Shown here one piece after another: positions 1-64,000 of a DNA stretch of 64,000 nt (the first letter of the stretch is position 1; each line of letters starts with the position of its first letter). The notes under the pieces were generated by a model that worked only from the letters and a program-made list of their open reading frames with translations, searched no databases and had not been told where the DNA came from. A program made the position numbers and the translations under genes. Source of the stretch: an uncultured Methylomirabilota bacterium (GTDB taxonomy: Bacteria; Methylomirabilota; Methylomirabilia; Methylomirabilales; 2-02-FULL-66-22); assembly GCA_963845565.1 (NCBI GenBank), contig CAWJSJ010000004.1, positions 47,905-111,904 of the forward strand, written 5' to 3'.

Positions 1-672
1 CATAGCCGGTTCGCTCCAGGCCGGCACTGTTGCCCGATGCACCGTGCGTACACCGCTGGTGGCGAGGCCCGGCCTCGCCATTAGTACCACCGGGGTCGTG
101 GGGCAAACAACCAAAGCGGCTGTGCCCCACTCGTGCAGGAGCCGGGCGGTGTTCTCGGACCCGTCGCCGCGTGCGCGGAAGTCTCGTGAGCGTTCCTCGG
201 ATTGGGGCGTGCCGGAACCACAAAAACCGGGACCTCCGGCAAGGAGCCGCGGCCATTGGCAATTGACACGTCAATGTTGACAAGGCAAGATCCGACCGAA
301 GTCGGCAACCCCTCCCTGCCGGCCGGGGGGGTCGGTATGTTTCGGACTTGGTTTTTCGGTCAGGGTCAAGGCGACCGCGCGCGCAAGGGTCCCGCGCGAA
401 CGATTCGGTCGTCGGCGTCCTCGGTGTTGCGTTTCTCCTCCTTCGCATTTCCCCGGATTCCCCGACGGACTCAATGTCCCTTGCCCCTGAACCTGCAGAT
501 GTTGTCGCGCGCCAACTGGCCGTGTCTCCGCAGGCGGATCCGGGGTCCTGGTTTGCGTGATCCGGGATCCGTGTGACTAGGCACTTTCCAACGAACACCG
601 TGACGACGCCCAACACGCCGGGCGGGGCGCGGGGAAGCTTGTCGGCGAACGAGTAGCGAGTGAGGGATCGTG

Positions 673-1182
673 ATGTGCGGCGGCACCGCAATACTCCTGC
701 GGATGATCGACGAGGCGTTCGACCGCAAATCGTGGCACGGCACCAACCTGCGAGGGGCAATACGGGGCCTGACCCTGTCGGAGGTAGGGTGGCGCCCCGA
801 GGCGCGCCGGCACAACATCTGGGAGATCGTCGTCCACGCTGCCTATTGGAAATACACCGTGCGTCGACGCCTCCTCGAGGAGAAGCGAGGGTCCTTTCCG
901 CTGAACGGATCAAATTGGTTTGAACGTCCCGTGATAGGCTCTGCCCTTGAGGCGTCGTGGAAATCCGATGTCGCCCTTCTGGTCGCGATGCACGGGGGGC
1001 TTCGCGAGGCCGTGGCACGACTCACGGAACGCGACCTCGCCAAGGTGCCGGCGGGCGGGACAGTCACGACGCTCTCCCTGTTGACGGGCATCGCCGCTCA
1101 CGACCTGTACCATGCTGGCCAAATCCAGCTCTTGAAACGGTTACAGGCCGACCGATCCGCCTCGCCAGTCGGTGTCGATTGA
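673..1182 (+). CDS. DinB family protein
   Basis: ORF 670..1182. Translation has DinB-type His-containing helices (HNIWEIVVH, HDLYHAGQI). GAGGGA sits 5 nt before ATG 673. Confidence 0.75.
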   Translation: MCGGTAILLRMIDEAFDRKSWHGTNLRGAIRGLTLSEVGWRPEARRHNIWEIVVHAAYWKYTVRRRLLEEKRGSFPLNGSNWFERPVIGSALEASWKSDVALLVAMHGGLREAVARLTERDLAKVPAGGTVTTLSLLTGIAAHDLYHAGQIQLLKRLQADRSASPVGVD

Positions 1183-2518
1183 CCGGTTCCACCGGCCCGC
1201 GCGCGCGGGGGCATCTCGTCGTGAGGTTGGCTACCCGCGCGGTCCCGTGAGGCCGACCGTGGTTGGCAGCCGTGTTCGCAGGGGTCGCCTCGTCACGCGC
1301 GCAACATGCGACCCGCCGTGAGCACAGTGAGCCGCGCTTCCCGGCAGCGCGCTCCTGCGGCATGGTAGTACGTCCGGCACGCGGGGCCCTGCGTCCCGAC
1401 CACGCCGTGGAGGATGGAATTGCACCCGGATGCGATGCTCGACGAAGTCGCCACTATGGAGCAGGGCTGGCCGATGCAGCCTCCGTCGCCGAGCGTCGTC
1501 AGGGTCCGTCTCGAACTGGCCGACGGCAAGATCTCCCGCCTTATGGCCGGCGCCACTGCGCTGATTGTCTCGTCTCTGCGGGTTGACGTCTGACCCTCCG
1601 TGCGGGCGGATGGCCTTCGATGTCGGCTGAACTCCAGCGTGTGTGTCTCGCAGGGATTTGCCATTCCACCGCGTAGGGCATCCATGGTCCTACTTGCTTC
1701 AATTCCGGAGCAGGAGGCGGGTGCAGCAAGAATGGCGCTACGTCGGCCGGGGCAAGACTCGTGACAGCACCGGGATGCGCTTGGCGAGGAAGTCGCCGTA
1801 ACGGCGAGCGGGAACGGCTGGTCAAGAGCATGGCTAGGACGATGAGGGTTCCACCCGGCACGAAAATTTCGATTGCCAACAGACGACCGACCATCTTGAC
1901 GATGCGCAGTGCTCGTTTCATCACTTCTGTTCCATCCTCGGGCTTTGCGTATGACGTGCCTGTGATGCGCTCGGGTCTTCTCGATCCTGAGGTCACGCTC
2001 GATCTCGCTCTGTTGGTCCTATGGCCTTGCAGACGGCGGGCCAAACCCTCCTCGAAAGTTGACGGGGGTTCGCGGCCTCCGAGGCGAGATTGCCGGTGCG
2101 CGATAACCGCTAGAAATCGTTGAGCTAATAAGGTGGAACGGGATGCGGGCGAGCGGCGCTGGGGGGGGAAGACTCCCGAAGGCACTTTCAGCGTCGCGCC
2201 GCCGCGGTGGCTCCAAAGAGATTCAAACGCATCCAAGGAGATCCATGGGCCGCCGCCTTTGCCGTTTGACTCGACCGAAGAGCCCGGGGCGCTCCGCGCG
2301 GCTTCGTTCGTCCCCGTTGAGGAGGGGAGCGTTCGTATCGTCAGCGCCGGGAGACAGTCGTTCTCGCGGGCAATTCAGGCATGGAGAGGGAGGAGGCGAT
2401 CGCTGTCACCGCACGGACCCCAACGGCTCGAGGGCACCGTCGAGGTCCTGCCGCCGAGGCAGCTCGGATATCGGGCTGATTGCTGCTAACACTTCCAAGC
2501 GCTGAGAAGGAGAGGAAA

Positions 2519-2932
2519 ATGCAGATCCAACCTTATCTGTTTTTCGACGGTCGCTGCGAGGAGGCGATCGAGTTCTACCGGAAGGCGCTCGGCGCCGAGG
2601 TGGAAATACTGATGCGCTTCAAGGACAGCCCGGAACCTCCGCCGCCCGGCGTGGTCCCACCCGGTTCCGAGAACAAGGTGATGCACGCGACCCTGCGCAT
2701 CGGTGCCGCCACGGTGATGGCGTCCGACGGATGCGCTTCGGGGTCGCCGAGCTTCAAGGGCTTCTCGTTGTCGCTCACCGTGCCCAGCGAAGCCGAGGCG
2801 GACCGACGGTTCGCGGCGTTGGCCGACGGTGGGACGGTGCAGATGCCCCTCGGCAAGACCTTCTGGTCGCCGCGGTTCGGCATGCTCACCGACCGGTTCG
2901 GCGTGGGGTGGATGGTCAACGTGGCAGGGTGA
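2519..2932 (+). CDS. VOC/glyoxalase superfamily protein (PhnB-like)
   Basis: MQIQPYLFFDGRCEEAIEFYRKALGA...FGVGWMVN is the typical PhnB/3-demethylubiquinone methyltransferase-like VOC signature. GAAGGAGAGG lies before ATG 2519. Confidence 0.8.
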   Translation: MQIQPYLFFDGRCEEAIEFYRKALGAEVEILMRFKDSPEPPPPGVVPPGSENKVMHATLRIGAATVMASDGCASGSPSFKGFSLSLTVPSEAEADRRFAALADGGTVQMPLGKTFWSPRFGMLTDRFGVGWMVNVAG

Positions 2933-2970
2933 CGGCCGTTTCCTCTTCCGTATCGTTGGGAGCGGGGAGG

Positions 2971-3150
2971 AGTCACCCGCTCATACAGGGGAAATCCAGG
3001 GACGATGCGCTCGAATGGACCAAGCGCTCTCCGAATCCCGCCGCCCATGGCAGGGAAGGCGAGATCGAAGTGCGCCAGCCGTTCGAGCTGGAAGACTTCG
3101 GTCCCAGCGCGGCCATCGAGCGCGTTCGCGAGATGGGGGGTTGGGACGAA
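2971..3150 (+). pseudogene. YciI-like (DGPF domain) protein, C-terminal fragment only
   Basis: In the frame of ORF 2731..3288, KSRDDALEWTKRSPNP...GEIEVRQPFELEDFG matches the C-terminal half of YciI-family proteins. No N-terminal half or credible start lies upstream. Confidence 0.45.
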
Positions 3151-3353
3151 GACGTAGTCGCGGTGCGTCGCGTTAACAAGGACAGCCGTGGCGCCTGTGG
3201 ATTTCAAGCGGCCCGAGCGCACGCCCGAGGAGATCGGTGGTGCGCTCGGGTCGTGCGCGCTCCCGGCCCCGATGGGCGCCGGGAATAGACGATCGTGCAT
3301 CCCGGCGGCGACGGGCTGGGAGAACGTGTGGACGCTTCTCGAGGAGGGAGAGA

Positions 3354-3734
3354 ATGGTGGGCACGACGAGCATCAGCGTGTGGGCAGGTCGGGCGGTCTC
3401 GGCTCTGGTGGCACTCGTGTTTGCGATCAGCGCACTGATGAAGCTGATGGGCGGGGCCGAAGTGAAGCAGGGGATGGGCCATCTGGGTTTGCCCGAGACG
3501 CTGATCATTCCGCTCGCGATCCTCGAGGTCTCGTGCGTCATGATCTATCTGTTTCCGGCCACGTCCGTCCTGGGTGCGATCCTCCTGACGGGATACATGG
3601 GTGGTGCGATCTGCACGCATTTGCGGGTCGGGGATCCGTTCGTCGTTCAAATCACGCTCGGCGTCTTGGCATGGCTCGGCCTCTATCTTCGCGAGAATCG
3701 CCTGAGGGGTCTCCTACCGCTGAGAACCCGTTAG
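3354..3734 (+). CDS. DoxX-like membrane protein
   Basis: Internal ATG 3354 of ORF 3237..3734 is preceded by GGAGGGAG. Four predicted TM helices and LTGYMGGAICTHL are typical of the DoxX_2 family. Confidence 0.7.
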   Translation: MVGTTSISVWAGRAVSALVALVFAISALMKLMGGAEVKQGMGHLGLPETLIIPLAILEVSCVMIYLFPATSVLGAILLTGYMGGAICTHLRVGDPFVVQITLGVLAWLGLYLRENRLRGLLPLRTR

Positions 3735-3781
3735 GTGCCCGCGATTCCAGGGCTGCTCTGGGCGCTCCGGAAAACCTGTCC

Positions 3782-4195
3782 TCAGTGCAGGAAGCGGTCG
3801 GCGTCCTCCGGCCTCGCCAGCCCGCACCGGTCCCGCCGTCCGAGCAGTCGGTGCCGATTTCGGGCGACCCAGGTGTACACGCCGTCGCGCAGTGGGCGCG
3901 GGACGACGGCCAGCCAGGCAGCCAGGCGCCAGGGAAACCCGAGGTGGGCGCAGATCTTCAGTACCGCGTCCGAGCGCGTGGCGAGGGTAGGACCGGCGAT
4001 AAGAGCGATGCTGCCGAGGGCGTCCGGGCGCACGCCGAATGGAGCCAGGAGGTGACGGGCGGCGTCGGATTGGCGCGGCGCGAACCGAAAGGCGCCTCGG
4101 GGGTCATGCCGGATGACGAAGGTGACCCAGGCGCAGCAGAAGCCGCACTCGCCGTCGAAGAGGATCACCGAGGGGTGAGGACGTGTGCCAGGCAT
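3782..4195 (-). CDS. thiol-disulfide oxidoreductase DCC family protein (DUF393)
   Basis: From MPGTRP within ORF 3782..4534. ILFDGECGFCCAWV is the DCC motif. The upstream part of the ORF is Arg/Pro-rich and non-protein-like. Confidence 0.8.
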   Translation of the reverse strand: MPGTRPHPSVILFDGECGFCCAWVTFVIRHDPRGAFRFAPRQSDAARHLLAPFGVRPDALGSIALIAGPTLATRSDAVLKICAHLGFPWRLAAWLAVVPRPLRDGVYTWVARNRHRLLGRRDRCGLARPEDADRFLH

Positions 4196-4401
4196 ATGCC
4201 TCCGGAGACTGCATGGCGGATCGCACCACAGGCGCGCTCGTCGGAGACCGTCCGTGCACCGGGAAGTCGCCGATTTCCGTTCCCTCGCTCGATTCGGGCG
4301 TGCATCTCGTGCCACCCGAAAGGGAACGCGAGACCAGCGGGTAGTGCGGTTCAGGGCAGGAGGGGGACAGCACTGCGCTGAACCATGGGCGGCGGTGCGC
4401 C

Positions 4402-4728
4402 TTAGCGCGGCGCGCCGACAGGGTACCCTGCGGCTCTCCAGGCCGCCACCCCTCCCTTGAGCGCCTTTGCGTTGGCAAACCCGCGCGTTTGGTACTGGGC
4501 TGCCAGCCCGGCAGCCGAGGCTTCGTTCGGTCACCCGCAGTAGAAGACCAGCTCCTTTCCCCTGGCCAGCGTGGCAACCCGGGCCTCCAAGGCGGCCAGC
4601 GGGATCGCGCCGGCCAGCCGGGCGTTGTTGAACTTGTCCTCATCGGCATAGGCGCAGACGAGAAGGGCAGTCTGGGCTTGAACCTTCCGCCGGGCGTCGT
4701 CCACACCGATCCGCTCGATCTCTGCCAT
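4402..4728 (-). CDS. rhodanese-like domain protein with in-frame TGA (candidate selenocysteine) in the active-site loop
   Basis: ORF 4531..4728 ends ...LVFYCG-TGA. The same frame continues PNEASAAGLAAQYQTRGFANAKALKGGVAAWRAAGYPV... to TAA 4402..4404. Only the fused product is a complete rhodanese domain. Confidence 0.65.
4498..4516 (-). promoter_or_regulatory. candidate bacterial SECIS hairpin
   Basis: 14 nt after UGA the mRNA can form GGCUGCC-GGGCU-GGCAGCC, a 7-bp stem with a G-rich 5-nt loop. Confidence 0.5.
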
Positions 4729-4782
4729 GGTCTCCTCCTTTCTTAAGGATCGTAAACCACAAGGCGAAGTTCGCCGCGTCCT

Positions 4783-5802
4783 TCAGCCGCCCCGGGTGTG
4801 CATCTCGAGATGCGAGTCGATCTTCAGCGCGCCGACCGGAATGAACGGCGTCCGGCGATCCGCGGTGAGGCGGAGCTCGGCGCCCCGATCGGTGCGCGCC
4901 TGCCAGACCGACTCCAGCAGCGCGTGGAGTTCCTCGTCTGACGCGCCCCGGCGCAGCGGGCTCCGCAGATCGGTGCCCTGGGTGGCGTAGAGGCAGAGCA
5001 GCCAGACGCCGTCGGCGGTCAGTCGGCTCCGATCGCAGCTCCGGCAGAACGGCGCCGTCGTCGATGAGATGATGCCGAAGATGGTGCCGTCCGCCAGTCG
5101 GAAGCGATCGGCCGGGGCGGAGGTCTCCTCCACGATCGGCGCGATCGGCCCGTAATGCGTTTGCACCCGCTGCAGCATCTCCTGCCGCGTGACGACCGCC
5201 TCCATCGACCAGTGCGTCGCACCGCCGACATCCATGTATTCGATGAAGCGAATCTCAGCGCGCCGGCTCTTCGCGAATTCGAGCAGCTCGATCAGTTCGT
5301 CCTCGTTGATCCCGCGGATCACCACGGTGTCGAGTTTCAGGCTGGCGAACGGGGTTGCGGCGGCGGCGTCGATCCCGCGGAGCACGGCCGCATGCTGGGC
5401 GAATCGCGTGAGCGCCTCGAACCGCGCCGGCCGCAGGGTATCGAGGCTCACCGTGATGCGATGGAGCCCCGCCGCGCGCAGCCGGGCGGCCTGTCCGGCC
5501 AAGAGCACGCCGTTCGTCGTCATCGCGAGGTCGCGAATGCGGGGATTCTGCGCGAGTCGTTCGACGAGGTCTGGCAGGTCTGGGCGCAGGAGCGGCTCGC
5601 CCCCCGTCAGGCGCACCCGATCGACCCCGACGTGGGTGAAGGCGCGCGCGAGCCGGTCCAGTTCGTCGACCCGCAGGATGTCCGGGTGCGGCAGCCAGGT
5701 GTAGTGTGCCTCGGGCATACAGTATTGGCACCGCAGATTGCAGCGGTCGGTGACGGAGAGCCGCAGGCTCCGGGCCGGACGTTTGAGGCTGTCGAGTACC
5801 AT
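4783..5802 (-). CDS. moaA: GTP 3',8-cyclase (molybdenum cofactor biosynthesis protein A)
   Basis: Radical-SAM motif CNLRCQYC, TTNG, and C-terminal CRSCDRSRLTADG cluster. Full-length at 339 aa. Confidence 0.95.
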   Translation of the reverse strand: MVLDSLKRPARSLRLSVTDRCNLRCQYCMPEAHYTWLPHPDILRVDELDRLARAFTHVGVDRVRLTGGEPLLRPDLPDLVERLAQNPRIRDLAMTTNGVLLAGQAARLRAAGLHRITVSLDTLRPARFEALTRFAQHAAVLRGIDAAAATPFASLKLDTVVIRGINEDELIELLEFAKSRRAEIRFIEYMDVGGATHWSMEAVVTRQEMLQRVQTHYGPIAPIVEETSAPADRFRLADGTIFGIISSTTAPFCRSCDRSRLTADGVWLLCLYATQGTDLRSPLRRGASDEELHALLESVWQARTDRGAELRLTADRRTPFIPVGALKIDSHLEMHTRGG

Positions 5803-5983
5803 GGTCTCCAGTGTCCCACCGTGACAGACGAAGAGAGTCTACAGCCTTAACGGGGTACTGTAACCCCCCACGACGCGCTGGCGCGGGCCATGCATATTTG
5901 CGGGACGTATGGCGGCACTCCGTTGGCAATCAGTCATCCGGGACGTGGCGTCTTTGTTATCGTTATGTTACCATCCCCCCACT

Positions 5984-6176
5984 ATGCCCCGCAGCCCGCG
6001 CCTGGATGCCCCGGAGACCCTGCCCGACGACTTCCGTCGACGGTTGGGGGAAGGTGGTGATCGCCACGGGGGTTACCGTGAATGCCTGGGCGCTGGCACC
6101 GAGTCGCCTCCACCTCGTGGTCCGCACCGGCGCGACCCCGCTGGCGCAGGCCATGCGCGCGCTCCTGACCGGCTAG
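5984..6176 (+). pseudogene. IS200/RayT-like Y1 (tyrosine) transposase remnant, frameshifted and truncated
   Basis: MPRSPRLDAP... in one frame and ...VIATGVTVNAWALAPSRLHLVVRTGATPLAQAMRALLTG in another. Both resemble the N-terminal third of REP-associated/IS200-like transposases. The remainder is missing. Confidence 0.5.
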
Positions 6177-6218
6177 GAAAGACAACCACACATCCTCTTG
6201 CGAAGGGAGCCGACTATC

Positions 6219-7115
6219 ATGAGCACGACGATACCCGACGCACTGAAGGCGGACATGCCGCAGACGACGTGGGGCAGAATCCTCCTCGCCACGCCCGTGG
6301 TGATGACAGTCGTCGCGACGCTGCTGGCGGGGCTGGCGTCCAGTGAGATGACCCGCGCGCAATACTACCGGTCGCTCGCGGCCCAGCAGCAGTCAAAGGC
6401 GGGCGACCAGTGGAGCTTCTTTCAGGCCAAGCGACTCCGCGGCACCATGCAACTCACCACGCTGGACCTGCTGAAGTCCACGGTGTCCGTGCGCCCGCTC
6501 GATGACGCTCGGCTCAAGCGCTTCGGCGAGCTGGACGCCCCCGTCTCGGCGGCCCTCCTGAAGGGAGAATTGCCCCCGGCCCCGGCCTCCACCGCGTCCG
6601 ATGGACCCCTCAAGAGCGCGCTCGAAGGGATCGAACGCATGAAGCCGGAACCCGAAATCCGGTCATTGCTTGAATCGGTGAAAACCGCGACGGTGGATGA
6701 TGCGATCCAGGCCGCTCGGGATCGAGCCGCCGCATTCGACGTCGCCACGGCCCCGATCAGTCGAAGCGTGGATCGCCTTGAGAAGGCCATTGCAGCCGCC
6801 GGACCGACAGAGGCGGTTCGTGACGTCACGGCGGCGCGACTGCGGGTCACCGCCGCTCGCTACGAGATCGAGGCCCGCCTGAACCAGGCCATCGCCAACC
6901 TCTACGAACTCCAGGTCCGCATGAGCAACATGGCGGCGGAACGTCATCACCGGCGCAGCGAACGATTCTTCTTGGGCATGCTGGCGGCACAGGCCGCGGT
7001 CATCACGGCCACCTTCGCCCTGGCCGCCAGACAACGGAATATCCTGTGGGGTCTGGCGGCCGGGGCAGGCGTGTTGGCGATCGCCTTCGCCGTTTATGTG
7101 TATCTGTGGCTGTAA
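6219..7115 (+). CDS. DUF4337-like membrane protein
   Basis: ATG 6219 follows AAGGGAG. There is an N-terminal TM helix, then SKAGDQWSFFQAKRLR (DUF4337-like motif), a long helical region and a C-terminal TM pair. Confidence 0.6.
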   Translation: MSTTIPDALKADMPQTTWGRILLATPVVMTVVATLLAGLASSEMTRAQYYRSLAAQQQSKAGDQWSFFQAKRLRGTMQLTTLDLLKSTVSVRPLDDARLKRFGELDAPVSAALLKGELPPAPASTASDGPLKSALEGIERMKPEPEIRSLLESVKTATVDDAIQAARDRAAAFDVATAPISRSVDRLEKAIAAAGPTEAVRDVTAARLRVTAARYEIEARLNQAIANLYELQVRMSNMAAERHHRRSERFFLGMLAAQAAVITATFALAARQRNILWGLAAGAGVLAIAFAVYVYLWL

Positions 7116-7147
7116 GTGAGTCAGAGTGGACGGTGGTTCAAAGAGCC

Positions 7148-7675
7148 TCACTCCGGCGGTGGGCCGAGCTTGCAGCTCAGCATCCACTCGATGATGCTGG
7201 CGATGTTCTCGGGACGGGAGGGCTTACTCATGGTGAAAGTCGCGCCGGCTTCACGCCCCCAGAGGTCCAGCATGCGCTCTTCCAGCGCGGTCAGGAGGAG
7301 GATCGGCGTGTCCTTCAACCCGGCGTCGGCCCGCAATCGCCGACAGATTTCGTATCCGTCCATGTTCGGCATCAGCACGTCGAGAATGATCAGGTCGGGC
7401 TCCCCTTGCTTGGCCGTCTCGATGCCCGAGGCACCGTCGGCGGCGGTGAGGACCCGGTAGCCGAGCTGTTCGAGCGCCTCCTTGCCGAAGGTGAGGAGCA
7501 GTCGGTCGTCGTCGATCCAGAGGATGCGCACCTGCCGGGGCCCACTGGCGGCCTCTGGTCCCAGCCAGCGGGGATGGCGACAGCTCTGGCACCACACCAC
7601 ACGGGGGTGCTCGTCTTGCGTCTCCTCCACCGGTTGGGCTGCTTGGCAGTTGGGACAGACAATGGTCCGACTCAT
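7148..7675 (-). CDS. response regulator (REC domain) with N-terminal four-Cys zinc-ribbon
   Basis: MSRTIVCPNCQ...WCQSCRH is followed by RILWIDDD...DLIILDVLMPNMDGYE...PILLLTA (REC signature). No output domain is present. Confidence 0.8.
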   Translation of the reverse strand: MSRTIVCPNCQAAQPVEETQDEHPRVVWCQSCRHPRWLGPEAASGPRQVRILWIDDDRLLLTFGKEALEQLGYRVLTAADGASGIETAKQGEPDLIILDVLMPNMDGYEICRRLRADAGLKDTPILLLTALEERMLDLWGREAGATFTMSKPSRPENIASIIEWMLSCKLGPPPE

Positions 7676-7944
7676 CGCCGGGTTCTCCTCTCTTCCTGCG
7701 TCAGATCCTGCCACCGCATGGTTCGCATCATACCTCCCGGCCACCCGCTGATCCTTGTCTGCGCGCCCGTTCGTCTCCGCCCAGACCGCTGGAGGCCAGA
7801 GGACAACCACGCGACGCCAGGACAGCCTACCACACGCGGGCCATCCGACGCACGCTCAGAGCGCGGGAGTGGAAAAGAGAGATGGTGGACCAGGACTGGG
7901 ACGAGGGTCGGCGTACGCGGAGGTAGAGGAGGGGCGGGAGTCGA

Positions 7945-8436
7945 ATGGAGGATCGGCGGGATGGGGCCCCGGTGACGACACGCCGCATTGGCGTGATCTC
8001 TGATACGCATGGCCTTCTGCGCCCCGAAGCAATCGCAGCGCTCCAGGGTGTGGAGCGGATCATCCATGCGGGGGACATCGACACGCCCAACGTCCTTCAG
8101 GCCCTCCGGACCCTGGCCCCGGTCACTGCCGTCCGCGGGAACGTGGATCGGGGGCCCTGGGCGAGCGAGCTCCCCACCACGGCCGCCCTGACGGTCGAAC
8201 AGGTGAGCATCTACGTGCTCCACAGTCTGGATGACCTCGACCTCGTGCCCGAGGCGGCGGGCGTTCGCGTCGTGGTGAGCGGGCACTCCCACCGCCCCGA
8301 GATCCAGGAACGGAATGGCGTGCTCTACGTGAATCCAGGGAGCGCCGGCCCGCGGCGGTTCCGGGCGCCCGTCAGCGTCGCCCTGATGGACGTGCAAGGC
8401 ACGCGCGTCGAGGTGCGGGTGGTGCCGCTGGGGTAG
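7945..8436 (+). CDS. metallophosphoesterase, YfcE/MJ0936 family
   Basis: Motifs IGVISDTHG, HAGD, GNVD, SGHSH and VNPGS. Confidence 0.85.
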   Translation: MEDRRDGAPVTTRRIGVISDTHGLLRPEAIAALQGVERIIHAGDIDTPNVLQALRTLAPVTAVRGNVDRGPWASELPTTAALTVEQVSIYVLHSLDDLDLVPEAAGVRVVVSGHSHRPEIQERNGVLYVNPGSAGPRRFRAPVSVALMDVQGTRVEVRVVPLG

Positions 8437-8713
8437 GCGACGTTGCCACGTACGATAGCGTGTGTCGGCCTCGACTCCCCACGATCGGCCGGCGCTCCTC
8501 CTTCCCCGAAGGGAGATCGTCGCCGATGGTCGCCTCGGCGGTGTTGCCCTGCATACACGTTGCGCGGCGAGCGGAGGGTGTGGTAAGAACAGGCGGGCAA
8601 TCGTCGGCCCGTCGGAACCGGAGACCCCTGATTCGATGACGTCGAGGGAACCGTAAATCACCACGACGCCGATCCTGGCCGCAGGAGCGGCGTTTTCACT
8701 TCCTGGAACCGGC

Positions 8714-9973
8714 ATGGCAGATAGAATCCGGCAGATCTTCTGGGGATGGTATGTGGTGCTGGGGGCCTTCCTGGCGCTGTGCCTCTCCTACGGCGTCCGA
8801 TACTCCTTCGGGGTGTTCGTCCACCCGATGTTCACAGAATTCGGATGGCCCATGTCCGTCATTTCCATCTCGGCGTCCGTCAACATCCTGACCTATTCTA
8901 TTACCGGCATATTCTGCGGCCGACTCGCGGACCGCATTGCGCCCAAGTGGATGATGACCGCTGGATCCATTCTGACCGCCATCGGGTTCTACTTTCTGAT
9001 CCATGCCGAGACGCCGGCCGGCCTGTATCTGTCATACGGCATCCTGTGCGGCGTCGGCCATGCATGTCTGGGGATGGTTGTCTGCGCCGCGGCGATCGGC
9101 AAATGGTTTATCAGGAAACGAGGGGTTGCGCTGGGACTGGCCTCCATGGGCATCGGGGTCGGCACCATGGTCATGGGCCCGGCCGCAGGGTATCTCGTCA
9201 GCGCCTACGACTGGCGGACCGGATTCGTGTTCTTCGGGGCCGTGGTTCTGGTCCTCGGGATCCCCATCTCCCAGGTGCTCATGGGGAAGACGACTCCCGA
9301 GGCGAGCGGTCTCTGTCCGGACGGCGAACCGGCTGTGCGAGAGACGCCGCGCCCCGCCGCGGTCCCTGAGAGTCGAGCGCGCGTCTCTCTGTGGCCGGTC
9401 CTGACCGACTGCCGGTTCTGGCTGCTCGCGGTATGCAACAGCCTGGCGACGGCCACCTTGATGATGACCTTCGTGCATCAGGTCGCCTATGCCGTCGGCA
9501 ACCAGATCGGGAAATTCGAGGCGGCTGCGGCCCTGGGCATCGTCGGGTTTACCAGCAGTGCGGGCAAGTTCTTCTTCGGCTGGCTGTGCGATCGGGTTGC
9601 CGATGCCAAGTACGTGGCCGCCCTGGGGTTCTTCCTCATGGCCATCGGCATGGGGGTGCTGATCCGCGCGGACACCGCGGTGGTTCTGTATCTGTTTGCC
9701 GTGATCTTCGGAATCGGCTACGGCTCCATGGCCCCGTTGATGCCGTACTTGACGGCGGACCGATTCGGACGGCAGGTGCTGGGCTCGGCCTACGGGATGC
9801 TGATCTTTTTCGTGGCGGGCTTTGGTGGGAGCATCGGACCCGTCATTGGCGGATTGATCTATGACCGGACCGGTTCCTACGTGAATGCCTGGCTGCTCAA
9901 CCTGATCCTGTTGATGGCCATCTCTCTCCTGATCCTGACCCTGAAGCCGGCAAAGGTGAAAGACCTGGACTGA
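8714..9973 (+). CDS. MFS transporter (oxalate/formate antiporter-like)
   Basis: 419 aa with about 12 TM helices and a GRLADRIAPKW loop motif. Confidence 0.85.
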   Translation: MADRIRQIFWGWYVVLGAFLALCLSYGVRYSFGVFVHPMFTEFGWPMSVISISASVNILTYSITGIFCGRLADRIAPKWMMTAGSILTAIGFYFLIHAETPAGLYLSYGILCGVGHACLGMVVCAAAIGKWFIRKRGVALGLASMGIGVGTMVMGPAAGYLVSAYDWRTGFVFFGAVVLVLGIPISQVLMGKTTPEASGLCPDGEPAVRETPRPAAVPESRARVSLWPVLTDCRFWLLAVCNSLATATLMMTFVHQVAYAVGNQIGKFEAAAALGIVGFTSSAGKFFFGWLCDRVADAKYVAALGFFLMAIGMGVLIRADTAVVLYLFAVIFGIGYGSMAPLMPYLTADRFGRQVLGSAYGMLIFFVAGFGGSIGPVIGGLIYDRTGSYVNAWLLNLILLMAISLLILTLKPAKVKDLD

Positions 9974-10146
9974 ATTCGACGCGGGCGCTCCCGGGGTGTC
10001 GGGACGACCCTCGGACGCGTTGCCAAGCACCCCACGTCATGATATCTGTTGCCGGCGATGCCCCCGCTCGCCGGGCCCTTGGGGCGGACGAGGGCCCACT
10101 CGGCACCCCGCCCGCATCGTCCACCTTCCCGGGAAAGGATCCGCCC

Positions 10147-11289
10147 GTGAAACCCAGAGACCGCGTCCTGCAGGCCCTGCACCATGAAGAGCCGGACCGC
10201 GTGCCGACCGGCGAGAACGACATCGACTACGTGCTCGCCGAACAGTTGCTCGGGCGCACCACGCTCTACAACTCGCGCTGGCGGGAGCGGCAGGCGCTGT
10301 GGGACGGGCGGCGCGCCGAGATCGTACACGACTACGGCACCACGCTGGTCGACCTGGCCCGCACCCTGGAGTGGGACTATGTGCGCGTGCCCACCATGCC
10401 CGTGGACAAGGAATATCGCCGCCCGGTGATGACGGGGCCCTATTCGTGGCTCGACGAGACGGGACGCGAAATCCAATACAGCCCGGAGGTCGGCAACATC
10501 GCCACCTTCGTGGACGACTCCGAGATGACCATCGACGACCTGCCCGACCCCGCCGCGCCGTTCGCCGTCCACCCCAGCGTGCTGGAGGCCATACGCCACG
10601 TCGTCGCCGAGCTGGCCGACACCCATTTCATCATCGGTCGCTCGCCTGTCGACGGCACCTTCCCCTTCCAGCAGACGGTCGGTATGCAGGAGTTTCTCAC
10701 ACGCATGGTCACGGACCCGGAGTTCGTGCGGCGTGCGGTCGAGGTCTATGTCAATCGCTCCATCGCCTACATCGAGGCCATGCTAAACGCCGGTTGCGAC
10801 GCCGTGATGACGACCGATGACTACTCGGGAAACGAGGGGCCGTTCATGGGGCCGGCCCGCTTCCGCCAGTTCGTCGCGCCGGGCATCGAGCGCCAGGCGG
10901 CCGCCGCGCACGCCCGCGGTGGTCTCTTCATCAAGCACACCGACGGCCATGTCTGGTCGATCCTGGACGACCTCGCCGCCACCGGGATCGACGGCTGGCA
11001 CGGCATCCAGCCCAACATCGGCATGGACCTGCGTCTACTCAAGGAGCGGTACGGCGCGCGTCTCTGCTTCTTCGGCGGGATCAACTGTGAGACGCTGATC
11101 GAGGGCACGCCGGAGATGGCTCGGGCCGAGGTGACGTACGCGATTCGCCACGCGGCGCAGGGCGGCGGCCTGGTGATCGCCACCGGCAACGTGCTGCAGC
11201 CCGGCACCAGCCTGCAGAATTACCTGGCGGCGCGGCAGGCAACGCGCGACTTCGGCGCCTACCCACGCCATCAGACCGCCGGGGAATGA
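10147..11289 (+). CDS. uroporphyrinogen decarboxylase (URO-D) family protein
   Basis: ORF 10039..11289. The likely start is GTG 10147 (VKPRDRVLQALHHEEPDRVP, a typical URO-D/MtaA N-terminus). The start is uncertain. Confidence 0.7.
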   Translation: MKPRDRVLQALHHEEPDRVPTGENDIDYVLAEQLLGRTTLYNSRWRERQALWDGRRAEIVHDYGTTLVDLARTLEWDYVRVPTMPVDKEYRRPVMTGPYSWLDETGREIQYSPEVGNIATFVDDSEMTIDDLPDPAAPFAVHPSVLEAIRHVVAELADTHFIIGRSPVDGTFPFQQTVGMQEFLTRMVTDPEFVRRAVEVYVNRSIAYIEAMLNAGCDAVMTTDDYSGNEGPFMGPARFRQFVAPGIERQAAAAHARGGLFIKHTDGHVWSILDDLAATGIDGWHGIQPNIGMDLRLLKERYGARLCFFGGINCETLIEGTPEMARAEVTYAIRHAAQGGGLVIATGNVLQPGTSLQNYLAARQATRDFGAYPRHQTAGE

Positions 11290-11377
11290 TGTCACGACCC
11301 GTGGCAGGAGTGGCGAACGTCCAGGGCGAGCGAGCGACACGGCGGGCTATCGGGGGTGGGTCGTCGGGGGGCGGCGC

Positions 11378-11695
11378 CTAGCCCAACAGGTCGTCCGCCA
11401 GCATACGCTCGGCGATATCCTCTCCGGACACCTGGTAGGTCCCGTCGTTTATCCGGGCTTTCAGCGCCGCCACTTTGTCCGCGCGGATCTGTGGGGTCTG
11501 CTTCAAGGCTGCTGCGGCGGCCTGCATGGCCCGTCCCGCGTCCGAGACTTCCACGCGGTCGGTGCGGGTGGGGGCGGTGGGAGCGGTCGCGGATTTGGCG
11601 TATGCTTTCTGGGCCTTCTTGGCCTTGCTGGTCCGTTCCGCCTGGTCCGCGGCGGGGGGCGGTGTGGGAATGGGGGTGGCATTCTTGATCTTCAT
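11378..11695 (-). CDS. flgM: FlgM-family anti-sigma-28 factor
   Basis: From MKIKNATP within ORF 11378..11953. The C-terminus IRADKVAALKARINDGTYQVSGEDIAERML is the FlgM domain. Confidence 0.7.
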   Translation of the reverse strand: MKIKNATPIPTPPPAADQAERTSKAKKAQKAYAKSATAPTAPTRTDRVEVSDAGRAMQAAAAALKQTPQIRADKVAALKARINDGTYQVSGEDIAERMLADDLLG

Positions 11696-11721
11696 GCGGC
11701 GTGCGTCCTCCAGGCGCCGGG

Positions 11722-12306
11722 TCAGGGCGTTCCGGGTTCTGACTCGTACAGGTTCTTGGTCAGCGCTTTCAGGGTCTCGACCGCCTGTCGCCGCTCGCGG
11801 CGGAAGTGGTCGTTCTCGTTTCTGAGACGCCGGACCTCCTCTTCCAGCCGCTCGCCCTTGCGCTCGGCGCCCTCGGCCCGGGCCGCAAGGTGCTCGTGCT
11901 CTCGGAGGAGCTTGGGGACGAGGGCGAGCAGGCGCTGACCTTCGGAGATCCAACCGGCCACCCGCTCTCGGGCGTGTATCGTCTTGGCGGCCTCGAGTCG
12001 CTGCTGCTGATCAATGCCGGCGGCCTGGTCGGGCGTTTCCGATCCCCACCACGGCGGCCGCCACTGGAGTGCCGAGAACTGCCGGATCACAAAAAAGCCA
12101 TGGGCATAGAGTTCGCCCTCTCGGCCGCGGCCGCTCCGGCGGTCCGCCCTGCGGCGGTCCGTTCGGTGGGCCTCCTGCCGCCGCCGCCGGCCGTCGAACC
12201 GGCGATCGAGGAGGACCTGTACGTTGTCGTCCCCCGCGAATTGCCGGCGCAGGTAGCCGTACAGGTCCGTATGGTTTCGCGCCGTGATGACGACGTAATG
12301 GACCAT
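11722..12306 (-). CDS. hypothetical protein (Arg-rich N-terminal domain plus coiled coil)
   Basis: 194-aa ORF immediately upstream of flgM on the same strand. The composition is protein-like and the C-terminal half is paralogous to 12630..12935. Confidence 0.5.
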   Translation of the reverse strand: MVHYVVITARNHTDLYGYLRRQFAGDDNVQVLLDRRFDGRRRRQEAHRTDRRRADRRSGRGREGELYAHGFFVIRQFSALQWRPPWWGSETPDQAAGIDQQQRLEAAKTIHARERVAGWISEGQRLLALVPKLLREHEHLAARAEGAERKGERLEEEVRRLRNENDHFRRERRQAVETLKALTKNLYESEPGTP

Positions 12307-12629
12307 GACGGTTCTCCTCCCTGCGGTGACCCGTGCTGCCCGAGTGTTGCCGCCCAGGTGAATCGTCTGTCAAGAAACCCAGAAGCTCCAACACACTCTA
12401 CGCCGGACGTGAACCAAGGTCAAGGGCCGCGCGTGGCCGCGGGTGGCCGCCGGTGACCGCTGCGATCGCGGCGCCCCGCGGGCGCGGTGAACAGTACTTG
12501 ACCGAATCCGGCGACAACGGGTAAGCTCAAGCCCGTCTTTCTGCTGCGCAATTGCGCGGCCCACGCGGAGCGGGGCGACCTCGGCGGCATGATCAATAAC
12601 AGGCGCACGACGGCAGGGGAGAACGAGCT

Positions 12630-12935
12630 ATGACGAGTGCGGTGGTGGGGGCGGAGCGGGAGCAGTTGGTCCAGTGGATGGAAGAAGGGCGCGGTGTGCT
12701 CGAGATCCTCCAAAAGATCCTCCAGGATTGCGACCATCTCCGGGAAGTGGCGGAGACGGCCCAGAAGGACAACGAGCGGGTCCAGCGGGACTGCGAGCAG
12801 TTGCGGGCCGAGGTCGGCCGACTCAAAGCGGACGGCGAGCGCCTCCAGCGGGAGCGTGCCGAAACCACCCAATGGTTCGCCACCATGATGAGCGAGGCTG
12901 CCTCCCGCCTTCGCCTCGATCGCCCGCCGGTGTAG
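12630..12935 (+). CDS. hypothetical coiled-coil protein
   Basis: 101-aa ORF. GGGGAGAACGAGCT lies before the ATG. It has heptad-like E/R/L composition and is similar to the C-terminal half of 11722..12306. Confidence 0.5.
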   Translation: MTSAVVGAEREQLVQWMEEGRGVLEILQKILQDCDHLREVAETAQKDNERVQRDCEQLRAEVGRLKADGERLQRERAETTQWFATMMSEAASRLRLDRPPV

Positions 12936-12977
12936 ACCGTGCCGGCGGCTCTTCGCATGGGGAACGGATAGAACGTT

Positions 12978-13394
12978 GTGGCTGCCTTCCTGGAGTCGCT
13001 CTCGTGGGGGCAGAAGGCGGCGCTGGGCTTGGGGTTGTTCGCCGGGACGACCGTCCTCAGCCTGGCCGCGGTCACCATCGTGCTGGTGCGCCTTCCGGCC
13101 ACCTACTTTCAGGACAACTTCGTCTCGCCGCTGGTGGGCCGACATCTGATCGTTCGCTGGATCAGGGTGATTCTCAAGAACATCCTGGGTGCGGTGCTGA
13201 TCCTGTTCGGGCTGCTCTTGTCCCTTCCCGGCGTGCCCGGGCAGGGGTTGCTGACGATTCTGATCGGGCTGATGCTGCTGGATTTTCCGGGGAAACGTCG
13301 GATTGAGCGACGCCTGGTCGCCAGACCGATCATTCAGCGGGCGATCAACGCGCTGCGAGCACGCTTCGGGAAGCCCGCGTTGGTACTGGATTGA
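12978..13394 (+). CDS. PGPGW-domain small membrane protein
   Basis: Three TM helices. LSLPGVPGQGLLTILIGLMLLDFPGKRR resembles the PGPGW motif family. Confidence 0.6.
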   Translation: MAAFLESLSWGQKAALGLGLFAGTTVLSLAAVTIVLVRLPATYFQDNFVSPLVGRHLIVRWIRVILKNILGAVLILFGLLLSLPGVPGQGLLTILIGLMLLDFPGKRRIERRLVARPIIQRAINALRARFGKPALVLD

Positions 13395-13427
13395 CGGATC
13401 CGGCCTCCGGAACGGAAGGAGTCAAGA

Positions 13428-13748
13428 ATGTCACCTGAGCGCAGTGGCGGATACGGTTCGTGCAGCGAATCGGAGGGAGGGGAGAAGAGGCCGCGATCCA
13501 TGGCCTGGTTTCCGACGCATCGGATTGTGTACTCGCATCCCCCGCGCGGCATCGACACCATCGAGGTCATGGCGTGGGATCGGGGGGTCGAAGCCCCCGG
13601 GCCGGGCCGCTACGCGCTGTACACCGAGGAGAACGCCGAGACGCCATCGGGTCCCGAGTGGACGATGGACGGCGAGGGGCGGGTGTGGTTCCAGGGTGAG
13701 CCGCTCCGGGACCACGCGACGGCCGTCGTCGAGGAGATCTCGGACTGA
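13428..13748 (+). CDS. hypothetical protein
   Basis: GGAAGGAG lies 6 nt before ATG 13428. 106 aa with no recognisable family. Confidence 0.45.
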   Translation: MSPERSGGYGSCSESEGGEKRPRSMAWFPTHRIVYSHPPRGIDTIEVMAWDRGVEAPGPGRYALYTEENAETPSGPEWTMDGEGRVWFQGEPLRDHATAVVEEISD

Positions 13749-13752
13749 CCCG

Positions 13753-13850
13753 TTGTCGACGAATAAATTCACCGGGGAAATTCTGGAAACGGCACAGGAA
13801 GCCCTAACGAAATCACAAGAAATAGCCGATCTATTGCATAACGGCTTCTG
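13753..13850 (+). repeat. AT-rich hairpin element, copy 1 (divergent)
   Basis: Homologous to 23676..23770 and 51348..51443. It lies between a stop codon and pfkA. Confidence 0.6.
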
Positions 13851-13895
13851 CGCGCGTTCGCTGTCCGAATGTTTCCACCGCCGAGGAGAGAATTG

Positions 13896-14867
13896 ATGAA
13901 ACGCATCGCCGTGCTGACGAGTGGGGGGGATGCCCCCGGAATGAATGCGGCCATTCGGGCGGTGGTGCGTACCGGCATCGGGCGCGGCTGGGAGGTGCTC
14001 GGTGTCCGCCACGGCTACGCCGGCCTGATCAGCGGCGACATGGCGGGCTTGAGCGCCCGCGATGTGGGGGGCATCCTCCAGCGAGGCGGGACGATCCTGG
14101 GGAGCGCCCGGAGCGCAGAATTCGAAACCGCGCCGGGACGGGAGAAGGCTATCCGGAATCTGAACATCCAGGGGGTCGAGGCGCTGGTGGTGATCGGGGG
14201 CAACGGGTCGCAGACCGGGGCGCACTGCCTTTCCCAGATGGGGTTTCCGGTAGTCGGGGTGGCCTCGACCATCGACAACGACCTGGTCGGCTCCGACATC
14301 ACGATCGGGGTGGATACGGCGCTGAATATCGCACTGGAAGCCATCGATCGGCTGAAGACGACCGCTTCGTCACATCAACGCGCATTTCTCATTGAAATCA
14401 TGGGCCGCCACTGTGGATACCTCGCGCTGATGGCCGCCATCGCCGGCGGGGCGGAGGCGGTGCTGCTCCCCGAGGTGGACACCGAACCCGAAGCCTTGGC
14501 GAAGGAGCTGCACGCCTCATACCTCCGCGGGAAACCCCACGCGCTGGTGGTGGTGGCCGAGGGGGCCAAGTACAACGCCGAGGCGATGGCCGCGTACTTC
14601 CGCACGCACAAAGACCAATGCGGCTTCGATCTGCGAGTCACCACGCTGGGCCACGTCCAGCGCGGCGGGACACCGGGGGCGTTCGACCGGATCCTGGCCA
14701 CCCGACTGGGGAACGGCGCGACCGACGCGCTGGCCCGCGGGGAGCGGGGCGTGCTGGTCGGGTTCATCAAGGGCGAGATCTTGACGACTCCGCTGGCCGA
14801 CGTGGTCGGGAAGCAGAAGTCTCTCGACCCCCGACTGGTGGAGCTGGCCGGGGTGTTGGCCAAGTAG
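13896..14867 (+). CDS. pfkA: ATP-dependent 6-phosphofructokinase
   Basis: MKRIAVLTSGGDAPGMNAAIRAVV, IGGNGS, TIDND and MGRHCGYLAL motifs. GAGGAGAG lies before the ATG. Confidence 0.95.
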   Translation: MKRIAVLTSGGDAPGMNAAIRAVVRTGIGRGWEVLGVRHGYAGLISGDMAGLSARDVGGILQRGGTILGSARSAEFETAPGREKAIRNLNIQGVEALVVIGGNGSQTGAHCLSQMGFPVVGVASTIDNDLVGSDITIGVDTALNIALEAIDRLKTTASSHQRAFLIEIMGRHCGYLALMAAIAGGAEAVLLPEVDTEPEALAKELHASYLRGKPHALVVVAEGAKYNAEAMAAYFRTHKDQCGFDLRVTTLGHVQRGGTPGAFDRILATRLGNGATDALARGERGVLVGFIKGEILTTPLADVVGKQKSLDPRLVELAGVLAK

Positions 14868-14920
14868 TCGGGAGCGGGCCGTGGCGCGCCGGTTCCCCCG
14901 GCGGACGCCCGTGGACGTCA

Positions 14921-15286
14921 ATGCGTCGGAAACAGGTGGATCCATCGGACCGGCCCGCCAGGGTTGGTTTCTTCGACAGCGTCTACGCCCTGGTCAGGCG
15001 TGTCCCTCGGGGCAAGGTGGCGACGTACGGCCAGATCGCCCGGATGCTGGGTGCTCCCCGCTCTGCCAGGGTTGTGGGCTGGGCGATGCACGGGAATCCC
15101 CACGGTGCGAAGGTGCCCTGGCAGCGCGTCGTGCAACGAGGCGGGTCGCTCAGCCCGTCGGTCTGTCCCGCCGACCCCGGCCGCCAGCGCCGACTGCTGG
15201 AGCGCGAGGGGGTCGGCTTCCTGCTCTCGGGCCGCATCGACATGGCGCGGCATCAATGGTCCCCGCCTGCAGCGGGGGTGCGGTAG
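14921..15286 (+). CDS. MGMT-family DNA-binding protein lacking the acceptor Cys (alkyltransferase-like, ATL)
   Basis: From MRRKQV. VPRGKVATYGQIA... and VPWQRVV appear where MGMT has PCHRVV. Only the C-terminal domain is present (121 aa). Confidence 0.75.
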   Translation: MRRKQVDPSDRPARVGFFDSVYALVRRVPRGKVATYGQIARMLGAPRSARVVGWAMHGNPHGAKVPWQRVVQRGGSLSPSVCPADPGRQRRLLEREGVGFLLSGRIDMARHQWSPPAAGVR

Positions 15287-15413
15287 CGCACCGTCTGTCG
15301 CCCCATGCCCCCCTTGACGTCCGTGCCGGCCCGTGGTATGTCTCACCCTCCATATTGTCGTACAATATTGCACGACGTTCTTTGGCCAACCGCTGGCAGC
15401 CGAGGAGGCGCCC

Positions 15414-15860
15414 ATGGAAGCCATCAAGCGCTGTCTAACCTCCGAGATGATCCTGGTCCGATTTGACCCGGGCGAACTTCTGTTGGAGGGGCTGCGCGAG
15501 CTGATCCGGGCGGAAGGCATCCGGACGGGTCTGGTCGTCTCGGGGATAGGGACTCTCAGCGATTGCCGCCTGCATCAGTCGGTCGCCGGATACCCCCCCA
15601 ACCTCATGACTCGACATCAGGAGTACCTGGAGCTCAAAGGATCATACGAGATCGCCTCGATCCAGGGGATCATTGCCGACGGCGACCCGCACCTCCACAT
15701 CACCCTCTCCGAGGGGAGCCATACCGTCGCCGGTCACCTGGAGGAGGGATGCGTGGTGATGACCCTAGCGGAGGTGGCAATCCTCCGCGGCGAGGGGGCC
15801 CCGGTCCGGCGTGTGATACGGGGGCCGGAGAAGATCAAGGGCCTGACGGCCGCCGAATAG
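15414..15860 (+). CDS. PPC (DUF296) domain protein
   Basis: MEAIK...SGIGTLSDCRL...GDPHLHITLS pattern typical of PPC/DUF296. Confidence 0.7.
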   Translation: MEAIKRCLTSEMILVRFDPGELLLEGLRELIRAEGIRTGLVVSGIGTLSDCRLHQSVAGYPPNLMTRHQEYLELKGSYEIASIQGIIADGDPHLHITLSEGSHTVAGHLEEGCVVMTLAEVAILRGEGAPVRRVIRGPEKIKGLTAAE

Positions 15861-15899
15861 CCCGGCCTGTCGTACAGTCGTGCCTGTCGACGAGGAGGC

Positions 15900-16652
15900 G
15901 TGCGGGCGTGGCCCGCGCGACCACGGATGGCCGCGAACGGGGAATCGGTCTACCAGACGCTGGAGCGGGAGATCATCCTCGGCCATCTCAAGCCGCGCGA
16001 GCGGCTGTTGGAATCGCAGCTCTGCCGGCGGCTCGAGGTCAGCCGGACGCTCCTCCGTGAGGTCTTCCGCCGGCTGGAAGGGGCCGGGCTGGTGACGCTG
16101 CAGCCCAACCGCGGCGTGGTGGTTCGGGACTTCAGCGTGCAAGAGGTCGAGGACGTCTACTATCTCCGTACCGCGCTGGAACGCGCGGCGATTCCCCTCA
16201 TCGTCGAACGGGTCCGCCCGGCGGACGTCCGGGCGCTGCGGGACCTCCAGCGGGAGTTCGAGCGCGCCTGCCGGGCGGCCGACATGGGCGGCATGATCCT
16301 CAGCAACCTGGCCTTCCACCGGCGGCTCTCGCAGATCTCCGGAAACCCGTTCCTCTGCAAGTCCCTGGAGATCTCGCATCTCCAGACGCAGCAGATCCGG
16401 TACCTCGCCTGGCTGGACGCCGCGCGGGTGCAGACGTCCATCCGGGAGCACCGGCGGATCGTGGCGGCGCTGGCGCGACGAAGCACAGCGGCCTACGAGC
16501 AGGCGCTCGTGACGCACCTGGCGGGCGGAAAGGGAGATTACCAGCGCATCTTCCCCGTGGGGGGTGACGGACAGACGGCAGCGCACAACAGCAGCGACCG
16601 CGGACCCCGGACGCGCGGGGCGGCCCGGCGCAAGGAGGGCTCTCATGCGTAG
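15900..16652 (+). CDS. GntR/FadR-family transcriptional regulator
   Basis: The wHTH segment LLESQLCRRLEVSRTLLREVFRRLEGAGLV is followed by an FCD-type C-terminal domain. The start is uncertain (GTG 15900 or ATG 15927). Confidence 0.85.
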   Translation: MRAWPARPRMAANGESVYQTLEREIILGHLKPRERLLESQLCRRLEVSRTLLREVFRRLEGAGLVTLQPNRGVVVRDFSVQEVEDVYYLRTALERAAIPLIVERVRPADVRALRDLQREFERACRAADMGGMILSNLAFHRRLSQISGNPFLCKSLEISHLQTQQIRYLAWLDAARVQTSIREHRRIVAALARRSTAAYEQALVTHLAGGKGDYQRIFPVGGDGQTAAHNSSDRGPRTRGAARRKEGSHA

Positions 16653-17601
16653 CGGATGGAAGCGTGGATGGATCCTGCTAGCGGCGTGGGCAATCCTGAT
16701 CGGCGCGTCGCCGGTCGGGGCCCAGGAGTATCCCAGCAAGCCGATCGAGGTCGTGGTCGGGGCCGCGCCCGGCGGCGGCACGGACATGATTGCCAGGGCC
16801 GTGGCCGACGTGGCCCCCAAGTATGTAGGGCAGCCCCTGGTCGTGGTGAACAAGGTGGGAGCCGCCATGACCATCGCCGCGCAGTACGTTGCCAGCGCGA
16901 AACCGGATGGCTATACGCTGAACGTGGCAGGGGGCAGCGAGACGGTGGCCGTGCCCCACTTCCGGAGCCTCCCCTTCGATCCCCTCAACGATTTCGAGCC
17001 CGTCATCCGGTTCATCATCGAGCGGGTCGGATTCTATGTACAGGCGGACAGCCCCTGGAAGAGCATGAAGGATTTCGTGGCGGATGCGAAGCAGAACCCC
17101 GACAAATACTCCTATGCCCATGCGGGTGTCGGCGGCATCCACCACGCCACCATGCTGGCCGTGGAGAAGCGGGCGGGCATCCGCCTGACCGCCGTGCCGC
17201 ACAAGGGGGGAGCGGAGAACCTGGCCGCCCTGGCCGGAGGTCACGTGAACATGGCGGTCGCCTCGCCGAACGAGGCATATGCCCTGGTCCAGGCCGGGCG
17301 CGTGCGCCCCCTGGCCAACGCCTCGCTGAAGCGGTCGGCGACGGAGCCGGACACGCCGACCCTGCGCGAGGTGGGAATCGACGTCTACATCGAAAACCAG
17401 AAGGGATTCGTCTTCCCGAAGGGGACGCCGGCCCCCATCGTCCAGAAGCTCCACGACAGCCTCCGAAAGGTCTTCGACGATCCGCAGTTCAAGGCCAACG
17501 CCGACAAGCTGAAGCTGGAGCTGGCGTATCTCAACGGAGAGGACTTTCGCAAGGCCCTGAAGGCGATGTACGACCAGATCGGCGAGGCGGTGAAGAAGTA
17601 A
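16645..17601 (+). CDS. tctC: tripartite tricarboxylate transporter substrate-binding protein (TctC/Bug family)
   Basis: AAGGAGG lies before ATG 16645. There is a signal peptide, then YPSKPIEVVVGAAPGGGTD (Bug signature). Confidence 0.9.
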   Translation: MRSGWKRGWILLAAWAILIGASPVGAQEYPSKPIEVVVGAAPGGGTDMIARAVADVAPKYVGQPLVVVNKVGAAMTIAAQYVASAKPDGYTLNVAGGSETVAVPHFRSLPFDPLNDFEPVIRFIIERVGFYVQADSPWKSMKDFVADAKQNPDKYSYAHAGVGGIHHATMLAVEKRAGIRLTAVPHKGGAENLAALAGGHVNMAVASPNEAYALVQAGRVRPLANASLKRSATEPDTPTLREVGIDVYIENQKGFVFPKGTPAPIVQKLHDSLRKVFDDPQFKANADKLKLELAYLNGEDFRKALKAMYDQIGEAVKK

Positions 17602-17620
17602 CACCGACGCTCGCGGGAGC

Positions 17621-18079
17621 GTGCGCATGACCGTTGATCGGGTGCTTGGTCTGGGAGCCATTCTCCTGGCGATTCCGGTTGCAGCGGCCTCGTGGGGATT
17701 TGGGGTGGGGAGCCCCAAATCCCCCGGCGCCGGGTTCTGGCCGTTGCTCATCGTCGTGGCGATGGCGGGGCTGGGCCTTTCGCTCCTCCTGCATCCGAGC
17801 CAGGCGGTCCCTTCGGCTGCGACGCAGGAGTCCCGCTGGGGACGGCTCTGGATTGCCCTTGGCACGATGGCAGTCTACGTGGTCACCCTGGATCCACTCG
17901 GGTTCCCGGTCGCAACCACCATCCTGCTCTTCGTGCAACTCCGCTGGGTGGAGAGCCGCACCTGGCGGTCGAGCGCCTGGATCGCCGCCCTGACGCCGCT
18001 CATCGCGTTCGTCCTCTTCCGGGTTCTGCTCAAGGTCCCCCTACCGGCCGGCGTGGTCCCGCTGCCCAGAGGTTGGTAA
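17621..18079 (+). CDS. tctB: tripartite tricarboxylate transporter TctB family protein
   Basis: 152 aa with four TM helices, located between tctC and tctA. Confidence 0.75.
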   Translation: MRMTVDRVLGLGAILLAIPVAAASWGFGVGSPKSPGAGFWPLLIVVAMAGLGLSLLLHPSQAVPSAATQESRWGRLWIALGTMAVYVVTLDPLGFPVATTILLFVQLRWVESRTWRSSAWIAALTPLIAFVLFRVLLKVPLPAGVVPLPRGW

Positions 18080-18102
18080 GGCCGAGCAAAGAAGGAGCGA
18101 GG

Positions 18103-19617
18103 TTGGATACCATCGGTCCCCTGCTTCACGGTTTTGCCGTGGCCCTGACCCCCGGCAATCTCCTGGCCGTGCTCCTGGGGACGTTGATCGGCACGGTGAT
18201 CGGCGTTCTGCCGGGCCTGGGGCCGACTGCGTCCATCGCGCTGCTGCTCCCGGTCACCATCGGCATGGACATGGTGCCGGCCCTCATCATGCTGGCGGGG
18301 ATCTACTACGGGGCGATGTACGGAGGCTCGACGACCTCCATCCTGGTCAACATCCCCGGGGAGGCCGCCTCGGTCGTCACCTGCATGGACGGCTATCAGA
18401 TGGCCCGGAAGGGCCGGGCCGGCCCCGCGCTCGGGATGTCGGCCTTCGGGTCGTTCATCGGCGGCACCGTCAGCGTGGTGGCGGTGATGCTGATCTCGCC
18501 GTTCCTGGCCGAGGCCGCCCTGAAGTTCGGGCCGCCCGAGATGTTTGCGCTGCTCTTCTTCGCCTTCACCTGCATCGGGGGTCTGACCGGGAAGTCGCGG
18601 ACGCGCGGCCTGCTCATGGCCTGCGTGGGGCTGCTCCTCGGCACGATCGGGACGGACGATATCCAGGGGGTGGACCGGTTCGTCTTCGGGACGCTCTACC
18701 TGCGGGATGGGATCGGCCTGGTGCCGCTGGCCATGGGGCTCTTCGGGCTGGGGGAGATCATCTACAACATCGAGCAGCGGGAGGAGACCGGCTCGGTGCT
18801 GGAGACTCCCAAGAACCTGCTACCGACGCTGCGGGACTGGAAGGATTCAGCCTGGCCCATCGCGCGCGGCAGCGTCCTCGGGTTCGGCATCGGGATCCTG
18901 CCGGGCGGCATGCCGGCGGTGGCCTCGCTCTTGAGTTACGCCGTCGAGCGGCGGGTGGCCAAGCGGCCGGAGGAGTTCGGCCACGGGGCCATCGAGGGGG
19001 TGGCGGGGCCCGAGACGGCGAACAACGCCGCCACCGCCGGCGGCTTCGTGCCGCTGCTCACGCTGGGGATTCCGACCAACAGCGTCCTCGCACTCATGCT
19101 GGCGGCCATGATGCTCCACGGGGTCACGCCGGGGCCCCTTTTGCTCCTCAAGTGGCCGGATGTGTTCTGGGGGGTGATTGCGAGCATGTACATCGGCAAC
19201 GCGATGCTCCTGGTCCTCAACCTGCCGATGATCGGACTGTTCGTGCAGATCCTCAAGGTCCCCTACGGCATCCTGTCGCCCCTGATCGTCATGTTTGTCC
19301 TGCTGGGGGCCTACGCCCTGAACAACAGCGTCACCGATGTGCTGGCGACCGTCCTGTTCGGGCTGGTGGGATACCTCATGAAGCGACACGGACTAGAACC
19401 GGCTCCGCTGGTGCTGGCCTTCGTCTTGGGGCCGATGCTCGAGAACAACCTGAGCAAGGCCCTGATCATGTCCCGGACGGGGAGCCCGCTGTTCTTCTTC
19501 TCCAGACCCATCTCGGGGACCCTGCTCGCGTGCGCCATCCTGGTCCTGGCCTTTCCCCTGATTCGCTGGGGCTGGCGCCGGGCGACCGGTCGGCGGCCGG
19601 CGCCAGCCGGCGCGTGA
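18103..19617 (+). CDS. tctA: tripartite tricarboxylate transporter permease TctA
   Basis: TTG 18103 follows GAAGGAG. LDTIGPLLHGFAVALTPGNL... and GVLPGLGP are the typical TctA N-terminus. The upstream part of ORF 17692..19617 overlaps tctB. Confidence 0.9.
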   Translation: MDTIGPLLHGFAVALTPGNLLAVLLGTLIGTVIGVLPGLGPTASIALLLPVTIGMDMVPALIMLAGIYYGAMYGGSTTSILVNIPGEAASVVTCMDGYQMARKGRAGPALGMSAFGSFIGGTVSVVAVMLISPFLAEAALKFGPPEMFALLFFAFTCIGGLTGKSRTRGLLMACVGLLLGTIGTDDIQGVDRFVFGTLYLRDGIGLVPLAMGLFGLGEIIYNIEQREETGSVLETPKNLLPTLRDWKDSAWPIARGSVLGFGIGILPGGMPAVASLLSYAVERRVAKRPEEFGHGAIEGVAGPETANNAATAGGFVPLLTLGIPTNSVLALMLAAMMLHGVTPGPLLLLKWPDVFWGVIASMYIGNAMLLVLNLPMIGLFVQILKVPYGILSPLIVMFVLLGAYALNNSVTDVLATVLFGLVGYLMKRHGLEPAPLVLAFVLGPMLENNLSKALIMSRTGSPLFFFSRPISGTLLACAILVLAFPLIRWGWRRATGRRPAPAGA

Positions 19618-19639
19618 TCTTTTTTCTGTGGAGGCGGCA

Positions 19640-20686
19640 GTGACGACACGAGTGAAGCCGGATCAATTGCGCGACTTCTGTGCGGGACTCTTCGAGGGGG
19701 CAGGCGTGCCGTCGGCGGACGCCCGGACGGTGGCCGATAGCTTGGTGGAGGCGGATCTCCGGGGGGTGTCCTCTCACGGGACGACCCGCGTCGGGATCTA
19801 TCTGGAGCGCCTTCAGGCGGGGCTGATCAACTCGCGACCGACGGTGGCGGTAATCCGGGAGACCGCAACCACCCTCCTCCTGGACGGCGACAACGGCTTG
19901 GGGCCGGTCGTCGGCGTGCGCGCCATGGACGAGGCGATCCGGCGGGCAACGGAGTACGGGACCGCCTGGGTGGGTGTCCGGAACAGCAACCACTTCGGTG
20001 CGGCGGCGTACTACGTGACGCGGGCGATCACCGCCCGGTGCATCGGGTTCGCCCTGACGAACGCCCCCGCCACGATGGCGCTGTGGGGAGGCCGGACGCC
20101 GTTTCTCGGGACCAACCCCTTTGCCATGGGGGTGCCGGCCGGCCGGGAGCGGCCCATCGTGGTGGACATGGCGACCAGCGTGGCGGCGCGCGGCAAGATC
20201 ATCCTGGCGGCGAAGAAGGGCGAGGCCATCCCGTCGGGTCTGGCCGTCGACGTCGAGGGCCGGCCGACGACCGACGCGCAGGCTGCGCTGGATGGCGCGG
20301 TCCTGCCCTTCGCGCAGCACAAGGGGTACGGCATTGCGCTCTTGATCGAGATGCTGTCCGGGGTCCTGGCTGGCGCCACCATCGCACCAGCCGTGGGGAA
20401 CCTCTACGGCAACCCCACCGGGACGCAGAACCTCGGCCACGGCTTCGGGGCGCTGCGCGTGGAGGCGCTGGCCCCGATCGGCGAGTTCGCGGAGCGCATG
20501 GACACGCTGATCCGCGAAGTGCGACAGAGCCCGCGCGGCGCCGGCATAGAGCGCATCTATCTGCCGGGCGAGATCGAGTTCGAATTGGCGGAACGAAACC
20601 GCCGAGACGGACTGGCGCTGGCGGAGCCGACGGTTCGCGAACTGTCCGCCCTGGGGACGCAGGTCGGGGTTGCCTGTCCGTTCTAG
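19640..20686 (+). CDS. Ldh_2 family oxidoreductase (malate/L-lactate/sulfolactate dehydrogenase-like)
   Basis: SHGTTRVGIY, NSNHFGAAAYY, TNPFAMG and HKGYGIALLIE motifs. The start is GTG 19640 (after GGAGG) or 19628. Confidence 0.85.
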   Translation: MTTRVKPDQLRDFCAGLFEGAGVPSADARTVADSLVEADLRGVSSHGTTRVGIYLERLQAGLINSRPTVAVIRETATTLLLDGDNGLGPVVGVRAMDEAIRRATEYGTAWVGVRNSNHFGAAAYYVTRAITARCIGFALTNAPATMALWGGRTPFLGTNPFAMGVPAGRERPIVVDMATSVAARGKIILAAKKGEAIPSGLAVDVEGRPTTDAQAALDGAVLPFAQHKGYGIALLIEMLSGVLAGATIAPAVGNLYGNPTGTQNLGHGFGALRVEALAPIGEFAERMDTLIREVRQSPRGAGIERIYLPGEIEFELAERNRRDGLALAEPTVRELSALGTQVGVACPF

Positions 20687-20844
20687 TCTAGTCAGGCGGC
20701 GGTCGCGAAAGAGCAGGCGATGCGGGACCGCATCCTGACGGGGGAATACCTCTACGACATCCTGAAGTGTGGCGACGTGCTCAACAGGCTTGGCGTCGCG
20801 GAGAAGTGAACCCGGAGCGAATCGAGAAAGGAAGCGACGTTGCC

Positions 20845-21801
20845 ATGAAACCAAAGGTCCTCGTCACGGAGAACATTCATCAGGTCGGGTGGGAAACCCT
20901 GCGGGCCGACGCGGAGGCCGTGGCCTGGGGCGGACAGGAAAAGCAGCCGCTCCTCGAAGCGGTCAAGGACGTCCAGGCGATCCTGGTTCGCGTCGCCAAG
21001 CTCACGCCGGAGGTCATTCAGGCCGCGTCGCAGTTGAAGGTCATCGGCAAGCATGGCGTCGGCTACGACAACATCAACATCCCGGCCGCCACGGCACGCG
21101 GCGTCGTCGTCACCAATACGCCTCTGGCGAACTCCACCTCGGTGGCCGAACACGCGCTGGCGCTTCTCCTGGCAGTGGCCCGTCGGATCGGAGAATCCGA
21201 CCGGGACCTGGCCCGCGGGGCGATGCGCAGCCAGAAGGTCTATCAGGGGCTGGAGTTGTCGGGGAAGGTGATGGGGATCATCGGCCTGGGGAGCGCCGGA
21301 TTCCGGCTGGCCCGGATGACCGGGCAGGGTCTCGGCATGCGAGTACTCGGGTTCGATCCGTACAAGGAGCCGTGGCCGGAGGGGATCGAGCGCTGCCGGG
21401 AGGTCGAGCCGCTCCTGGCTCAGGCGGATTTCGTCTCGATCCATGTTCCGCTCACCAAGGAAACGACGAACCTCATCGGCAAAGAGACTCTCGCAAAGAT
21501 GAAGCCCACCGCCGTTCTGGTGAACACCGCCCGGGGCGGGATCGTGGACGAGGCCGCGGTGGCCGAGGCCGTGACGGCGGGTCGTTTGGCCGGAGTAGGG
21601 CTCGACGTGGTGGTGGACGAGCCTCTCAAGCCGTCTCACCCCTTGAACGGCGTGCCCAACATCCTCCTCACGGCACACGTGGCCGGCGTGACCGAGGAGG
21701 CCATGATGCGCATGGCTCAGGACTCCGCCGAGGACATCCTGCGGGTGTTGCGGGGAGAGCGCCCAAAGTATCCGGTGAATCGCGAAGTCTTGAAGGGATA
21801 G
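20845..21801 (+). CDS. D-isomer-specific 2-hydroxyacid dehydrogenase (PGDH-like)
   Basis: MKPKVLVTE..., GIIGLGSAG Rossmann motif, NTARGGIVDE, and HVAGVT. Confidence 0.85.
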   Translation: MKPKVLVTENIHQVGWETLRADAEAVAWGGQEKQPLLEAVKDVQAILVRVAKLTPEVIQAASQLKVIGKHGVGYDNINIPAATARGVVVTNTPLANSTSVAEHALALLLAVARRIGESDRDLARGAMRSQKVYQGLELSGKVMGIIGLGSAGFRLARMTGQGLGMRVLGFDPYKEPWPEGIERCREVEPLLAQADFVSIHVPLTKETTNLIGKETLAKMKPTAVLVNTARGGIVDEAAVAEAVTAGRLAGVGLDVVVDEPLKPSHPLNGVPNILLTAHVAGVTEEAMMRMAQDSAEDILRVLRGERPKYPVNREVLKG

Positions 21802-21871
21802 CGGTGCGGGTTGGGATTCCCAAAACGGCCGGGACCGGCAGAGATGCCGACCCCGGCCGTTTTGGTCTGCG

Positions 21872-22354
21872 TCAGTCGTCGTTCCCCTTGCCCTTTCCCT
21901 TGCCCTTGTGTTTGTCCTTTTCCTTGTGTTTCCCGTGTCCCTTCTCGTTGTCGTATCCCTGGGCTGCCGCCCAGGGCGGGGGCCCGTGCTTCTTCCAGTG
22001 CCCGGGCGGATGCTTGTAGTACGTCACGGGGACGGCCAGGATCGGCCGCGGGACCTGGTGGATGACCAGCGACATCCAGGGGCCATTGTAGCGGGCCGAG
22101 TAAAACCAGCCACCTTCATGGAACAGATAGTAGTAGCCGTCGTAGGTGAAGTAGTTGTGCGACACCGAGGGCGCATATTGCACGGGCACCCCCGGCACTG
22201 CCACGAGCGGCGGCGGGGCCCCGATGTTGAGGCCGAAGTTCACGCTCGGGGTGCTGATGCCGACACTGACATTCTGGGCACGGGCCGCCTCTTGCGTCAG
22301 CCCGAGGAAGGCCGCGGCCGTGGCCGCGGCAAGAGCAAGTGTTCGAAATCGCAT
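21872..22354 (-). CDS. secreted hypothetical protein with Lys/Gly-rich tail
   Basis: From MRFRTLALAAATAAAFLG (signal peptide). It has a Tyr/Pro-rich core and a KHKGKGKGKG C-terminus. Confidence 0.5.
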   Translation of the reverse strand: MRFRTLALAAATAAAFLGLTQEAARAQNVSVGISTPSVNFGLNIGAPPPLVAVPGVPVQYAPSVSHNYFTYDGYYYLFHEGGWFYSARYNGPWMSLVIHQVPRPILAVPVTYYKHPPGHWKKHGPPPWAAAQGYDNEKGHGKHKEKDKHKGKGKGKGNDD

Positions 22355-22816
22355 AGACTCTTCTCCGTTTCGGGGTTGTTGATGGCGCAACCGAGGTTGC
22401 CCGGGTGATTACGGACGGGTCCTCGTCGTGGTGGTCGAAGTCGTCGCGCCCGACTTGACCCCCGTGGTCGTGGCGCGCGTGGGCGAACCTTCCTTCATCG
22501 TGACTACCGATGCACGCCCTCGACACACAGCAAGAATTGTACCGGGAGATCACGGTCGTAACCCATTGAGAAATCAGGGTGCATGCATCTTGCCGGTAGG
22601 CCGGGTCGTGGAAAAGGCACAACGTGGGTAGAAAAATCGTCAGACGATCGAGGGGCACCGTCGCGGGTGTCGCCGGGAAGCCCCATGAGTTCCGCTAGGT
22701 TCCGGCTTGACATGGGCCAGAAGGCCGCCGGATACTTCGACACCGTCGCGGCTTTCGTCGCCCGGCTCTCTGACGACCATGGGTGGGCGAAGGCCGGCGC
22801 TGGCGGAGGCCATGTC

Positions 22817-23671
22817 ATGACGCGGATGAACGCCTGGTGGGACGCAGGTGTATTGCTGTTCATCGCGCTCTTGTGGATCGGTTCGCCCGCCGCCGAGAGC
22901 TGTACGCTCTGGGCGGCGGTGGGGGAGGCCGCCCGGGACGGAGGCAGTCTGGTGGTCAAGAACCGCGACTGGCGGCCCGATCATCGGCAGGCGATCAAAC
23001 GCGTGACGCCGAAACAGGGCTTCCGCTACTACGGCCTCTTTGCGTACGGCAACGACTACCCGGGTCTCAAGGCCGGTGTCAACGAGAAGGGGCTCGTCGT
23101 CGTGTCGGCCACCGCGCCCTATCGCCAGCGAGACCTCAAGGAGATGCCCAGGACCAAGGACCGCCTGGGCCGACTTCTTCGGGAGCATGCCACGGTGGAG
23201 GAGGCGCTGAGCCGTCAGGACCTGTTCCTCGGTCCGACGTTTTTCCTGATCGCCGACCGGCGGCAGGCGGCGGTGGTTGAAGTCGGCCCGGGCGGAACCT
23301 TTGCCATCGGGAAGCCCGTCGGAGGTATCATCGCGCACACCAATCACTATGTCCTGCCCTCGATGGTCCGGTTCAACCCAGCCAAGATCGGCGAGAGCAG
23401 CCGGGAACGCTCGACCCGGATCCACGAGGTGCTGGGAACCGGCGGCCCCTTCGGCCCGGCCGACTTCGAACGGATCAGCGCGTCACGGGACGGCGGGGTG
23501 GATCACGCCATCTGGCGCACCGGCAAGGGGCCTGACGCCACTCGCACGCTTGCCACCTGGATGGTCCGCCAGAGGGCCGACGGCGACATCGCGCTGTTTG
23601 TTCGTCTGGCCAACCCAGGAGACGAGGTCCGGGAGATCCGCCTCTCGGGCGCGGATCTCTTCGGGCGGTGA
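22817..23671 (+). CDS. peptidase C45 / acyl-CoA:6-APA acyltransferase-like Ntn hydrolase
   Basis: A signal peptide is followed by the SCTLWAA candidate N-terminal nucleophile Cys, then KNRDW and HTNHY motifs. Confidence 0.6.
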   Translation: MTRMNAWWDAGVLLFIALLWIGSPAAESCTLWAAVGEAARDGGSLVVKNRDWRPDHRQAIKRVTPKQGFRYYGLFAYGNDYPGLKAGVNEKGLVVVSATAPYRQRDLKEMPRTKDRLGRLLREHATVEEALSRQDLFLGPTFFLIADRRQAAVVEVGPGGTFAIGKPVGGIIAHTNHYVLPSMVRFNPAKIGESSRERSTRIHEVLGTGGPFGPADFERISASRDGGVDHAIWRTGKGPDATRTLATWMVRQRADGDIALFVRLANPGDEVREIRLSGADLFGR

Positions 23672-23675
23672 GCCG

Positions 23676-23770
23676 TTGTCAAAGAATAAGTTGAGCGGAG
23701 ACATTCCGAAACGGCATAAGGAGCCGTAACGAAATAGAAAGAGATGTATAGGGTATTTCGTAACGGCTCC
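23676..23770 (+). repeat. AT-rich hairpin element, copy 2
   Basis: Nearly identical to 51348..51443. It contains the GGAGCCGTAACGAAAT / ATTTCGTAACGGCTCC 16-bp inverted repeat with one A-A mismatch. Confidence 0.75.
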
Positions 23771-23857
23771 TAAGGCGCGACAGCACCGCGGGAAGCGCCG
23801 GCCACCTCTCTTGCCACGGCCGACCGGTCTCGAAGCGATGTCGGCGATGGGCTGTGA

Positions 23858-23980
23858 TCACGGGCAGGCTCGGAACGGATGCTGTGCGATCCAGTGCCGG
23901 GCGATGTCTGCCCGGCGGCAGATCCAGACCCGGTCGTGTTGCTGGACGTAGTCCAGGAAGCGCATGAGCGCGGCGGCGCG
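23858..23980 (-). pseudogene. 3'-terminal fragment of a PuuE-like polysaccharide deacetylase gene
   Basis: Encodes ...AALMRFLDYVQQHDRVWICRRADIARHWIAQHPFRACP*. Segment 23886..23980 is near-identical to 30141..30236. Confidence 0.6.
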
Positions 23981-24698
23981 GCACGGGCTGTGCGTCATCG
24001 AGGATGCCGCCCACTGCATCGGCGGCGAGTACCGGGGACGGCGGATCGGGAGCTTCGGCGACACGCAGGTGTTCAGCTTCCACCCGAACAAAAACATCAC
24101 GACCGGCGAGGGTGGTTGCGTCGTGACCCGCGACGCCAAGATGCAACGCGACATCAAGTTGTTGCGCTTTCACGGGATCGACCGCGAGGCGACGTCTGAG
24201 TTGGCGCGGCGCGGGTTGCCGCACTACGAAATCGGCCTCGCGGGATACCAGTTCAACATGATGGACCTGCAAGCCGCTCTGGGCCTTCACCAGTTGCCGC
24301 GGCTGGACGCGATCAATGACCGTCGCCGCCGACTGGCCGATCGGTACCGACAAGCGCTCGCCGCCTGCCCCGGCCTGAGGTGTCCCCGGACGCCGGCCTA
24401 CCCGCATACGCACGCGTGGCATCTCTTCGCGCCGCTAGTCGAGGCGGACGCTTCTGGCGCGTCCCGCGATGACCTCATGCTCTGCCTCAGAGAGCGGGGG
24501 ATGGGCACCGGCTTGCACTACCAGGCGATCCACCTGAGCAGCTTCTACGCGAAACGGTATGGCTGGACGCGAGGCGATTTCCCAAACGCGGAGTACATCT
24601 CCGACCGCGTCGTCAGTCTGCCCCAGTTTCCCGACATGACCGAGGCGGACCAAGACCGCGTGGTCGCGGCGCTTGCCGCGATCTTCGGCGAAGTCTGA
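23964..24698 (+). pseudogene. DegT/DnrJ/EryC1/StrS aminotransferase, N-terminally truncated (about 120 aa missing)
   Basis: Begins at ...HGLCVIEDAAHCIGG. It retains SFHPNKNITTGEGG (PLP Lys). Its ATG lies inside the antisense deacetylase fragment. Confidence 0.7.
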
Positions 24699-24870
24699 GT
24701 GTCGCCCGCTGGTGACTCTCGGGCCTTTTGTGGCGAATCGTTTCGGTGACCCCGCTGTGTCACTTCGGCCTTGACCCGTGCGCCGTCCACGCGGATGCTC
24801 TTGAGCGGGTCAACTACCCGCGGCCTGTTGGCCGACCGCGCGCGAGGCGAATGGAGGAGAGGAGGACAAC

Positions 24871-25337
24871 ATGAAATACCTCGCAGTGATCTCGCTCTCT
24901 TGGGAATCGCCACCTCGTTTGCCGCGCAAGACCTCACGTGGCGCAAGGACGTGCAGCCGATCATTCAGGCCTCGTGCGCGGCGTGCCACGGGGCGAAAGC
25001 CCCCGTCTATGAGGAATGGAACCTCGATTGGGAGAAATGGACCAAGCAGAACGTGGGTCCGCGCATGGATCTGTACGAGTACTTCATGCGCCATGTGGTC
25101 TGGCCCGCCACCGGTTCTTTGATACGGCGCCTCGACGACGGCAAGAACGCGGACGGAAAGCCCGGGAACATGTACGTCTTCCTGGATTCTACCGACGCGG
25201 ACCGCGCCAAGAAACTTCAAACGATCAAGGAGTGGCTTGGCGGTGAGGGCGCCTGGTTTCTCAACCGGTGGGAAACACGCGGCAGCGTGCCGGGGGTGAC
25301 CAAAGAGCAACTCGACAGGATCAAGGCGAAGTACTGA
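24871..25337 (+). CDS. mono-haem c-type cytochrome-like protein, apparent 1-nt frameshift after the start
   Basis: GGAGGAGAGGAGG precedes ATG 24871, which gives MKYLAVI. The CAACH haem motif ORF (LALLGIATSFAAQD...) continues in the frame of ORF 24771..25337. The frame switch is near 24890. Confidence 0.55.
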
Positions 25338-25404
25338 CGGGGACGATTGGGATGCGCCTCTGCGCGAGGCGTCTTGTGCAGATTGGTTAAGAGCAGTGAA
25401 GATG

Positions 25405-25453
25405 CGAAACGGGCGAGACAGGCCAGAGGCAAGCCTCGCCCGTTTCGATTTTC
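25405..25453 (+). terminator. rho-independent terminator candidate
   Basis: AAACGGGCGAG ... CTCGCCCGTTT 11-bp stem followed by CGATTTTCT, about 70 nt downstream of the cytochrome stop. Confidence 0.6.
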
Positions 25454-25670
25454 TGGCAATCGACTCGTTTCGTGTGCTCCTTGACGGGCGCTCCAAACCC
25501 ATACGTTGCAGGCTCACCACAAAGCACTATCGGACAGGCCGAATTCTCCGAATCGCCAGCGTAGCCAGCGGTCCCGTGGGGCCGCACAAGATTGTCCCAG
25601 GGTGCCATCGGAGATGACGGGTCGTTCCAGGCCCTTTGTGTCTTCGTGCTTTGTGGTGAAAGGTTTCGGT

Positions 25671-26888
25671 TTATGCGGGAATCCTCAACGGCCGGAAAAA
25701 CGCTCTCAGTTCTTCGGCCATTTCTTCCGCGCGTTCGTGCACGGCGAAATGGCCACCCTTCTCGAACTTCGTGAAGCGGGTGACATTGTAGTAGCGTTCC
25801 GCACGCTGACGCACGATCGGCGCAAGTTCGTGCGGGTAGGCGGCCACTCCCGTCGGCACCTCGATCCGCCTTCCAGGTTCCAGCTCCCACGGATTGTAGT
25901 AGGACTCGCTGTAGAGCCGGATGGCCGACCAGAAGGAGTTCGTGACCCAGTAGAGCATCAGGTTGGTGATGATCATGTCGCGCGGAAAGACGCTCTCAAA
26001 ATCATCGCCCCACCCGCTCCAAGCGCGCCATTTCTCGACAATCCAGGCCGCCAGGCCCGCCGGCGAATCGGAAAGAGGCACCGCCAGGGTTTGCGGCCGG
26101 GTCATCTGCTGGTGACAGTACGCTCCCTCGTCAATCCAGTAACGTTCGACGTTCTTCCAATACCAGAGCATCTCGGGATCTTTCGGCTTCACCGGTGCCC
26201 ACTTCATGCCCAGCCCACGCAACAGGTCCGGGTCCTTGTCTTCCGGTTCGCGCTCGTCTCCGAGCCTCGGGAACAGGCAGTTCAGATGGATGCCCACCAG
26301 GTGCTCGGGGCACAGGTACCCGTAAGGCGCCGTGATGAAACCGCCCCAATCGCCGCCCTCGATGCCGTACCGCTCGTACCCCAGCCCCTCGGTCATCAAC
26401 TTGTCGTACTTCTCCGGGTGGTGCTGAAACCCGAAGCCCGCCGTCTTCGGGTAGTCCGAGAACCCGAACCCGATGATCGAGGGGACGATCACCGTGAACG
26501 CGTCGGCGGGGTCGCCGCCGTGGGCGGCCGGGTCCGTGAGCAGGGGCAGAATCCTGAGCAGCATGACGAACGACCACGGATAGCCGTGCATCATGAATAG
26601 CGGCAGGGAATTCGGCCCCTTCCCCTCCTCGCGAATGAAGTGAATGCCCAGACCGTCCACGTCGGCCTTGAAATGGTTGAGCCGGTTCAGCCGGGCTTCC
26701 TGCTCGCGCCAGTCGTATTCGTCCAGCCAATAGGCCACGAGGTTCTTCATGTAGGCGAGGTCCACGCCGCGGCTCCAGCCTCCTTCCGGCATGGCCTCCG
26801 GCCAGCGCGTGCGCGCCAGACGTTCGCGCAGGTCGTCGAGCACGTCCTGCGGAACCTCGATCTTCATTGGCCTGATGGCGGTTGTCAT
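25671..26888 (-). CDS. epoxide hydrolase (EHN N-terminal domain plus alpha/beta hydrolase)
   Basis: IEVPQDVLDDLRERLARTRWP, HGYPWSF and GGDWGG motifs. Confidence 0.85.
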   Translation of the reverse strand: MTTAIRPMKIEVPQDVLDDLRERLARTRWPEAMPEGGWSRGVDLAYMKNLVAYWLDEYDWREQEARLNRLNHFKADVDGLGIHFIREEGKGPNSLPLFMMHGYPWSFVMLLRILPLLTDPAAHGGDPADAFTVIVPSIIGFGFSDYPKTAGFGFQHHPEKYDKLMTEGLGYERYGIEGGDWGGFITAPYGYLCPEHLVGIHLNCLFPRLGDEREPEDKDPDLLRGLGMKWAPVKPKDPEMLWYWKNVERYWIDEGAYCHQQMTRPQTLAVPLSDSPAGLAAWIVEKWRAWSGWGDDFESVFPRDMIITNLMLYWVTNSFWSAIRLYSESYYNPWELEPGRRIEVPTGVAAYPHELAPIVRQRAERYYNVTRFTKFEKGGHFAVHERAEEMAEELRAFFRPLRIPA

Positions 26889-27117
26889 GCCCTCTCCTTT
26901 TCGTGCAGCCCACCGATCTCACCCGGCCCGCCGTTTCCCTCGCTTCGCGCACGACACGCACGAACGCCTTAATTGGTGTCCGGTAGTACCGCTGGGAGGG
27001 TCGGGACAACACAACCCGATCCGAGGGAAGGGGCCGTCACTCTCACCACGCTTCCTAACGGCGGGCACGCGAGGAGGATTGCCGTGAGGCTCGAACCTCC
27101 GGAGGCAGTGCGCGACC

Positions 27118-28430
27118 CTCCAGCGGAAGCTCTACCGCAAGGCCAAGTCGGAGCCCACCTTCCGGTTCTACCTCCTCTACGACAAGGTGCACCGGGCGGA
27201 CGTCCTGCGTCACGCCTGGGCCTTGGTGCGGGCGAACGGGGGCGCCCCGGGGTGGACGGGGTCACGATCGCGGCCGTGGAGGCGGACGGGGTCGACCGTT
27301 CCTCGCGCGTCTGGCCGAGGAACTCCGGACGCACACCTACCGGCCCGATCCCGTCCGGCGTGTGTCCATCCCCAAGCGGAGTGGGGGCGAGCGGCCCGCT
27401 CGGCATCCCGACGGTGCGGGACCGGGTGGTCCAGAGCCGCGGCCCGCCTGGTGCTTGGAGCCGATCTTCGAGGCGGACTTCCAGCCGTGCTCCTACGGCT
27501 TCCGCCCGAAGAAAGAGCGCGCACCAGGCCGTGGAGGAGATCCGCGCCCACCTCGCCGCGGGGCTACACGCAGGTGCTCGACGCCGACCTGACGGCCTAC
27601 TTCGACTCGATCCCCCATGACCGGCTGCTGGCGGCGGTGGCCCGCGCGTGACGCAGACCGGCACATCGCTGCGGCTGCTGACCGACAGTGGCTGCGCGCG
27701 CCCGGTGGTGGTCGAGCGGGACGGACGGGAAGCGGGAGGTCGCGGGGCGGCACAGCGGACGCGTCGCGGGACTCCGCAGGGTGGGGTGATCTCCCCGCTG
27801 CTCGCGAACCGTCTACCTGCACGCCTTCGACACGGCATGGCGAGCAGGCGGGCTGGAGCGACGCTGGCAGGCCCGGCTCATCCGGTACGCGGATGACTTC
27901 GTGATCTGCTGTCGGGCGCAGGCGGCGCCAGGTGCAAGCGGTCGTTACTGAGCAACTCCAGGCGCTCGGGTTGACGCTGAATGCAGCGAAGACCGAGTCC
28001 TGGACGCGCGGCAGCAGGCCTTCACCTTCCTCGGGTTCACGGTGCGGGTCGCACGGAGCCGACGGACCGGGCGGACGTTCCCCCTGATCCAGCCCCTCGG
28101 CCGCCGCCCGCCAGCGACTGCGGGATCACGGTGAAGGCGCTCACCGGTCGTGACGCATCTGGCGCTGCCGACGCCGACGGTCATCACGGCGGTCAATCGC
28201 GTGGTCCGCGGATGGGCCGGGTATTTCCACTTTCAGCACTGCACGCGCGACCTTCAGCGCGCTCCGGTGGTTCGTCAGCGAGCGGGTCCGGATCGTACCT
28301 GCGGCGCAAGCACCGGCTCCGGACGCGAGCCTACCAGGCCTTCCCGTAGACTGTGCTGTACGGGCGGCTGGGGCTCTACCGGTTGCCGATGCGGGCGCCG
28401 TGGCCTGCTCCGGCGTCTGCCGGGCGGTGA
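27118..28430 (+). pseudogene. group II intron reverse transcriptase/maturase, multiple frameshifts
   Basis: [30 protein letters not shown]..., [80 protein letters not shown] and VNRVVRGWAGYF are found in alternating frames. Confidence 0.8.
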
Positions 28431-28441
28431 AGGTGATCGGA

Positions 28442-28474
28442 GAGCCGGATGCGGGCAAACCGCACGTCCGGTTC
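28442..28474 (+). ncRNA. group II intron domain V
   Basis: GAGCCGGAUGCGG-GCAA-ACCGCACGUCCGGUUC matches the conserved domain V hairpin. Confidence 0.75.
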
Positions 28475-28587
28475 GATGAGGGGGTGCTGGCGTCCGGGCA
28501 CGGTCGGGCTCGTGAGGCACCGCCAGACGAAAGGGGCGGGAACAGATAGGCCCGACCTACCTTCAGATTCCCAGGCTCTACTCTACC

Positions 28588-29826
28588 CTATTTCCGGTCC
28601 AGCAGATATTTCCGCACCTGGGCGAGGGCCAGCTTGGTGGTGCGGTTCTCGACGAAGCGCATGGCGTGCGGCCAGCGCGCTTCCTGGCTGTCGGTGCCAC
28701 CGGGATGGGCCAGGGCGATCTGCACGACGTGATCCTGGTTCTTGTCCTTCGCCGCCTGCCCCGTGAGCGCCAGGCCGAGATCTGCTCCGGCCAGCACCCG
28801 CACGCGTTCCGCGAGGGATCGGGCCGCCTGCTCCCCCAGGATCGGTGAGGTTCCGAGGGTTGATGCAGGGATCTCCAGGAGCTTTCCGGCCGCCGTCGGG
28901 GAGGTGAACGTGGCGCCGAGCCTCAGGAACCGATCGCTGCCCGCCAGCCCCTTCAGGGTTTGGATGATGGAGCTGCCATAGCTCGTCTCGGCAACCGCCA
29001 GCGTCAGCCCGGCGTCGTGGAGGAGCCGCGTCAGGACTCCCTCGTAGGTCTCGTCGTCGGTCCCGAAGATGAACGTCTCCAGCCGCTCCCGGATCTTTCC
29101 CTCCAGGGCGGCGTTCATGGCCTGCGCGTCCGGGGCATGCTCGGCCTTGGCCGTGAGCCGGATATGGACCTCGCCGATCTGGGTGTGCGCCAGCAGGCCG
29201 ATGGTCGGATTCGAGCCCGCCTCGATCAGGTCCTTGATCTTTTCATCCACGAGGCTCTCTCCGATGCCGAAGAGCTTCAGGACGCGCGAGACGATGATTT
29301 CCCGGATGCCCATCTTCTGTCGCAGGTACGGGAGGATGGCGTGCTCCATGAAGTGGCGCATCTCGTGCGGTACGCCGGGGACCGACGCGATGGCGCGCGA
29401 TCCCTGTTCCACGATGAACCCCGGTGCCGTGCCCACGGGATTCTCGATGGGGATGGCCCCCTCTGGGATGAGGGCCTGCTTGCGGTTGTTTTCCCCCATG
29501 GGCCGTCCCACGCGCTTGAAGAAGTCGGCGATCTGATCGTAGAGTTGCTGATTGAAGACGAGCGGCCGGCCCGTGACCTCGGCGGCCGCCTCGCGCGTCA
29601 GGTCGTCGAGCGTCGGCCCGATGCCGCCGGTGGTCAGCACGAAGTCGGCGCGGTTCAAAGCGTTCTGCAGCGTCGTCTTGATCCGCTCCAGGTTGTCCCC
29701 GACGGTGGACTTGAAGTGTACGTCCACCCCGATGGTGGTGAGCTGCTGCGCCATGTAGGCCGAGTTGGTGTCCACGGTTTGACCGAGCAGCAGCTCGGTG
29801 CCGACAGCGACGATCTCTGCTTTCAC
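28588..29826 (-). CDS. CinA family protein (MoCF-binding domain plus nicotinamide-nucleotide amidohydrolase PncC domain)
   Basis: VKAEIVAVGTELLLGQTVDTNS... is the typical CinA N-terminus. GTG 29826 is preferred because the upstream ATG 29862 lies inside a repeat element. Confidence 0.85.
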   Translation of the reverse strand: MKAEIVAVGTELLLGQTVDTNSAYMAQQLTTIGVDVHFKSTVGDNLERIKTTLQNALNRADFVLTTGGIGPTLDDLTREAAAEVTGRPLVFNQQLYDQIADFFKRVGRPMGENNRKQALIPEGAIPIENPVGTAPGFIVEQGSRAIASVPGVPHEMRHFMEHAILPYLRQKMGIREIIVSRVLKLFGIGESLVDEKIKDLIEAGSNPTIGLLAHTQIGEVHIRLTAKAEHAPDAQAMNAALEGKIRERLETFIFGTDDETYEGVLTRLLHDAGLTLAVAETSYGSSIIQTLKGLAGSDRFLRLGATFTSPTAAGKLLEIPASTLGTSPILGEQAARSLAERVRVLAGADLGLALTGQAAKDKNQDHVVQIALAHPGGTDSQEARWPHAMRFVENRTTKLALAQVRKYLLDRK

Positions 29827-29840
29827 CTTGTCCCCCTTGG

Positions 29841-29983
29841 CAGGCTGCTGAAAAAGGTCCATCTGCGGCGTTGGCTCGTTTGGGCACTCGCTGCGGCGTA
29901 CAGGAAGTACGCCTCACTCGGCCCCGGGTACCCATCGAAGATGGGTGACGCCGCCTTGCATATGGGCCTTTTTGAGCAGCCTG
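29841..29983 (+). repeat. nested-palindrome intergenic element, copy a
   Basis: Termini are CAGGCTGCTGAAAAAGG.CCATCTGC ... GCATATGGGCCTTTTTGAGCAGCCTG. The central hairpin is GGCGTAC-N5-GTACGCC. Confidence 0.8.
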
Positions 29984-30118
29984 CCCGAAAGTGAGTATTT
30001 CGCGTTCCTCTTGTCAGGAAAGGCGCTGACCTAGCCGGAAGATTTTGGAATCGGACCCGGTTGTGGATTTTGTGCCTCTTGTGGCCATTGGTCGGCCGCG
30101 TGTCTTGCTTATCCCGCA

Positions 30119-31037
30119 TCAATGCGGCGGGGGGTGGTGGGCGATCCAGTGCCGGGCGATGTCTGCCCGGCGGCAGATCCAGACCCGGTCGTGTGTGCTG
30201 GACGTAGTCCAGGAAGCGCATGAGCGCGGCGGCGCGCCCCGGCCGGCCCGCCAGGCGGCAATGCAGCCCCACCGAGAGCATCTTCGGCTCCTCGGCCCCC
30301 TCCGCATACAGCACGTCGAAGGCGTCCTTCAGGTAGGCAAAGAACTGATCCCCGCTGTTAAACCCCTGGGCCGTGGCGAAGCGCATGTCGTTGGTGTCCA
30401 GGGTGTAGGGGACGACGAGGTGCGGTTTCCCGACCACGTCCACCCAGTACGGGAGGTCGTCCGCGTAGGAGTCGGCGTCGTACAGGAAACCGCCGTGCTC
30501 CACCACCAAACGCCGCGTGTTGGGACTGTCGCGGCCGGTGTACCAGCCGACCGGCGGGGCTCCCGTGAGCTTTTGGATGGCCTCGACGGCCAGTCGGATG
30601 TGCTCCCGCTCCGTCGCCTCATCCATAGCCTGATAGCTGATCCAGCGCCACCCGTGGGAGGCGATCTCGTAGTCGGCCTCCTGCATGGCGGCCACCGCCT
30701 CGGGGTTGCGCTGCAGCGCCATGGCGACGCCGAAGATCGTGACGGGGATCCGGCGTGCCGTCAAAATCCGGTAAAGCCGCCAGAAGCCGGCTCGGCTTCC
30801 GTACTCATAGAGCGACTCCATGCTGAGGTGTCGCATGGGAAAGGCGGCGGCCCCGATGATCTCGGACAGAAAGGTCTCCGACCCCGCGTCTCCGTGCAGG
30901 ACGCAGTTCTCTGACCCCTCCTCGTAGTTGACCACGAGTTGCAGCGCCAGCCGGGCGTCGTGCGGCCAGCGGGGGTGCGGCGGCCGACGGCCATAGCCGA
31001 TCAGGTCCCGGGGGTAGGACGGATCGTTGCGGATCAC
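30119..31037 (-). pseudogene. PuuE-like polysaccharide deacetylase/allantoinase family protein with +1 frameshift near the 3' end
   Basis: GTG 31037 follows AGGAGG and overlaps the upstream stop. YGSRAGFWR, HGWRW and LHCRLAGRPGR motifs are present. The frame breaks at about 30191..30197. The correct tail HDRVWICRRADIARHWI is in the next frame. Confidence 0.75.
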
Positions 31038-32086
31038 GGGGTCCCTCCTTCGGGGCGGTCCAGCCGCCTCTCCTCGACCGCGTGGCAGGCGGTGAGGGTC
31101 GCGTTGGGGGCCGCCATGGGCTCCGGCCGTTCCGAGCGGCAGCGGTCGGTCGCCCACGGGCAGCGAGGGTGGAACGCGCAGCCGGTGGGGGGATCGAGAG
31201 GATTGGGGACCTCGCCGGCGACCGGCGTCCGGCGCTCGCCGGTGACCTCCAGGTCGGGGATCGCCTCCAGCAGCATCCGCGTGTAGGGGTGCTGCGGTCG
31301 GGTGAAGATCTCTTCCGCCGATCCCAGCTCGGCGAGCCGCCCCAGATACATGACGCCCACCCGGTCGGCGATGTGGTGGACGACAGCCAGGTTGTGGGAG
31401 ATGAAGAGGTAGGTCAGCCCGAACTCCCGCTGGAGATCCTTCATGAGATTCAGGATTTGCGCCTGTACGGAGACGTCGAGGGCCGAGGTCGGCTCGTCGC
31501 AGACCAGGAACTCCGGGTTGCTCGACAGCGCCCGTGCGATGGAGATTCGTTGGCGCTGCCCGCCCGAGAACTCGTGCGGGTACTTGTCGGCGTCGGCGGG
31601 CGCCAGACCGACCTGGCGAAGGAGGGCCTCCACCCGCGCCCGCAGCGGACCGGCGCCCGCGACCAGCCGGTGGGCGCGGATCGGCTCGGCGATGATCTCC
31701 TTCACCCGCCAGCGCGGGTTCAGGCTGGCGTAGGGATCCTGGAAGATCATCTGGAACCGCCGCCGGACGGCGGCGATCTCCGCCCGCGCCCGCAGGCCCG
31801 CGAGCTCGATGCCGTCGAACCGGATCACCCCGCGAGTCGGGGTGTAGAGTCCGACCAGCAGGCGGGCTACCGTGGACTTGCCGCAGCCCGATTCTCCCAC
31901 CAGGGCCAGCGTCTCCCCGCGGCGGATGTCGAAGCTGATCCCGTCTACAGCCCTGAGCAGCGTGCGGGGCTGTCCTTCCAGCACGCGGGCCAGCCAGGGC
32001 CGGGACACGTCGAAATGGTGGGCGAGATCGCTGGCCTCGATCAATGGGCCCGTCGCCGGCGCCCCGCAGGTCGGCCGGCCGCTCAC
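31034..32086 (-). CDS. peptide/nickel ABC transporter ATP-binding protein (OppF/DppF-like)
   Basis: Walker [10 protein letters not shown], signature FSGGQRQR, and Walker [12 protein letters not shown]. Confidence 0.9.
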
Positions 32087-33123
32087 GATCGTGCCTCGCC
32101 TGGCGACGGCGGCGCGCCGCCGAAGAGCCAGCAGGCGGCGGCGCCGGAATCCGTCGGCCTGAGCTCGGGCCGCAACGTTCGACAGGGTTCAAAAACCCGC
32201 GGGCAGCGCGGGTGAAAGGCGCAGCCCGGCGGAATCTCGTTCAGGCGGGGCATGGCGCCGTCGATCTGGACCAGGCGCGACACCCGTCGGTGGACGCTGG
32301 GGATCGAGCCCATCAGGCCGATCGTGTACGGATGCCTCGGCTGGCGGATCACGTCGCGAACCGGGCCGATCTCGACCAGACGGCCGGCGTACATCACCGC
32401 CACCCGGTCGGCCGTCTCGGCGATGACGCCCATGTCGTGGGTAATGAGCATGACGGCGGCACCGTGATCGCGGCACATGCGCTTGAGCAGGGTGATGATC
32501 TGGGCCTGGATGGAGACATCCAGGGCAGTCGTCGGCTCGTCGGCGATGACCAGCTCGGGATTCGCGCAGAGCGCCAGGGCGATCACCACCCGCTGCCGCA
32601 TCCCACCCGAGAACTGATGGGGATAATGATCGATCCGCCGCTCGGCGGCGGGGATGCCCACCTCCTGGAGGAGCTGGACCGCGCGGCGACGCGCCTCCGT
32701 CGGCGTGGCGTCCACGTGCGTCCGGATGGTCTCGACGAGCTGCCGGCTCACGGTGTAGAGGGGATTGAGGGAGGTGAGCGGGTCCTGGAAGACGGCGCCG
32801 ATCCGGCGGCCACGGATCCGGCGCAGCGCATCCTCGGGCAGTCCGTCGATCCGCTCGCCGCGCAGCAGGATGCGGCCTCGCGCGATCCGCCCGGGCGGCT
32901 CCAGCAAGCCGATGACCGCGGTGCCGGTGATGGATTTGCCGGCGCCGGATTCGCCCACCACGCCCAGAACCTCGCCCGGATCAATGGACAGGGACACACC
33001 GTCCACGGCGGTGAGAATCCCACGACGGGTGGGAAACTCCACGGCCAGATCCTCGATCTGGAGGACGGGGGCCGCCTTCGTCCCCGGTGTCTGCACGTCC
33101 TGCAAATGCTGTCCCGTGTCCAT
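32083..33123 (-). CDS. peptide/nickel ABC transporter ATP-binding protein (OppD/DppD-like)
   Basis: [26 protein letters not shown], and a C-terminal oligopeptide-type extension with CAFHPRC. Confidence 0.9.
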
Positions 33124-33129
33124 CGTCCG

Positions 33130-34071
33130 TTATTGCAGTTTCGGATTCAACGCATCCCGCAGCCAGTCGCCCAACAGGTTGACCGCCAGCACCAGGGCGA
33201 CCAGCCACACGCCCGGAAAGATGGTCATCCACCACTCGCCCGAGAAGAGCACCTCGTTGCCGATCCGGATCAAGGTCCCCAAGGACGGCTGGGTGGCCGG
33301 TACGCCGAGCCCCAGGAAGCTCAGCGTGGCCTCGGTCAGAATGGCGAGGCCCAGACCGAGCGTGGCGATCACCAGCACCGGGCCCAGGACGTTGGGGAGG
33401 ATGTGCCGGAACAGGATGTGCGCCGTCGGCTGCCCGATCAGGCGGGCCGCCTGGACATACTCCTTGCTCTTCTCCACCAGAGTCGAGCCGCGGACTGTCC
33501 GGGCGTACTGGACCCAGCTGGCCATGCCGATGGCCAGGACCAGAATCGGGATGGCCAGATCCTGGTGAACGTTCTTGGGCAGGGCGTTCCGGGCGATCCC
33601 GTCGATCAGCAAGGCGATCAGGATGGTGGGAAAACTCAACTGGACGTCGGCCAGCCGCATGATGAGATTCTCGATCCGCCCGCCCAGATAGCCGCTGACG
33701 AGTCCCAGCGCGACGCCCAGGAGCATGGCGAACAGGGTTGCGGCGGCGCTCACTCCCAGCGAGATCCGTGAGCCGTACAGGATCGTCGAGAGGACGTCCC
33801 GGCCTTGGCTGTCGGTGCCGAGCGGATAGCGCAACTGGCCCCCCTCGATCCACGCCGGCGGCAGCCGCGAATCCCCGATGTTCAGCGCGGCCGCGTCAAA
33901 AGGGTTCTGTGGCGCGAGCACGGGGGCCGCCGCGGCCAGCGCCAGGAACAGAAGGGTCACCGCCGCGGCGACGACCGTCACGGGGGATCGGGTGAAGTGA
34001 TACCAGAGGTCGCTGTCCCGCCCGCGCGTGACGCGGTCCCGGAGATCTGCGATCAATCCCGCCCTTGCCAT
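33130..34071 (-). CDS. ABC transporter permease (OppC/DppC-like)
   Basis: 313 aa with the BPD_transp_1 EAA-loop pattern (YVQAARLIGQP). Confidence 0.9.
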   Translation of the reverse strand: MARAGLIADLRDRVTRGRDSDLWYHFTRSPVTVVAAAVTLLFLALAAAAPVLAPQNPFDAAALNIGDSRLPPAWIEGGQLRYPLGTDSQGRDVLSTILYGSRISLGVSAAATLFAMLLGVALGLVSGYLGGRIENLIMRLADVQLSFPTILIALLIDGIARNALPKNVHQDLAIPILVLAIGMASWVQYARTVRGSTLVEKSKEYVQAARLIGQPTAHILFRHILPNVLGPVLVIATLGLGLAILTEATLSFLGLGVPATQPSLGTLIRIGNEVLFSGEWWMTIFPGVWLVALVLAVNLLGDWLRDALNPKLQ

Positions 34072-34296
34072 GTCAACCCCACAGCGAAACTACTGTACCC
34101 CATGACGTCAAGGACGCTGAACGATGATCGGGGGAGTGGGTGACAAGGCGAGTGGGAGACAATGCCGACATAGGGTCGTGGCCTCATTCTTCCCCCCAAT
34201 CTCCCAGTCGCTCCGTCTCCCAATCAACTCCTCCCATGGCGGTCATGCGGTTTCTCAGTTTGTGTTTAGCGCGATGCTAAAAAACGCATTCGTACC

Positions 34297-34440
34297 CAGG
34301 CTGCTCAAAAGGGCCCAGCTGCAAGGCGGCGCGCCGCAGGCCGGGGGTACCCATCGGGCCGGGTCCAGCCGTACTGGAGGTACGTCGCAGCGAGTGCCGA
34401 GACGCGACAACGCGGCAGATGGGCCTTTTTCAGCAGCCTG
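34297..34440 (-). repeat. nested-palindrome intergenic element, copy b (inverted)
   Basis: Reverse complement of the copy-a architecture. It sits between the two permease genes and starts right after the upstream stop codon. Confidence 0.8.
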
Positions 34441-35421
34441 TTAGCCTCCCGCGACGTGCCCCACGCGCAAGCGCGGATCCACGAAGTAGTACAGCAGGTC
34501 CACGATCAGATTGATGGCGACGAAGAGGGCGGACACCAGAACCAGATACGCCGACAGCACGGGGATGTCGCCGAAGGTGATGGCCTGGATGACCAGCGAG
34601 CCCATCCCGGGCCACTGGAACACGGTCTCGGTGATGATGGCGAAAGCGATGATGGAGCCGAGTTGGAGCCCGGTGATGGTGATGACGGGGATCAAGGTGT
34701 TCTTCAGGGCGTGGCCGAAGTGCACGGCGCGCTTGCTCAACCCGCGGGCTCGAGCGAACTTGATATAGTCGGTGCGCAGGACCTCCAGCATCTCGGAGCG
34801 GACCAACCGCATGATGAGCGTGGTCTGGAACAACGCCAGCGTGATGCTGGGCAGGATCAGGGATTTCAGTCCGCTGGCCGTGAACAGGCCGGTCGTCCAC
34901 CAGCCGACGCGGAGGACATCCCCGCGTCCGTAGGAGGGCAGCCAGGTTACCTTGACGGAGAAAACCAGGATCAGCAGGATGCCGGTAAGGAACGAGGGGA
35001 TGGACACCCCCACCAGGGAGGCGGCCTGGATGGCCTGGCTGGACCAGGCGTTCCGGTGCAGCCCGGTGTAGACACCGGCAGGGATCCCCAGGCCGAGCGC
35101 CAGCAGGACGGCCATGACGCTCAGTTCCAGGGTAGCCGGCAGTCGTGCGATCAGCACGGAAGAGACGGGCTGGAGGTTTCGGAAGGACATGCCGAAGTCG
35201 CCCTGCACCGCGTGCTGGAGGAAGCGCAGGAACCGGACGGGCATGGGCTCGTCCAAACCCAGCGAAAGGCGCAGCTCGGCCTTCCGGTCCGGCGGGGCGT
35301 TCTCGCCCAGCATGTTGGTGACCGGGTCGCCCACGAAGTTGAACAGCGAGAAGGCCACGAAGGCGACGACCAGCATGACCAAAATGGCGTTGGCCACCCG
35401 CGTGAGGATGAAGGCGAGCAC
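34441..35421 (-). CDS. ABC transporter permease (OppB/DppB-like)
   Basis: GTG 35421 gives VLAFILTRVANAILVML, the typical OppB N-terminus. YIKFARARGLS is the EAA loop. Confidence 0.9.
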   Translation of the reverse strand: MLAFILTRVANAILVMLVVAFVAFSLFNFVGDPVTNMLGENAPPDRKAELRLSLGLDEPMPVRFLRFLQHAVQGDFGMSFRNLQPVSSVLIARLPATLELSVMAVLLALGLGIPAGVYTGLHRNAWSSQAIQAASLVGVSIPSFLTGILLILVFSVKVTWLPSYGRGDVLRVGWWTTGLFTASGLKSLILPSITLALFQTTLIMRLVRSEMLEVLRTDYIKFARARGLSKRAVHFGHALKNTLIPVITITGLQLGSIIAFAIITETVFQWPGMGSLVIQAITFGDIPVLSAYLVLVSALFVAINLIVDLLYYFVDPRLRVGHVAGG

Positions 35422-35706
35422 GGCACCCCCGCAATTCGCGATCGCGCAGCCGCTGAGCGGCAAGAACCACGCCCCGGCCCTGTTCATCGGCGCGACTGTG
35501 GCGAGGACCGAAGGCAGCGCATTATCGAGAGGTGGAGGGCGTCTGTCAATAGCGAGGGCGCTTCCGTTGTCGAGGGCATGGCGCCCACAGCACCTGGTGC
35601 CCACAGTGCCTTGACAGAGAAGGGCAGATCGGCGATTCTTGCGCGGATTTGATCACTGTCCGTGCCGGTGGAACCCTGACGGGGCGCGGCGGACTTCTGT
35701 AACTCC

Positions 35707-37302
35707 ATGGGAGGAGGCAACGCGATGCGCACGATGTGGCGATTCGGAATCCTGATGCTCTTGATCATCGGCCTGGCGGCGAGTCCGGCGGCCGCCAAGA
35801 CGTTCACGTGGGCGTTCAACGGGGACGCGCTGACGATGGACCCCCACGCGTCCAACAACACCTTCACCAACGCGTTTGCGAACTACATCTACGAGGGCCT
35901 CACGCGGCATAACTACGAGATCAAGATCGAGCCGGCCCTGGCGACCTCGTGGAAGACGATCAGCCCGACCGTCTGGCGCTTCACGCTGCGCAACGGGGTG
36001 AAGTTCCACGACGGGGCCGATTTCGACGCGGACGACGTGGTCGCCACCTGGCAGCGCATGAACACGCCCGGCGCCCTGGTGATGACGGTCGTCAACCCGA
36101 TCAAGGATGTTCGCAAGGTGGATTCCCACACCGTGGACATCGAGACCAAGCAGCCGTTCCCGATCCTGCTCTCCATCCTCACCCACTTCTTCGTCATGGA
36201 TAAGGGCTGGATGGAGAAGAACGACGCCAAAGCGTCCACCGACCTTCAGCAGAAGAAGGAGAACTTCGCGAACCGGAACGCCAACGGCACCGGGCCCTTC
36301 AAGCTGAAGAGTCGCGAGATCGATGTCAAGACGGTGCTGGAAGTGAATCCGAGCTGGTGGGACAAGCCGCAGCACAACCTGACCGAGGTGGTGTTCACCC
36401 CGATCAAATCGGACGCGACCCGGACCTCTTCTTTGCTTTCGGGGGCGATTGACGCCACCATCTCCATTCCCTTGCAGGACATCCAGCGGGTATCGAGCGA
36501 CCCGAAGCTCCAGGTCGTCCAAGGGCCGGAGCTCCGGACGATCTTCTTCGGCTTCGACGTGCACCGGGAGGAATTGCTGTACTCGGACGTCAAAGGGAAG
36601 AACCCGTTCAAGGACATCCGCGTGCGCCGCGCCTTCTACCAGGCGATCGACATCGAGGCTATCAAGCGGTCGGTGATGCGCGGGAATGCGTGGCCGGCGG
36701 GCGTGGTGATGTCGCCGTACCTGACGGGGGCTCCCAAGGATCTGAACACCCGGTTGCCCTTCGATCCGGAGGCGTCCAAGAAGCTCCTGGCCGAGGCGGG
36801 CTATCCCAATGGCTTCTCCGTCGGCCTGAGCTGCCCGAACGAGCGGTACGTGTACGACGAGAATATCTGTCTGGCCGTGGTCTCGATGCTGGCCAAGGTC
36901 GGGGTGAAGATCGAACCGCAGATCGAGCCGACGGCGAAGTGGTCGCAGCGGCTGAACAACCTGGACGTCTCCATGTACATGATCGGCCACGCGGGATTGC
37001 CCACGGCGGATGCCTACAGCACCCTGTCCGAGGTCATCGCCACGCGCGGCGGCGGCATGGGCGGCCTGAACGCGGGCCGTTACTCGAATCCGAAGTTCGA
37101 TGATCTGCTGAAGCGAATCGAGCGCGAGGTGGATTCGACCAAGCGGGAAGCCATGATCCGCGATGCGCTGCAGATCGCCAAGGATGACATCGCGTTCATC
37201 CCGCTGCATCAGCAGCCCATCGTGTGGGCCTCCAAGAGGGGCATCGACATGAAGCAGGCGCCGGACAATCGGCTGCGGCTGTGGTACGTCACCATGCCTT
37301 AA
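35707..37302 (+). CDS. ABC transporter substrate-binding protein, family 5 (OppA/DppA-like)
   Basis: A signal peptide is followed by KTFTWAFNGDALTMDPH. 531 aa. The start is ATG 35707 or 35725. Confidence 0.9.
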   Translation: MGGGNAMRTMWRFGILMLLIIGLAASPAAAKTFTWAFNGDALTMDPHASNNTFTNAFANYIYEGLTRHNYEIKIEPALATSWKTISPTVWRFTLRNGVKFHDGADFDADDVVATWQRMNTPGALVMTVVNPIKDVRKVDSHTVDIETKQPFPILLSILTHFFVMDKGWMEKNDAKASTDLQQKKENFANRNANGTGPFKLKSREIDVKTVLEVNPSWWDKPQHNLTEVVFTPIKSDATRTSSLLSGAIDATISIPLQDIQRVSSDPKLQVVQGPELRTIFFGFDVHREELLYSDVKGKNPFKDIRVRRAFYQAIDIEAIKRSVMRGNAWPAGVVMSPYLTGAPKDLNTRLPFDPEASKKLLAEAGYPNGFSVGLSCPNERYVYDENICLAVVSMLAKVGVKIEPQIEPTAKWSQRLNNLDVSMYMIGHAGLPTADAYSTLSEVIATRGGGMGGLNAGRYSNPKFDDLLKRIEREVDSTKREAMIRDALQIAKDDIAFIPLHQQPIVWASKRGIDMKQAPDNRLRLWYVTMP

Positions 37303-37427
37303 CGGCTGCTGAAAACGGCCCACCTGCAGCGTTGGAGCGCCTCGCCACTCGCTGCGACGTACTTCCAGTACGCCTCGCTCGGGCCGTCGGCACTCCGCCT
37401 TGCATCTGGGCCATTTTGAGCAGCCTG
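37303..37427 (+). repeat. nested-palindrome intergenic element, copy c
   Basis: Starts immediately after the TAA of the binding-protein gene. Confidence 0.8.
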
Positions 37428-37557
37428 GATGAGAGTGAGTCATGGGGCATACTTGAAAGACCTGAGAATCTGTAGGATGCGAAGCGAGCGGGCCGGGTCC
37501 GTGGAGGGCCCGGCCCGCGCGCCGTTTGACCTCTGACACGTTGCCAAGGAGTGTGCC

Positions 37558-39000
37558 ATGGCGGATATTCTGATCACGAACGGCGTCGTCATCACCATGG
37601 ACCCGGACCGCCGGGTTCTGGAGCGCGGTGCGGTGGCCATCGAGGGGTCTCGGATCGTCGCCGTCGGGGACAGCGACACCCTCACGCGTACCCACCCGGC
37701 TCCCCGGGTCATCGACGCGACCAAGAAAGTGGTGATGCCGGGGCTCATCGATGGGCACGCCCACGCCGGGCACGGCCTGGTGAAGACGCTGGGAGGCGGC
37801 CGGGGGGAGCTGTGGTACAAGGCGTGCGAGCAGATCTACACGGTGGGCTCCACGGAGGAGTTCTGGCGGGCGGAGGCGCTCCTGTCGGCGCTCGAGCGAT
37901 TGAAGTGCGGGACGACCTGCGGCGTCTCCTACCTGGGAGGCGGAGACGACATCATGCGGACCGACGAGCCGGTTTACGGCGAGCAGCACTGCCGCGCGGT
38001 GCAACAGATCGGCATCCGGTCTTTCTTGGCGGCGGGGGTGTGTCGGCCGCCGTTTCCGCGGACATTTGCGCGCTGGGATGCCGGTACACGAAACGACGTG
38101 TCCGTCACTTTCCAGCGGCAGTTCGCCACTTGTGAAGAACTGATCCGTGGATGGCACGGAGCGGCCGACGGCCAGATCCGGGTCTGCCTGACGTTTCCGG
38201 TGCAACACCCCAACGCTGCGGAGAAGGGCCAGGCGTCCGTGGACGCGGTACGAGAGCAGGCCCAGGCCGTTCGCAGCCTCAGTCGCGCCCGCGGGGTGCT
38301 CTTCACCCAGGACGGCATCCGGCGCGGGTGCCTGAAGCTCGCGCACGAGTCGTTCGGATTCCTCGGACCGGACGCGTTCTTCTCCCACTCCGTGGATCTC
38401 ACGGGCGAGGAGATCGCCCTGTGCCGCGAGACCGGCGCCAGGATCTGCCACAACCCGAGCGCCAACATCTCGATCCAGGGGCGATGTCCGGTGCCGGAGC
38501 TGCTGGACGCCGGCGTGACGGTGATGCTGGGCTCCGACGGAACGGCGCCGGATCGCGGCTACGACATGTTCCGCCACATGTGGCAGTGCATGCACTACCA
38601 CCGGCGGCACTTCCGGGATACCGGCGTCCTGCCCCCCGGGAAAGTCCTGGAGATGGCGACGATCGATGCCGCGCGGGCGCTCGGGCTGGACGGGGAGATC
38701 GGCTCGCTCGAACCGGGCAAGCGCGCGGACCTCATTCTGGTGGACCTGGCCAAACCGCACCTCTATCCGCAGAACATGCCGGTGTATCGCGTGATGTACT
38801 TTGCCAACGGCGCGGACGTGGACACCGTCGTGGTGAACGGGAAGATTCTCATGGCGGGGCGGCGGGTCCTGACGGTGAACGAGGCGGAGGTCCTGGATCT
38901 GGCGCAGCAGGAGACCGAGCGGATGCTGGATCGCTGCGGACTCAGACACCTTACCGAGTTTCCGCCGCAGTTTTGGGGACACAGCCGATACCCCGTGTAG
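37558..39000 (+). CDS. metal-dependent amidohydrolase (cytosine/guanine/MTA deaminase - chlorohydrolase superfamily)
   Basis: ILITNGVVITMD..., PGLIDGHAHAGHG, and SDGTAP motifs. AAGGAG lies before the ATG. Confidence 0.85.
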   Translation: MADILITNGVVITMDPDRRVLERGAVAIEGSRIVAVGDSDTLTRTHPAPRVIDATKKVVMPGLIDGHAHAGHGLVKTLGGGRGELWYKACEQIYTVGSTEEFWRAEALLSALERLKCGTTCGVSYLGGGDDIMRTDEPVYGEQHCRAVQQIGIRSFLAAGVCRPPFPRTFARWDAGTRNDVSVTFQRQFATCEELIRGWHGAADGQIRVCLTFPVQHPNAAEKGQASVDAVREQAQAVRSLSRARGVLFTQDGIRRGCLKLAHESFGFLGPDAFFSHSVDLTGEEIALCRETGARICHNPSANISIQGRCPVPELLDAGVTVMLGSDGTAPDRGYDMFRHMWQCMHYHRRHFRDTGVLPPGKVLEMATIDAARALGLDGEIGSLEPGKRADLILVDLAKPHLYPQNMPVYRVMYFANGADVDTVVVNGKILMAGRRVLTVNEAEVLDLAQQETERMLDRCGLRHLTEFPPQFWGHSRYPV

Positions 39001-39126
39001 CCGACTGCTGAAAACGGCCCATCTGCAGCGTTGTCGCGCTCGGGCGCTCGTTACAGCGTACCTGGAGTACGCTTCACTCGGCCCGTCGGTGCGCCGCCTT
39101 GCATCTGGACCGTTTTGAGCAGTCGG
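39001..39126 (+). repeat. nested-palindrome intergenic element, copy d
   Basis: Starts immediately after the TAG of the amidohydrolase gene. Confidence 0.8.
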
Positions 39127-39362
39127 CGGGGCACAGAAGAAAGCAGGGGGCAGGGGAGACGGGAAGGGCGACAGGGGCGAAAAGGGGATGCTGGCAGCAG
39201 GCAGCCGGCAGCGAGCGGGCGACGGAGGTGAGGCTTTCAGCTCTCAGCCGAGAGCTGACCGATGAGTGCTGATCGCTGCAAAAGCCCGAGAGCGTGCAGT
39301 GAGTAGTTCCGAGCGCTACGCGCCATGCGCTTTGCGCTATGCGCAGATGCGAGGGGTGGGGC

Positions 39363-40106
39363 ATGAAGATCAAGGTCATCAATCCGAACACGACGCAGAG
39401 CATGACCGAGAAGATCGGTGCGGCGGCCCGGGCGGTGGCGGCGCTGGGGACCACGATTCTTGCCGCGAGTCCCTCGATGGGTCCGGTGTCCATCGAGGGC
39501 CATTACGACGAAGCGGTAAGCGTGCTCGGCGTGCTGGACGAGGTGCGGCGGGGCGAGGCGGAGGGCTGCGACGGGTACGTCATCGCCTGCTTCGGGGACC
39601 CCGGGCTCCTGGCGGCGCGCGAGATCGCGCGCGGTCCCGTCCTGGGCATCGCCGAGGCCGCCATGCACGCGGCCAGTATGGTGGCAACCGGCTTCTCCAT
39701 CGTCACGACGCTGGCACGGACCGTCGGGATCGCCCGCCATCTTGTCGAGGCCTACGGGATGTCCCGCCACTGCCGGGGCATCCGGGCGACGGACCTTGCC
39801 GTATTGGACCTCGAGCGGCCGGACTCCTCGGCGTCCGCGGCCATCCTCGAGGAATGCCGCCGCGCCGTGCGCGAGGATCGCGCCGATGCCATCGTCCTGG
39901 GCTGCGCGGGGATGGCCGACCTGGCGAAACGGATCGGAGACGAACTCCGGCTTCCGGTGGTGGACGGGGTGACGGCCGCGGTCAAGCTGGTCGAGGCGCT
40001 GGTGGCGCTCGGCCTTCGGACGAGCAAGGCGGGGGAGCTGGCTTTCCCGCTGCCGAAGGTCTATACCGGCCTGGTCGAGCCGTTCGCGCCGGACGCAGGC
40101 TGCTGA
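39363..40106 (+). CDS. Asp/Glu/hydantoin racemase family protein
   Basis: MKIKVINPNTT..., ACFGDPGL and LGCAGMADL (two catalytic Cys motifs). The last codons and the TGA are supplied by repeat copy e. Confidence 0.85.
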   Translation: MKIKVINPNTTQSMTEKIGAAARAVAALGTTILAASPSMGPVSIEGHYDEAVSVLGVLDEVRRGEAEGCDGYVIACFGDPGLLAAREIARGPVLGIAEAAMHAASMVATGFSIVTTLARTVGIARHLVEAYGMSRHCRGIRATDLAVLDLERPDSSASAAILEECRRAVREDRADAIVLGCAGMADLAKRIGDELRLPVVDGVTAAVKLVEALVALGLRTSKAGELAFPLPKVYTGLVEPFAPDAGC

Positions 40107-40261
40107 AAAAGGCCCATCTGCGGGGACCCATCCTCCGGACGGGTACCCCGCGCGCTCGCGCGCTCGCTGCGGCGTACCTGGAGTACGCCTCGCTCGGCCC
40201 CCGGGTGCCCATCCGTAGGATGGGTGGTGCCGCCTAGCAGCCGGACCTTTTTGAGCAGCCC
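40096..40261 (+). repeat. nested-palindrome intergenic element, copy e (longest)
   Basis: CAGGCTGCTGAAAAAGGCCCATCTGC ... GGACCTTTTTGAGCAGCC with extra internal hairpins. Confidence 0.8.
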
Positions 40262-40479
40262 GAGCGAGAGCGTGGTCTTCGGAATCTAGCTCGCCTCGCC
40301 GCCCCGCAAGATGTACGTCTGTGTCGGTGCGTGCCTTGACAATCATACCAAGTCGAGAGTAGCCTTCCAGCCATCGTACCTCTCCCTCATTACCAGCGGA
40401 GGCGGCTCCATGGGGTCGGCCAGAAACGGCGCTCCGGACCCGAAGCGTGCCAGCGGTTTGGCCCGTCCACCGTGGCCAC

Positions 40480-40690
40480 TCCGGGTGCATTCCCGCCCCA
40501 CCTGGCGTCCGTCCTCTCAGCCAGCAATCCAAACCCCTCGACCGCCATCCCACCGAGTTGGCCGGACCGGCGATCAACGCCTGTCTGCGGTACGAGAACT
40601 CCCGGGCCATCACGACGTCACCGCCACGATGATCTATTCGCATATCCTCAATCGTGGACCGGCGGGTGTCCGTAGCCCGTTAGGCCGTGA
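40480..40690 (+). pseudogene. tyrosine recombinase remnant (integron-integrase-like C-terminus), heavily decayed
   Basis: ...[31 protein letters not shown] resembles the (V)QELLGH.DV.TTMIYTHVLNRG..GV.SPLD end of IntI/Xer-type recombinases. Upstream similarity is only patchy across frames. Confidence 0.5.
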
Positions 40691-40726
40691 CCGAATCTAT
40701 TCACACCCGTAAGGAACTTTGCCACA

Positions 40727-41473
40727 ATGGACATCCCACGGATCTTCAACATCACCGAAAGTGCTCACCGCATCCATAACCCGATCACACCCGAAAAACT
40801 CGCCACCCTCGGCACGGCGCTGCGTCTGGCACCGGGGGCCCGAGTGCTCGACCTCGGCAGCGGTTCGGGGGAGATGCTGTGCACCTGGGCACGCGATCAC
40901 GGCGTCAGCGGCACCGGCATCGACATGAGCCAGTTGTTCACCGAGCAAGCGAGACGCCGTGCTGTAGAACTCGGCGTCGCCGATCAAGTCAAGTTCATCC
41001 ATGGCGATGCGGCCGGCTATGTCTCTGATGAGAAGGCCAGTGTGGCCGCCTGTGTCGGTGCCACGTGGATCGCCGGGGGAGTCGCCGGCACGATCGAGCT
41101 TCTGGCGCGCAGCCTGCGCACCGGAGGGATCATCCTCATCGGCGAGCCCTACTGGCGGCAGTTACCGCCGACGGAAGATGTGGCCAAGGGGTGTCTTGGC
41201 AACTCCATCTCCGACTTTCTCAGGCTTCCAGAACTTCTCGCGACTTTCGGCCACCTCGGCTACGACGTCGTGGAAATGGTTTTGGCAGACCAAGACAGCT
41301 GGGACAGATACGAGGCGGCCAAGTGGCTCACCATGCGCCGATGGCTTGAAGCCAATCCCGACGACGAGTTCGCGAAAGATGTTCGAGCCCAACTGACCTC
41401 GGAACCCGAGCGCTACGCCGCGTACACGCGTGAGTACCTGGGCTGGGGTGTGTTCGCGCTGATGCCGCGGTGA
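40727..41473 (+). CDS. class I SAM-dependent methyltransferase (cassette 1)
   Basis: VLDLGSGSG motif I and GGIILIGEP post-I/II motifs. 248 aa. Confidence 0.85.
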   Translation: MDIPRIFNITESAHRIHNPITPEKLATLGTALRLAPGARVLDLGSGSGEMLCTWARDHGVSGTGIDMSQLFTEQARRRAVELGVADQVKFIHGDAAGYVSDEKASVAACVGATWIAGGVAGTIELLARSLRTGGIILIGEPYWRQLPPTEDVAKGCLGNSISDFLRLPELLATFGHLGYDVVEMVLADQDSWDRYEAAKWLTMRRWLEANPDDEFAKDVRAQLTSEPERYAAYTREYLGWGVFALMPR

Positions 41474-41609
41474 TGCGTTGGGGCATCCGGGGATTGTCAA
41501 CGGCTGTGCCGCGCAACAGCTGGTGGCTCGCCGAGATGTGATTGCGCCTGAATTCATTTCTTACGGTCTCGTTGTCCGTGCAATCAACAGAAAGGCCTGT
41601 CACAGGCAG

Positions 41610-41830
41610 GCCTAACAACCGGTTGCAGCGGACGACGCTCCGCGCCGCCGGTAAACCGGAGCGTTGCGCGGGCTTGGCACGCAGGTGGCTTGGGCGCGCC
41701 GGCCCGCTGGTCGACACTCGGGTGGTGACCGAATATCTGGCGGCCCCCGCGCCCGTGCAACGGGGCCGCGGCTTGCCAGCCGCCCTCGGGCGTCGCGTCT
41801 TGCGCCGCCCAACCGCGGGCCCCGTTAGCA
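41610..41830 (+). other. attC-like recombination site 1
   Basis: Left core GCCTAAC (41610..41616) is the exact reverse complement of GTTAGGC at 40679..40685. Right core is GTTAGCA (41824..41830). It contains a 150-bp core (41666..41815) shared with site 2. Confidence 0.55.
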
Positions 41831-41859
41831 CCATCGCATGAAAAGACGGAGGACCAGGA

Positions 41860-42519
41860 ATGAACTCATTCGAGCGGCTCGTTCGCGCGGTCGTCATCCA
41901 GACGCTCCGTGACACCGGGTTCGCTCCTTCGGCCGCGCAGATCGCCGCCACATTGAGCGCCTCTGAACCGGACATCTCTTCGGCACTGCACTCCCTATCT
42001 GAGAGGCACAGGCTTGCGCTTCTGCCAGGAACCGACAAGGTGTGGATGGCGCATCCGTTCTCCGGCGTGGAAACCGACTTCGCCGTCTCCATCGGTAAGC
42101 GTCGATGGTTCGCCAACTGCGTGTGGGACGGTCTGTCGATACTCGCGCTGCTCGGTGACGGAAACCTCTACACCCACTCGCCGGCCACAGGCGAGCCGAT
42201 CCAGCTTACGGTGTCCGCCCGCAAAGTTCTCGGCGAAGCGCTGGTCCACTTTCTGGTGCCAGCCCGGCGTTTCTGGGACGACATCGGATTTACCTGAGCG
42301 AACATCACCGCCTTCCGGTCGGAAGGTGAGTTGGATGCGTGGCTTAGGTCCCGCGGCTACCCCAAGGGAGCGATCGTCGTTCCCCAGATCCTATATAATC
42401 TCGGTGCTGACTGGTACGCCACCCGCCTTGAGGTTGATTGGAAACCGGCGAGCGCAGAGGAGGCTACGGTCCTGTTCGCGAAGCACGGGCTGGTCGGCGG
42501 TTTCTGGTCGTTAATCTAG
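41860..42519 (+). CDS. MerB-like (alkylmercury lyase family) protein with in-frame TGA, candidate selenoprotein (cassette 2)
   Basis: ORFs 41860..42297 and 42331..42519 are in the same frame, separated only by TGA 42295..42297. FANCVWD is a Cys-x-x-Asp motif. ...DDIGFT-TGA-ANITAFRSEGELDAWL continues the family alignment. Confidence 0.7.
42308..42328 (+). promoter_or_regulatory. candidate bacterial SECIS hairpin
   Basis: CCGCCUUCC-GGUC-GGAAGGUG: 8 bp including one G-U, with apical loop GGUC at +23..+26 from the U of UGA. As I recall, the E. coli fdhF SECIS has the same loop at almost the same spacing. Confidence 0.6.
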
Positions 42520-42525
42520 TAAAGG

Positions 42526-42816
42526 TGCTAACCCCCCACTTCAGCCGACGCGAAACCCGCGCGGCTGATTTCGGCGTGGCGCGGGCTCGGCACGCAGGTG
42601 GCTTGGGCACGCCGGCCCGCTGGTCGACACTCGGGTGGTGACCGAATTTCTGGCGGCCCCCGCGCCCGTGCAACGGAGCCGCGGCTTGCCAGCCGCCCTC
42701 GGGCGTCGTGTGCCGCGCCGCCCAACCGTGCCGGCAGCCAACATCCCTCCGCTGTGCTCCGGGGCTTCGCCCCGCCGCCCGCGGCGGGGTGCGGCTGAGC
42801 CGTCGCCCCGTTCGAC
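42526..42816 (+). other. attC-like recombination site 2
   Basis: Left core TGCTAAC (42526..42532) is the exact reverse complement of GTTAGCA at 41824..41830. Right core is GTTCGAC (42810..42816). The shared core is 42577..42728. Confidence 0.55.
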
Positions 42817-42822
42817 GCAGCT

Positions 42823-43572
42823 ATGATTTTGAAATCAATAGCGACATCGATGCTTTTGGTGGCCCTTATCCTTTTCGGGACGGTCGGATGTTCATCGATT
42901 GAAAGGGCGTTGCTCTTCCATCCTACTCATCGGCCTGATAATAACAGTCTGACGCCATGGACCAAAAACGGCGAAACCATCGGCTATTCGCGAAAGATCG
43001 AATCGCCCAAGAACATATGGCTGATGCTTCACGGAAACGCTGGTCAGGCATCTGACCGCTTGTACGCAGTGCCAAGTTTTTCTGATGAAGATTCGGTTTT
43101 TATTCTTGAATATCCAGGATACGGGAGTCGTGAAGGTGTTCCATCGAAAGAGGCTTTTTATCGGGCGGCCAAAGAAGCCTACCTCCTTCTTAGGGAGACT
43201 TACCCTCACACTCCGGTATGTGTGGCCGGGGAATCGATTGGAACGGGCCCTGCCTCATCCCTTTCAAGCCTCAGCCAGCCACCCGACAAGTTGGTACTCA
43301 TCGTTCCTTTCGATAAACTTTCTTTGGTAGCCAAAGATCAATTCCCATCCTTTCTTGTTGATCTGATCCTGAAGGACGACTGGGACAACGTAGAGGCGCT
43401 TTCAAATCACAAAGGCCCAGTCCATATTTTCGGTGCTGAAGCAGACACAATTATCCCCGTGGGGCGCGCAAAGGCTCTTGCTGCCGTTATTCCCAGGGCG
43501 AAAATGGAGATCATTGGCGGTGGCCATAATGATTGGTCTTATCAGGGACGAGTGACAATAAGGAATCCGTGA
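42823..43572 (+). CDS. alpha/beta hydrolase (cassette 3), visibly AT-richer than the flanks
   Basis: N-terminal TM/signal segment, GESIGTG nucleophile elbow, and HNDW near the C-terminus. ATG lies 7 nt after the right core of site 2. Confidence 0.8.
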   Translation: MILKSIATSMLLVALILFGTVGCSSIERALLFHPTHRPDNNSLTPWTKNGETIGYSRKIESPKNIWLMLHGNAGQASDRLYAVPSFSDEDSVFILEYPGYGSREGVPSKEAFYRAAKEAYLLLRETYPHTPVCVAGESIGTGPASSLSSLSQPPDKLVLIVPFDKLSLVAKDQFPSFLVDLILKDDWDNVEALSNHKGPVHIFGAEADTIIPVGRAKALAAVIPRAKMEIIGGGHNDWSYQGRVTIRNP

Positions 43573-43591
43573 GGCGTTTCTCATCATTGCT

Positions 43592-43638
43592 GTCGAAGAA
43601 TGGCTTGCAGCGGATCGCCGGGAGGGGCCCCGTTGGGC
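43592..43638 (+). other. attC-like recombination site 3 (miniature)
   Basis: Left core GTCGAAG matches 6 of 7 positions of the complement of GTTCGAC at 42810. AATGGCTTGCAGCGGA parallels AACCGGTTGCAGCGGA of site 1. The right end is GGGGCCCCGTTGGGC, with GTTGGGC fitting GTTRRRY. Confidence 0.45.
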
Positions 43639-43958
43639 TAGGTGAGAAAGGAGAAGTTGCGCCGCACGGGAATGGGAGACGCGCTCAGCATCCACGTCGA
43701 GTTCGGGTTCTAACTCGTGTTCACGGTCGTCATTTCGGTCGCTGCATGTGTCGCGGGCTGGCGCTACATCAGGAGCATTTCTCGTCGGGGTGTTGGAGGC
43801 CAGCGCAGCAAGCAGCACGAGAACGACGCCCCGTGAGGCGAGTTGCTCCCCGAATACGCGCACCGAGCTGACGCGTTCAGGATTTGCGCACTACGCTTGG
43901 CTTCACGCGCGCAGGTTACGCGCACAACGTTCGCGGGAACCAAACAGGAGAGTCGAAC

Positions 43959-44495
43959 GTGTCACAGAATCTCGTATTGACTGTAATTGGCGCGGCAGTT
44001 GGTGTTGGGCTTGTGGCAGTGATTGCGTACCAAGTCGCCCGTTTCATGCGGGGATCGATCACGTTGTCCCTGCGACGCGGTGCGTTCAATCCCGGAGATA
44101 CAATCACTGGCAGGTGCGAGCTTCATACAAAGAAGGCTATCCACGGAAACCAGCTGAGTGTCAGCCTGATTGGCGTGCAGGTGACCACCTCCTACAACGG
44201 CGGGAAGCGGCGAACGCGTTCCCGCGAAATCTATAGAAATGAGGTTCTGCTGGAGGAAGGAAAGGCATACCCCGCCGGGCACACAGCAGGATATGACTTC
44301 CAACTCGTCGTACCGAATGCGAATGCGCCAGAATTCTTGGACTCGCCGCTCGGGCAGACTCTCAGTACCGCCTTGCGACTCCTCAGCAACAGGGACTCGC
44401 AGTTGAAATGGAAGGTCGAGGCCCGACTCGATGCACAGGGTGTCGACCTTGCGGCCGCACAATCCGTGTCGATCAACACCGGACAATGGCTTTAG
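43959..44495 (+). CDS. hypothetical membrane-anchored protein
   Basis: GTG 43959 follows CAGGAGAG. There is one N-terminal TM helix, then a beta-rich domain. No family is recognised with confidence. Confidence 0.55.
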   Translation: MSQNLVLTVIGAAVGVGLVAVIAYQVARFMRGSITLSLRRGAFNPGDTITGRCELHTKKAIHGNQLSVSLIGVQVTTSYNGGKRRTRSREIYRNEVLLEEGKAYPAGHTAGYDFQLVVPNANAPEFLDSPLGQTLSTALRLLSNRDSQLKWKVEARLDAQGVDLAAAQSVSINTGQWL

Positions 44496-44646
44496 ACCAG
44501 TGAGTCAGGCATTCTCGCTGACCGTCACGCTTGCATCTCGTCCTTGCGAAATAGTGCAAGAGGACAAGGCGAAGGAGTAGGCGGGCGGCAAGCGCGCCGG
44601 CAGCCAAACGCGCCGTCCGGCAAACATGGTCGCCGCAGTTCCTCTG

Positions 44647-44675
44647 TTGACTCGCGTCACGTGACGCGTTACACT
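44647..44675 (+). promoter_or_regulatory. sigma-70-type promoter with embedded palindromic operator for higBA
   Basis: TTGACT - 17 nt - TACACT. The spacer is essentially the perfect 16-bp palindrome CGCGTCACGTGACGCG. ATG of higB lies 7 nt after the -10. Confidence 0.55.
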
Positions 44676-44681
44676 CCCCTC

Positions 44682-44963
44682 ATGATCAAGACGTTCGCGG
44701 ACAAGCGCACGAAGGATCTCTACGACACCGGTCGGGCCAAACGCTTCCCGCCGGATGTGGCAGGTCGCGCAGCCCGCACGCTCGAGTATGTGGACCTCGC
44801 GACCCAGATCGACGACCTGAAGGTTCCACCCGGGAATCGGTTCCACGCACTGGAAGTCGACGGTAAAGGCCAGTACTCGATATCCATCAACGACCAGTGG
44901 CGTATCTGCTTCCGGTTCGTCGACGGGGACGCCTACGACGTCGGGGTCTGTGACTACCACTGA
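44682..44963 (+). CDS. higB: type II toxin HigB (RelE/ParE superfamily, plasmid-maintenance killer family)
   Basis: MIKTFADKRTKDLYDTGRAKRFPPDV...LKVPPGNRFHALEVDGKGQYSISINDQWRICFRF is the classic HigB family pattern. Confidence 0.85.
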   Translation: MIKTFADKRTKDLYDTGRAKRFPPDVAGRAARTLEYVDLATQIDDLKVPPGNRFHALEVDGKGQYSISINDQWRICFRFVDGDAYDVGVCDYH

Positions 44964-44976
44964 GACGAGGTGTGAG

Positions 44977-45291
44977 ATGAGCATCGCCAACACAGGACCC
45001 ATGAAGCGCCGTCCCACCCATCCGGGCGAGATGCTGCGCGAGGACTTCCTCCCGGACTACGGCCTGACCGTGTCCGGGCTCGCTAACGCCATCGGTGTGT
45101 CGCGCCAGTCGGTCAACGACCTACTGCGCGGGCGTCGTGCCGTGAGTCCGGAGATGGCACTGCGCCTCGGCAAGCTGTTTGGGAACTCGCCGGAGTTCTG
45201 GCTCAACGCCCAGCGCGCCGTCGACCTATGGGACGCGGCCCAGGCGATCAAGGACAACGTCGCCGGCATCAAGACGCTGAGTGTCGCCTGA
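44977..45291 (+). CDS. higA: HigA-family antitoxin (XRE-type HTH)
   Basis: PTHPGEMLREDFL...GLTVSGLANAIGVSRQSVNDLLRGRRAVSPEMALRLGKLFGNSPEFWLNAQ. Confidence 0.85.
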   Translation: MSIANTGPMKRRPTHPGEMLREDFLPDYGLTVSGLANAIGVSRQSVNDLLRGRRAVSPEMALRLGKLFGNSPEFWLNAQRAVDLWDAAQAIKDNVAGIKTLSVA

Positions 45292-45747
45292 CAAGCGCCT
45301 GACCCGCGACTACCCGCGGGCCGGAAGAGCAGCCTGAGCGGGGAGCGTGCGCCGGCCGCGGGTTGCGGTTTACGCACCCGTTGGCTTCGACGGTCGGAGA
45401 CGGATTCTGCAGCGTCTCAGAAGGGACTGATGTAGGTTTCTCCCATGGGTTCTGTCCGGAATGCTATGCGGAGGAGATGAAGACTGTGCGGAAAATGAGG
45501 GGAGAGGCATAACGCCGACTCCTATGCGGACCGCCGATCATCACGCTGCACGGGCTCGGCCCGGAGGCGACTTGGACGATTCGGCCTCTGGTCGCAGGCG
45601 GGGTGTGGTGGAGGCGGGGTGGCGGCACCCGCGTCCGGCAGTCGTCACGCCTACACTGCGCTCCGGCGCGACGCCGGAGCCGCCGCGCCGTTCGGCCTGA
45701 ACCAACACCGGGGAACTTGCCGTTCCCATCGCGAAGGAGAGCGACCA

Positions 45748-46551
45748 GTGTCGGAAACCAAGGAACAGATTGCCTCGGCCATTATCAGAGCCCGTAGGGA
45801 GTTGGAGGAGGCGCTGTATGAGCTGGAGAAACTCCCGGCGGTGAGTCAAAGTTCTGTCAGTTTTGTCGCACACGCACTGAACAACTATCTCAACATCACA
45901 GCGGGCACGGTCGAACTACTCTTGTTGTCGCTGGCGGACCATCCCAACCCTCAAATTCGCACCGGGCTGGAGGCATTGCAGCAGGCAACCAACTTGATGA
46001 TGCACACCGTCAGCCAACTGATGATGACCTCGAATGGCGCGGACGGCGAGCTGCGATTTGACCAAGTGGATCTGTCGATCCTGGTCAAGCGCTTCTCCAC
46101 CTATTATCAACGCATTGCGGATCGGAAACAGATTCGTTGCCTCCTGGAAACCACGGGCGATGTTCCCCCGGTGCGCACGGATCGGGTGACGGTCGCCGTG
46201 GTGTTGGATAACCTGTTTTCGAACGCGGTGAAGTACTCCCCGCCCGGAAAGGTTATCCGGGTCCGCGTATCTGCCGATCGGGACGGGGTGGTCTGCAGTG
46301 TCCGGGACGAAGGCCCAGGCCTGAGCCAAGAAGACCAGGCCAAACTGTTCCAGCGGGGCGTGCAGTTGACCCCCAAGCCCACGGCCGGAGAGTCGTCAGC
46401 CGGGTACGGCTTGGCGGTAGCCAAGGAGTTCATCGAACGATTGGGGGGCACCATCTGGTGTGAGAGCGTTTTGGGCCAGGGCGCATGTTTCTCATTTCGA
46501 CTGCCCCGCGGCGAAGCGCACGCCCACGGAGAACTGAATCGGTCCTCCTAG
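45748..46551 (+). CDS. cytoplasmic sensor histidine kinase (HisKA-like plus HATPase_c)
   Basis: GTG 45748 follows AAGGAG. H-box is SFVAHALNNYLN, N-box is LDNLFSNAVKY, and G-boxes are DEGPGL and GYGLAV. No TM segments are present. Confidence 0.8.
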   Translation: MSETKEQIASAIIRARRELEEALYELEKLPAVSQSSVSFVAHALNNYLNITAGTVELLLLSLADHPNPQIRTGLEALQQATNLMMHTVSQLMMTSNGADGELRFDQVDLSILVKRFSTYYQRIADRKQIRCLLETTGDVPPVRTDRVTVAVVLDNLFSNAVKYSPPGKVIRVRVSADRDGVVCSVRDEGPGLSQEDQAKLFQRGVQLTPKPTAGESSAGYGLAVAKEFIERLGGTIWCESVLGQGACFSFRLPRGEAHAHGELNRSS

Positions 46552-46723
46552 GGCGGCCATCGGCGGCGAGGAGAACCCTGCATCCCCGGTGTGAACGGAT
46601 TCGCCGGAGGTTTTCCTTGACTCCGACTCGGTCTCAAGGGTAGAAGATCCGAGGTCGGTTTGTTTGCAAGCGGCGGTTCTCATCGGTTCACGTGGCGGTA
46701 CGAGACGTCGGGAGGAGAGTCGG

Positions 46724-47242
46724 ATGGCGATCAGGTTGGACGAGGCGATCCAAACAGCCCTGACCTTCGAGAACAAGGTCCTGAAGGTGTACCAGGATGC
46801 GGCTGTCAAGATAGCCGATCCGGTCGGGAAGAAGGTCTTCCAGCAACTGGCGACCGAGGAGGCGGGGCACGTCGCCTATCTGCAGAGTCGCCTGGCGGAG
46901 TGGACCAAGAGCGGCCACCTCGATCTGGCCGAGATCACGACGATGGTGCCGAGCAAAGAGCGGATCGCTGCAGGGCGCCAGCAGGTGGCGAAGTCCATGC
47001 GGGGGAGTCGTCCCGCGACCTCGGAGGTCGAGCATCTCCAGCGAGCCCTGGCCGCCGAGAAGGAAACGTCCGCCTTCTACCAGAGAATGGTGGCCGAACT
47101 CTCGGGCGAACGGCAGCGACTCTTTGCCCGCTTCCTGGAGATCGAGGAAGGGCACGTCGCCATCGTCCAGGCCGAGATCGACGCGGTGAGCGGGTCCGGG
47201 TTCTGGTTCGACATGAAGGAGTTCGACCTGGAGAAAGGTTGA
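46724..47242 (+). CDS. ferritin-like/rubrerythrin-family di-iron protein
   Basis: GGGAGGAG lies before ATG 46724. Two E...EE.GH motifs are present (ATEEAGHVAYL, EIEEGHVAIV). Confidence 0.7.
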   Translation: MAIRLDEAIQTALTFENKVLKVYQDAAVKIADPVGKKVFQQLATEEAGHVAYLQSRLAEWTKSGHLDLAEITTMVPSKERIAAGRQQVAKSMRGSRPATSEVEHLQRALAAEKETSAFYQRMVAELSGERQRLFARFLEIEEGHVAIVQAEIDAVSGSGFWFDMKEFDLEKG

Positions 47243-47300
47243 AGCCACGGTCCCGGCCGCAGGAGCGAGGCACGGAGAGCACTCGCCGGGCGCTCCGCGC

Positions 47301-48296
47301 CTACGCGTTCGCCCCGTCTCGCAGCCACGCCAGAATGTCGTTCCGGCTCGCCGCCAACCCCTTGTACCGCAACGCCTCGGCGCTCATTGACTCGATCGTG
47401 GCGCAGAGCGGCTCGCGAAGCCCTGCTTCCTTCCGGATCTCCTCCCCGTCTCGGAACGAGATGCGCACCGCCAGAAGGGCGGCCTCCTGCGCGGGAAATC
47501 CCCACAGGACCTCGCGCTCGACGCGCAAGAAGAGCTGGGGATTCTGCGGGTCGAAGGGGCGCTCCTGCCACGCCTCTGGAGCGATCCCGGGCGGCGGCTC
47601 GCGGTGGTGGTTCAGCCGCGTGTCCGTGCAGAGCTCCCACACGAAGCGCGTGAACGGCCCGAACTGAACCATGTTGGTCACCATGCCAGGCTTCCGGAAG
47701 GTCTCCATGCCGGGAACGGCGAGGTGCATGGTCACGAAGTCCAGGCCGATCTTCTCCTCCGCCGTCCAACGATACGGAAAACACAGATGGATGGCGCTCG
47801 CCCAGTCCTTCTTGGCCACGCGGCGTACTACGGCCAGGTCTTCCTGGACCTGGGCGGCCAAGGCATCGAAGGGATCGGCGTACGGCGGGTCTGCATCGCC
47901 TCCGGTGACGCGTTGCATTTCCGCGTCGAAGCGCAACGTTTCGTCCGTTAGGGCGCAGCACAGCGTCAACGCACCGCCGTCTTCCGCCAGGGTGAACAGT
48001 TGCGGATATTCCTCGGCCAGGCGTCGGGCGATGAAGCGACACACGACGCCGGCCACCTCGGGCGCGAACTCGCGGGTCTGGTAATATTTCCCGAGGCGCT
48101 CCGCGCGGGCCGCCTGTTTGACCTTCCGATACTCCGCAAACCCCGCATCGAACTGGAAGACCCGCGTGTCGGCCGCCCCGTTCCCAAAGTCCGTTCCCAA
48201 CGGAACCAGCCCGGGCTTGACATCGTATTTGCCGCTGGCCGGGGGAAAGTACATGGCTGCGGTCGACGGCAACGCGATCCTATGCGGTTCGCTCAT
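47301..48296 (-). CDS. DUF3445-like protein (haem-dependent oxidative N-demethylase family)
   Basis: 331 aa. The overall pattern, including VQEDLAVV and HLCFPYRW, is reminiscent of DUF3445. This assignment is from memory only. Confidence 0.55.
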   Translation of the reverse strand: MSEPHRIALPSTAAMYFPPASGKYDVKPGLVPLGTDFGNGAADTRVFQFDAGFAEYRKVKQAARAERLGKYYQTREFAPEVAGVVCRFIARRLAEEYPQLFTLAEDGGALTLCCALTDETLRFDAEMQRVTGGDADPPYADPFDALAAQVQEDLAVVRRVAKKDWASAIHLCFPYRWTAEEKIGLDFVTMHLAVPGMETFRKPGMVTNMVQFGPFTRFVWELCTDTRLNHHREPPPGIAPEAWQERPFDPQNPQLFLRVEREVLWGFPAQEAALLAVRISFRDGEEIRKEAGLREPLCATIESMSAEALRYKGLAASRNDILAWLRDGANA

Positions 48297-48345
48297 GGCA
48301 TTACCCCTTGTGTGTTCGCGAGACTGGGCGCACTCCGATGGGCGC

Positions 48346-49791
48346 TCACGCCAGCCCGTACTCGGCCCAGCGGCGGTCGACCAGTTCTTTGATCCGCGGG
48401 TCCATCATGATCTCGTCCGGCCAGGGCCGGGTGAAGCCCTCCTCGGGCCATTTCCGCGTGGCGTCGATTCCCATCTTGGAGCCGTATTTCGGGAGGCGGC
48501 TCGCGTGGTCCAGGGTCTCCACCGGGCCCAGGACGAACTCGGTATCCCGCTCCGGGTCGATATGGTTGAGGGCCTTCCAGGTGACCTCGGAATAGTCGCG
48601 GATATTCACGTCTCGATCCACCACGACGATGACCTTAGTCACCATTGCCTGGCCCAGGCCCCACAGGGCGTGCATCACCTTGCGCGCGTGGCCGGGGTAC
48701 TGTTTGTCAATGCGCACCAGAACCAGGTTGTGGAAAATCCCCTCGAAGGGCATGTGGAAGTCCACAATCTCGGGGAGCTGCTTCTTCATGATGGGCAGGA
48801 AGAGCGTCTCGATGGCAGCGGCCATGTGGCAATCCTCCATGGGCGGCCGCCCGACGATGGTGGTGTGGTAGATCGGGTTCCTGCGGTGTGTGAGGCAGGT
48901 CAAATGGAACACGGGGTAGGTGTCGGCCAGTGAGTAATAGCCGGTATGGTCGCCGAAGGGGCCCTCGGTGCGCAACTCCTCGGTGTCCACGTATCCTTCC
49001 AGGACGATCTCGGCATTGCCCGGCACTTCGACATCCACCGTCTCGCACTTGACCATCTCCACCGGTTTCTTGCGGATGAATCCCGCCACCAGCATCTCGT
49101 CGATGCCCTCCGGCAGCGGCAGCGTTCCGGCGAAGCAGACGGCCGGATCGGCGCCGATGGCCACCCCCACCTCGACCCGGCGTCCGCGGTGCTTTGCCTT
49201 GCGGTAGTGGGCGGCGCCGCCCTTCTGGACGTGCCAGTGCATGCCGGTGGTCCGCTCGTCGAAAAGCTGCATGCGATAGGTGCCGCAGTTCCGCACGCCC
49301 GTCTCCGGGTCCTTGGTGAAGACGAGCGGGAAAGTGATATACCGGCCGGCGTCCTGCGGCCAGCATTGGAGGACGGGGATGCCCGCGAGGGACGGCGTGT
49401 CCCGCACGATCACCTCCTTGCAGGGACCGTCCTTGACGGTTTTCGGAAAGGCGCTCGCCAGCTCCTGGAGTTTGGGGAGCATCATAAGCTTGCTCAGCAG
49501 GCCCTGGGGCGGCTTGAGGTCCAGGATCTCCTGTAACCCGTCCGCGAGGTCCGTCAGAGAGTTCACTCCGAAGGCGAGACTCATCCGGGCCGGGCTGCCG
49601 AAGGCGTTGATCAGGACGGGCATGGAGGAGCCCTTCACCCGTTCGAACAGCAGCGCCGGTCCGCCCCGCTTGCTGACGCGATCCGTGATCTCGGTGATCT
49701 CCAGCGCCGGGTCCACCTCGGCGCGGATGCGCCGGAGCTCGCCGGCTCGCTCCAGGACGGCGATGAACTCGCGCAAGTCAGCATGGGCCAT
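48346..49791 (-). CDS. UbiD-family (prenyl-FMN-dependent) decarboxylase
   Basis: From MAHADLREFIAVLERAGELRRI within ORF 48346..50214. GTYRMQ, WHVQKGG and GPFGDHTGYY motifs are present. Confidence 0.9.
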   Translation of the reverse strand: MAHADLREFIAVLERAGELRRIRAEVDPALEITEITDRVSKRGGPALLFERVKGSSMPVLINAFGSPARMSLAFGVNSLTDLADGLQEILDLKPPQGLLSKLMMLPKLQELASAFPKTVKDGPCKEVIVRDTPSLAGIPVLQCWPQDAGRYITFPLVFTKDPETGVRNCGTYRMQLFDERTTGMHWHVQKGGAAHYRKAKHRGRRVEVGVAIGADPAVCFAGTLPLPEGIDEMLVAGFIRKKPVEMVKCETVDVEVPGNAEIVLEGYVDTEELRTEGPFGDHTGYYSLADTYPVFHLTCLTHRRNPIYHTTIVGRPPMEDCHMAAAIETLFLPIMKKQLPEIVDFHMPFEGIFHNLVLVRIDKQYPGHARKVMHALWGLGQAMVTKVIVVVDRDVNIRDYSEVTWKALNHIDPERDTEFVLGPVETLDHASRLPKYGSKMGIDATRKWPEEGFTRPWPDEIMMDPRIKELVDRRWAEYGLA

Positions 49792-50005
49792 CACGCCCTC
49801 CTCGATGGATGCCGGGTCAGCAACGAAAGGCCGGCGCGCGGTGGGCGCCCACCGCACACGGCGGCGACACTGTACCACATCACGGGCCGGGCTGGAAAGC
49901 GGGGCGCCGGTGCGGCTTTCCGCTTGACACCTCGGTTTGTCCTCGCGTAGCATCGCCCGCAAGTTCTCGAATCCTGTGGGCGTTTCGCCCGGCAAAGGAA
50001 TAAGC

Positions 50006-50761
50006 GTGCGCGCCATCATTCTCGCCGCCGGTGTGGGGTGGCAGCCCAAACCCCGCGCGGAAGCCGCGCCCAAGTGCCTTCTGGACATCGGCGGGAAAAC
50101 GCTCCTGCGCCGGTATCTGGAGGCCCTCGCTGCCCTGGGGGTTTCCGAAGCCGTCCTGGTGGTGGGACTCCACAAGGAGCAAGTGATCGCCGAGGCGGCC
50201 ACCGGACCCGCCACGGTGCGTGTTCGGGTCGTGGAGAACGATCGCTATCAGCGGGGAAGTATCCTCTCGTTGTGGCAAGCGCGGGACGAGTTTGATGATG
50301 ATGTCCTGATCATGGATGCCGGTCCGCTGTATCCGCACGAGCTCTTGGCACGTCTGCTCGCCACTCCCGATGCCAACGCCATCGCGGTGGACGAACAGTG
50401 CCGGGACACCGGCGAGGTGAAAAAGGTCGTCTGCGAGGACGGCTGGGTCGTCGAGGTCAGCAAGAAGATCTCGCATGGTGCCCGCGTCCGCGGCGAGGCG
50501 GTTGGTATCGTCCGCTTGTCGGCGGAGGCCGCGGAGATTCTCCGGGGCATCCTGGAGGAGTTCATCGAGACCGGCAAGGATTCCGGGGAGTACGAGGAGG
50601 CCTTCCGAGAGCTGGCCGGGGAAGTTCCCATCGGTGTGGTCGAGGTCGGAGACCTCCCCTGGGTCGAAATCGATTCTCGAGAACACCTCGCCCGTGCCCA
50701 AGACGAAATCCTCCCCAAGGTCGACCGCCTGGATCGGGGCGAGGCCGTCCCTGCCCCGTAG
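50006..50761 (+). CDS. nucleotidyltransferase family protein (sugar-phosphate/phosphocholine cytidylyltransferase-like)
   Basis: GTG 50006 gives VRAIILAAGVG... then KCLLDIGGKTLL (NTP_transferase signature). Confidence 0.7.
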   Translation: MRAIILAAGVGWQPKPRAEAAPKCLLDIGGKTLLRRYLEALAALGVSEAVLVVGLHKEQVIAEAATGPATVRVRVVENDRYQRGSILSLWQARDEFDDDVLIMDAGPLYPHELLARLLATPDANAIAVDEQCRDTGEVKKVVCEDGWVVEVSKKISHGARVRGEAVGIVRLSAEAAEILRGILEEFIETGKDSGEYEEAFRELAGEVPIGVVEVGDLPWVEIDSREHLARAQDEILPKVDRLDRGEAVPAP

Positions 50762-50969
50762 CGCGGGCCCTCCTTCCTGTGGTCGTTCCCTGGGTCACCA
50801 CCGTCGGGCTTCCGACCATTTCCCGTGCCGCGAATCCCGGTCCGTCCGGTGCCGACCGCCATGCGTTTTCCAGCCGCGCTGAATCCATCCGTGGGTCAAG
50901 GACGGGGAGACGAAGGCGTGAGAGGGAGCAGGGACGGTGATGCCGGGGGACGGTGGCTGGGCGGCCGGT

Positions 50970-51254
50970 CCCCCCGGCCAGGGGGGTGAACACATCAACG
51001 GTGGCTTTGTCCGGGATCACGGAGTCGAGCGCCAGAAAATCCCCGTTCATGAGGACGGCGGCCAGGTTGTTGAACGCGTCCTGGGTCAGGCCGCAGCGGA
51101 AAACCTGGAGGCGAAAACCCGGATGCTCTGCGGCGAGACGATGGAGGACCTCGCGAAGCGTGAGGCGGCCTTCCCAGTGCACGGTCACGGTGCGCTGTCC
51201 GATCCAGTCCCTGAACGGACTCGAGAACCAGAACGTCGCTTCCGGCATGGACAC
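50970..51254 (-). CDS. MoaD/ThiS-family beta-grasp sulfur-carrier-like protein; no stop after the Gly-Gly
   Basis: The first 95 aa of ORF 50562..51254 end ...ATVDVFTPLAGG. The ORF then runs on through Arg/Pro-rich sequence overlapping the convergent gene. The 3' end is therefore uncertain. Confidence 0.55.
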
Positions 51255-51347
51255 TCCGGCTGGTTTAGGATAGGTTGGAAATCAAGCGGAAAGGCGGCCA
51301 GGCGGCCGACCGGCGCCCGAAGACGCCATCACCGGATTCGGCAAGCC

Positions 51348-51443
51348 GTTGGTAAAGAATTAGTTGAGCGGAGACATTCTGAAACGGCATAAGGAGCCGT
51401 AACGAAATAGAAAGAGATGTATAGGTTATTTCGTAACGGCTCC
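51348..51443 (+). repeat. AT-rich hairpin element, copy 3
   Basis: Nearly identical to 23676..23770. It lies immediately upstream of the DUF3467-like gene. Confidence 0.75.
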
Positions 51444-51484
51444 TAAGTGTGCAACGCACGTGCTCCCACGCATTCGGAGCCGTA

Positions 51485-51805
51485 ATGGAGGGTGACATGG
51501 CAACTCCGGAAACCCCGGCGCAACCGCGGCAACAGCTCCAGGTGACCACCGGCGATGAGTTGTCGCGAGGACACTTCAGCAACAATCTCCTGATCGCCCA
51601 CAGCAACGAGGAATTCATCCTGGACTGGATCCTGAACTCGCCCAGTGGGATGCACCTGGTGTCGCGGATCGTCGTGACTCCCGGCCACGCAAAGCGCATC
51701 ATCGGCGCGCTGACCGAGAACCTGCGCCGGTACGAGCAGACGTTCGGCCCGATCAGCGCCTTCGACGCTCCCGATCAGAAATTCCATCAAACCGGCCGCG
51801 CCTGA
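51485..51805 (+). CDS. DUF3467-like protein
   Basis: GHFSNNLLIAHSNEEFILDWIL... is the typical DUF3467 core. The start is ATG 51485 or 51497. Confidence 0.65.
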   Translation: MEGDMATPETPAQPRQQLQVTTGDELSRGHFSNNLLIAHSNEEFILDWILNSPSGMHLVSRIVVTPGHAKRIIGALTENLRRYEQTFGPISAFDAPDQKFHQTGRA

Positions 51806-51866
51806 CGACTCCTCCCGCGATCCGCGGCCGGATCTCGCGGCGGCCAGGTGGCCGGTGTGGCCGTGG

Positions 51867-52868
51867 CTAATTGCGGGGGGCGCCACCGATGGCGTGCCGG
51901 TCGACGGTCCGGACGCCGATCACCTGGAATTTCCCATCGCGCACGATGACGACCTTGACCTCTGTCCCGACGTCTGTCTTCCAGATCTTTCGATAGAAAT
52001 CTTCCTGGCTCTCCACCTTTTCCCCGTTCAAGCGGATGATGACATCGCCCCGCTCGAACCCAGCCTCGATGGCAGGACCCGAGGGGGATGCGCCCGCCAC
52101 GACCAACCCCTCCGCCGCCTCCACCGTGTAGAGCCCGAGCCAGGGGCGGGGCGGCCGGCTCTTGACGCGACCCTCGCGAAGCAGTTCCTCCCGCACGGCG
52201 ATGAAATACTCGATGGGAATGGCCAGGTTCACGTGGGGCGGGTCGCCGAGTCGGAGCGAGGTGACCCCGATGACCTCGCCTTGGGGATTGATCAACGGGC
52301 TACCGCCGAAGGACGGATTCGCGGGGCTCACGATGAAGGCCCGCTCCAGCAGGTATTCCCAGTACCCGGTGAAGCGCTTGATCTCCCGAATGGTGCCCTG
52401 GGTGGCCGTCAGGGCGTTCTCGCTGTCCACGCCGACGATGGCCACCGGATCCCCCACGCCGACCGTCGCGGAATTCCCCAGGGGGGCGTGCGGCCAGGGC
52501 CCCGCCCCTTCGAGCTTGGCGATTCCGATGCCGCTCTCGAAGTCCTGTCCGACGAATCGGGCGGACACCGTGCGGCCGTCCCGCAGCGACACCTGGATGA
52601 GCGCGGCGTCCGTCAGGATGTACCCGACCGTGGCGACATACCCGGCGGGGTCGAAGATGACGCCGCTCCCGGCGCGCACCGGACCGAGGGTGAGCACCGA
52701 GGGTCGGTCGAGTGGAATCTTCGTCTGGATCCCGACCACGGCAGGGGCCACGCGCTGGACATAGGCCGGAGTGGTCGGGCTGAGCACCGGTGCTTGGTCT
52801 CGCTGGGCGACGGCAGGGATCACGGGAACGAGCAAAGCGGCGAGCAGTGCGGCGGCGGCATTATTCAT
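51867..52868 (-). CDS. HtrA/DegP-like trypsin-fold plus PDZ protein, catalytic triad apparently not conserved
   Basis: Signal peptide, GSGVIFDPAGYV and LINPQGEVIGV trypsin-fold blocks, and a PDZ block (GASPSGPAIEAGFERGDVIIRLNG). His/Asp/Ser positions read Y/G/G in my by-eye alignment. Confidence 0.7.
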   Translation of the reverse strand: MNNAAAALLAALLVPVIPAVAQRDQAPVLSPTTPAYVQRVAPAVVGIQTKIPLDRPSVLTLGPVRAGSGVIFDPAGYVATVGYILTDAALIQVSLRDGRTVSARFVGQDFESGIGIAKLEGAGPWPHAPLGNSATVGVGDPVAIVGVDSENALTATQGTIREIKRFTGYWEYLLERAFIVSPANPSFGGSPLINPQGEVIGVTSLRLGDPPHVNLAIPIEYFIAVREELLREGRVKSRPPRPWLGLYTVEAAEGLVVAGASPSGPAIEAGFERGDVIIRLNGEKVESQEDFYRKIWKTDVGTEVKVVIVRDGKFQVIGVRTVDRHAIGGAPRN

Positions 52869-53043
52869 GGCGATCCTCCCCGGGAAAGTCTAGCGCACGA
52901 GCCCGTTCGAGAAAAGCCCATGCTTCCAGGAGCGCTGTGCGCCCCCCGGCTTTGCCCCGGCGGGTCGGGTTCTGTCGGCGCCTGGTGTCGCTCGCGCCGC
53001 CGACCGGGGCGGAAACCTCGGGAAGGGGCCGCGGGCTCCGCCG

Positions 53044-53355
53044 CTACGTCAGCGGGCGCGGGGCGGCGTCAGGCGGCGATTTGGGCGCGAGGACGTCGGG
53101 CGGTCGGGGCGTGCGCAGGGCATCCAGCTCTTTCGCCTGCTGCCGCAGTCGCCGCCGATCCCGAAACCAGCTCGGGAGGCTGACCAGCGAGGCCATGACC
53201 GCGCCGACCGCGGCGGCGACCAGGATGATGACCACCAGGGACATTTCCAACGACCAGAACCCGAAGCGGACCGTGACCGGCCCGGCGTTCTGCACGGCGA
53301 AGATGGCAACGCCGGTGGCCAGGAGCAGAAAAGCAATCAGAGCGGTCTGTCCCAC
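53044..53355 (-). CDS. LapA-domain (DUF1049) membrane protein
   Basis: GTG 53355 follows GGAGGAGG. Two TM helices flank NAGPVTVRFGFW, with a C-terminal Arg-rich coil. Confidence 0.6.
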   Translation of the reverse strand: MGQTALIAFLLLATGVAIFAVQNAGPVTVRFGFWSLEMSLVVIILVAAAVGAVMASLVSLPSWFRDRRRLRQQAKELDALRTPRPPDVLAPKSPPDAAPRPLT

Positions 53356-53517
53356 GGTGCGTTCCTCCTCCGCGCGAGTGGATGACCAAAGGCTAGCATA
53401 GCCGATGGGGCGACGCAAGGCGAACGACCGGCCCCGGCACCGCCGCGAAAGACTTGGGCTTGTCTCGGCACGAGAGAATGTCTATGCTAGGCGCCCGGTC
53501 ACCGTGCGGAGGCAGGA

Positions 53518-54375
53518 ATGGCAGAACCGAGGTGGTGGTTGGGACGGGTGATCAGCGATTTCGCCCGCCGCCTGCGCCAGTACGATCTGATGATGATGGC
53601 AGCCGCCATCGCCTTTTATTGGCTGCTGGGCATCATCCCGATTCTGCTGCTCGGCGGTTCCATCACCGGGTACGTGCTCGGCTCCTCCGACCGGGGAGTG
53701 GACGAGGTGATGACGCTGGCGCGCCGCCTGATCCCTAGGGCGACCGGCCGCGACGTGGAGGATTTCCTCCGTCCCCTCATCCAGAGCCGGCACATCACCG
53801 GTGTCCTGGGTATCGGGTTCCTGCTCTGGGTGGCCATGGGGGTCTTCGAGGCGATCGCCTCGTCACTCACGGCGCTCAGCGGTGGGCGGGAGAGCCGATC
53901 CTATCTCCGGCGAAAACTGGTCGCCTTGGTGCTGATGGGCACCGCCGGGATGCTGTTCATCTCGGCGCTGATGGGTGGGTGGATCCTCGCCGCGTGGCCG
54001 GAGATCGAGATTCTGATCGGCGCCCGCATCGTCCTGCCTCCGTTCTTGACCCACCCCAGTTTCCCGCGGTACTTTACCTCCATCCTCATGACGTTGCTCC
54101 TCACCATCGTGTATCGGGTCGCCCCGGTCCGGGCCATCCGCTGGCCCTGGGCCATCACCGGGGCGACGGTGGCGGCGTTGCTCTGGCACCAAGCGCGGAC
54201 GCTTTTCAACTGGTACCTGATCCACTACGCGCGTTATAACCTGTTCTACGGGATCCTGGGCGGTTTCATCGGCCTGGTACTGTGGATCTACTACACGGCA
54301 ATCATTCTACTGATCGGCGGCATGCTGGCGGACGTCCTCGATCGTGCGGGCCGGCCTGGCCGGAATCGCACCTAG
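53518..54375 (+). CDS. YihY/BrkB-family membrane protein
   Basis: DLMMMAAAIAFYWLLGIIPILL and the six-TM topology are typical of YihY. Confidence 0.85.
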   Translation: MAEPRWWLGRVISDFARRLRQYDLMMMAAAIAFYWLLGIIPILLLGGSITGYVLGSSDRGVDEVMTLARRLIPRATGRDVEDFLRPLIQSRHITGVLGIGFLLWVAMGVFEAIASSLTALSGGRESRSYLRRKLVALVLMGTAGMLFISALMGGWILAAWPEIEILIGARIVLPPFLTHPSFPRYFTSILMTLLLTIVYRVAPVRAIRWPWAITGATVAALLWHQARTLFNWYLIHYARYNLFYGILGGFIGLVLWIYYTAIILLIGGMLADVLDRAGRPGRNRT

Positions 54376-54506
54376 CGCGGCGGCGCCGCTCGAGGCCGGG
54401 ACCGTGACTGTTTCCTCGATTACGCCGGCGCTCACGGAGCGGGGTAGAAACACAGTGGCGCGACATGCCCTGCCGGGATAAGCTCTGGGCGAGGAGGGGT
54501 CATCTT

Positions 54507-55244
54507 ATGGAAACCAAGGTTCTCACGCATCGCCGGTATCAGCCAAAGTCGTATGTTATCGGTGCCCTGCTCACCCTCTGGAGCAGCTCCATCGGGAAGA
54601 AGGCCGTCATGTCGCTCACCGGAATCGCCATGATGAGCTTTGTCCTGATGCACACCTATGGCACACTCAAGATCTTCAAGGGCGAGCAGGTATTCAATGA
54701 CTATGCCGTGTGGCTGCGGGAGGTCGGCAGCCCGCTTCTTTCTCACGGGATGGCATTGTGGATCACGCGGATCGGCCTGCTGGGGGCGGTGTCGCTGCAC
54801 ATGCTGGCGGCCTGGCTGGTGACCCGGAGAAGCTGGGCGGCGCGGCCGACGCGCTACCAGGAGGTCGAGCCGCTCCAATCCACCTTCGCGTCGCGGACGA
54901 TCCGCTGGGGCGGGGTCGTCATCGCGCTCTTTGTGGTCTACCACATCCTGCACTTCACCTTCGGTGCCGTCGGTTACGGCGCCGGCCAGTATTCGTCGAC
55001 GTCCGTGTACCGCAATGTGGTCGTGGGGTTCTCCGTGTGGTACGTGTCGGCTTTTTATATCGTTGCCCAGCTCTTCCTGGGGCTCCACTGGTATCACGGA
55101 GGTTGGAGCATCCTGCACACGCTCGGCGTCGCGACCGCGTGGGGGGACCGTGTCTATGCGGCAGTGGGTGGCCTGATCGCGTTGGGCGTGACTCTTGGAA
55201 ACATCTCGGTGCCGGTTGCCGTTCTGACCGGCCTAGTCAAGTAG
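54507..55244 (+). CDS. sdhC: succinate dehydrogenase/fumarate reductase cytochrome b subunit, b558 family
   Basis: From METKV. Five TM helices with conserved His residues. It lies directly upstream of sdhA. Confidence 0.85.
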
Positions 55245-55248
55245 GGGG

Positions 55249-57203
<1,955 letters not shown>

Positions 57204-57207
<4 letters not shown>

Positions 57208-57986
57208 ACCTCTCTCTCAAGGTCTGGCGACAACGGAATGCGGAGGATCCCGGGCACTTCGAGACCTACGAGGCCACGAACGTCAGCCACGAGATGTCGT
57301 TCCTGGAGATGCTGGACGTCGTCAACGAGGGCCTGATCCTGGACGGCAAGGACCCCATCGTGTTCGAGCACGACTGCCGGGAGGGCATCTGCGGTTCGTG
57401 CGGTTTCGTGATCAACGGTCGGCCGCACGGCCCGTGGCCGGGCACCACCGTCTGCCAGTTGCACATGCGGGCCTTCCGGGACGGCGACCGCCTGCTCATC
57501 GAGCCGTGGCGCGCCGCCGCCTTCCCCGTCATCAAAGATCTGATGGTGGATCGGAACGCGTTCGACCGGATCATCCAGTCCGGCGGTTTCATCGATGCCC
57601 CGACCGGCGCGGCGCAAGACGCCAACGCCATCCTGGTGCCGAAAGAGCGGGCGGAGTTGGCCTTCGAGGCCGCGGCCTGCATCGGCTGCGGGGCCTGCGT
57701 GGCCGCCTGCCCGAACGCCTCGGCCATGCTCTTCACCGCCGCCAAGATCTCGCATCTCGGCCTGCTGCCTCAGGGACAGCCGCGCCGGCCCCACCGTGTC
57801 CTGGACATGGTGGCGCGGATGGACGCGGAAGGGTTCGGCGGCTGCACCAATCATGGGGAATGCGAGGGGGCCTGCCCAAAGCAAATCCGCATGCATTTCA
57901 TCGCCCGGATGAACCGCGAGCTCCTGACCGCCAGCCTCTGGCGCCCGACATTGGTGGGCCCCCTGCACACACTGGTCGAGGCGTAG
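57204..57986 (+). CDS. sdhB: succinate dehydrogenase/fumarate reductase iron-sulfur subunit
   Basis: ATG 57204 overlaps the sdhA TGA. Clusters are [22 protein letters not shown] and [12 protein letters not shown]. Confidence 0.95.
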
Positions 57987-58210
57987 CCGGGCGGCGCGCT
58001 CGCGCTGCCCGCGGTGGTTGTTCCGTGCGGCGCTCGCCGCCAATGTGTCGCCCCATGCGAGAGGAAACGATGATGCGCAGCGCGACGTGGTTGCGGCACC
58101 CCGGTCGCACCGGCCGCGAGACGGCGGTGTGCGTGCGGACACCGCCTGGACCTCCTGGCGAGGAGCCGTCGCCGCATCGGGGATCGACGCGCCGCGCACG
58201 GGGTCTGGGG

Positions 58211-59883
58211 GTGCCGCGGGTGATCCTGGGCACGCTGGTGACGTCGATCTGCCTGGCTGCGGCCTTGACCGGGCAGGCCCTGGCCGCTGCGGACCAGGCC
58301 GCGCCCTCTGCGGCGGGGATCGACGCGGGGACGGAGTACGCGCGGGCGTCGGTCACCTTGGACGGCGAGGAGCTGTTCTCTGTCCGCGGGGTCGAGGCCT
58401 ACCCGGCCGACACGCGGGCCCAGGCCATCGGCGGACGCATCACGGCCATGGCGGCCGATCGCTGCCGTGTCGGTCGAGGCGCTCCGACTGGTGGAGACGG
58501 AGCGTGGGACCGATATCCTGGCCGGCGATCGGTTCCTGATGACCGTGACCGACGCAGACGCCAAACGCGACGGCGTGACGCACCAGTTCATGGCGAGCGC
58601 GGTCCGGCGGCGGATCGCGGATGCGGTGGCGTCGTACCGCAGCGAGCGGACTCCCAAGGCCCTGTTGATCAAGACCGGTGTCGCCGCGGGCGCCACGTTG
58701 GTGGCCTGGCTTCTGCTGCTCGGGCGTGCGTCGCGCATTTCGGTGGATCGATGCATTCCTGGGGCGGCGGGCCAAGGGTGCCGTGGAGGGTCTGGAGACC
58801 CAAGCCTTTCGACTCATTCAGGCGAAGCAGCTTGTCGCGGCGCTCCACGGCCTCGTCGTCTCGCTCCGGGTGCTGGCGATCGTGGCGGTCGTGTACGCCT
58901 ATCTCCAGGTGGTCCTCGAGTTGTATCCCTGGAGTCGTCCGCTGTCCCGCCACCTGTCCGCCATGTTTCTCGACCCGCTCGCCAGCATGGGCGTGTCGTT
59001 CCTGGAGGCCCTGCCCAACCTGGTGTTCCTCGTCGTCTTGACGCTGCTGACACGCTACTTCCTCAGGCTCCTCAAGCTTTTCTTCAGCGGCGTCGAGAAG
59101 GGCACCGTCGCCCTCGCCGGCTTCGACCCGGACTGGGCCTGGCCGACCTATCGGATTATCCGGCTCCTCGTCGTCGCGTTCGCGGTGGTGGTGGCCTACC
59201 CCTACATTCCGGGCTCGCGGTCGGCCGCCTTTCAGGGGGTGTCGATCTTCATCGGGGTGATATTCTCGCTCGGCTCCTCGTCGTTGATTGCCAACCTGAT
59301 TGCGGGGTACAGCATGACCTACCGGCGCACCTTCCGGGTCGGGGACCGGATCCAGGTGGGCGACGTCATGGGGGATGTCACCGAGAGCGGACTGATGGTC
59401 ACGCGCGTGCGGACGCCCAAGAACGAAGAGGTCGTCGTGCCGAACTCCTCGATTCTGAGCAACCATATCGTGAACTACAGCGCGCTGGCCACGCAGCACG
59501 GACTGATCCTGCATACCACGGTGGGAATCGGGTACGAGACCCCCTGGCGCCAGGTGGAGGCGATGCTGATCATGGCGGCTGAGCGGACGCCCGGACTGCT
59601 CAGGGAGCCGCCGCCGTTCGTCCTGCAGAAGAACCTCGGTGACTTCTGTGTGACGTACGAGATCAACGCCCACTGCGACAATGCGCAGGCCATGGCCAGG
59701 CTGTACACTGACCTGCACCGGAACATCCTCGACCTCTTCAACGAGTACGGCGTGCAGATCATGACGCCGGCATACGAGGGGGACCCGCACCAGCCAAAGG
59801 TGGTGCCGAGGGAGCAGTGGTTCACCGCGCCGGCGCGGTCGCCGGAGACCAGGCCGCCGACGGCGCACGGGACGCAACCGTGA
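58211..59883 (+). pseudogene. MscS-family mechanosensitive channel with large N-terminal domain; two apparent frameshifts
   Basis: The N-terminus (signal peptide, ...AIGGRITAMAADR) is in one frame. The middle (VSVEALRLVETERGTD...) is in a second frame. The channel core (GDRIQVGDVMGDVTESGLMVTRVRT) is in ORF 58678..59883. The switches are near 58460 and 58720. These may be sequencing errors. Confidence 0.65.
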
Positions 59884-59929
59884 CCGCGTCCCTGAGGCGG
59901 CGACGCGGCCGGGCGGCAATCCTACGAGG

Positions 59930-61015
59930 ATGAATGGCATGAGCGACCCATCGAGAGATCTAACCCGCACCATGCTCCAGGCGGCGTTCGTCGGCGCGCT
60001 GGTCGCCGGAACCTTCTGGATCCTGTACCCGTTCCTGCTGCCAGCCATCTGGGCCGTGACCATCGTGGTGGCGACGTGGCCGGTGATGCTGTTCGTGCAG
60101 TCGCGACTCTGGGGCAAGCGGGGCTTGGCCGTGACGGTCATGACGCTGGCGTTGCTCCTGATGCTCCTCGTTCCGCTGGCTCTCGGGATCATCACGATTG
60201 CGCAAAACGCCGACCGGATCGTCGGGTGGGTCAAGTCTCTGATGACCTTCAGGGTTCCGCCGCCGCCGGAATGGCTCGGGGGAGTTCCGATTGTCGGACC
60301 GAGGGTGGCGGCGCAATGGGAACAACTGATCGCCGTCGGCCCGGGGGCGATTTCCGAACAACTGGCGCCCTATGTCAGCACCGTCGCCGGTTGGTCCGCC
60401 GCCCGGGTCGGGGGCGTGGGTGTGATGCTGGTGCAGTTCCTTCTGACGGTCGTGATCGCGGCGATCCTCTATGGCCATGGGGAAACCGCCGCCGCAACCG
60501 TGTGCCGACTGGCGCGCCGGTTGGGCGGTGTCCGCGGCGAGGGCGTGGTCGAGCTGTCCGCCCAGGCCGTGCGCGCCGTCGCTCTCGCCGTCGTCGTCAC
60601 CGCGATCGTGCAATCGGCCCTGGGCGGAGTCGGTCTGGTTATCGCCGGCGTGCCCTTCGCGCCCATCTTGACGGCGGTGATGCTGCTGGGCGCGGTCGCG
60701 CAGGTCGGCGTTGGCCCCGTGCTCATCCCGGCGGTGGGGTGGCTCTACTGGAGGGGCGATTCCGGTTGGGGCACCTTCCTGCTGGTATGGGCGGTCGTCG
60801 TCCTGAGTCTCGACAATTTCCTTCGGCCGGTACTCATCCGCAAGAGTGCCGACCTCCCGCTGTTGCTGATCTTCACGGGTGTGATCGGCGGCCTGATCGG
60901 TTTTGGAATCATCGGGCTGTTCGTCGGGCCGCCGGTGCTCGCCGTCGCCTACACCCTGGCCAAGGCGTGGCTGGGGGACGGAGAGCGCGACGGCGTGCCG
61001 CCGCCGCTGTCCTGA
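59930..61015 (+). CDS. AI-2E family transporter (PerM/UPF0118)
   Basis: 361 aa with eight TM helices. DNFLRPVLI is the family motif. Confidence 0.85.
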   Translation: MNGMSDPSRDLTRTMLQAAFVGALVAGTFWILYPFLLPAIWAVTIVVATWPVMLFVQSRLWGKRGLAVTVMTLALLLMLLVPLALGIITIAQNADRIVGWVKSLMTFRVPPPPEWLGGVPIVGPRVAAQWEQLIAVGPGAISEQLAPYVSTVAGWSAARVGGVGVMLVQFLLTVVIAAILYGHGETAAATVCRLARRLGGVRGEGVVELSAQAVRAVALAVVVTAIVQSALGGVGLVIAGVPFAPILTAVMLLGAVAQVGVGPVLIPAVGWLYWRGDSGWGTFLLVWAVVVLSLDNFLRPVLIRKSADLPLLLIFTGVIGGLIGFGIIGLFVGPPVLAVAYTLAKAWLGDGERDGVPPPLS

Positions 61016-61033
61016 CGCGCAGCCGGACGTGTT

Positions 61034-63724
61034 ATGGACGTCATCAGCACGCATATCCATGCCGACTTCGACGCCCTGGCCTCGATGGTGGCGGCGGCGA
61101 AGCTGTACCCCAAGGCACGCCTGCTGTTCCCGGGCTCTCAGGAGCAAAACGTCCGGGAATTCCTCCAGGACACGCGATTCCCGCTGGCGACGGAGCGGTT
61201 GAAGGGGTTTCCCATTGCGTCGATCGCGCGCTTGATCCTGGTGGACGTCAAGCGGGGGACTCGGGTCGGCCCGCTCCGGGAGATCCTGGGGCGGCCGGGG
61301 CTGGACGTGCACATCTACGACCACCATCCGGCCCACCCCAAGGATATCGCCGGGAGCCTGGAAGTCTTGCGTGAGGTGGGGGCCACCACGACGATCCTGC
61401 TCGGCCTCTTGCGGGATCAGGAGGCGGCCATCACGCCGCAGGAGGCCACGCTCTTCGCCCTGGGGATTTACGAGGAGACGGGATTCCTCACCTTCACCAA
61501 CACGACCGAGGCCGACTTTCACGCGGCGGCGTATTGTCTGTCGCATGGGGCCAACCTGTCGCTGGTGGCGGACTTCATTCGGCGAGAGCTCACGGCGGTG
61601 CAGGTGGGGCTGCTGAACGAACTGATCCGCTCGGCGGAGACCCACACCGTCAACGGCGTCCGTGTCGTCATCGGCACCGCCTCGTCGGATCGGTACGTGG
61701 GCGATCTGGCGATGTTGACCCACAAGCTTCGCGACATGGAGAACATCAACGTCCTGTTCACCCTGGTGCGGATGGACAATCGGGTGCACCTGGTGGCACG
61801 CAGCCGGCTGGAGGTGGTGGACGTCAGCCGGATCGTGGAGCCCTTCGGAGGCGGCGGCCACGCCACGGCGGCTTCGGCCACCATCAAGGACCTGACGCTC
61901 TTTCAGGCCAAGGAACGCTTGCTGGGCCTGCTGCGCGAGTCCATTCGACCGCTCACGCGGGCGCGGGACATCATGACGGCCCCCGTGAAGGCCATCCCGG
62001 AGCGGTTTACGATCCGGGGCGCCGCGGAGATCATGAACCGGTTCAACTTGGCGCACCTGCCGGTGATCCGGCGGGGCGACATGATCGGGTTGATCACCCG
62101 CGAGGTGGTGGACAAGGCGATCTTTCACGGTCTCGGCGACGCGGCGGTCCACGAGTATATGACCGGGGAGTTTGCCCGGGTGACCCCCGAGGCGCCTCTC
62201 TCCGAGGTGCAGCGGCTGATGGTGGAACGGAGCCTGGGTTTCGTGCCGGTGATGCAGGGGCAGCGGCTGCACGGGGCGGTGACGCGGGCGGACGTGCTCC
62301 GCCATGCGTACGAGGATCTGCTCACCCGTCCGACGTTCTCGACCTCGGAGGACCGGGAGCCCGCCGGGCCGACCGTCCGTACCGTCGCCAACCTCCTCGC
62401 CAACCACCTGCCGGGACGCGTGCAGGCGCTCTTGCGGTCGGCCGGCGCGGTGGCGGACGAGATCGGCACCCGGATCTACACCGTCGGCGGGTTCGTTCGG
62501 GATCTCTTGCTGCGGCATGAGAACCTGGATGTGGACCTGGTGGTCGAGGGCGACGGGATCGCGTTCGGGGAGCGACTCGGGCTGCGGCTGAACGCCAAGG
62601 TGACGAGCCACCCGAAGTTCGGCACGGCGGTGCTCATCCTTCCCGACGGATTCCGAGTGGACGTGGCCACGGCTCGCACGGAATATTACGAGTATCCGGC
62701 GGCGCTGCCCACGGTCGAACACAGCTCCATCAAGATGGACCTGTACCGTCGAGACTTCACCGTCAACGCGCTGGCGGTGTGCCTGAACGGCGCCCGGTAC
62801 GGGGAGCTGTTGGATTTCTTCGGCGGCCAGCAGGACCTGCGGGACAAGACGCTGCGGATCATTCACAACCTGAGCTTTGTCGAGGATCCGACGCGCATCC
62901 TCCGTGCAGCCCGCTTCGAGATGCGCTTCGGGCTGCATCTGAGCCGGCATGCGGAGCAGCTCAGCGTCAACGCGGTGCAGATGGGGCTTCTCGACAAGGT
63001 GGCCGGCCCACGGGTCTTCACCGAACTGCAATCGATCCTGCGCGAGCCCCGACCCTGGGCGATCCTGCGGCGGGTGGAGGCGTTGGGCGCGCTGGCGGCC
63101 ATCCACCCACGGCTCGTGCTGGGGCGGGCGACGGAGCAGCGCTGCCAGCGCGTCGGAGAGGTCCTCACCTGGTACACCCTGCTGTATCTTCAGGTCCAGC
63201 CCGCACCCTGGCTGGTGTATTTCCTGGTGTTGCTGGAGGAGCGGCCCGGCACCGAGGCCCGGGCGATCCTGCGGCGGTTGGGCCCGCCTGCGAAGATTGC
63301 GAATGTGGTGGCGCGGGACTTGGCCCGGCTGCGGTCGCTGGCGCGGAGTCTCCAGCGCACGCGCGAGGTCGCGCCGAGTCGCATGTATCGATGGTTGGCA
63401 GAGGTCTCGGTGGAGGTGGTCCTGGCTCTCATGGCGGTGGTCGGCCGCCCGGAACTCCGCAAGGCCATCGGTGATTTCCTGGGAGCCAGCGGCCGCGTGC
63501 GGCCCTTGCTCCGGGGCGACGATCTGCGGGCGCTGGGTATCCAGCCGGGGCCGGTGTATCGGGACATCCTGAACTCGCTGCTGTATGCACGGCTGGACGG
63601 GCACGTGCAGAGCCGTGACGATGAATTGCGGTTCGTGCGTCGCCGGTTCGCCCGGGCGTTTCCCGCGGAGATGACCGGTCCGGCGAAAGCGCCGCGCACC
63701 CGATCCGCCCGACCTGGCGACTGA
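61034..63724 (+). CDS. multidomain tRNA nucleotidyltransferase/poly(A) polymerase family protein (DHH-DHHA1 - CBS pair - PolA head - HD-like tail)
   Basis: DHH N-terminus (HIHADFDALAS, DHH, GGGH), two CBS repeats, then GGFVRDLLL...DVDLVV...RDFTVNALA (nucleotidyltransferase signature). Confidence 0.85.
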   Translation: MDVISTHIHADFDALASMVAAAKLYPKARLLFPGSQEQNVREFLQDTRFPLATERLKGFPIASIARLILVDVKRGTRVGPLREILGRPGLDVHIYDHHPAHPKDIAGSLEVLREVGATTTILLGLLRDQEAAITPQEATLFALGIYEETGFLTFTNTTEADFHAAAYCLSHGANLSLVADFIRRELTAVQVGLLNELIRSAETHTVNGVRVVIGTASSDRYVGDLAMLTHKLRDMENINVLFTLVRMDNRVHLVARSRLEVVDVSRIVEPFGGGGHATAASATIKDLTLFQAKERLLGLLRESIRPLTRARDIMTAPVKAIPERFTIRGAAEIMNRFNLAHLPVIRRGDMIGLITREVVDKAIFHGLGDAAVHEYMTGEFARVTPEAPLSEVQRLMVERSLGFVPVMQGQRLHGAVTRADVLRHAYEDLLTRPTFSTSEDREPAGPTVRTVANLLANHLPGRVQALLRSAGAVADEIGTRIYTVGGFVRDLLLRHENLDVDLVVEGDGIAFGERLGLRLNAKVTSHPKFGTAVLILPDGFRVDVATARTEYYEYPAALPTVEHSSIKMDLYRRDFTVNALAVCLNGARYGELLDFFGGQQDLRDKTLRIIHNLSFVEDPTRILRAARFEMRFGLHLSRHAEQLSVNAVQMGLLDKVAGPRVFTELQSILREPRPWAILRRVEALGALAAIHPRLVLGRATEQRCQRVGEVLTWYTLLYLQVQPAPWLVYFLVLLEERPGTEARAILRRLGPPAKIANVVARDLARLRSLARSLQRTREVAPSRMYRWLAEVSVEVVLALMAVVGRPELRKAIGDFLGASGRVRPLLRGDDLRALGIQPGPVYRDILNSLLYARLDGHVQSRDDELRFVRRRFARAFPAEMTGPAKAPRTRSARPGD

Positions 63725-64000
63725 ATCCGAGGAGCCCGATGAGCCAGCAGCCCAGACTCCCCATAAGGCTGGGCTGTTTCTCCTCCTCGTCGGGTACGGT
63801 CTGGTGGGAGTGTACACGCTCCGGCGCCGGCGTGGCAGGCCGTCGTGGTCGGCGTGAACTCCGGCCACCCGAAAAGCCCTTAACTTCTCGTATCTTCTGA
63901 GCCGGAGCCGAGTCTCCAATTGACAAAACTGGGGGGATCGGGTACGGTTCTCCATTCATCCGAATGGCAAGAAGGGAGCCTATGTTCGACCTCTCCGGCA

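Follow-up and report, generated by a model that had tools for sequence, protein, structure and literature searches.

The region at ~40.3–45.7 kb of the window (the whole 64-kb stretch of DNA that was analyzed) is very probably a degenerate integron, by IntegronFinder definitions a CALIN beside an intI pseudogene remnant in inverted orientation (probability of about 0.9). The element is real, but its kind is ordinary and already described, and what is new is one further example. The array holds at least five units, not the three of the original prediction, and a canonical attC is present at just two of the at least five sites expected for it. The boundaries of three gene cassettes, coding for a methyltransferase, a MerB-like protein with a predicted selenocysteine, and a hydrolase, are validated. 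Composition in the island is foreign, with the GC profile falling to 54%–59% compared with 66% for the genome. The features are as follows.

40095–40281, no strand: REP/MITE-like palindromic repeat (intergenic); the window has four copies
40581–40688, + strand: intI remnant, last ~35 codons, with box II, the catalytic Tyr, and a GVRSPL tail
40680–41663, + strand: cassette 1, with a 47-nt conserved leader, a YjhP-family SAM methyltransferase ORF (40727–41473), and an attC
41610–41669, + strand: attC of cassette 1, 60 nt, R'' GCCTAAC, R' GTTGCGC at 41663
41664–41824, + strand: ORF-less repeat unit X, copy 1, in a cassette slot, with an end hairpin at 41756–41830 (GTGCAAC...GTTAGCAC)
41825–42576, + strand: MerB-like cassette, ORF 41860–42519 (Pfam MerB, 1.2e-10)
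42526–42582, + strand: 57-nt attC of the MerB-like cassette, R'' TGCTAAC, R' GTGGCGC (GTT to GTG) at 42576
42577–42810, + strand: ORF-less repeat unit X, copy 2 (X at 42577–42728; the rest is an unrelated 82-nt GC-rich hairpin segment)
42811–43632, + strand: hydrolase cassette, alpha/beta hydrolase ORF 42823–43572, low GC (~54% over 43–44 kb)
43592–43638, + strand: truncated hydrolase attC, keeping R'' (GTCGAAG, C to G), spacer, and L''; L' absent
43633–45620, + strand: probable further decayed cassettes, with a membrane/arrestin-like ORF (43959–44495), HigB (44682–44963), and HigA (45001–45291), named by Pfam

The REP/MITE-like repeat at 40095–40281, which has other copies at 29843–30002, 37304–37446, and 39003–39145, is the left end of the native chromosome beside the island and lies outside the integron. 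Flanking racemase sequence was used to scan genome contigs for a close relative, and none was found; the best match was 74%, in a Rokubacteria MAG with unshared neighbours. Exact-protein look-ups of the racemase and the methyltransferase returned no record.

Identification of attC sites

Because Rfam has no attC family, we built our own attC covariance model (R1) from 13 independent attC sites on other contigs. Long sites, which were misaligned in the first two MAFFT alignments, were left out of the model, giving the 13 sequences. In the model alignment 85.6% of cells pair, and the covariation score was reached by none of 500 shuffles. As a positive control, R1 was run on cassette arrays, where its 17 matches, 100-nt sites among them, were all on the gene strand. 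In unrelated control DNA (1.46 Mb), the top R1 score was 17 bits.

Both strands of the 64-kb window were scanned with R1, yielding exactly two matches, at 41613–41666 (32.2 bits, E value of 1.4e-6 for the whole window) and 42529–42579 (27.2 bits, E value of 4.7e-5). Both are on the gene strand, and each is directly 3' of a gene that had been proposed as a cassette. The true attC lengths are 60 and 57 nt, not the 221 and 291 nt first suggested. Likewise, left cores 41610 and 42526 had been assigned right cores at 41824 and 42810; their real partners are at 41663 (GTTGCGC) and 42576 (GTGGCGC). The attC at 41610–41669 has an L box with both extrahelical bases and aligns gap-free with the 60-nt attC that this cassette has at other loci. 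A 94% identical copy of the attC at 42526–42582 is found in L131 behind a different toxin-antitoxin cassette, ending in G/TTAGAC. The full attC architecture is present at 41610–41669 and, save for R' GTG, at 42526–42582. It was not found at 41756–41830, 42736–42816, or 43592–43638, where there is no R1 match with an E value of ≤10, even in a 6.5-kb search.

Both sites are like classical ~60-nt attC (aadA-type 59-base elements) in having R'' nnnTAAC, a 5–7-nt unpaired spacer, two extrahelical bases on the R''-L'' side of the L box, and a short terminal loop. The classical R' G/TT is shared by 41610–41669, whereas 42526–42582 has G/TG. Unlike classical sites, both are GC-rich (67%).

Gene cassettes and their boundaries

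The three same-strand ORFs of the original prediction were assigned by Pfam as it had them, to a SAM methyltransferase, MerB, and an alpha/beta hydrolase. Homology of the methyltransferase unit starts exactly at G/TTAGGC in dozens of unrelated metagenome contigs, and this 5' boundary (40679/40680) is common to most of 83 homologous loci with unrelated upstream flanks. Elsewhere, the flanks before the methyltransferase start are unrelated attC or attI-like sequences, and the unit ends in GCCTAAC and the 60-nt attC. The 3' part of cassette 1 is common to L087, L088, L090, L096, and L110. The cassette also occurs alone in unrelated chromosomal settings (L084 and L085). YjhP-type methyltransferase cassettes were observed in many phyla, with an invariant leader.

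The MerB-like cassette starts with GTTAGCACC, which matches the reverse complement of GGTGCTAAC (42522–42530) at 9/9 positions, and of this unit the attC alone was found in another context (L131). In its ORF, an in-frame TGA (42295–42297) is read through; this codon aligns with a conserved Cys of full-length homologues and is followed by a SECIS-like hairpin at 42296–42345 (−20.7 kcal/mol, loop GGUC). The cassette is predicted from these features to encode a selenoprotein.

In L166 and L167 (92% amino acid identity), an unrelated attC precedes a hydrolase unit with the same start, G/TTCGACGCAG..ATG, and the neighbours differ; the G/TTCGAC start is shared by different arrays with many toxin-antitoxin cassettes. 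An exact look-up of the hydrolase returned two short contigs only, which are 99.6%–99.7% identical to the window and, for that reason, belong to the same population. In L167 the intact counterpart of the hydrolase attC has GTCGAAC followed by an attC of ~100 nt (R1 score of 31.6 bits). At 43592–43638, the truncated site is joined to ...GGGGCCCC/GTTGGGC and gives no R1 match and no fold; the left portion is similar to the attC at 41614–41632 (repeat D17). Gene order is not conserved: dozens of unrelated contexts contain the methyltransferase and hydrolase units, and homology breaks off exactly at the proposed G/TT.

Further downstream (43633–45620), GC is 54%–59% compared with 66% for the genome, attC-like signals are weak and non-significant, and a promoter-like site lies upstream of higB. 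Composition, strand, and gene content suggest that the genes at 43.6–45.6 kb are probably older, more decayed cassettes.

Integrase remnant and the left junction

A decayed tyrosine recombinase C-terminus had been described upstream of the array in the same orientation. Its 29-residue peptide is present and matched by IntI models. The remnant covers positions 280–314 of 315 in TIGR02249 (E value of 2.8e-9) and residues 285–319 of 320 in VchIntIA (IntI4; PDB search; E value of 5e-6, compared with 1.4 for XerD). It also matches NF011946 with an E value of 1.4e-6, compared with 0.007–0.03 for XerC/XerD models, and a full IntI from L092 is 61% identical to it. IntI E values of 2.8e-9 and 5e-6 against 0.007–1.4 for XerC/XerD argue against a phage or Xer-type fragment, and the remnant, judged by its sequence, is IntI-specific in origin, a better fit than XerC/XerD. 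No more IntI was found upstream of the remnant with three-frame NCBIfam scans and tblastn using full IntI, the 64 kb contains no second IntI trace, and a homologue search with a 53-aa IntI fragment yielded zero candidates.

The remnant is fused in frame with the leader of the first cassette. Its homology had been said to end at the first G/TT; this is roughly so, but it mostly reflects where IntI proteins naturally end, with the profile finishing 2–3 residues later. The remnant and both attC matches are on the + strand, and an inverted-integrase orientation of the locus is plausible. Likeness to that class is borne out by the shared strand and by the similar locus L117, but 35 codons are too few for proof. 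In L117, a metagenome contig, a decayed intI in the same orientation adjoins the YjhP-type methyltransferase cassette, which is first after it; there the recombination point is 45 nt past the stop, whereas here it is inside the gene. Inverted-integrase integrons (Treponema spp. and others; PMC4889954) likewise share one strand between the intI frame and the cassettes, and the intI 3' end faces the array. The group is paraphyletic (PMC4889954), and the 35 residues of the window remnant are too few for phylogenetic placement in it.

No attI was identified at the array start. The first G/TT is inside intI codons, and the AT-rich attI-like flank of L117, L134, and others was not seen here. This left junction favors a history, unlikely in our judgment, in which there was no resident platform. 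A trans-acting integrase would have inserted cassettes at a secondary GTT (attG-like) in the S-P-L codons of a dying intI, the array would have grown by attC × attC insertion, and the sequence that follows 43632, TTGGGCTAG, would once have been the end of intI (SPLG-stop). Consistent with this, GTTGGGC at 43632 is the sole GTTRRRY core and in frame reads P-L-G-stop. Secondary-site insertion and CALIN/SALIN formation have been documented (Loot et al., bioRxiv 10.1101/2022.09.11.507474) and discussed (PMC4889954). The locus is like the attG/SALIN case (10.1101/2022.09.11.507474) in that a cassette junction lies at a simple G/TT outside any att site, and the methyltransferase cassette also occurs singly (L084 and L085). 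Unlike that case, the candidate target would be the final codons of the integrase gene itself, and the junction is followed by several units. However, independent evidence for former contiguity of 43633 onward with 40679 is absent, the region after 43632 is low in GC and has toxin-antitoxin genes like the array remainder, and an IntI ending in SPLG would be 2–3 residues shorter than relatives such as L092 (SPLDRM).

ORF-less repeat unit

The cassette slot after each of the first two gene cassettes is occupied by an ORF-less unit (X). The direct repeat (41661–41815 and 42574–42728) is 94% identical, with a unit length of 155–161 nt. X begins exactly at the attC crossover point and ends in ...GGGCCCC/GTT; in copy 2 the right arm is replaced by the 82-nt segment, which ends in G/TTCGAC. 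The hairpin at 41756–41830 folds strongly (z = −3.9) and is non-canonical: its bulges are on the + strand 3' arm, the wrong one, and it lacks an unpaired central spacer. Neither copy has an attC-model match, Rfam gave none for copy 1, and the unit was not found elsewhere, including in 83 cassette-array loci. Within the window, there is a weak third copy at 45544–45637 (69% identical, E value of 0.04). X may be a cassette, and position between two validated recombination points is the only basis for calling it one.

That X is not a dead cassette but an undescribed non-coding integron module, either an alternative recombination site or a regulatory/promoter cassette, is quite unlikely. If it were a cassette-borne alternative recombination site, this would account for CCCCGTT at three successive junctions; a regulatory/promoter cassette would be co-selected with the following gene.

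We regard as very doubtful a reading of the 155–161-nt repeat as a non-autonomous mobile element (a MITE, or an IS1111-attC or group IIC-attC remnant) targeting the attC R' end. In its favor, both copies start exactly at the G/T of an attC R', they are 94% identical between unrelated flanks, the element consists of two hairpins, and a group II intron occurs elsewhere in the window. Against this, terminal inverted repeats and target duplications are absent, and Rfam returned nothing in 40–46 kb, group II or other, even at an E value of ≤5. The repeat is also unlike the intron region, the rest of the window, and the 83 cassette-array loci, and its right end is a validated cassette boundary at which the next cassette obeys the 9/9 rule.

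Site lengths and core heptamers

The degenerate integron was originally divided into three cassettes with very long attC (221, 291, and 47 nt), each of which would hold the conserved 150-nt core inside it. The outer heptamers are complementary as a cassette rule predicts, and site 1 has long-range complementarity (CGGTTG/CAACCG and GACGACGC/GCGTCGCGTC). Chromosomal integrons often carry homogeneous attC sites, which also fits. This division is nonetheless highly improbable. In the model alignments both sites are complete from R'' to R', with lengths of 54 and 51 nt and right ends at 41666 and 42579, and the same two attC are 60 and 57 nt elsewhere, with a G/TT end where the repeat starts here. 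The repeat begins at G/TT and excludes R''-L''. Genuine 100-nt attC are detectable by the model, and nothing spans these regions. As single attC, the 221- and 291-nt sites have bottom strands that fold no better than shuffles (z = −1.4 and −1.5), and the third proposed site (43592–43638) fares no better (z = −0.1 to −0.6).

All seven core heptamers reported earlier are present, and the leaders measure 41, 29, and 6 nt as given. Complementarity between R'' and cassette start extends further than was claimed, to 8/8 for GTTAGGCC/GGCCTAAC and 9/9 for GTTAGCACC/GGTGCTAAC. GTTGGGC at 43632 does fit GTTRRRY and is the only core to do so. A common CCCCGTT context holds for three occurrences within 41820–43628, but the first core has CCCGTT only; the + strand of the 64 kb has eight CCCCGTT in all. 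The complement rule had been put forward as decisive. We counted GTTnnnn against its own reverse complement 150–1600 nt downstream and found that chance pairs are common, at 76 per strand in the window (10 in 40–46 kb); 8-mer pairs number 27 per strand in the window. With chance pair counts this high, the 7/7 rule was rejected as stand-alone proof of cassettes. A normal operon or a genomic island with no link to integrons, its cores being chance matches of this common kind (76 per strand), can be dismissed given the IntI-specific remnant, two model-defined attC with clean controls, and exact boundaries common to dozens of unrelated contigs.

Discussion

CALINs with intI pseudogenes and inverted-integrase integrons have been described (Cury et al. 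2016, PMC4889954). Our CALIN call was made with our own model, not that of IntegronFinder, searched over both strands of the 64-kb window. Both matches are on the + strand and 916 nt apart (41613–41666 and 42529–42579), and there is no functional integron-integrase gene across the window. A complete integron would have at least one attC on the array strand, as found here (32.2 and 27.2 bits), and a full-length intI with the IntI-specific extra domain, which is absent; profile positions 280–314 of 315 are all that is present, and the stretch that would code for the IntI-specific insertion (I2 helix region near patch III) is deleted. The locus is like a CALIN with a nearby intI pseudogene (PMC4889954) in having at least two attC <4 kb apart on one strand, no functional integrase nearby, an IntI C-terminal pseudogene fragment within 10 kb, and cassettes mostly of unknown or non-resistance function. 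It differs in that the remnant is far shorter than the pseudogenes of that study, for which >50% profile coverage was required, and directly abuts the first cassette, with the junction within remnant codons.

In the history that we propose, an integron integrase would have recombined the folded bottom strand of each cassette attC with a target G/TT, capturing cassettes singly. Each captured cassette would then begin with TTnnnn and end in its own attC with an R'' complementary to that start. The array would now be frozen, with an integrase of 35 codons and a first left junction in intI codons rather than attI; one R' of GTG, the hydrolase attC minus L', and the non-canonical ORF-less hairpins would be signs of this. 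Expression would be by read-through from upstream, except for HigBA with a promoter-like site of its own.

For annotation, a short IntI C-terminal tail can betray decayed arrays, the heptamer complement rule alone is unspecific, and comparison of cassette homologues across metagenomes fixes boundaries to the base. A MerB-like selenoprotein gene that would travel with its SECIS as an integron cassette may be more interesting than the locus itself, and the same may be true of the YjhP-type methyltransferase cassette. The locus is a well-dissected example of integron death in a GC-rich, uncultured bacterium that is not one of the usual Proteobacteria: only 35 integrase codons are left, attC disappear one after another, and the cassettes of a dying integron end as fixed chromosomal genes.

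attC sites and cassette boundaries

The array consists of three ORFs on the + strand, which Pfam assigned to a class I SAM methyltransferase, MerB, and an alpha/beta hydrolase (the last weakly). The leaders span 41, 29, and 6 nt, which agrees with the original prediction. All seven predicted core heptamers were found in place, and complementarity between paired cores goes beyond what had been claimed, to 8 of 8 positions for GTTAGGCC/GGCCTAAC and 9 of 9 for GTTAGCACC/GGTGCTAAC. On its + strand, the window has eight copies of the motif CCCCGTT, of which three lie inside 1.8 kb of the array. The heptamer complement rule was nevertheless overweighted when it was called decisive. Alone it is not, given that GTTnnnn and its exact reverse complement 150–1600 nt downstream form 76 chance pairs per strand in the window; octamer pairs number 27 per strand.

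Rfam contains no attC family, and a search of the array region against that database gave no match, so a covariance model (R1) was built from 13 attC sites on other contigs, 11 preceding and two following methyltransferase cassettes. Variable outer core bases were trimmed, the sites were aligned, and the canonical structure was imposed (R box, 5-nt spacer, and an L box whose R''-L'' arm has two bulged bases). The resulting alignment supports this structure well: paired cells make up 85.6% of the total, and double changes occur in 10 of the 16 pairs. Its covariation score was reached by none of 500 shuffles, and slid controls collapsed.

A search of the entire window with R1, on both strands with filters off, returned two significant sites, at 41613–41666 (+; 32.2 bits, E 1.4e-6) and 42529–42579 (+; 27.2 bits, E 4.7e-5), and no match at E < 3 in the rest of the window on either strand; a check with an attC model had been proposed with the original prediction. 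Unrelated bacterial loci totaling 1.46 Mb scored 17 bits at most. Among 16 cassette-array loci used as a positive control, 17 sites were found at E < 0.01, all 17 on the gene strand and including non-training sites and 100-nt attC sites. The full sites are as follows:

41610–41669, + strand, attC of the methyltransferase cassette, 60 nt, R' GTTGCGC
42526–42582, + strand, attC of the MerB-like cassette, 57 nt, R' GTGGCGC

Each site carries its two extrahelical bases on the canonical arm. The much longer sites first proposed are wrong: R1 puts the true attC at 60 and 57 nt, and the 221-, 291-, and 47-nt sites taken whole fold no better than dinucleotide shuffles (z of −1.4, −1.5, and −0.1 to −0.6).

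Integrase remnant and left junction

The predicted 29-letter recombinase peptide lies in frame 3, on the same strand as the capture units and attC sites. In profile searches the fragment matched positions 280–314/315 of TIGR02249 (E 2.8e-9) and NF011946 (E 1.4e-6), with XerC/XerD models reaching only E 0.007–0.03. The top PDB match was Vibrio IntI4/VchIntIA, residues 285–319/320 (E 5e-6), compared with E 1.4 for XerD. The match is specific to integron-integrase models. The full IntI of locus L092, a methyltransferase locus, aligned at 61% identity to 40581–40688 and to no other part of the 64-kb window, and no IntI signal was found in any frame of the 300 nt 5' of the remnant.

What survives is 35 codons corresponding to the natural C-terminus of the protein. 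The end of homology at the first G/TT, which the original prediction pointed out, therefore mostly reflects the natural end of IntI proteins, yet the first recombination point (G|TT, 40679/40680) does fall within the S-P-L codons of intI. An insertion at a secondary GTT in these last intI codons, with TTGGGCTAG after 43632 as the old gene end, would be comparable to the attG sites described elsewhere (10.1101/2022.09.11.507474); we consider this account of the left junction unlikely.

Distribution of the cassettes in other loci

The methyltransferase belongs to the YjhP family and has about 8000 relatives in the database at E ≤ 1e-20, of which the best 120 listed are 87–94% identical in amino acid sequence and carry names spanning many phyla. 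Neighboring genes were unrelated among the three genome contexts and 80 metagenome contigs compared. In most of these loci upstream homology starts exactly at GTTAGGC, 48 nt 5' of the start codon, and is preceded by either a well-folding, unrelated attC of the previous cassette or an AT-rich attI-like flank. Methyltransferase cassettes elsewhere end in GCCTAAC followed by an ~60-nt attC, and the 3' UTR and R'' of the window copy are common to L087, L088, L090, L096, and L110. The cassette (40680–41669 in the window) is extremely widespread, with its 48-nt leader almost invariant throughout the homologous loci (L083–L165). R'' GCCTAAC is constant among them and the remaining attC differs, with at least five unrelated types, as if exchange occurred at R'' rather than R'. 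The E. coli yjhP gene has 73% DNA identity to the cassette and lacks the leader.

Hydrolase homologs were found in arrays that contain many toxin-antitoxin pairs and small ORFs on one strand. Two of these loci (L166 and L167) encode hydrolases with 92% amino acid identity in units that begin G|TTCGACGCAG..ATG, as in the window; an unrelated attC precedes the unit and the downstream neighbors differ. There the intact cassette ends in a perfect R'' GTCGAAC and an ~100-nt attC. The window copy keeps R'' with its C mutated to G, followed by the spacer and L'', and then reads ...GGGGCCCC|GTTGGGC. This joined sequence is similar to the right-hand end of the ORF-less unit described below (inverted repeat I4, direct repeat D17), which suggests that a deletion took L' and most of a third ORF-less copy. 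The attC of the MerB-like cassette recurs with 94% identity in locus L131, behind a different toxin-antitoxin cassette, and terminates there in G|TTAGAC, at the exact position that G|TGGCGC occupies in the window.

The MerB-like ORF (41860–42519, +) contains an in-frame TGA at 42295–42297. Among 1.84 billion representative proteins searched, the majority of relatives have a length of about 145 aa and are annotated as ending exactly at the TGA position. Full-length relatives (220–234 aa) have a conserved Cys at this position, in the motif (Y/F)TC, and the 73 codons 3' of the TGA align with their C-terminal parts. A SECIS-like hairpin (42296–42345, −20.7 kcal/mol, apical loop GGUC) directly follows the TGA. 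The ORF is likely a gene for a selenocysteine-containing protein that travels as an integron cassette.

An ORF-less repeat unit

In both attC sites, the G|T of R' is the start of a 155-nt direct repeat (41661–41815 and 42574–42728, 94% identical). The original count of three units was wrong, with these ORF-less units occupying further slots. Copy 1, which extends as far as the validated boundary that follows (G|TTAGCACC, 41824), is terminated by a strong hairpin at 41756–41830 (z −3.9) that lacks the unpaired spacer, has its bulges on the wrong arm, and received no R1 score. The R''-like GTGCAAC of the unit could pair along its whole length with GTTGCGC, the start of the same unit, if one G-U wobble is counted, so that formally the unit would behave like an ORF-less cassette. 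Copy 2 loses its right arm at 42728 and continues as an unrelated 82-nt hairpin segment up to G|TTCGAC. A third copy is a weak match at 45544–45637; the unit was absent from Rfam, the remaining window, and 83 array loci. The 10-mer GTGACCGAAT of the methyltransferase leader (40687–40696) recurs in both copies (41725–41734 and 42638–42647), with a chance expectation for matches of this type of about 0.007.

Extent of the element

The left edge is a palindromic repeat (40095–40281) that marks native DNA; the window contains four copies of it:

29843–30002, 37304–37446, 39003–39145, and 40095–40281, palindromic intergenic repeat family, ~150–180 nt, GCTGCTGAAAAAGGCCCATCTGC ... GCAGATGGGCCTTTTTGAGCAGCC, after several genes, REP/MITE-like

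The right edge is the start of a histidine kinase gene around 45.7 kb. GC content drops to 54–59% across 43.6–45.6 kb, versus 66% for the genome, and the genes there code for a small membrane protein and for HigBA, which has a promoter-like site of its own. These are typical array content; R1 gave only sub-threshold attC-like signals in this interval, so we infer their cassette status. Two JGI metagenome contigs are 99.6–99.7% identical to the window across 41.3–45.8 kb, which indicates a stable arrangement in that population.

Additional R''-like cores occur at 42730–42742 (GCCGGCAGCCAAC) and 44596–44609 (GCCGGCAGCCAAAC). The first is exactly complementary to GTTGGCT at 45378–45384, 3' of higA, a hint of earlier deletions or cassette reshuffling inside the array. 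Group II intron domains V–VI were identified at 28440–28566 (+; Rfam 44.4 bits, above the gathering score), 12 kb from the array and with no similarity to its repeats. Further dispersed repeat pairs (88–95% identical) occur at 23666–23774/51339–51447 and 23877–23997/30132–30253.

Classification of the element

Base-exact capture-unit boundaries, two canonical attC sites, and a same-strand remnant that is specific to IntI support the reading of this locus as a degenerate integron. Cassettes would have been inserted via IntI-mediated recombination at G|TT, and the integron platform would have decayed afterward. The array is presumably immobile now, since it has no integrase in cis, a left junction without an att site, a GTG crossover triplet, and several broken attC sites. 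[quoted passage not shown]

The remnant and the array share a strand, which matches the inverted-integrase type that the study mentions. The likeness, part of the original prediction, holds for the arrangement itself and has a second example in L117 (791–1303 and 1336–2127), a methyltransferase locus in which a decayed intI of the same orientation stops 45 nt 5' of G|TTAGGC. In the other four methyltransferase loci that have an IntI nearby (L092, L134, L144, and L149), it is divergent. The element belongs to an already known kind of system, and the unexplained ORF-less repeat is the sole real chance of novelty at this locus.

Follow-up and report, generated by a model that had tools for sequence, protein, structure and literature searches.

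A MerB-like gene with an in-frame UGA

In the window, which is the whole 64-kb stretch of DNA that we analyzed, we found a complete gene of 219 codons (41860..42519; plus strand, as for all features below) that encodes a protein with a predicted MerB fold, comprising an N-terminal winged-helix-like region and a catalytic core. The reading frame opens with an ATG at 41860, runs for 145 codons to an in-frame TGA (42295-42297), and continues through 73 further open codons to a TAG at 42517-42519. A Shine-Dalgarno-like GGAGGA (41848..41853), read directly from the sequence, lies 6 nt 5' of the start codon. The initial annotation of this DNA had joined the two open reading frames on either side of the TGA into one continuous MerB-family protein, and our analysis bears this out: the fused product, with C placed at the TGA, scores 73.1 bits against the Pfam MerB model PF03243 (cut-off 27) over residues 67-186, across the TGA, and the tail is conserved as protein to residue ~218.

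The same annotation had placed the TGA at the second catalytic Cys of MerB and had taken the motif FANCVWD for the Cys96/Asp99 pair. Both assignments were confirmed by phmmer and profile alignments to MerB (PDB 1s6l, 3f0p, and 3f2g) and MerB2 (5c17), with profile E-values of 2e-20 (MerB2) and 4e-12. In these alignments the TGA column falls, ungapped, on Cys159, and Cys87 (42118-42120) and Asp90 (42127-42129), the outer residues of the Cys87-Val-Trp-Asp90 codons at 42118..42129, fall on Cys96 and Asp99, which would give a Cys-Asp-Sec triad with the UGA putatively read as selenocysteine 146 (Sec146). Cys87 is invariant across every alignment made. Asp90 does not vary among the close Sec-type sequences, and in the wider set its conservation is 90% or more. 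The catalytic Cys159 itself is absent, since its column holds UGA in the window gene and in 77/77 relatives; the UGA residue is chemically analogous to Cys159 without being a Cys.

As a stand-in for the window protein, we used an AF2 model of P0004, a close full-length homologue (59% identical) with Trp printed at the Sec position (pLDDT 95.5, pTM 0.91). When this model was compared with the PDB using Foldseek, its only significant neighbors were MerB and MerB2 (TM-score 0.6-0.7), which made up all of the top 11 matches (E 8e-9 to 3e-6). Judged from this model, the window gene product is predicted to have the MerB fold.

Conservation of the UGA codon

We found the TGA in 77/77 alignable homologous loci (species representatives) from nine or more phyla, followed in 70 of the 77 by an in-frame tail of 72-75 codons. 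The hosts are mainly Acidobacteriota, Actinomycetota, and Gemmatimonadota, with Chloroflexota and NC10 MAGs also represented, and carriers of the gene include the NC10 chromosome OY970067.1, Geomonas sp. RF6, and the Longimicrobiales sequence OZ242947.1. More distant homologues (P0234, P0243, P0248, P0263, and Ralstonia QWQ14797.1) carry TGC, encoding Cys, at the UGA column, and P0173 is likewise a Cys-containing homologue at this column; these Cys homologues are single fused proteins. The comparison of orthologues for TGA or TGC at this codon, proposed in the initial annotation, thus yields TGA in all 77 loci and TGC in the distant homologues.

This conservation is hidden in public databases, where gene callers all give a 145-aa product and, in a few cases, also predict a small ORF of its own for the tail. 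Among the 120 best database homologues, 118 stop directly behind the position that matches T145, with 113 of them having a length of exactly 145 aa. The other two, listed as 'full-length', show W in place of the codon, probably through an artefact of gene calling. One example of a sequence cut at the Sec codon is the 145-aa RefSeq entry WP_230997545.1 of Geomonas sp. RF6. At E <= 1e-10 we counted 424 clusters among the 50%-identity representatives. Of the top-150 representatives, 114 are 135-200 aa long, and 99 of these 114 end in T (FT, YT, or HT); the residue before the UGA is N, S, or A in 9 of them and C in none. A search of the database with the 73-aa tail alone returned just eight small ORF fragments and no Cys forms.

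The uniform 145-aa gene calls, and the occasional call of the tail as a small ORF of its own, would agree with the TGA being a true stop, whether in a pseudogene, through a sequencing error, or between two genes of 145 aa and 62 aa. We give this explanation almost no credence. It conflicts with the identical TGA column in all 77 loci across the phyla and the conservation of the tail, with the same TGA in the independent contigs L081 and L082, and with the single fused Cys homologues. Furthermore, the tail is required for the MerB fold, and the confident P0004 model spans it.

A SECIS-like hairpin downstream of the UGA

Downstream of the TGA we found a candidate SECIS upper stem-loop (42309..42328), in which an 8-bp stem (+15..+22 with +27..+34) closes a GGUC loop at 42317-42320 (+23..+26). 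Weaker lower pairs lengthen the hairpin to about 42303-42337, and folding of a 56-nt stretch gave -22.3 kcal/mol (z = -2.5). The stem and the position of the loop are as initially annotated; the spacing given there between TGA and stem (13 nt) is corrected here to 11 nt.

The hairpin is strongly conserved as a structure. Across 78 sequences, 88.7% of the stem cells pair, and the stem covariation score is 0.324, whereas shuffles score 0.154 (0/500 reach 0.324) and slid controls no more than 0.11. Pair 17-32, for example, is CG in 39 sequences, UA in 14, and GC in 11. The element TTCCGGTCGGA hardly differs even between proteins of 38% identity, and compensatory changes are seen in the stem. Synonymous sites are frozen, with almost no variation at third-codon positions 21, 24, and 27. 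The TGA and the hairpin recur together in 77/77 homologous loci, which is far beyond chance, and the TGC (Cys) homologues have no such hairpin. No Rfam family matched the hairpin, either in the whole window at gathering thresholds or in 42200-42420 at permissive E-values. A crude scan for further split ORFs with a UGA and a hairpin gave ~30 matches and is uninformative in this window of 66% G+C.

The initial annotation had likened the loop and its approximate spacing to those of the E. coli fdhF SECIS. This likeness is correct because the fdhF element, whose sequence we confirmed in 5419 genomes, folds with a GGUC loop at +22..+25. Both elements have a GGUC apical tetraloop and a stem-loop that begins 11 nt after the UGA, with the loop of the window hairpin one position further on, at +23..+26. 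The fdhF SECIS contains a bulged U that is used by E. coli SelB. Unlike fdhF, the upper stem of the window hairpin is a continuous 8-bp G+C-rich helix without a bulged U.

Decoding of the UGA

The window gene and its relatives show the features by which selenoproteins are commonly recognized computationally, namely a conserved UGA with a downstream ORF, Cys homologues, and a SECIS with a G in the apical loop. On this sequence evidence, it appears close to certain that the UGA at 42295-42297 is decoded as Sec. We did not find tRNA-Sec, selA, selB, or selD within the 64-kb window (ARAGORN; Pfam survey of ~50 ORFs), and ARAGORN detected no tRNA-Sec in any of the 80 related loci (about 1.3 Mb). 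The Sec competence of the host is therefore deduced by comparison, and we infer that Sec is actually inserted, and the gene expressed, in this host.

The lack of Sec machinery in the window, together with the W printed at the codon in two database entries, could point to decoding as something other than Sec, such as reassignment to Trp or Gly, near-cognate readthrough, or insertion of Cys. We consider this very unlikely. Among the 77 family genes, the true terminator is TGA (43 genes), TAG (28), or TAA (6); the hosts therefore use the standard code, and the 43 genes that terminate with TGA rule out reassigned codes. Moreover, a covarying GGUC-loop hairpin spaced as in fdhF is a specific mark of recoding that depends on SelB, and a column that is the catalytic Cys in homologues is the classic Sec/Cys signature.

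We propose that the UGA at 42295 is recoded during translation as a selenocysteine codon. The mRNA hairpin 11 nt downstream, with GGUC at +23..+26, would bring in SelB together with its Sec-tRNA(Sec), in the manner of the fdhF element in E. coli, after which 73 more codons would be translated to complete the catalytic domain. The resulting 219-residue MerB-fold enzyme would have a metal-binding triad of Cys87, Asp90, and selenocysteine 146. By analogy with MerB, the thiolate and the selenolate would serve as ligands to the metal in an organometallic compound, and Asp90 would protonate the leaving carbon. The gene would be the payload of an integron-type cassette (see below), with its SECIS travelling along because the element lies inside the ORF. 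As a whole, we regard this account of a cassette-borne, Sec-recoded MerB-fold enzyme with a Cys87/Asp90/Sec146 site and a SelB-recruiting hairpin as highly probable.

The gene as an integron cassette

The initial annotation had described the gene as part of an integron-like cassette carrying its own SECIS. Our findings bear this out, with complementary core sites, an integrase remnant, and an integron array around an orthologue. In the window, the 5' junction of the cassette, G/TTAGCA (41824..41830), is the attC R' core of the preceding element and the perfect complement of TGCTAAC at 42526. This inverse core (42526-42532) begins 7 nt past the stop codon, is followed by a short palindrome, and starts the cassette's own attC (putative extent 42526..42582), the 3' end of which is degenerate, reading GTGGCGC where the preceding element has GTTGCGC. 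The gene is flanked by a 155-nt direct repeat, with copy 1 upstream (41661..41815) and copy 2, 94% identical, downstream (42574..42728). Copy 1 has an attC-like end (GTGCAAC at 41753, arms at 41762-41780 and 41804-41822, then GTTAGCA), and may thus itself be a cassette without an ORF.

Further upstream lies another cassette (40679..41616) with a SAM-methyltransferase gene (40727-41473), delimited by G/TTAGGC and the complementary GCCTAAC (41610). Its junction at 40679 falls inside a remnant of an IntI-type integron integrase (40581..40712), comprising the last ~34 codons and pointing the same way as the cassettes (34 aa at 59% identity in a tblastn search with IntI1, E 8e-8). The IntI1 query was validated by strong matches in the related loci L013 and L007; no integrase-like sequence was found further upstream of the remnant. 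We rejected the ~125-nt palindromes at 37303, 39001, and 40151 as attC sites; they lie upstream of the intI remnant, are without core sites, and flank opp-operon-type genes. A third cassette pair, GTTCGAC at 42810 and GTCGAAC at 43952, was unconvincing. The window copy of the cassette may no longer be mobile, because intI persists only as a 34-codon remnant and the attC sites are degenerate or broken by the 155-nt repeats.

We observed cassette boundaries at related loci as well. In L081, the independent contig that is 93% identical, homology to the window stops exactly at 42532, beyond which this contig has an attC of about 80 nt (TGCTAAC...GTTAGGG) and then an unrelated AT-rich gene. L007 has the same core-site pair at the same distances from the start and stop codons, with the N-terminal 190 aa of intI directly upstream. 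In L013, the orthologue is flanked by the core sites GTTAGCC/GGCTAAC and occupies one cassette of a textbook integron array, which has an almost full intI (53-66% identity to IntI1) and at least 11 consecutive cassettes with attC sites of ~80-84 nt. In several genomes the gene family is an integron cassette.

Relation to SaoL

The initial annotation had taken a Sec-containing MerB family to be undescribed; this does not hold, as SaoL and a 2016 'MerB2' family were already published. SaoL is a MerB-like selenoprotein with Sec162 aligned to MerB Cys159 (Haft & Gwadz, bioRxiv 10.1101/2022.07.06.499078; J Bacteriol 2023; NCBIfam NF040728) and is listed in reviews (PMC9312934, PMC13188914). The 'MerB2' selenoprotein family was tabulated in 2016, in Suppl. 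Table S3 only (Peng et al. 2016, PMC5029168). A 2026 review cites the GOS 2008 paper for a MerB-like selenoprotein, and the main text of that paper is without MerB. In a 2026 catalogue of 119 selenoprotein families, SaoL is the sole MerB-like entry and the family of the window gene is absent.

SaoL (selenocysteine-assisted organometallic lyase) shares much with the window gene: both belong to the MerB superfamily, have one Sec in place of the Cys159 equivalent, keep the Cys96 and Asp99 equivalents, and are routinely truncated at the UGA. This shared position, together with a weak match to NF040728, would be expected if the window gene were a member of the SaoL family. However, the match reaches 21.3 bits where the curated cut-off is 140, and among 25 members of the window gene's family the best NF040728 E-value was 2.3e-11, with none near the cut-off. 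SaoL has a CU dipeptide, whereas the window gene's family has [F/Y/H]-T-U; a protein with the CU motif would be cut off behind C, and C is the last residue in none of the top-150 representatives. SaoL is the marker of a nine-gene SAO locus that is conserved among strict anaerobes of a Firmicute-rich host range (Haft & Gwadz), whereas the window gene's family is without conserved neighbors, the SAO neighborhood flanks none of 75 loci, and the hosts are mostly Acidobacteriota, Actinomycetota, and Gemmatimonadota. We therefore view membership in SaoL as extremely improbable. The window gene belongs to a different and larger clade, which we found nowhere annotated as a selenoprotein and which is mobile on integrons, and these points are new.

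More tentatively, the clade may represent an undescribed and very widespread 'T-U type' family of MerB-like selenoproteins (numbering hundreds of clusters at 50% identity and 148 or more species representatives) that is distinct from SaoL, perhaps arrived separately at Sec in the Cys159 position, and moves from phylum to phylum as an integron cassette with its own SECIS. We hold this broader proposal at somewhat less than an even chance.

Function and implications

By analogy with MerB, the substrate would be organomercurials or other organometals. A Pfam census of 143 genes that flank 75 loci found no mer genes (merA, merR, merT, or merP), nor did the window contain any, and clustering of neighbors at 77 loci revealed no conserved partner gene, with the most shared flanking cluster present in 9/77. 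An organomercurial role is therefore without support from gene context. The product also falls well below the cut-offs of the NCBIfam MerB equivalogs (28.4 against 193 bits for NF009710, 20.5 against 200 for NF033555), to which the best E-value among 25 family members was 1.3e-12.

These observations leave room for a genuine selenoprotein with a role other than organomercurial lyase, acting on another organometal(loid) or binding or sensing metal through its N-terminal winged-helix-like region. The N-terminal ~50 residues show weak LexA/MntR-type structural matches, P0248, one of the Cys-type relatives, carries a fused GerE/LuxR HTH domain, and the authors of SaoL argued that Sec at the metal site may alter the substrate range (Haft & Gwadz). 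On the other hand, the full MerB constellation (Cys, Asp, and Sec for Cys) is strictly conserved in the Sec clade, and canonical MerB structures likewise contain the N-terminal domain, over which the MerB2 alignment also extends. We consider such a different role unlikely, giving it a quarter of our confidence.

Environmental merB inventories generally demand Cys96, Asp99, and Cys159. Under this demand, the proteins described here, which are common in soil and sediment phyla, would be filtered out; a family with seemingly shortened products and no 'Cys159' would presumably be dropped from merB surveys altogether. Unexplained methylmercury demethylation has been reported from such settings, for example in Geobacter bemidjiensis (PMC10114901). 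If the T-U family is real, it could be an overlooked high-affinity demethylase of organometals or methylmercury in soils and sediments, and it would include the first documented selenoprotein integron cassette. A selenolate at the metal site should raise metal affinity and may tune the enzyme to trace amounts of substrate or to other organometals. The same question was raised for SaoL by its authors and is now testable in a second, independent lineage. Because the cassette is useful only in hosts with Sec machinery, it also offers a natural system for the spread of recoding-dependent genes. In practical terms, one curated model and a full-length reference would fix thousands of entries and add the family to the prokaryotic selenoproteome.

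Comparison with known systems

Beyond SaoL and fdhF, the window gene can be compared with three known systems. With canonical MerB and MerB2 (PF03243; PDB 3f0p, 5c17; EC 4.99.1.2) it shares the fold, the catalytic Cys and Asp, and the third-ligand column. It differs from them in that the third ligand is Sec instead of Cys, that identity is only 17-20%, and that no merA, merR, merT, or merP lies near the window gene. The Cys-type sister clade (Ralstonia solanacearum megaplasmid QWQ14797.1, P0234, P0243, and P0263) is closer, with the same length and architecture and ~30-33% identity over the full length. In this clade, however, the Sec column is a Cys in a T-C motif, encoded by TGC and not TGA, and the hairpin is absent; in several members the Asp is replaced by Cys (NCAWC), giving a three-Cys site. 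Finally, the cassette resembles those of integrons and CALIN arrays in its complementary G/TTRRRY and RYYYAAC boundaries and its small, promoterless, single-gene unit, and in the unrelated neighboring cassettes and a toxin-antitoxin pair of the array. The window departs from a typical integron in that its intI is a 34-codon remnant co-directional with the cassettes rather than divergent, and in that 155-nt repeats lie between its degenerate attC sites.

A MerB-family gene probably read through a conserved in-frame UGA

Sec-MerB is encoded by a 219-codon ORF (41860..42519, +) in which 145 codons lead to a TGA (42295-42297) and a further 73 to a TAG stop (42517-42519), with a Shine-Dalgarno-like GGAGGA (41848-41853, +) ahead of the ATG at 41860. 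As the initial annotation described, it reads as one continuous MerB-family frame split by a single TGA: with a placeholder Cys at this codon, the Pfam MerB model PF03243 matched residues 67-186 of the product, crossing the TGA, at 73.1 bits (gathering score 27). The NCBIfam MerB equivalog cut-off was missed (28 bits vs 193). Aligning the product to the structures of MerB (1s6l, 3f0p, and 3f2g) and MerB2 (5c17), we found that the TGA falls on MerB Cys159, where it had been placed by eye, in an alignment that is ungapped around the site (F-T-(TGA)-A-N-I vs S-F-C159-C160-H-V in MerB). In the same alignments, Cys87 and Asp90 of the FANCVWD motif fall on Cys96 and Asp99, and a family profile of 25 sequences sharpened the match (E = 2e-20 for MerB2, ~4e-12 for MerB). 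We modelled the fold on P0004, a Sec-type homologue 59% identical to the window protein, from an alignment of 71 sequences (pLDDT 95.5, pTM 0.91). MerB2 and MerB were the only significant PDB neighbours of this model (E 8e-9 to 3e-6, TM-score ~0.6-0.7), and its N-terminal ~50 residues gave weak winged-helix matches (LexA, MntR).

A homologue search across 5.8 billion proteins gave 653 matches. Of the best 120, 118 stop directly behind the position equivalent to T145 (...DDIGFT), 113 of them at exactly 145 aa; the two "full-length" entries show W at the UGA codon, probably through an error of gene calling. Exhaustive HMMER searching of 50%-identity representatives yielded 424 clusters at E <= 1e-10, rising to 965 at E <= 1e-3, and most of the top 150 representatives terminate at the residue aligned to 145, down to ~32% identity. 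Of these, 114 fall in the length range 135-200 aa; T is the last residue in 99 (FT 76, YT 13, HT 9, DT 1) and C in none. We then retrieved the DNA of 80 species-representative genomes with Sec-MerB (Acidobacteriota 32, Actinomycetota 22, Gemmatimonadota 10, Chloroflexota 4, Gammaproteobacteria 3, NC10/Methylomirabilota 2, Desulfobacterota, Bacteroidota, and Marinimicrobia 1 each, others 4). The codon is TGA in all 77 loci that could be aligned through the site, and the frame stays open for 72-75 codons past it in 70 of them. Since the same 77 genes terminate in TGA (43), TAG (28), or TAA (6), TGA is a normal stop in these organisms.

The search for orthologues with TGA or TGC that had been proposed returned TGA in all aligned loci of the family, and TGC in more distant relatives. 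In the latter (full-length, ~30% identical: P0234, P0243, P0248, P0263, and P0173), a real Cys occupies the column, as it does in QWQ14797.1, an isolate protein from a Ralstonia solanacearum megaplasmid (..VIYT-C-SVQLLFRDE..). Cys also replaces the MerB catalytic Asp (NCAWC) in QWQ14797.1 (L086 2977-3654, CP076416.1), P0234, and P0243, giving these members of the Cys-type sister clade a putative three-Cys metal site; the NCAWC protein is annotated 'hypothetical protein' and occurs in 98 Ralstonia megaplasmid records. P0248 (L084 8001-8942) combines a Cys-type MerB-like domain with a GerE/LuxR HTH domain at its C terminus, which hints that some family members are organometal-sensing regulators.

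A covarying SECIS hairpin follows the UGA

Downstream of the UGA, the Sec-MerB RNA forms an 8-bp stem (+15..+22 with +27..+34) closing a GGUC loop at +23..+26 (free energy -22.3 kcal/mol, z = -2.5). The E. coli fdhF SECIS, recovered at 100% identity inside fdhF in 5,419 of 5,426 E. coli genomes, places its GGUC loop at +22..+25 when folded. The fdhF likeness noted initially therefore stands for the loop and its near-equal spacing, but the gap between UGA and stem is 11 nt, not 13. The 48 nt from the UGA onward align without gaps in 78 sequences, and TTCCGGTCGGA at +19..+29 hardly varies, down to a protein identity of 38%. Three synonymous third positions are all but fixed (+21 C in 76/77, +24 G in 76/77, +27 G in 73/77), Arg is nearly always CGG and Ser mostly TCG, and the loop is GGUC in ~71 of 77 loci. 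Pairing within the helix occurs in 88.7% of cells across the sequences, and its covariation score of 0.324 compares with 0.154 +/- 0.012 in shuffles (0/500 as high) and <= 0.11 in slid controls. Compensatory changes are clear at pairs 16-33 (GC 34, GU 13, CG 9), 17-32 (CG 39, UA 14, GC 11), and 18-31. These comparisons indicate that the hairpin is selected as RNA; the GGUC hairpin was absent from the DNA of the Cys-type relatives examined.

A conserved UGA and tail, Cys at the catalytic position in homologues, and a covarying SECIS are the standard computational evidence for a bacterial selenoprotein, and on this evidence Sec-MerB is a well-supported, genuine selenoprotein gene. The 64-kb window yielded no selA, selB, selD, or tRNA-Sec, nor did the related loci yield a tRNA-Sec. 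Following established SelB-dependent recoding, SelB-GTP with Sec-tRNA(Sec) would dock on the hairpin and Sec would be inserted at UGA146. If catalysis follows that of MerB, Cys87 and Sec146 would hold the metal of the organometallic substrate and Asp90 would donate a proton to the carbanion leaving group. Hg(II) is expected to bind selenolate more tightly than thiolate; such a hold would favour capture at trace concentrations, and product release could be slower. No merA lies adjacent to Sec-MerB, and the physiological substrate may be something other than mercury.

Sec-MerB on an integron-type cassette

The Sec-MerB gene lies between G/TTAGCA (41824, 36 nt upstream of the ATG) and the inverse core TGCTAAC (42526, 7 nt past the stop), the exact complement of GTTAGCA. 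Complementary cores also delimit the methyltransferase gene ahead of it (G/TTAGGC at 40679, GCCTAAC at 41610). An own R'' core complementary to the 5' TTRRRY is the integron-cassette signature. The match to an independent metagenome contig (L081; 93% identity) extends as far as 42532, the final base of TGCTAAC; past this point L081 has a canonical attC of ~80 nt (TGCTAAC...GTTAGGG) and then an unrelated, AT-rich gene. Upstream, at 40581-40712, lies the end of an IntI-type integrase gene, of which ~34 terminal codons remain (tblastn with IntI1, match at 40581-40682, 59% identity, E = 8e-8; the query was validated by strong matches in L013 and other relatives). The complementary cores, the homology break, and the intI remnant bear out the earlier suggestion of an integron-like cassette: judged by sequence, Sec-MerB sits on a genuine integron-type cassette, in an array that we regard as a degenerate integron or CALIN and that may no longer be mobile.

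The cassette junction at 40679 lies inside the intI remnant. Sec-MerB is flanked by 155-nt direct repeats (41661-41815 and 42574-42728, 94% mutually identical) with their own attC-like palindrome, which appear to be an ORF-less cassette. Part of the intergenic stretch upstream of the repeat (41474-41649) matches a Thermoleophilia MAG (L048 14681-14856) at 76% identity, at a site ~4 kb away from the Sec-MerB gene of this MAG. A HigB/HigA-like pair (HigB-like toxin, PF05015, and HTH_3 antitoxin; 44544-45291, +) lies two ORFs past the cassettes, a kind of module typically found in integron arrays and genomic islands. An imperfect palindrome of ~125 nt occurs three times (37303-37425, 39001-39126, and ~40151-40270; arms of 25-27 nt, 72 nt apart), directly after the stop codons of an SBP_bac_5 gene, an amidohydrolase gene, and an uncharacterised ORF; the copies resemble REP/MITE elements, are distinct from the 155-nt repeat, and are without integron core sites. 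The window also holds a group II intron match (RF00029, 28440-28566, +; 44.4 bits, gathering score 40), and those of the ORFs around it that were scanned gave no reverse-transcriptase Pfam match.

Another Thermoleophilia MAG (L013, 2167-12869) carries a near-complete intI, 53-66% identical to IntI1 and possibly frameshifted near 2838-2850. Downstream of it, complementary core pairs and attC sites of 80-84 nt delimit at least 11 cassettes in a row, one of them being the Sec-MerB orthologue (GTTAGCC 9962 to GGCTAAC 10666). L007 shares the GTTAGCA/TGCTAAC pair of the window, immediately downstream of a truncated intI, and in L001 (3986-4174) and L004 (6580-6672), as in the window, only the last 30-60 codons remain. 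The integrase is co-directional with the cassettes in all five loci. Remnants lie just upstream of the cassettes in three unrelated genomes (window, L001, and L004), and that of the window contains the cassette junction, which suggests that attI of these 'inverted' integrons overlaps the intI 3' end. Cassette boundaries surround Sec-MerB in no more than 3 of the 75 species representatives, so that the majority of copies are ordinary chromosomal orphans and cassettes are restricted to a few of the closest relatives.

Comparison with known MerB-like selenoproteins

Contrary to the initial annotation, which knew of no Sec-containing MerB family, one has been published. SaoL, a MerB-like selenoprotein, carries a CU motif, and its Sec162 superposes on Cys159 of MerB (Haft & Gwadz, bioRxiv 10.1101/2022.07.06.499078; J Bacteriol 2023); it tags a nine-gene "SAO" locus of strict anaerobes (Haft & Gwadz, bioRxiv 10.1101/2022.07.06.499078) and is included in reviews of 2022 and 2026 (PMC9312934, PMC13188914). 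In addition, an "Organic mercuric lyase MerB2" was tabulated, without sequences, as a selenoprotein in 17 genomes (Peng et al. 2016, PMC5029168, table S3), and this set may include a member of the Sec-MerB clade. We rejected the identification of Sec-MerB as SaoL: the SaoL model NF040728, whose cut-off is 140 bits, gave 21.3, and its best E-value among 25 family members was 2.3e-11. We found no second MerB-like entry among the 119 selenoprotein families and subfamilies catalogued in 2026 and no model for the Sec-MerB family in NCBIfam release 20; the RefSeq entry for the Geomonas sp. RF6 copy (WP_230997545.1) is a 145-aa "alkylmercury lyase family protein". Whereas SaoL has C-U, the Sec-MerB family has T-U and never C-U, and its hosts are unlike those of SaoL. 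Unlike SaoL with its nine-gene locus, Sec-MerB has no conserved neighbourhood: no cluster of flanking genes is shared by more than 9 of the 77 loci, and among 143 flanking genes surveyed with Pfam there were no SAO or mer components. Together, these comparisons place Sec-MerB in what is probably a second, much more widespread MerB-like selenoprotein lineage whose database entries are truncated. Sec at the position of MerB Cys159 was thus already known from SaoL; what is new here is the probably separate lineage and its apparent integron mobility.
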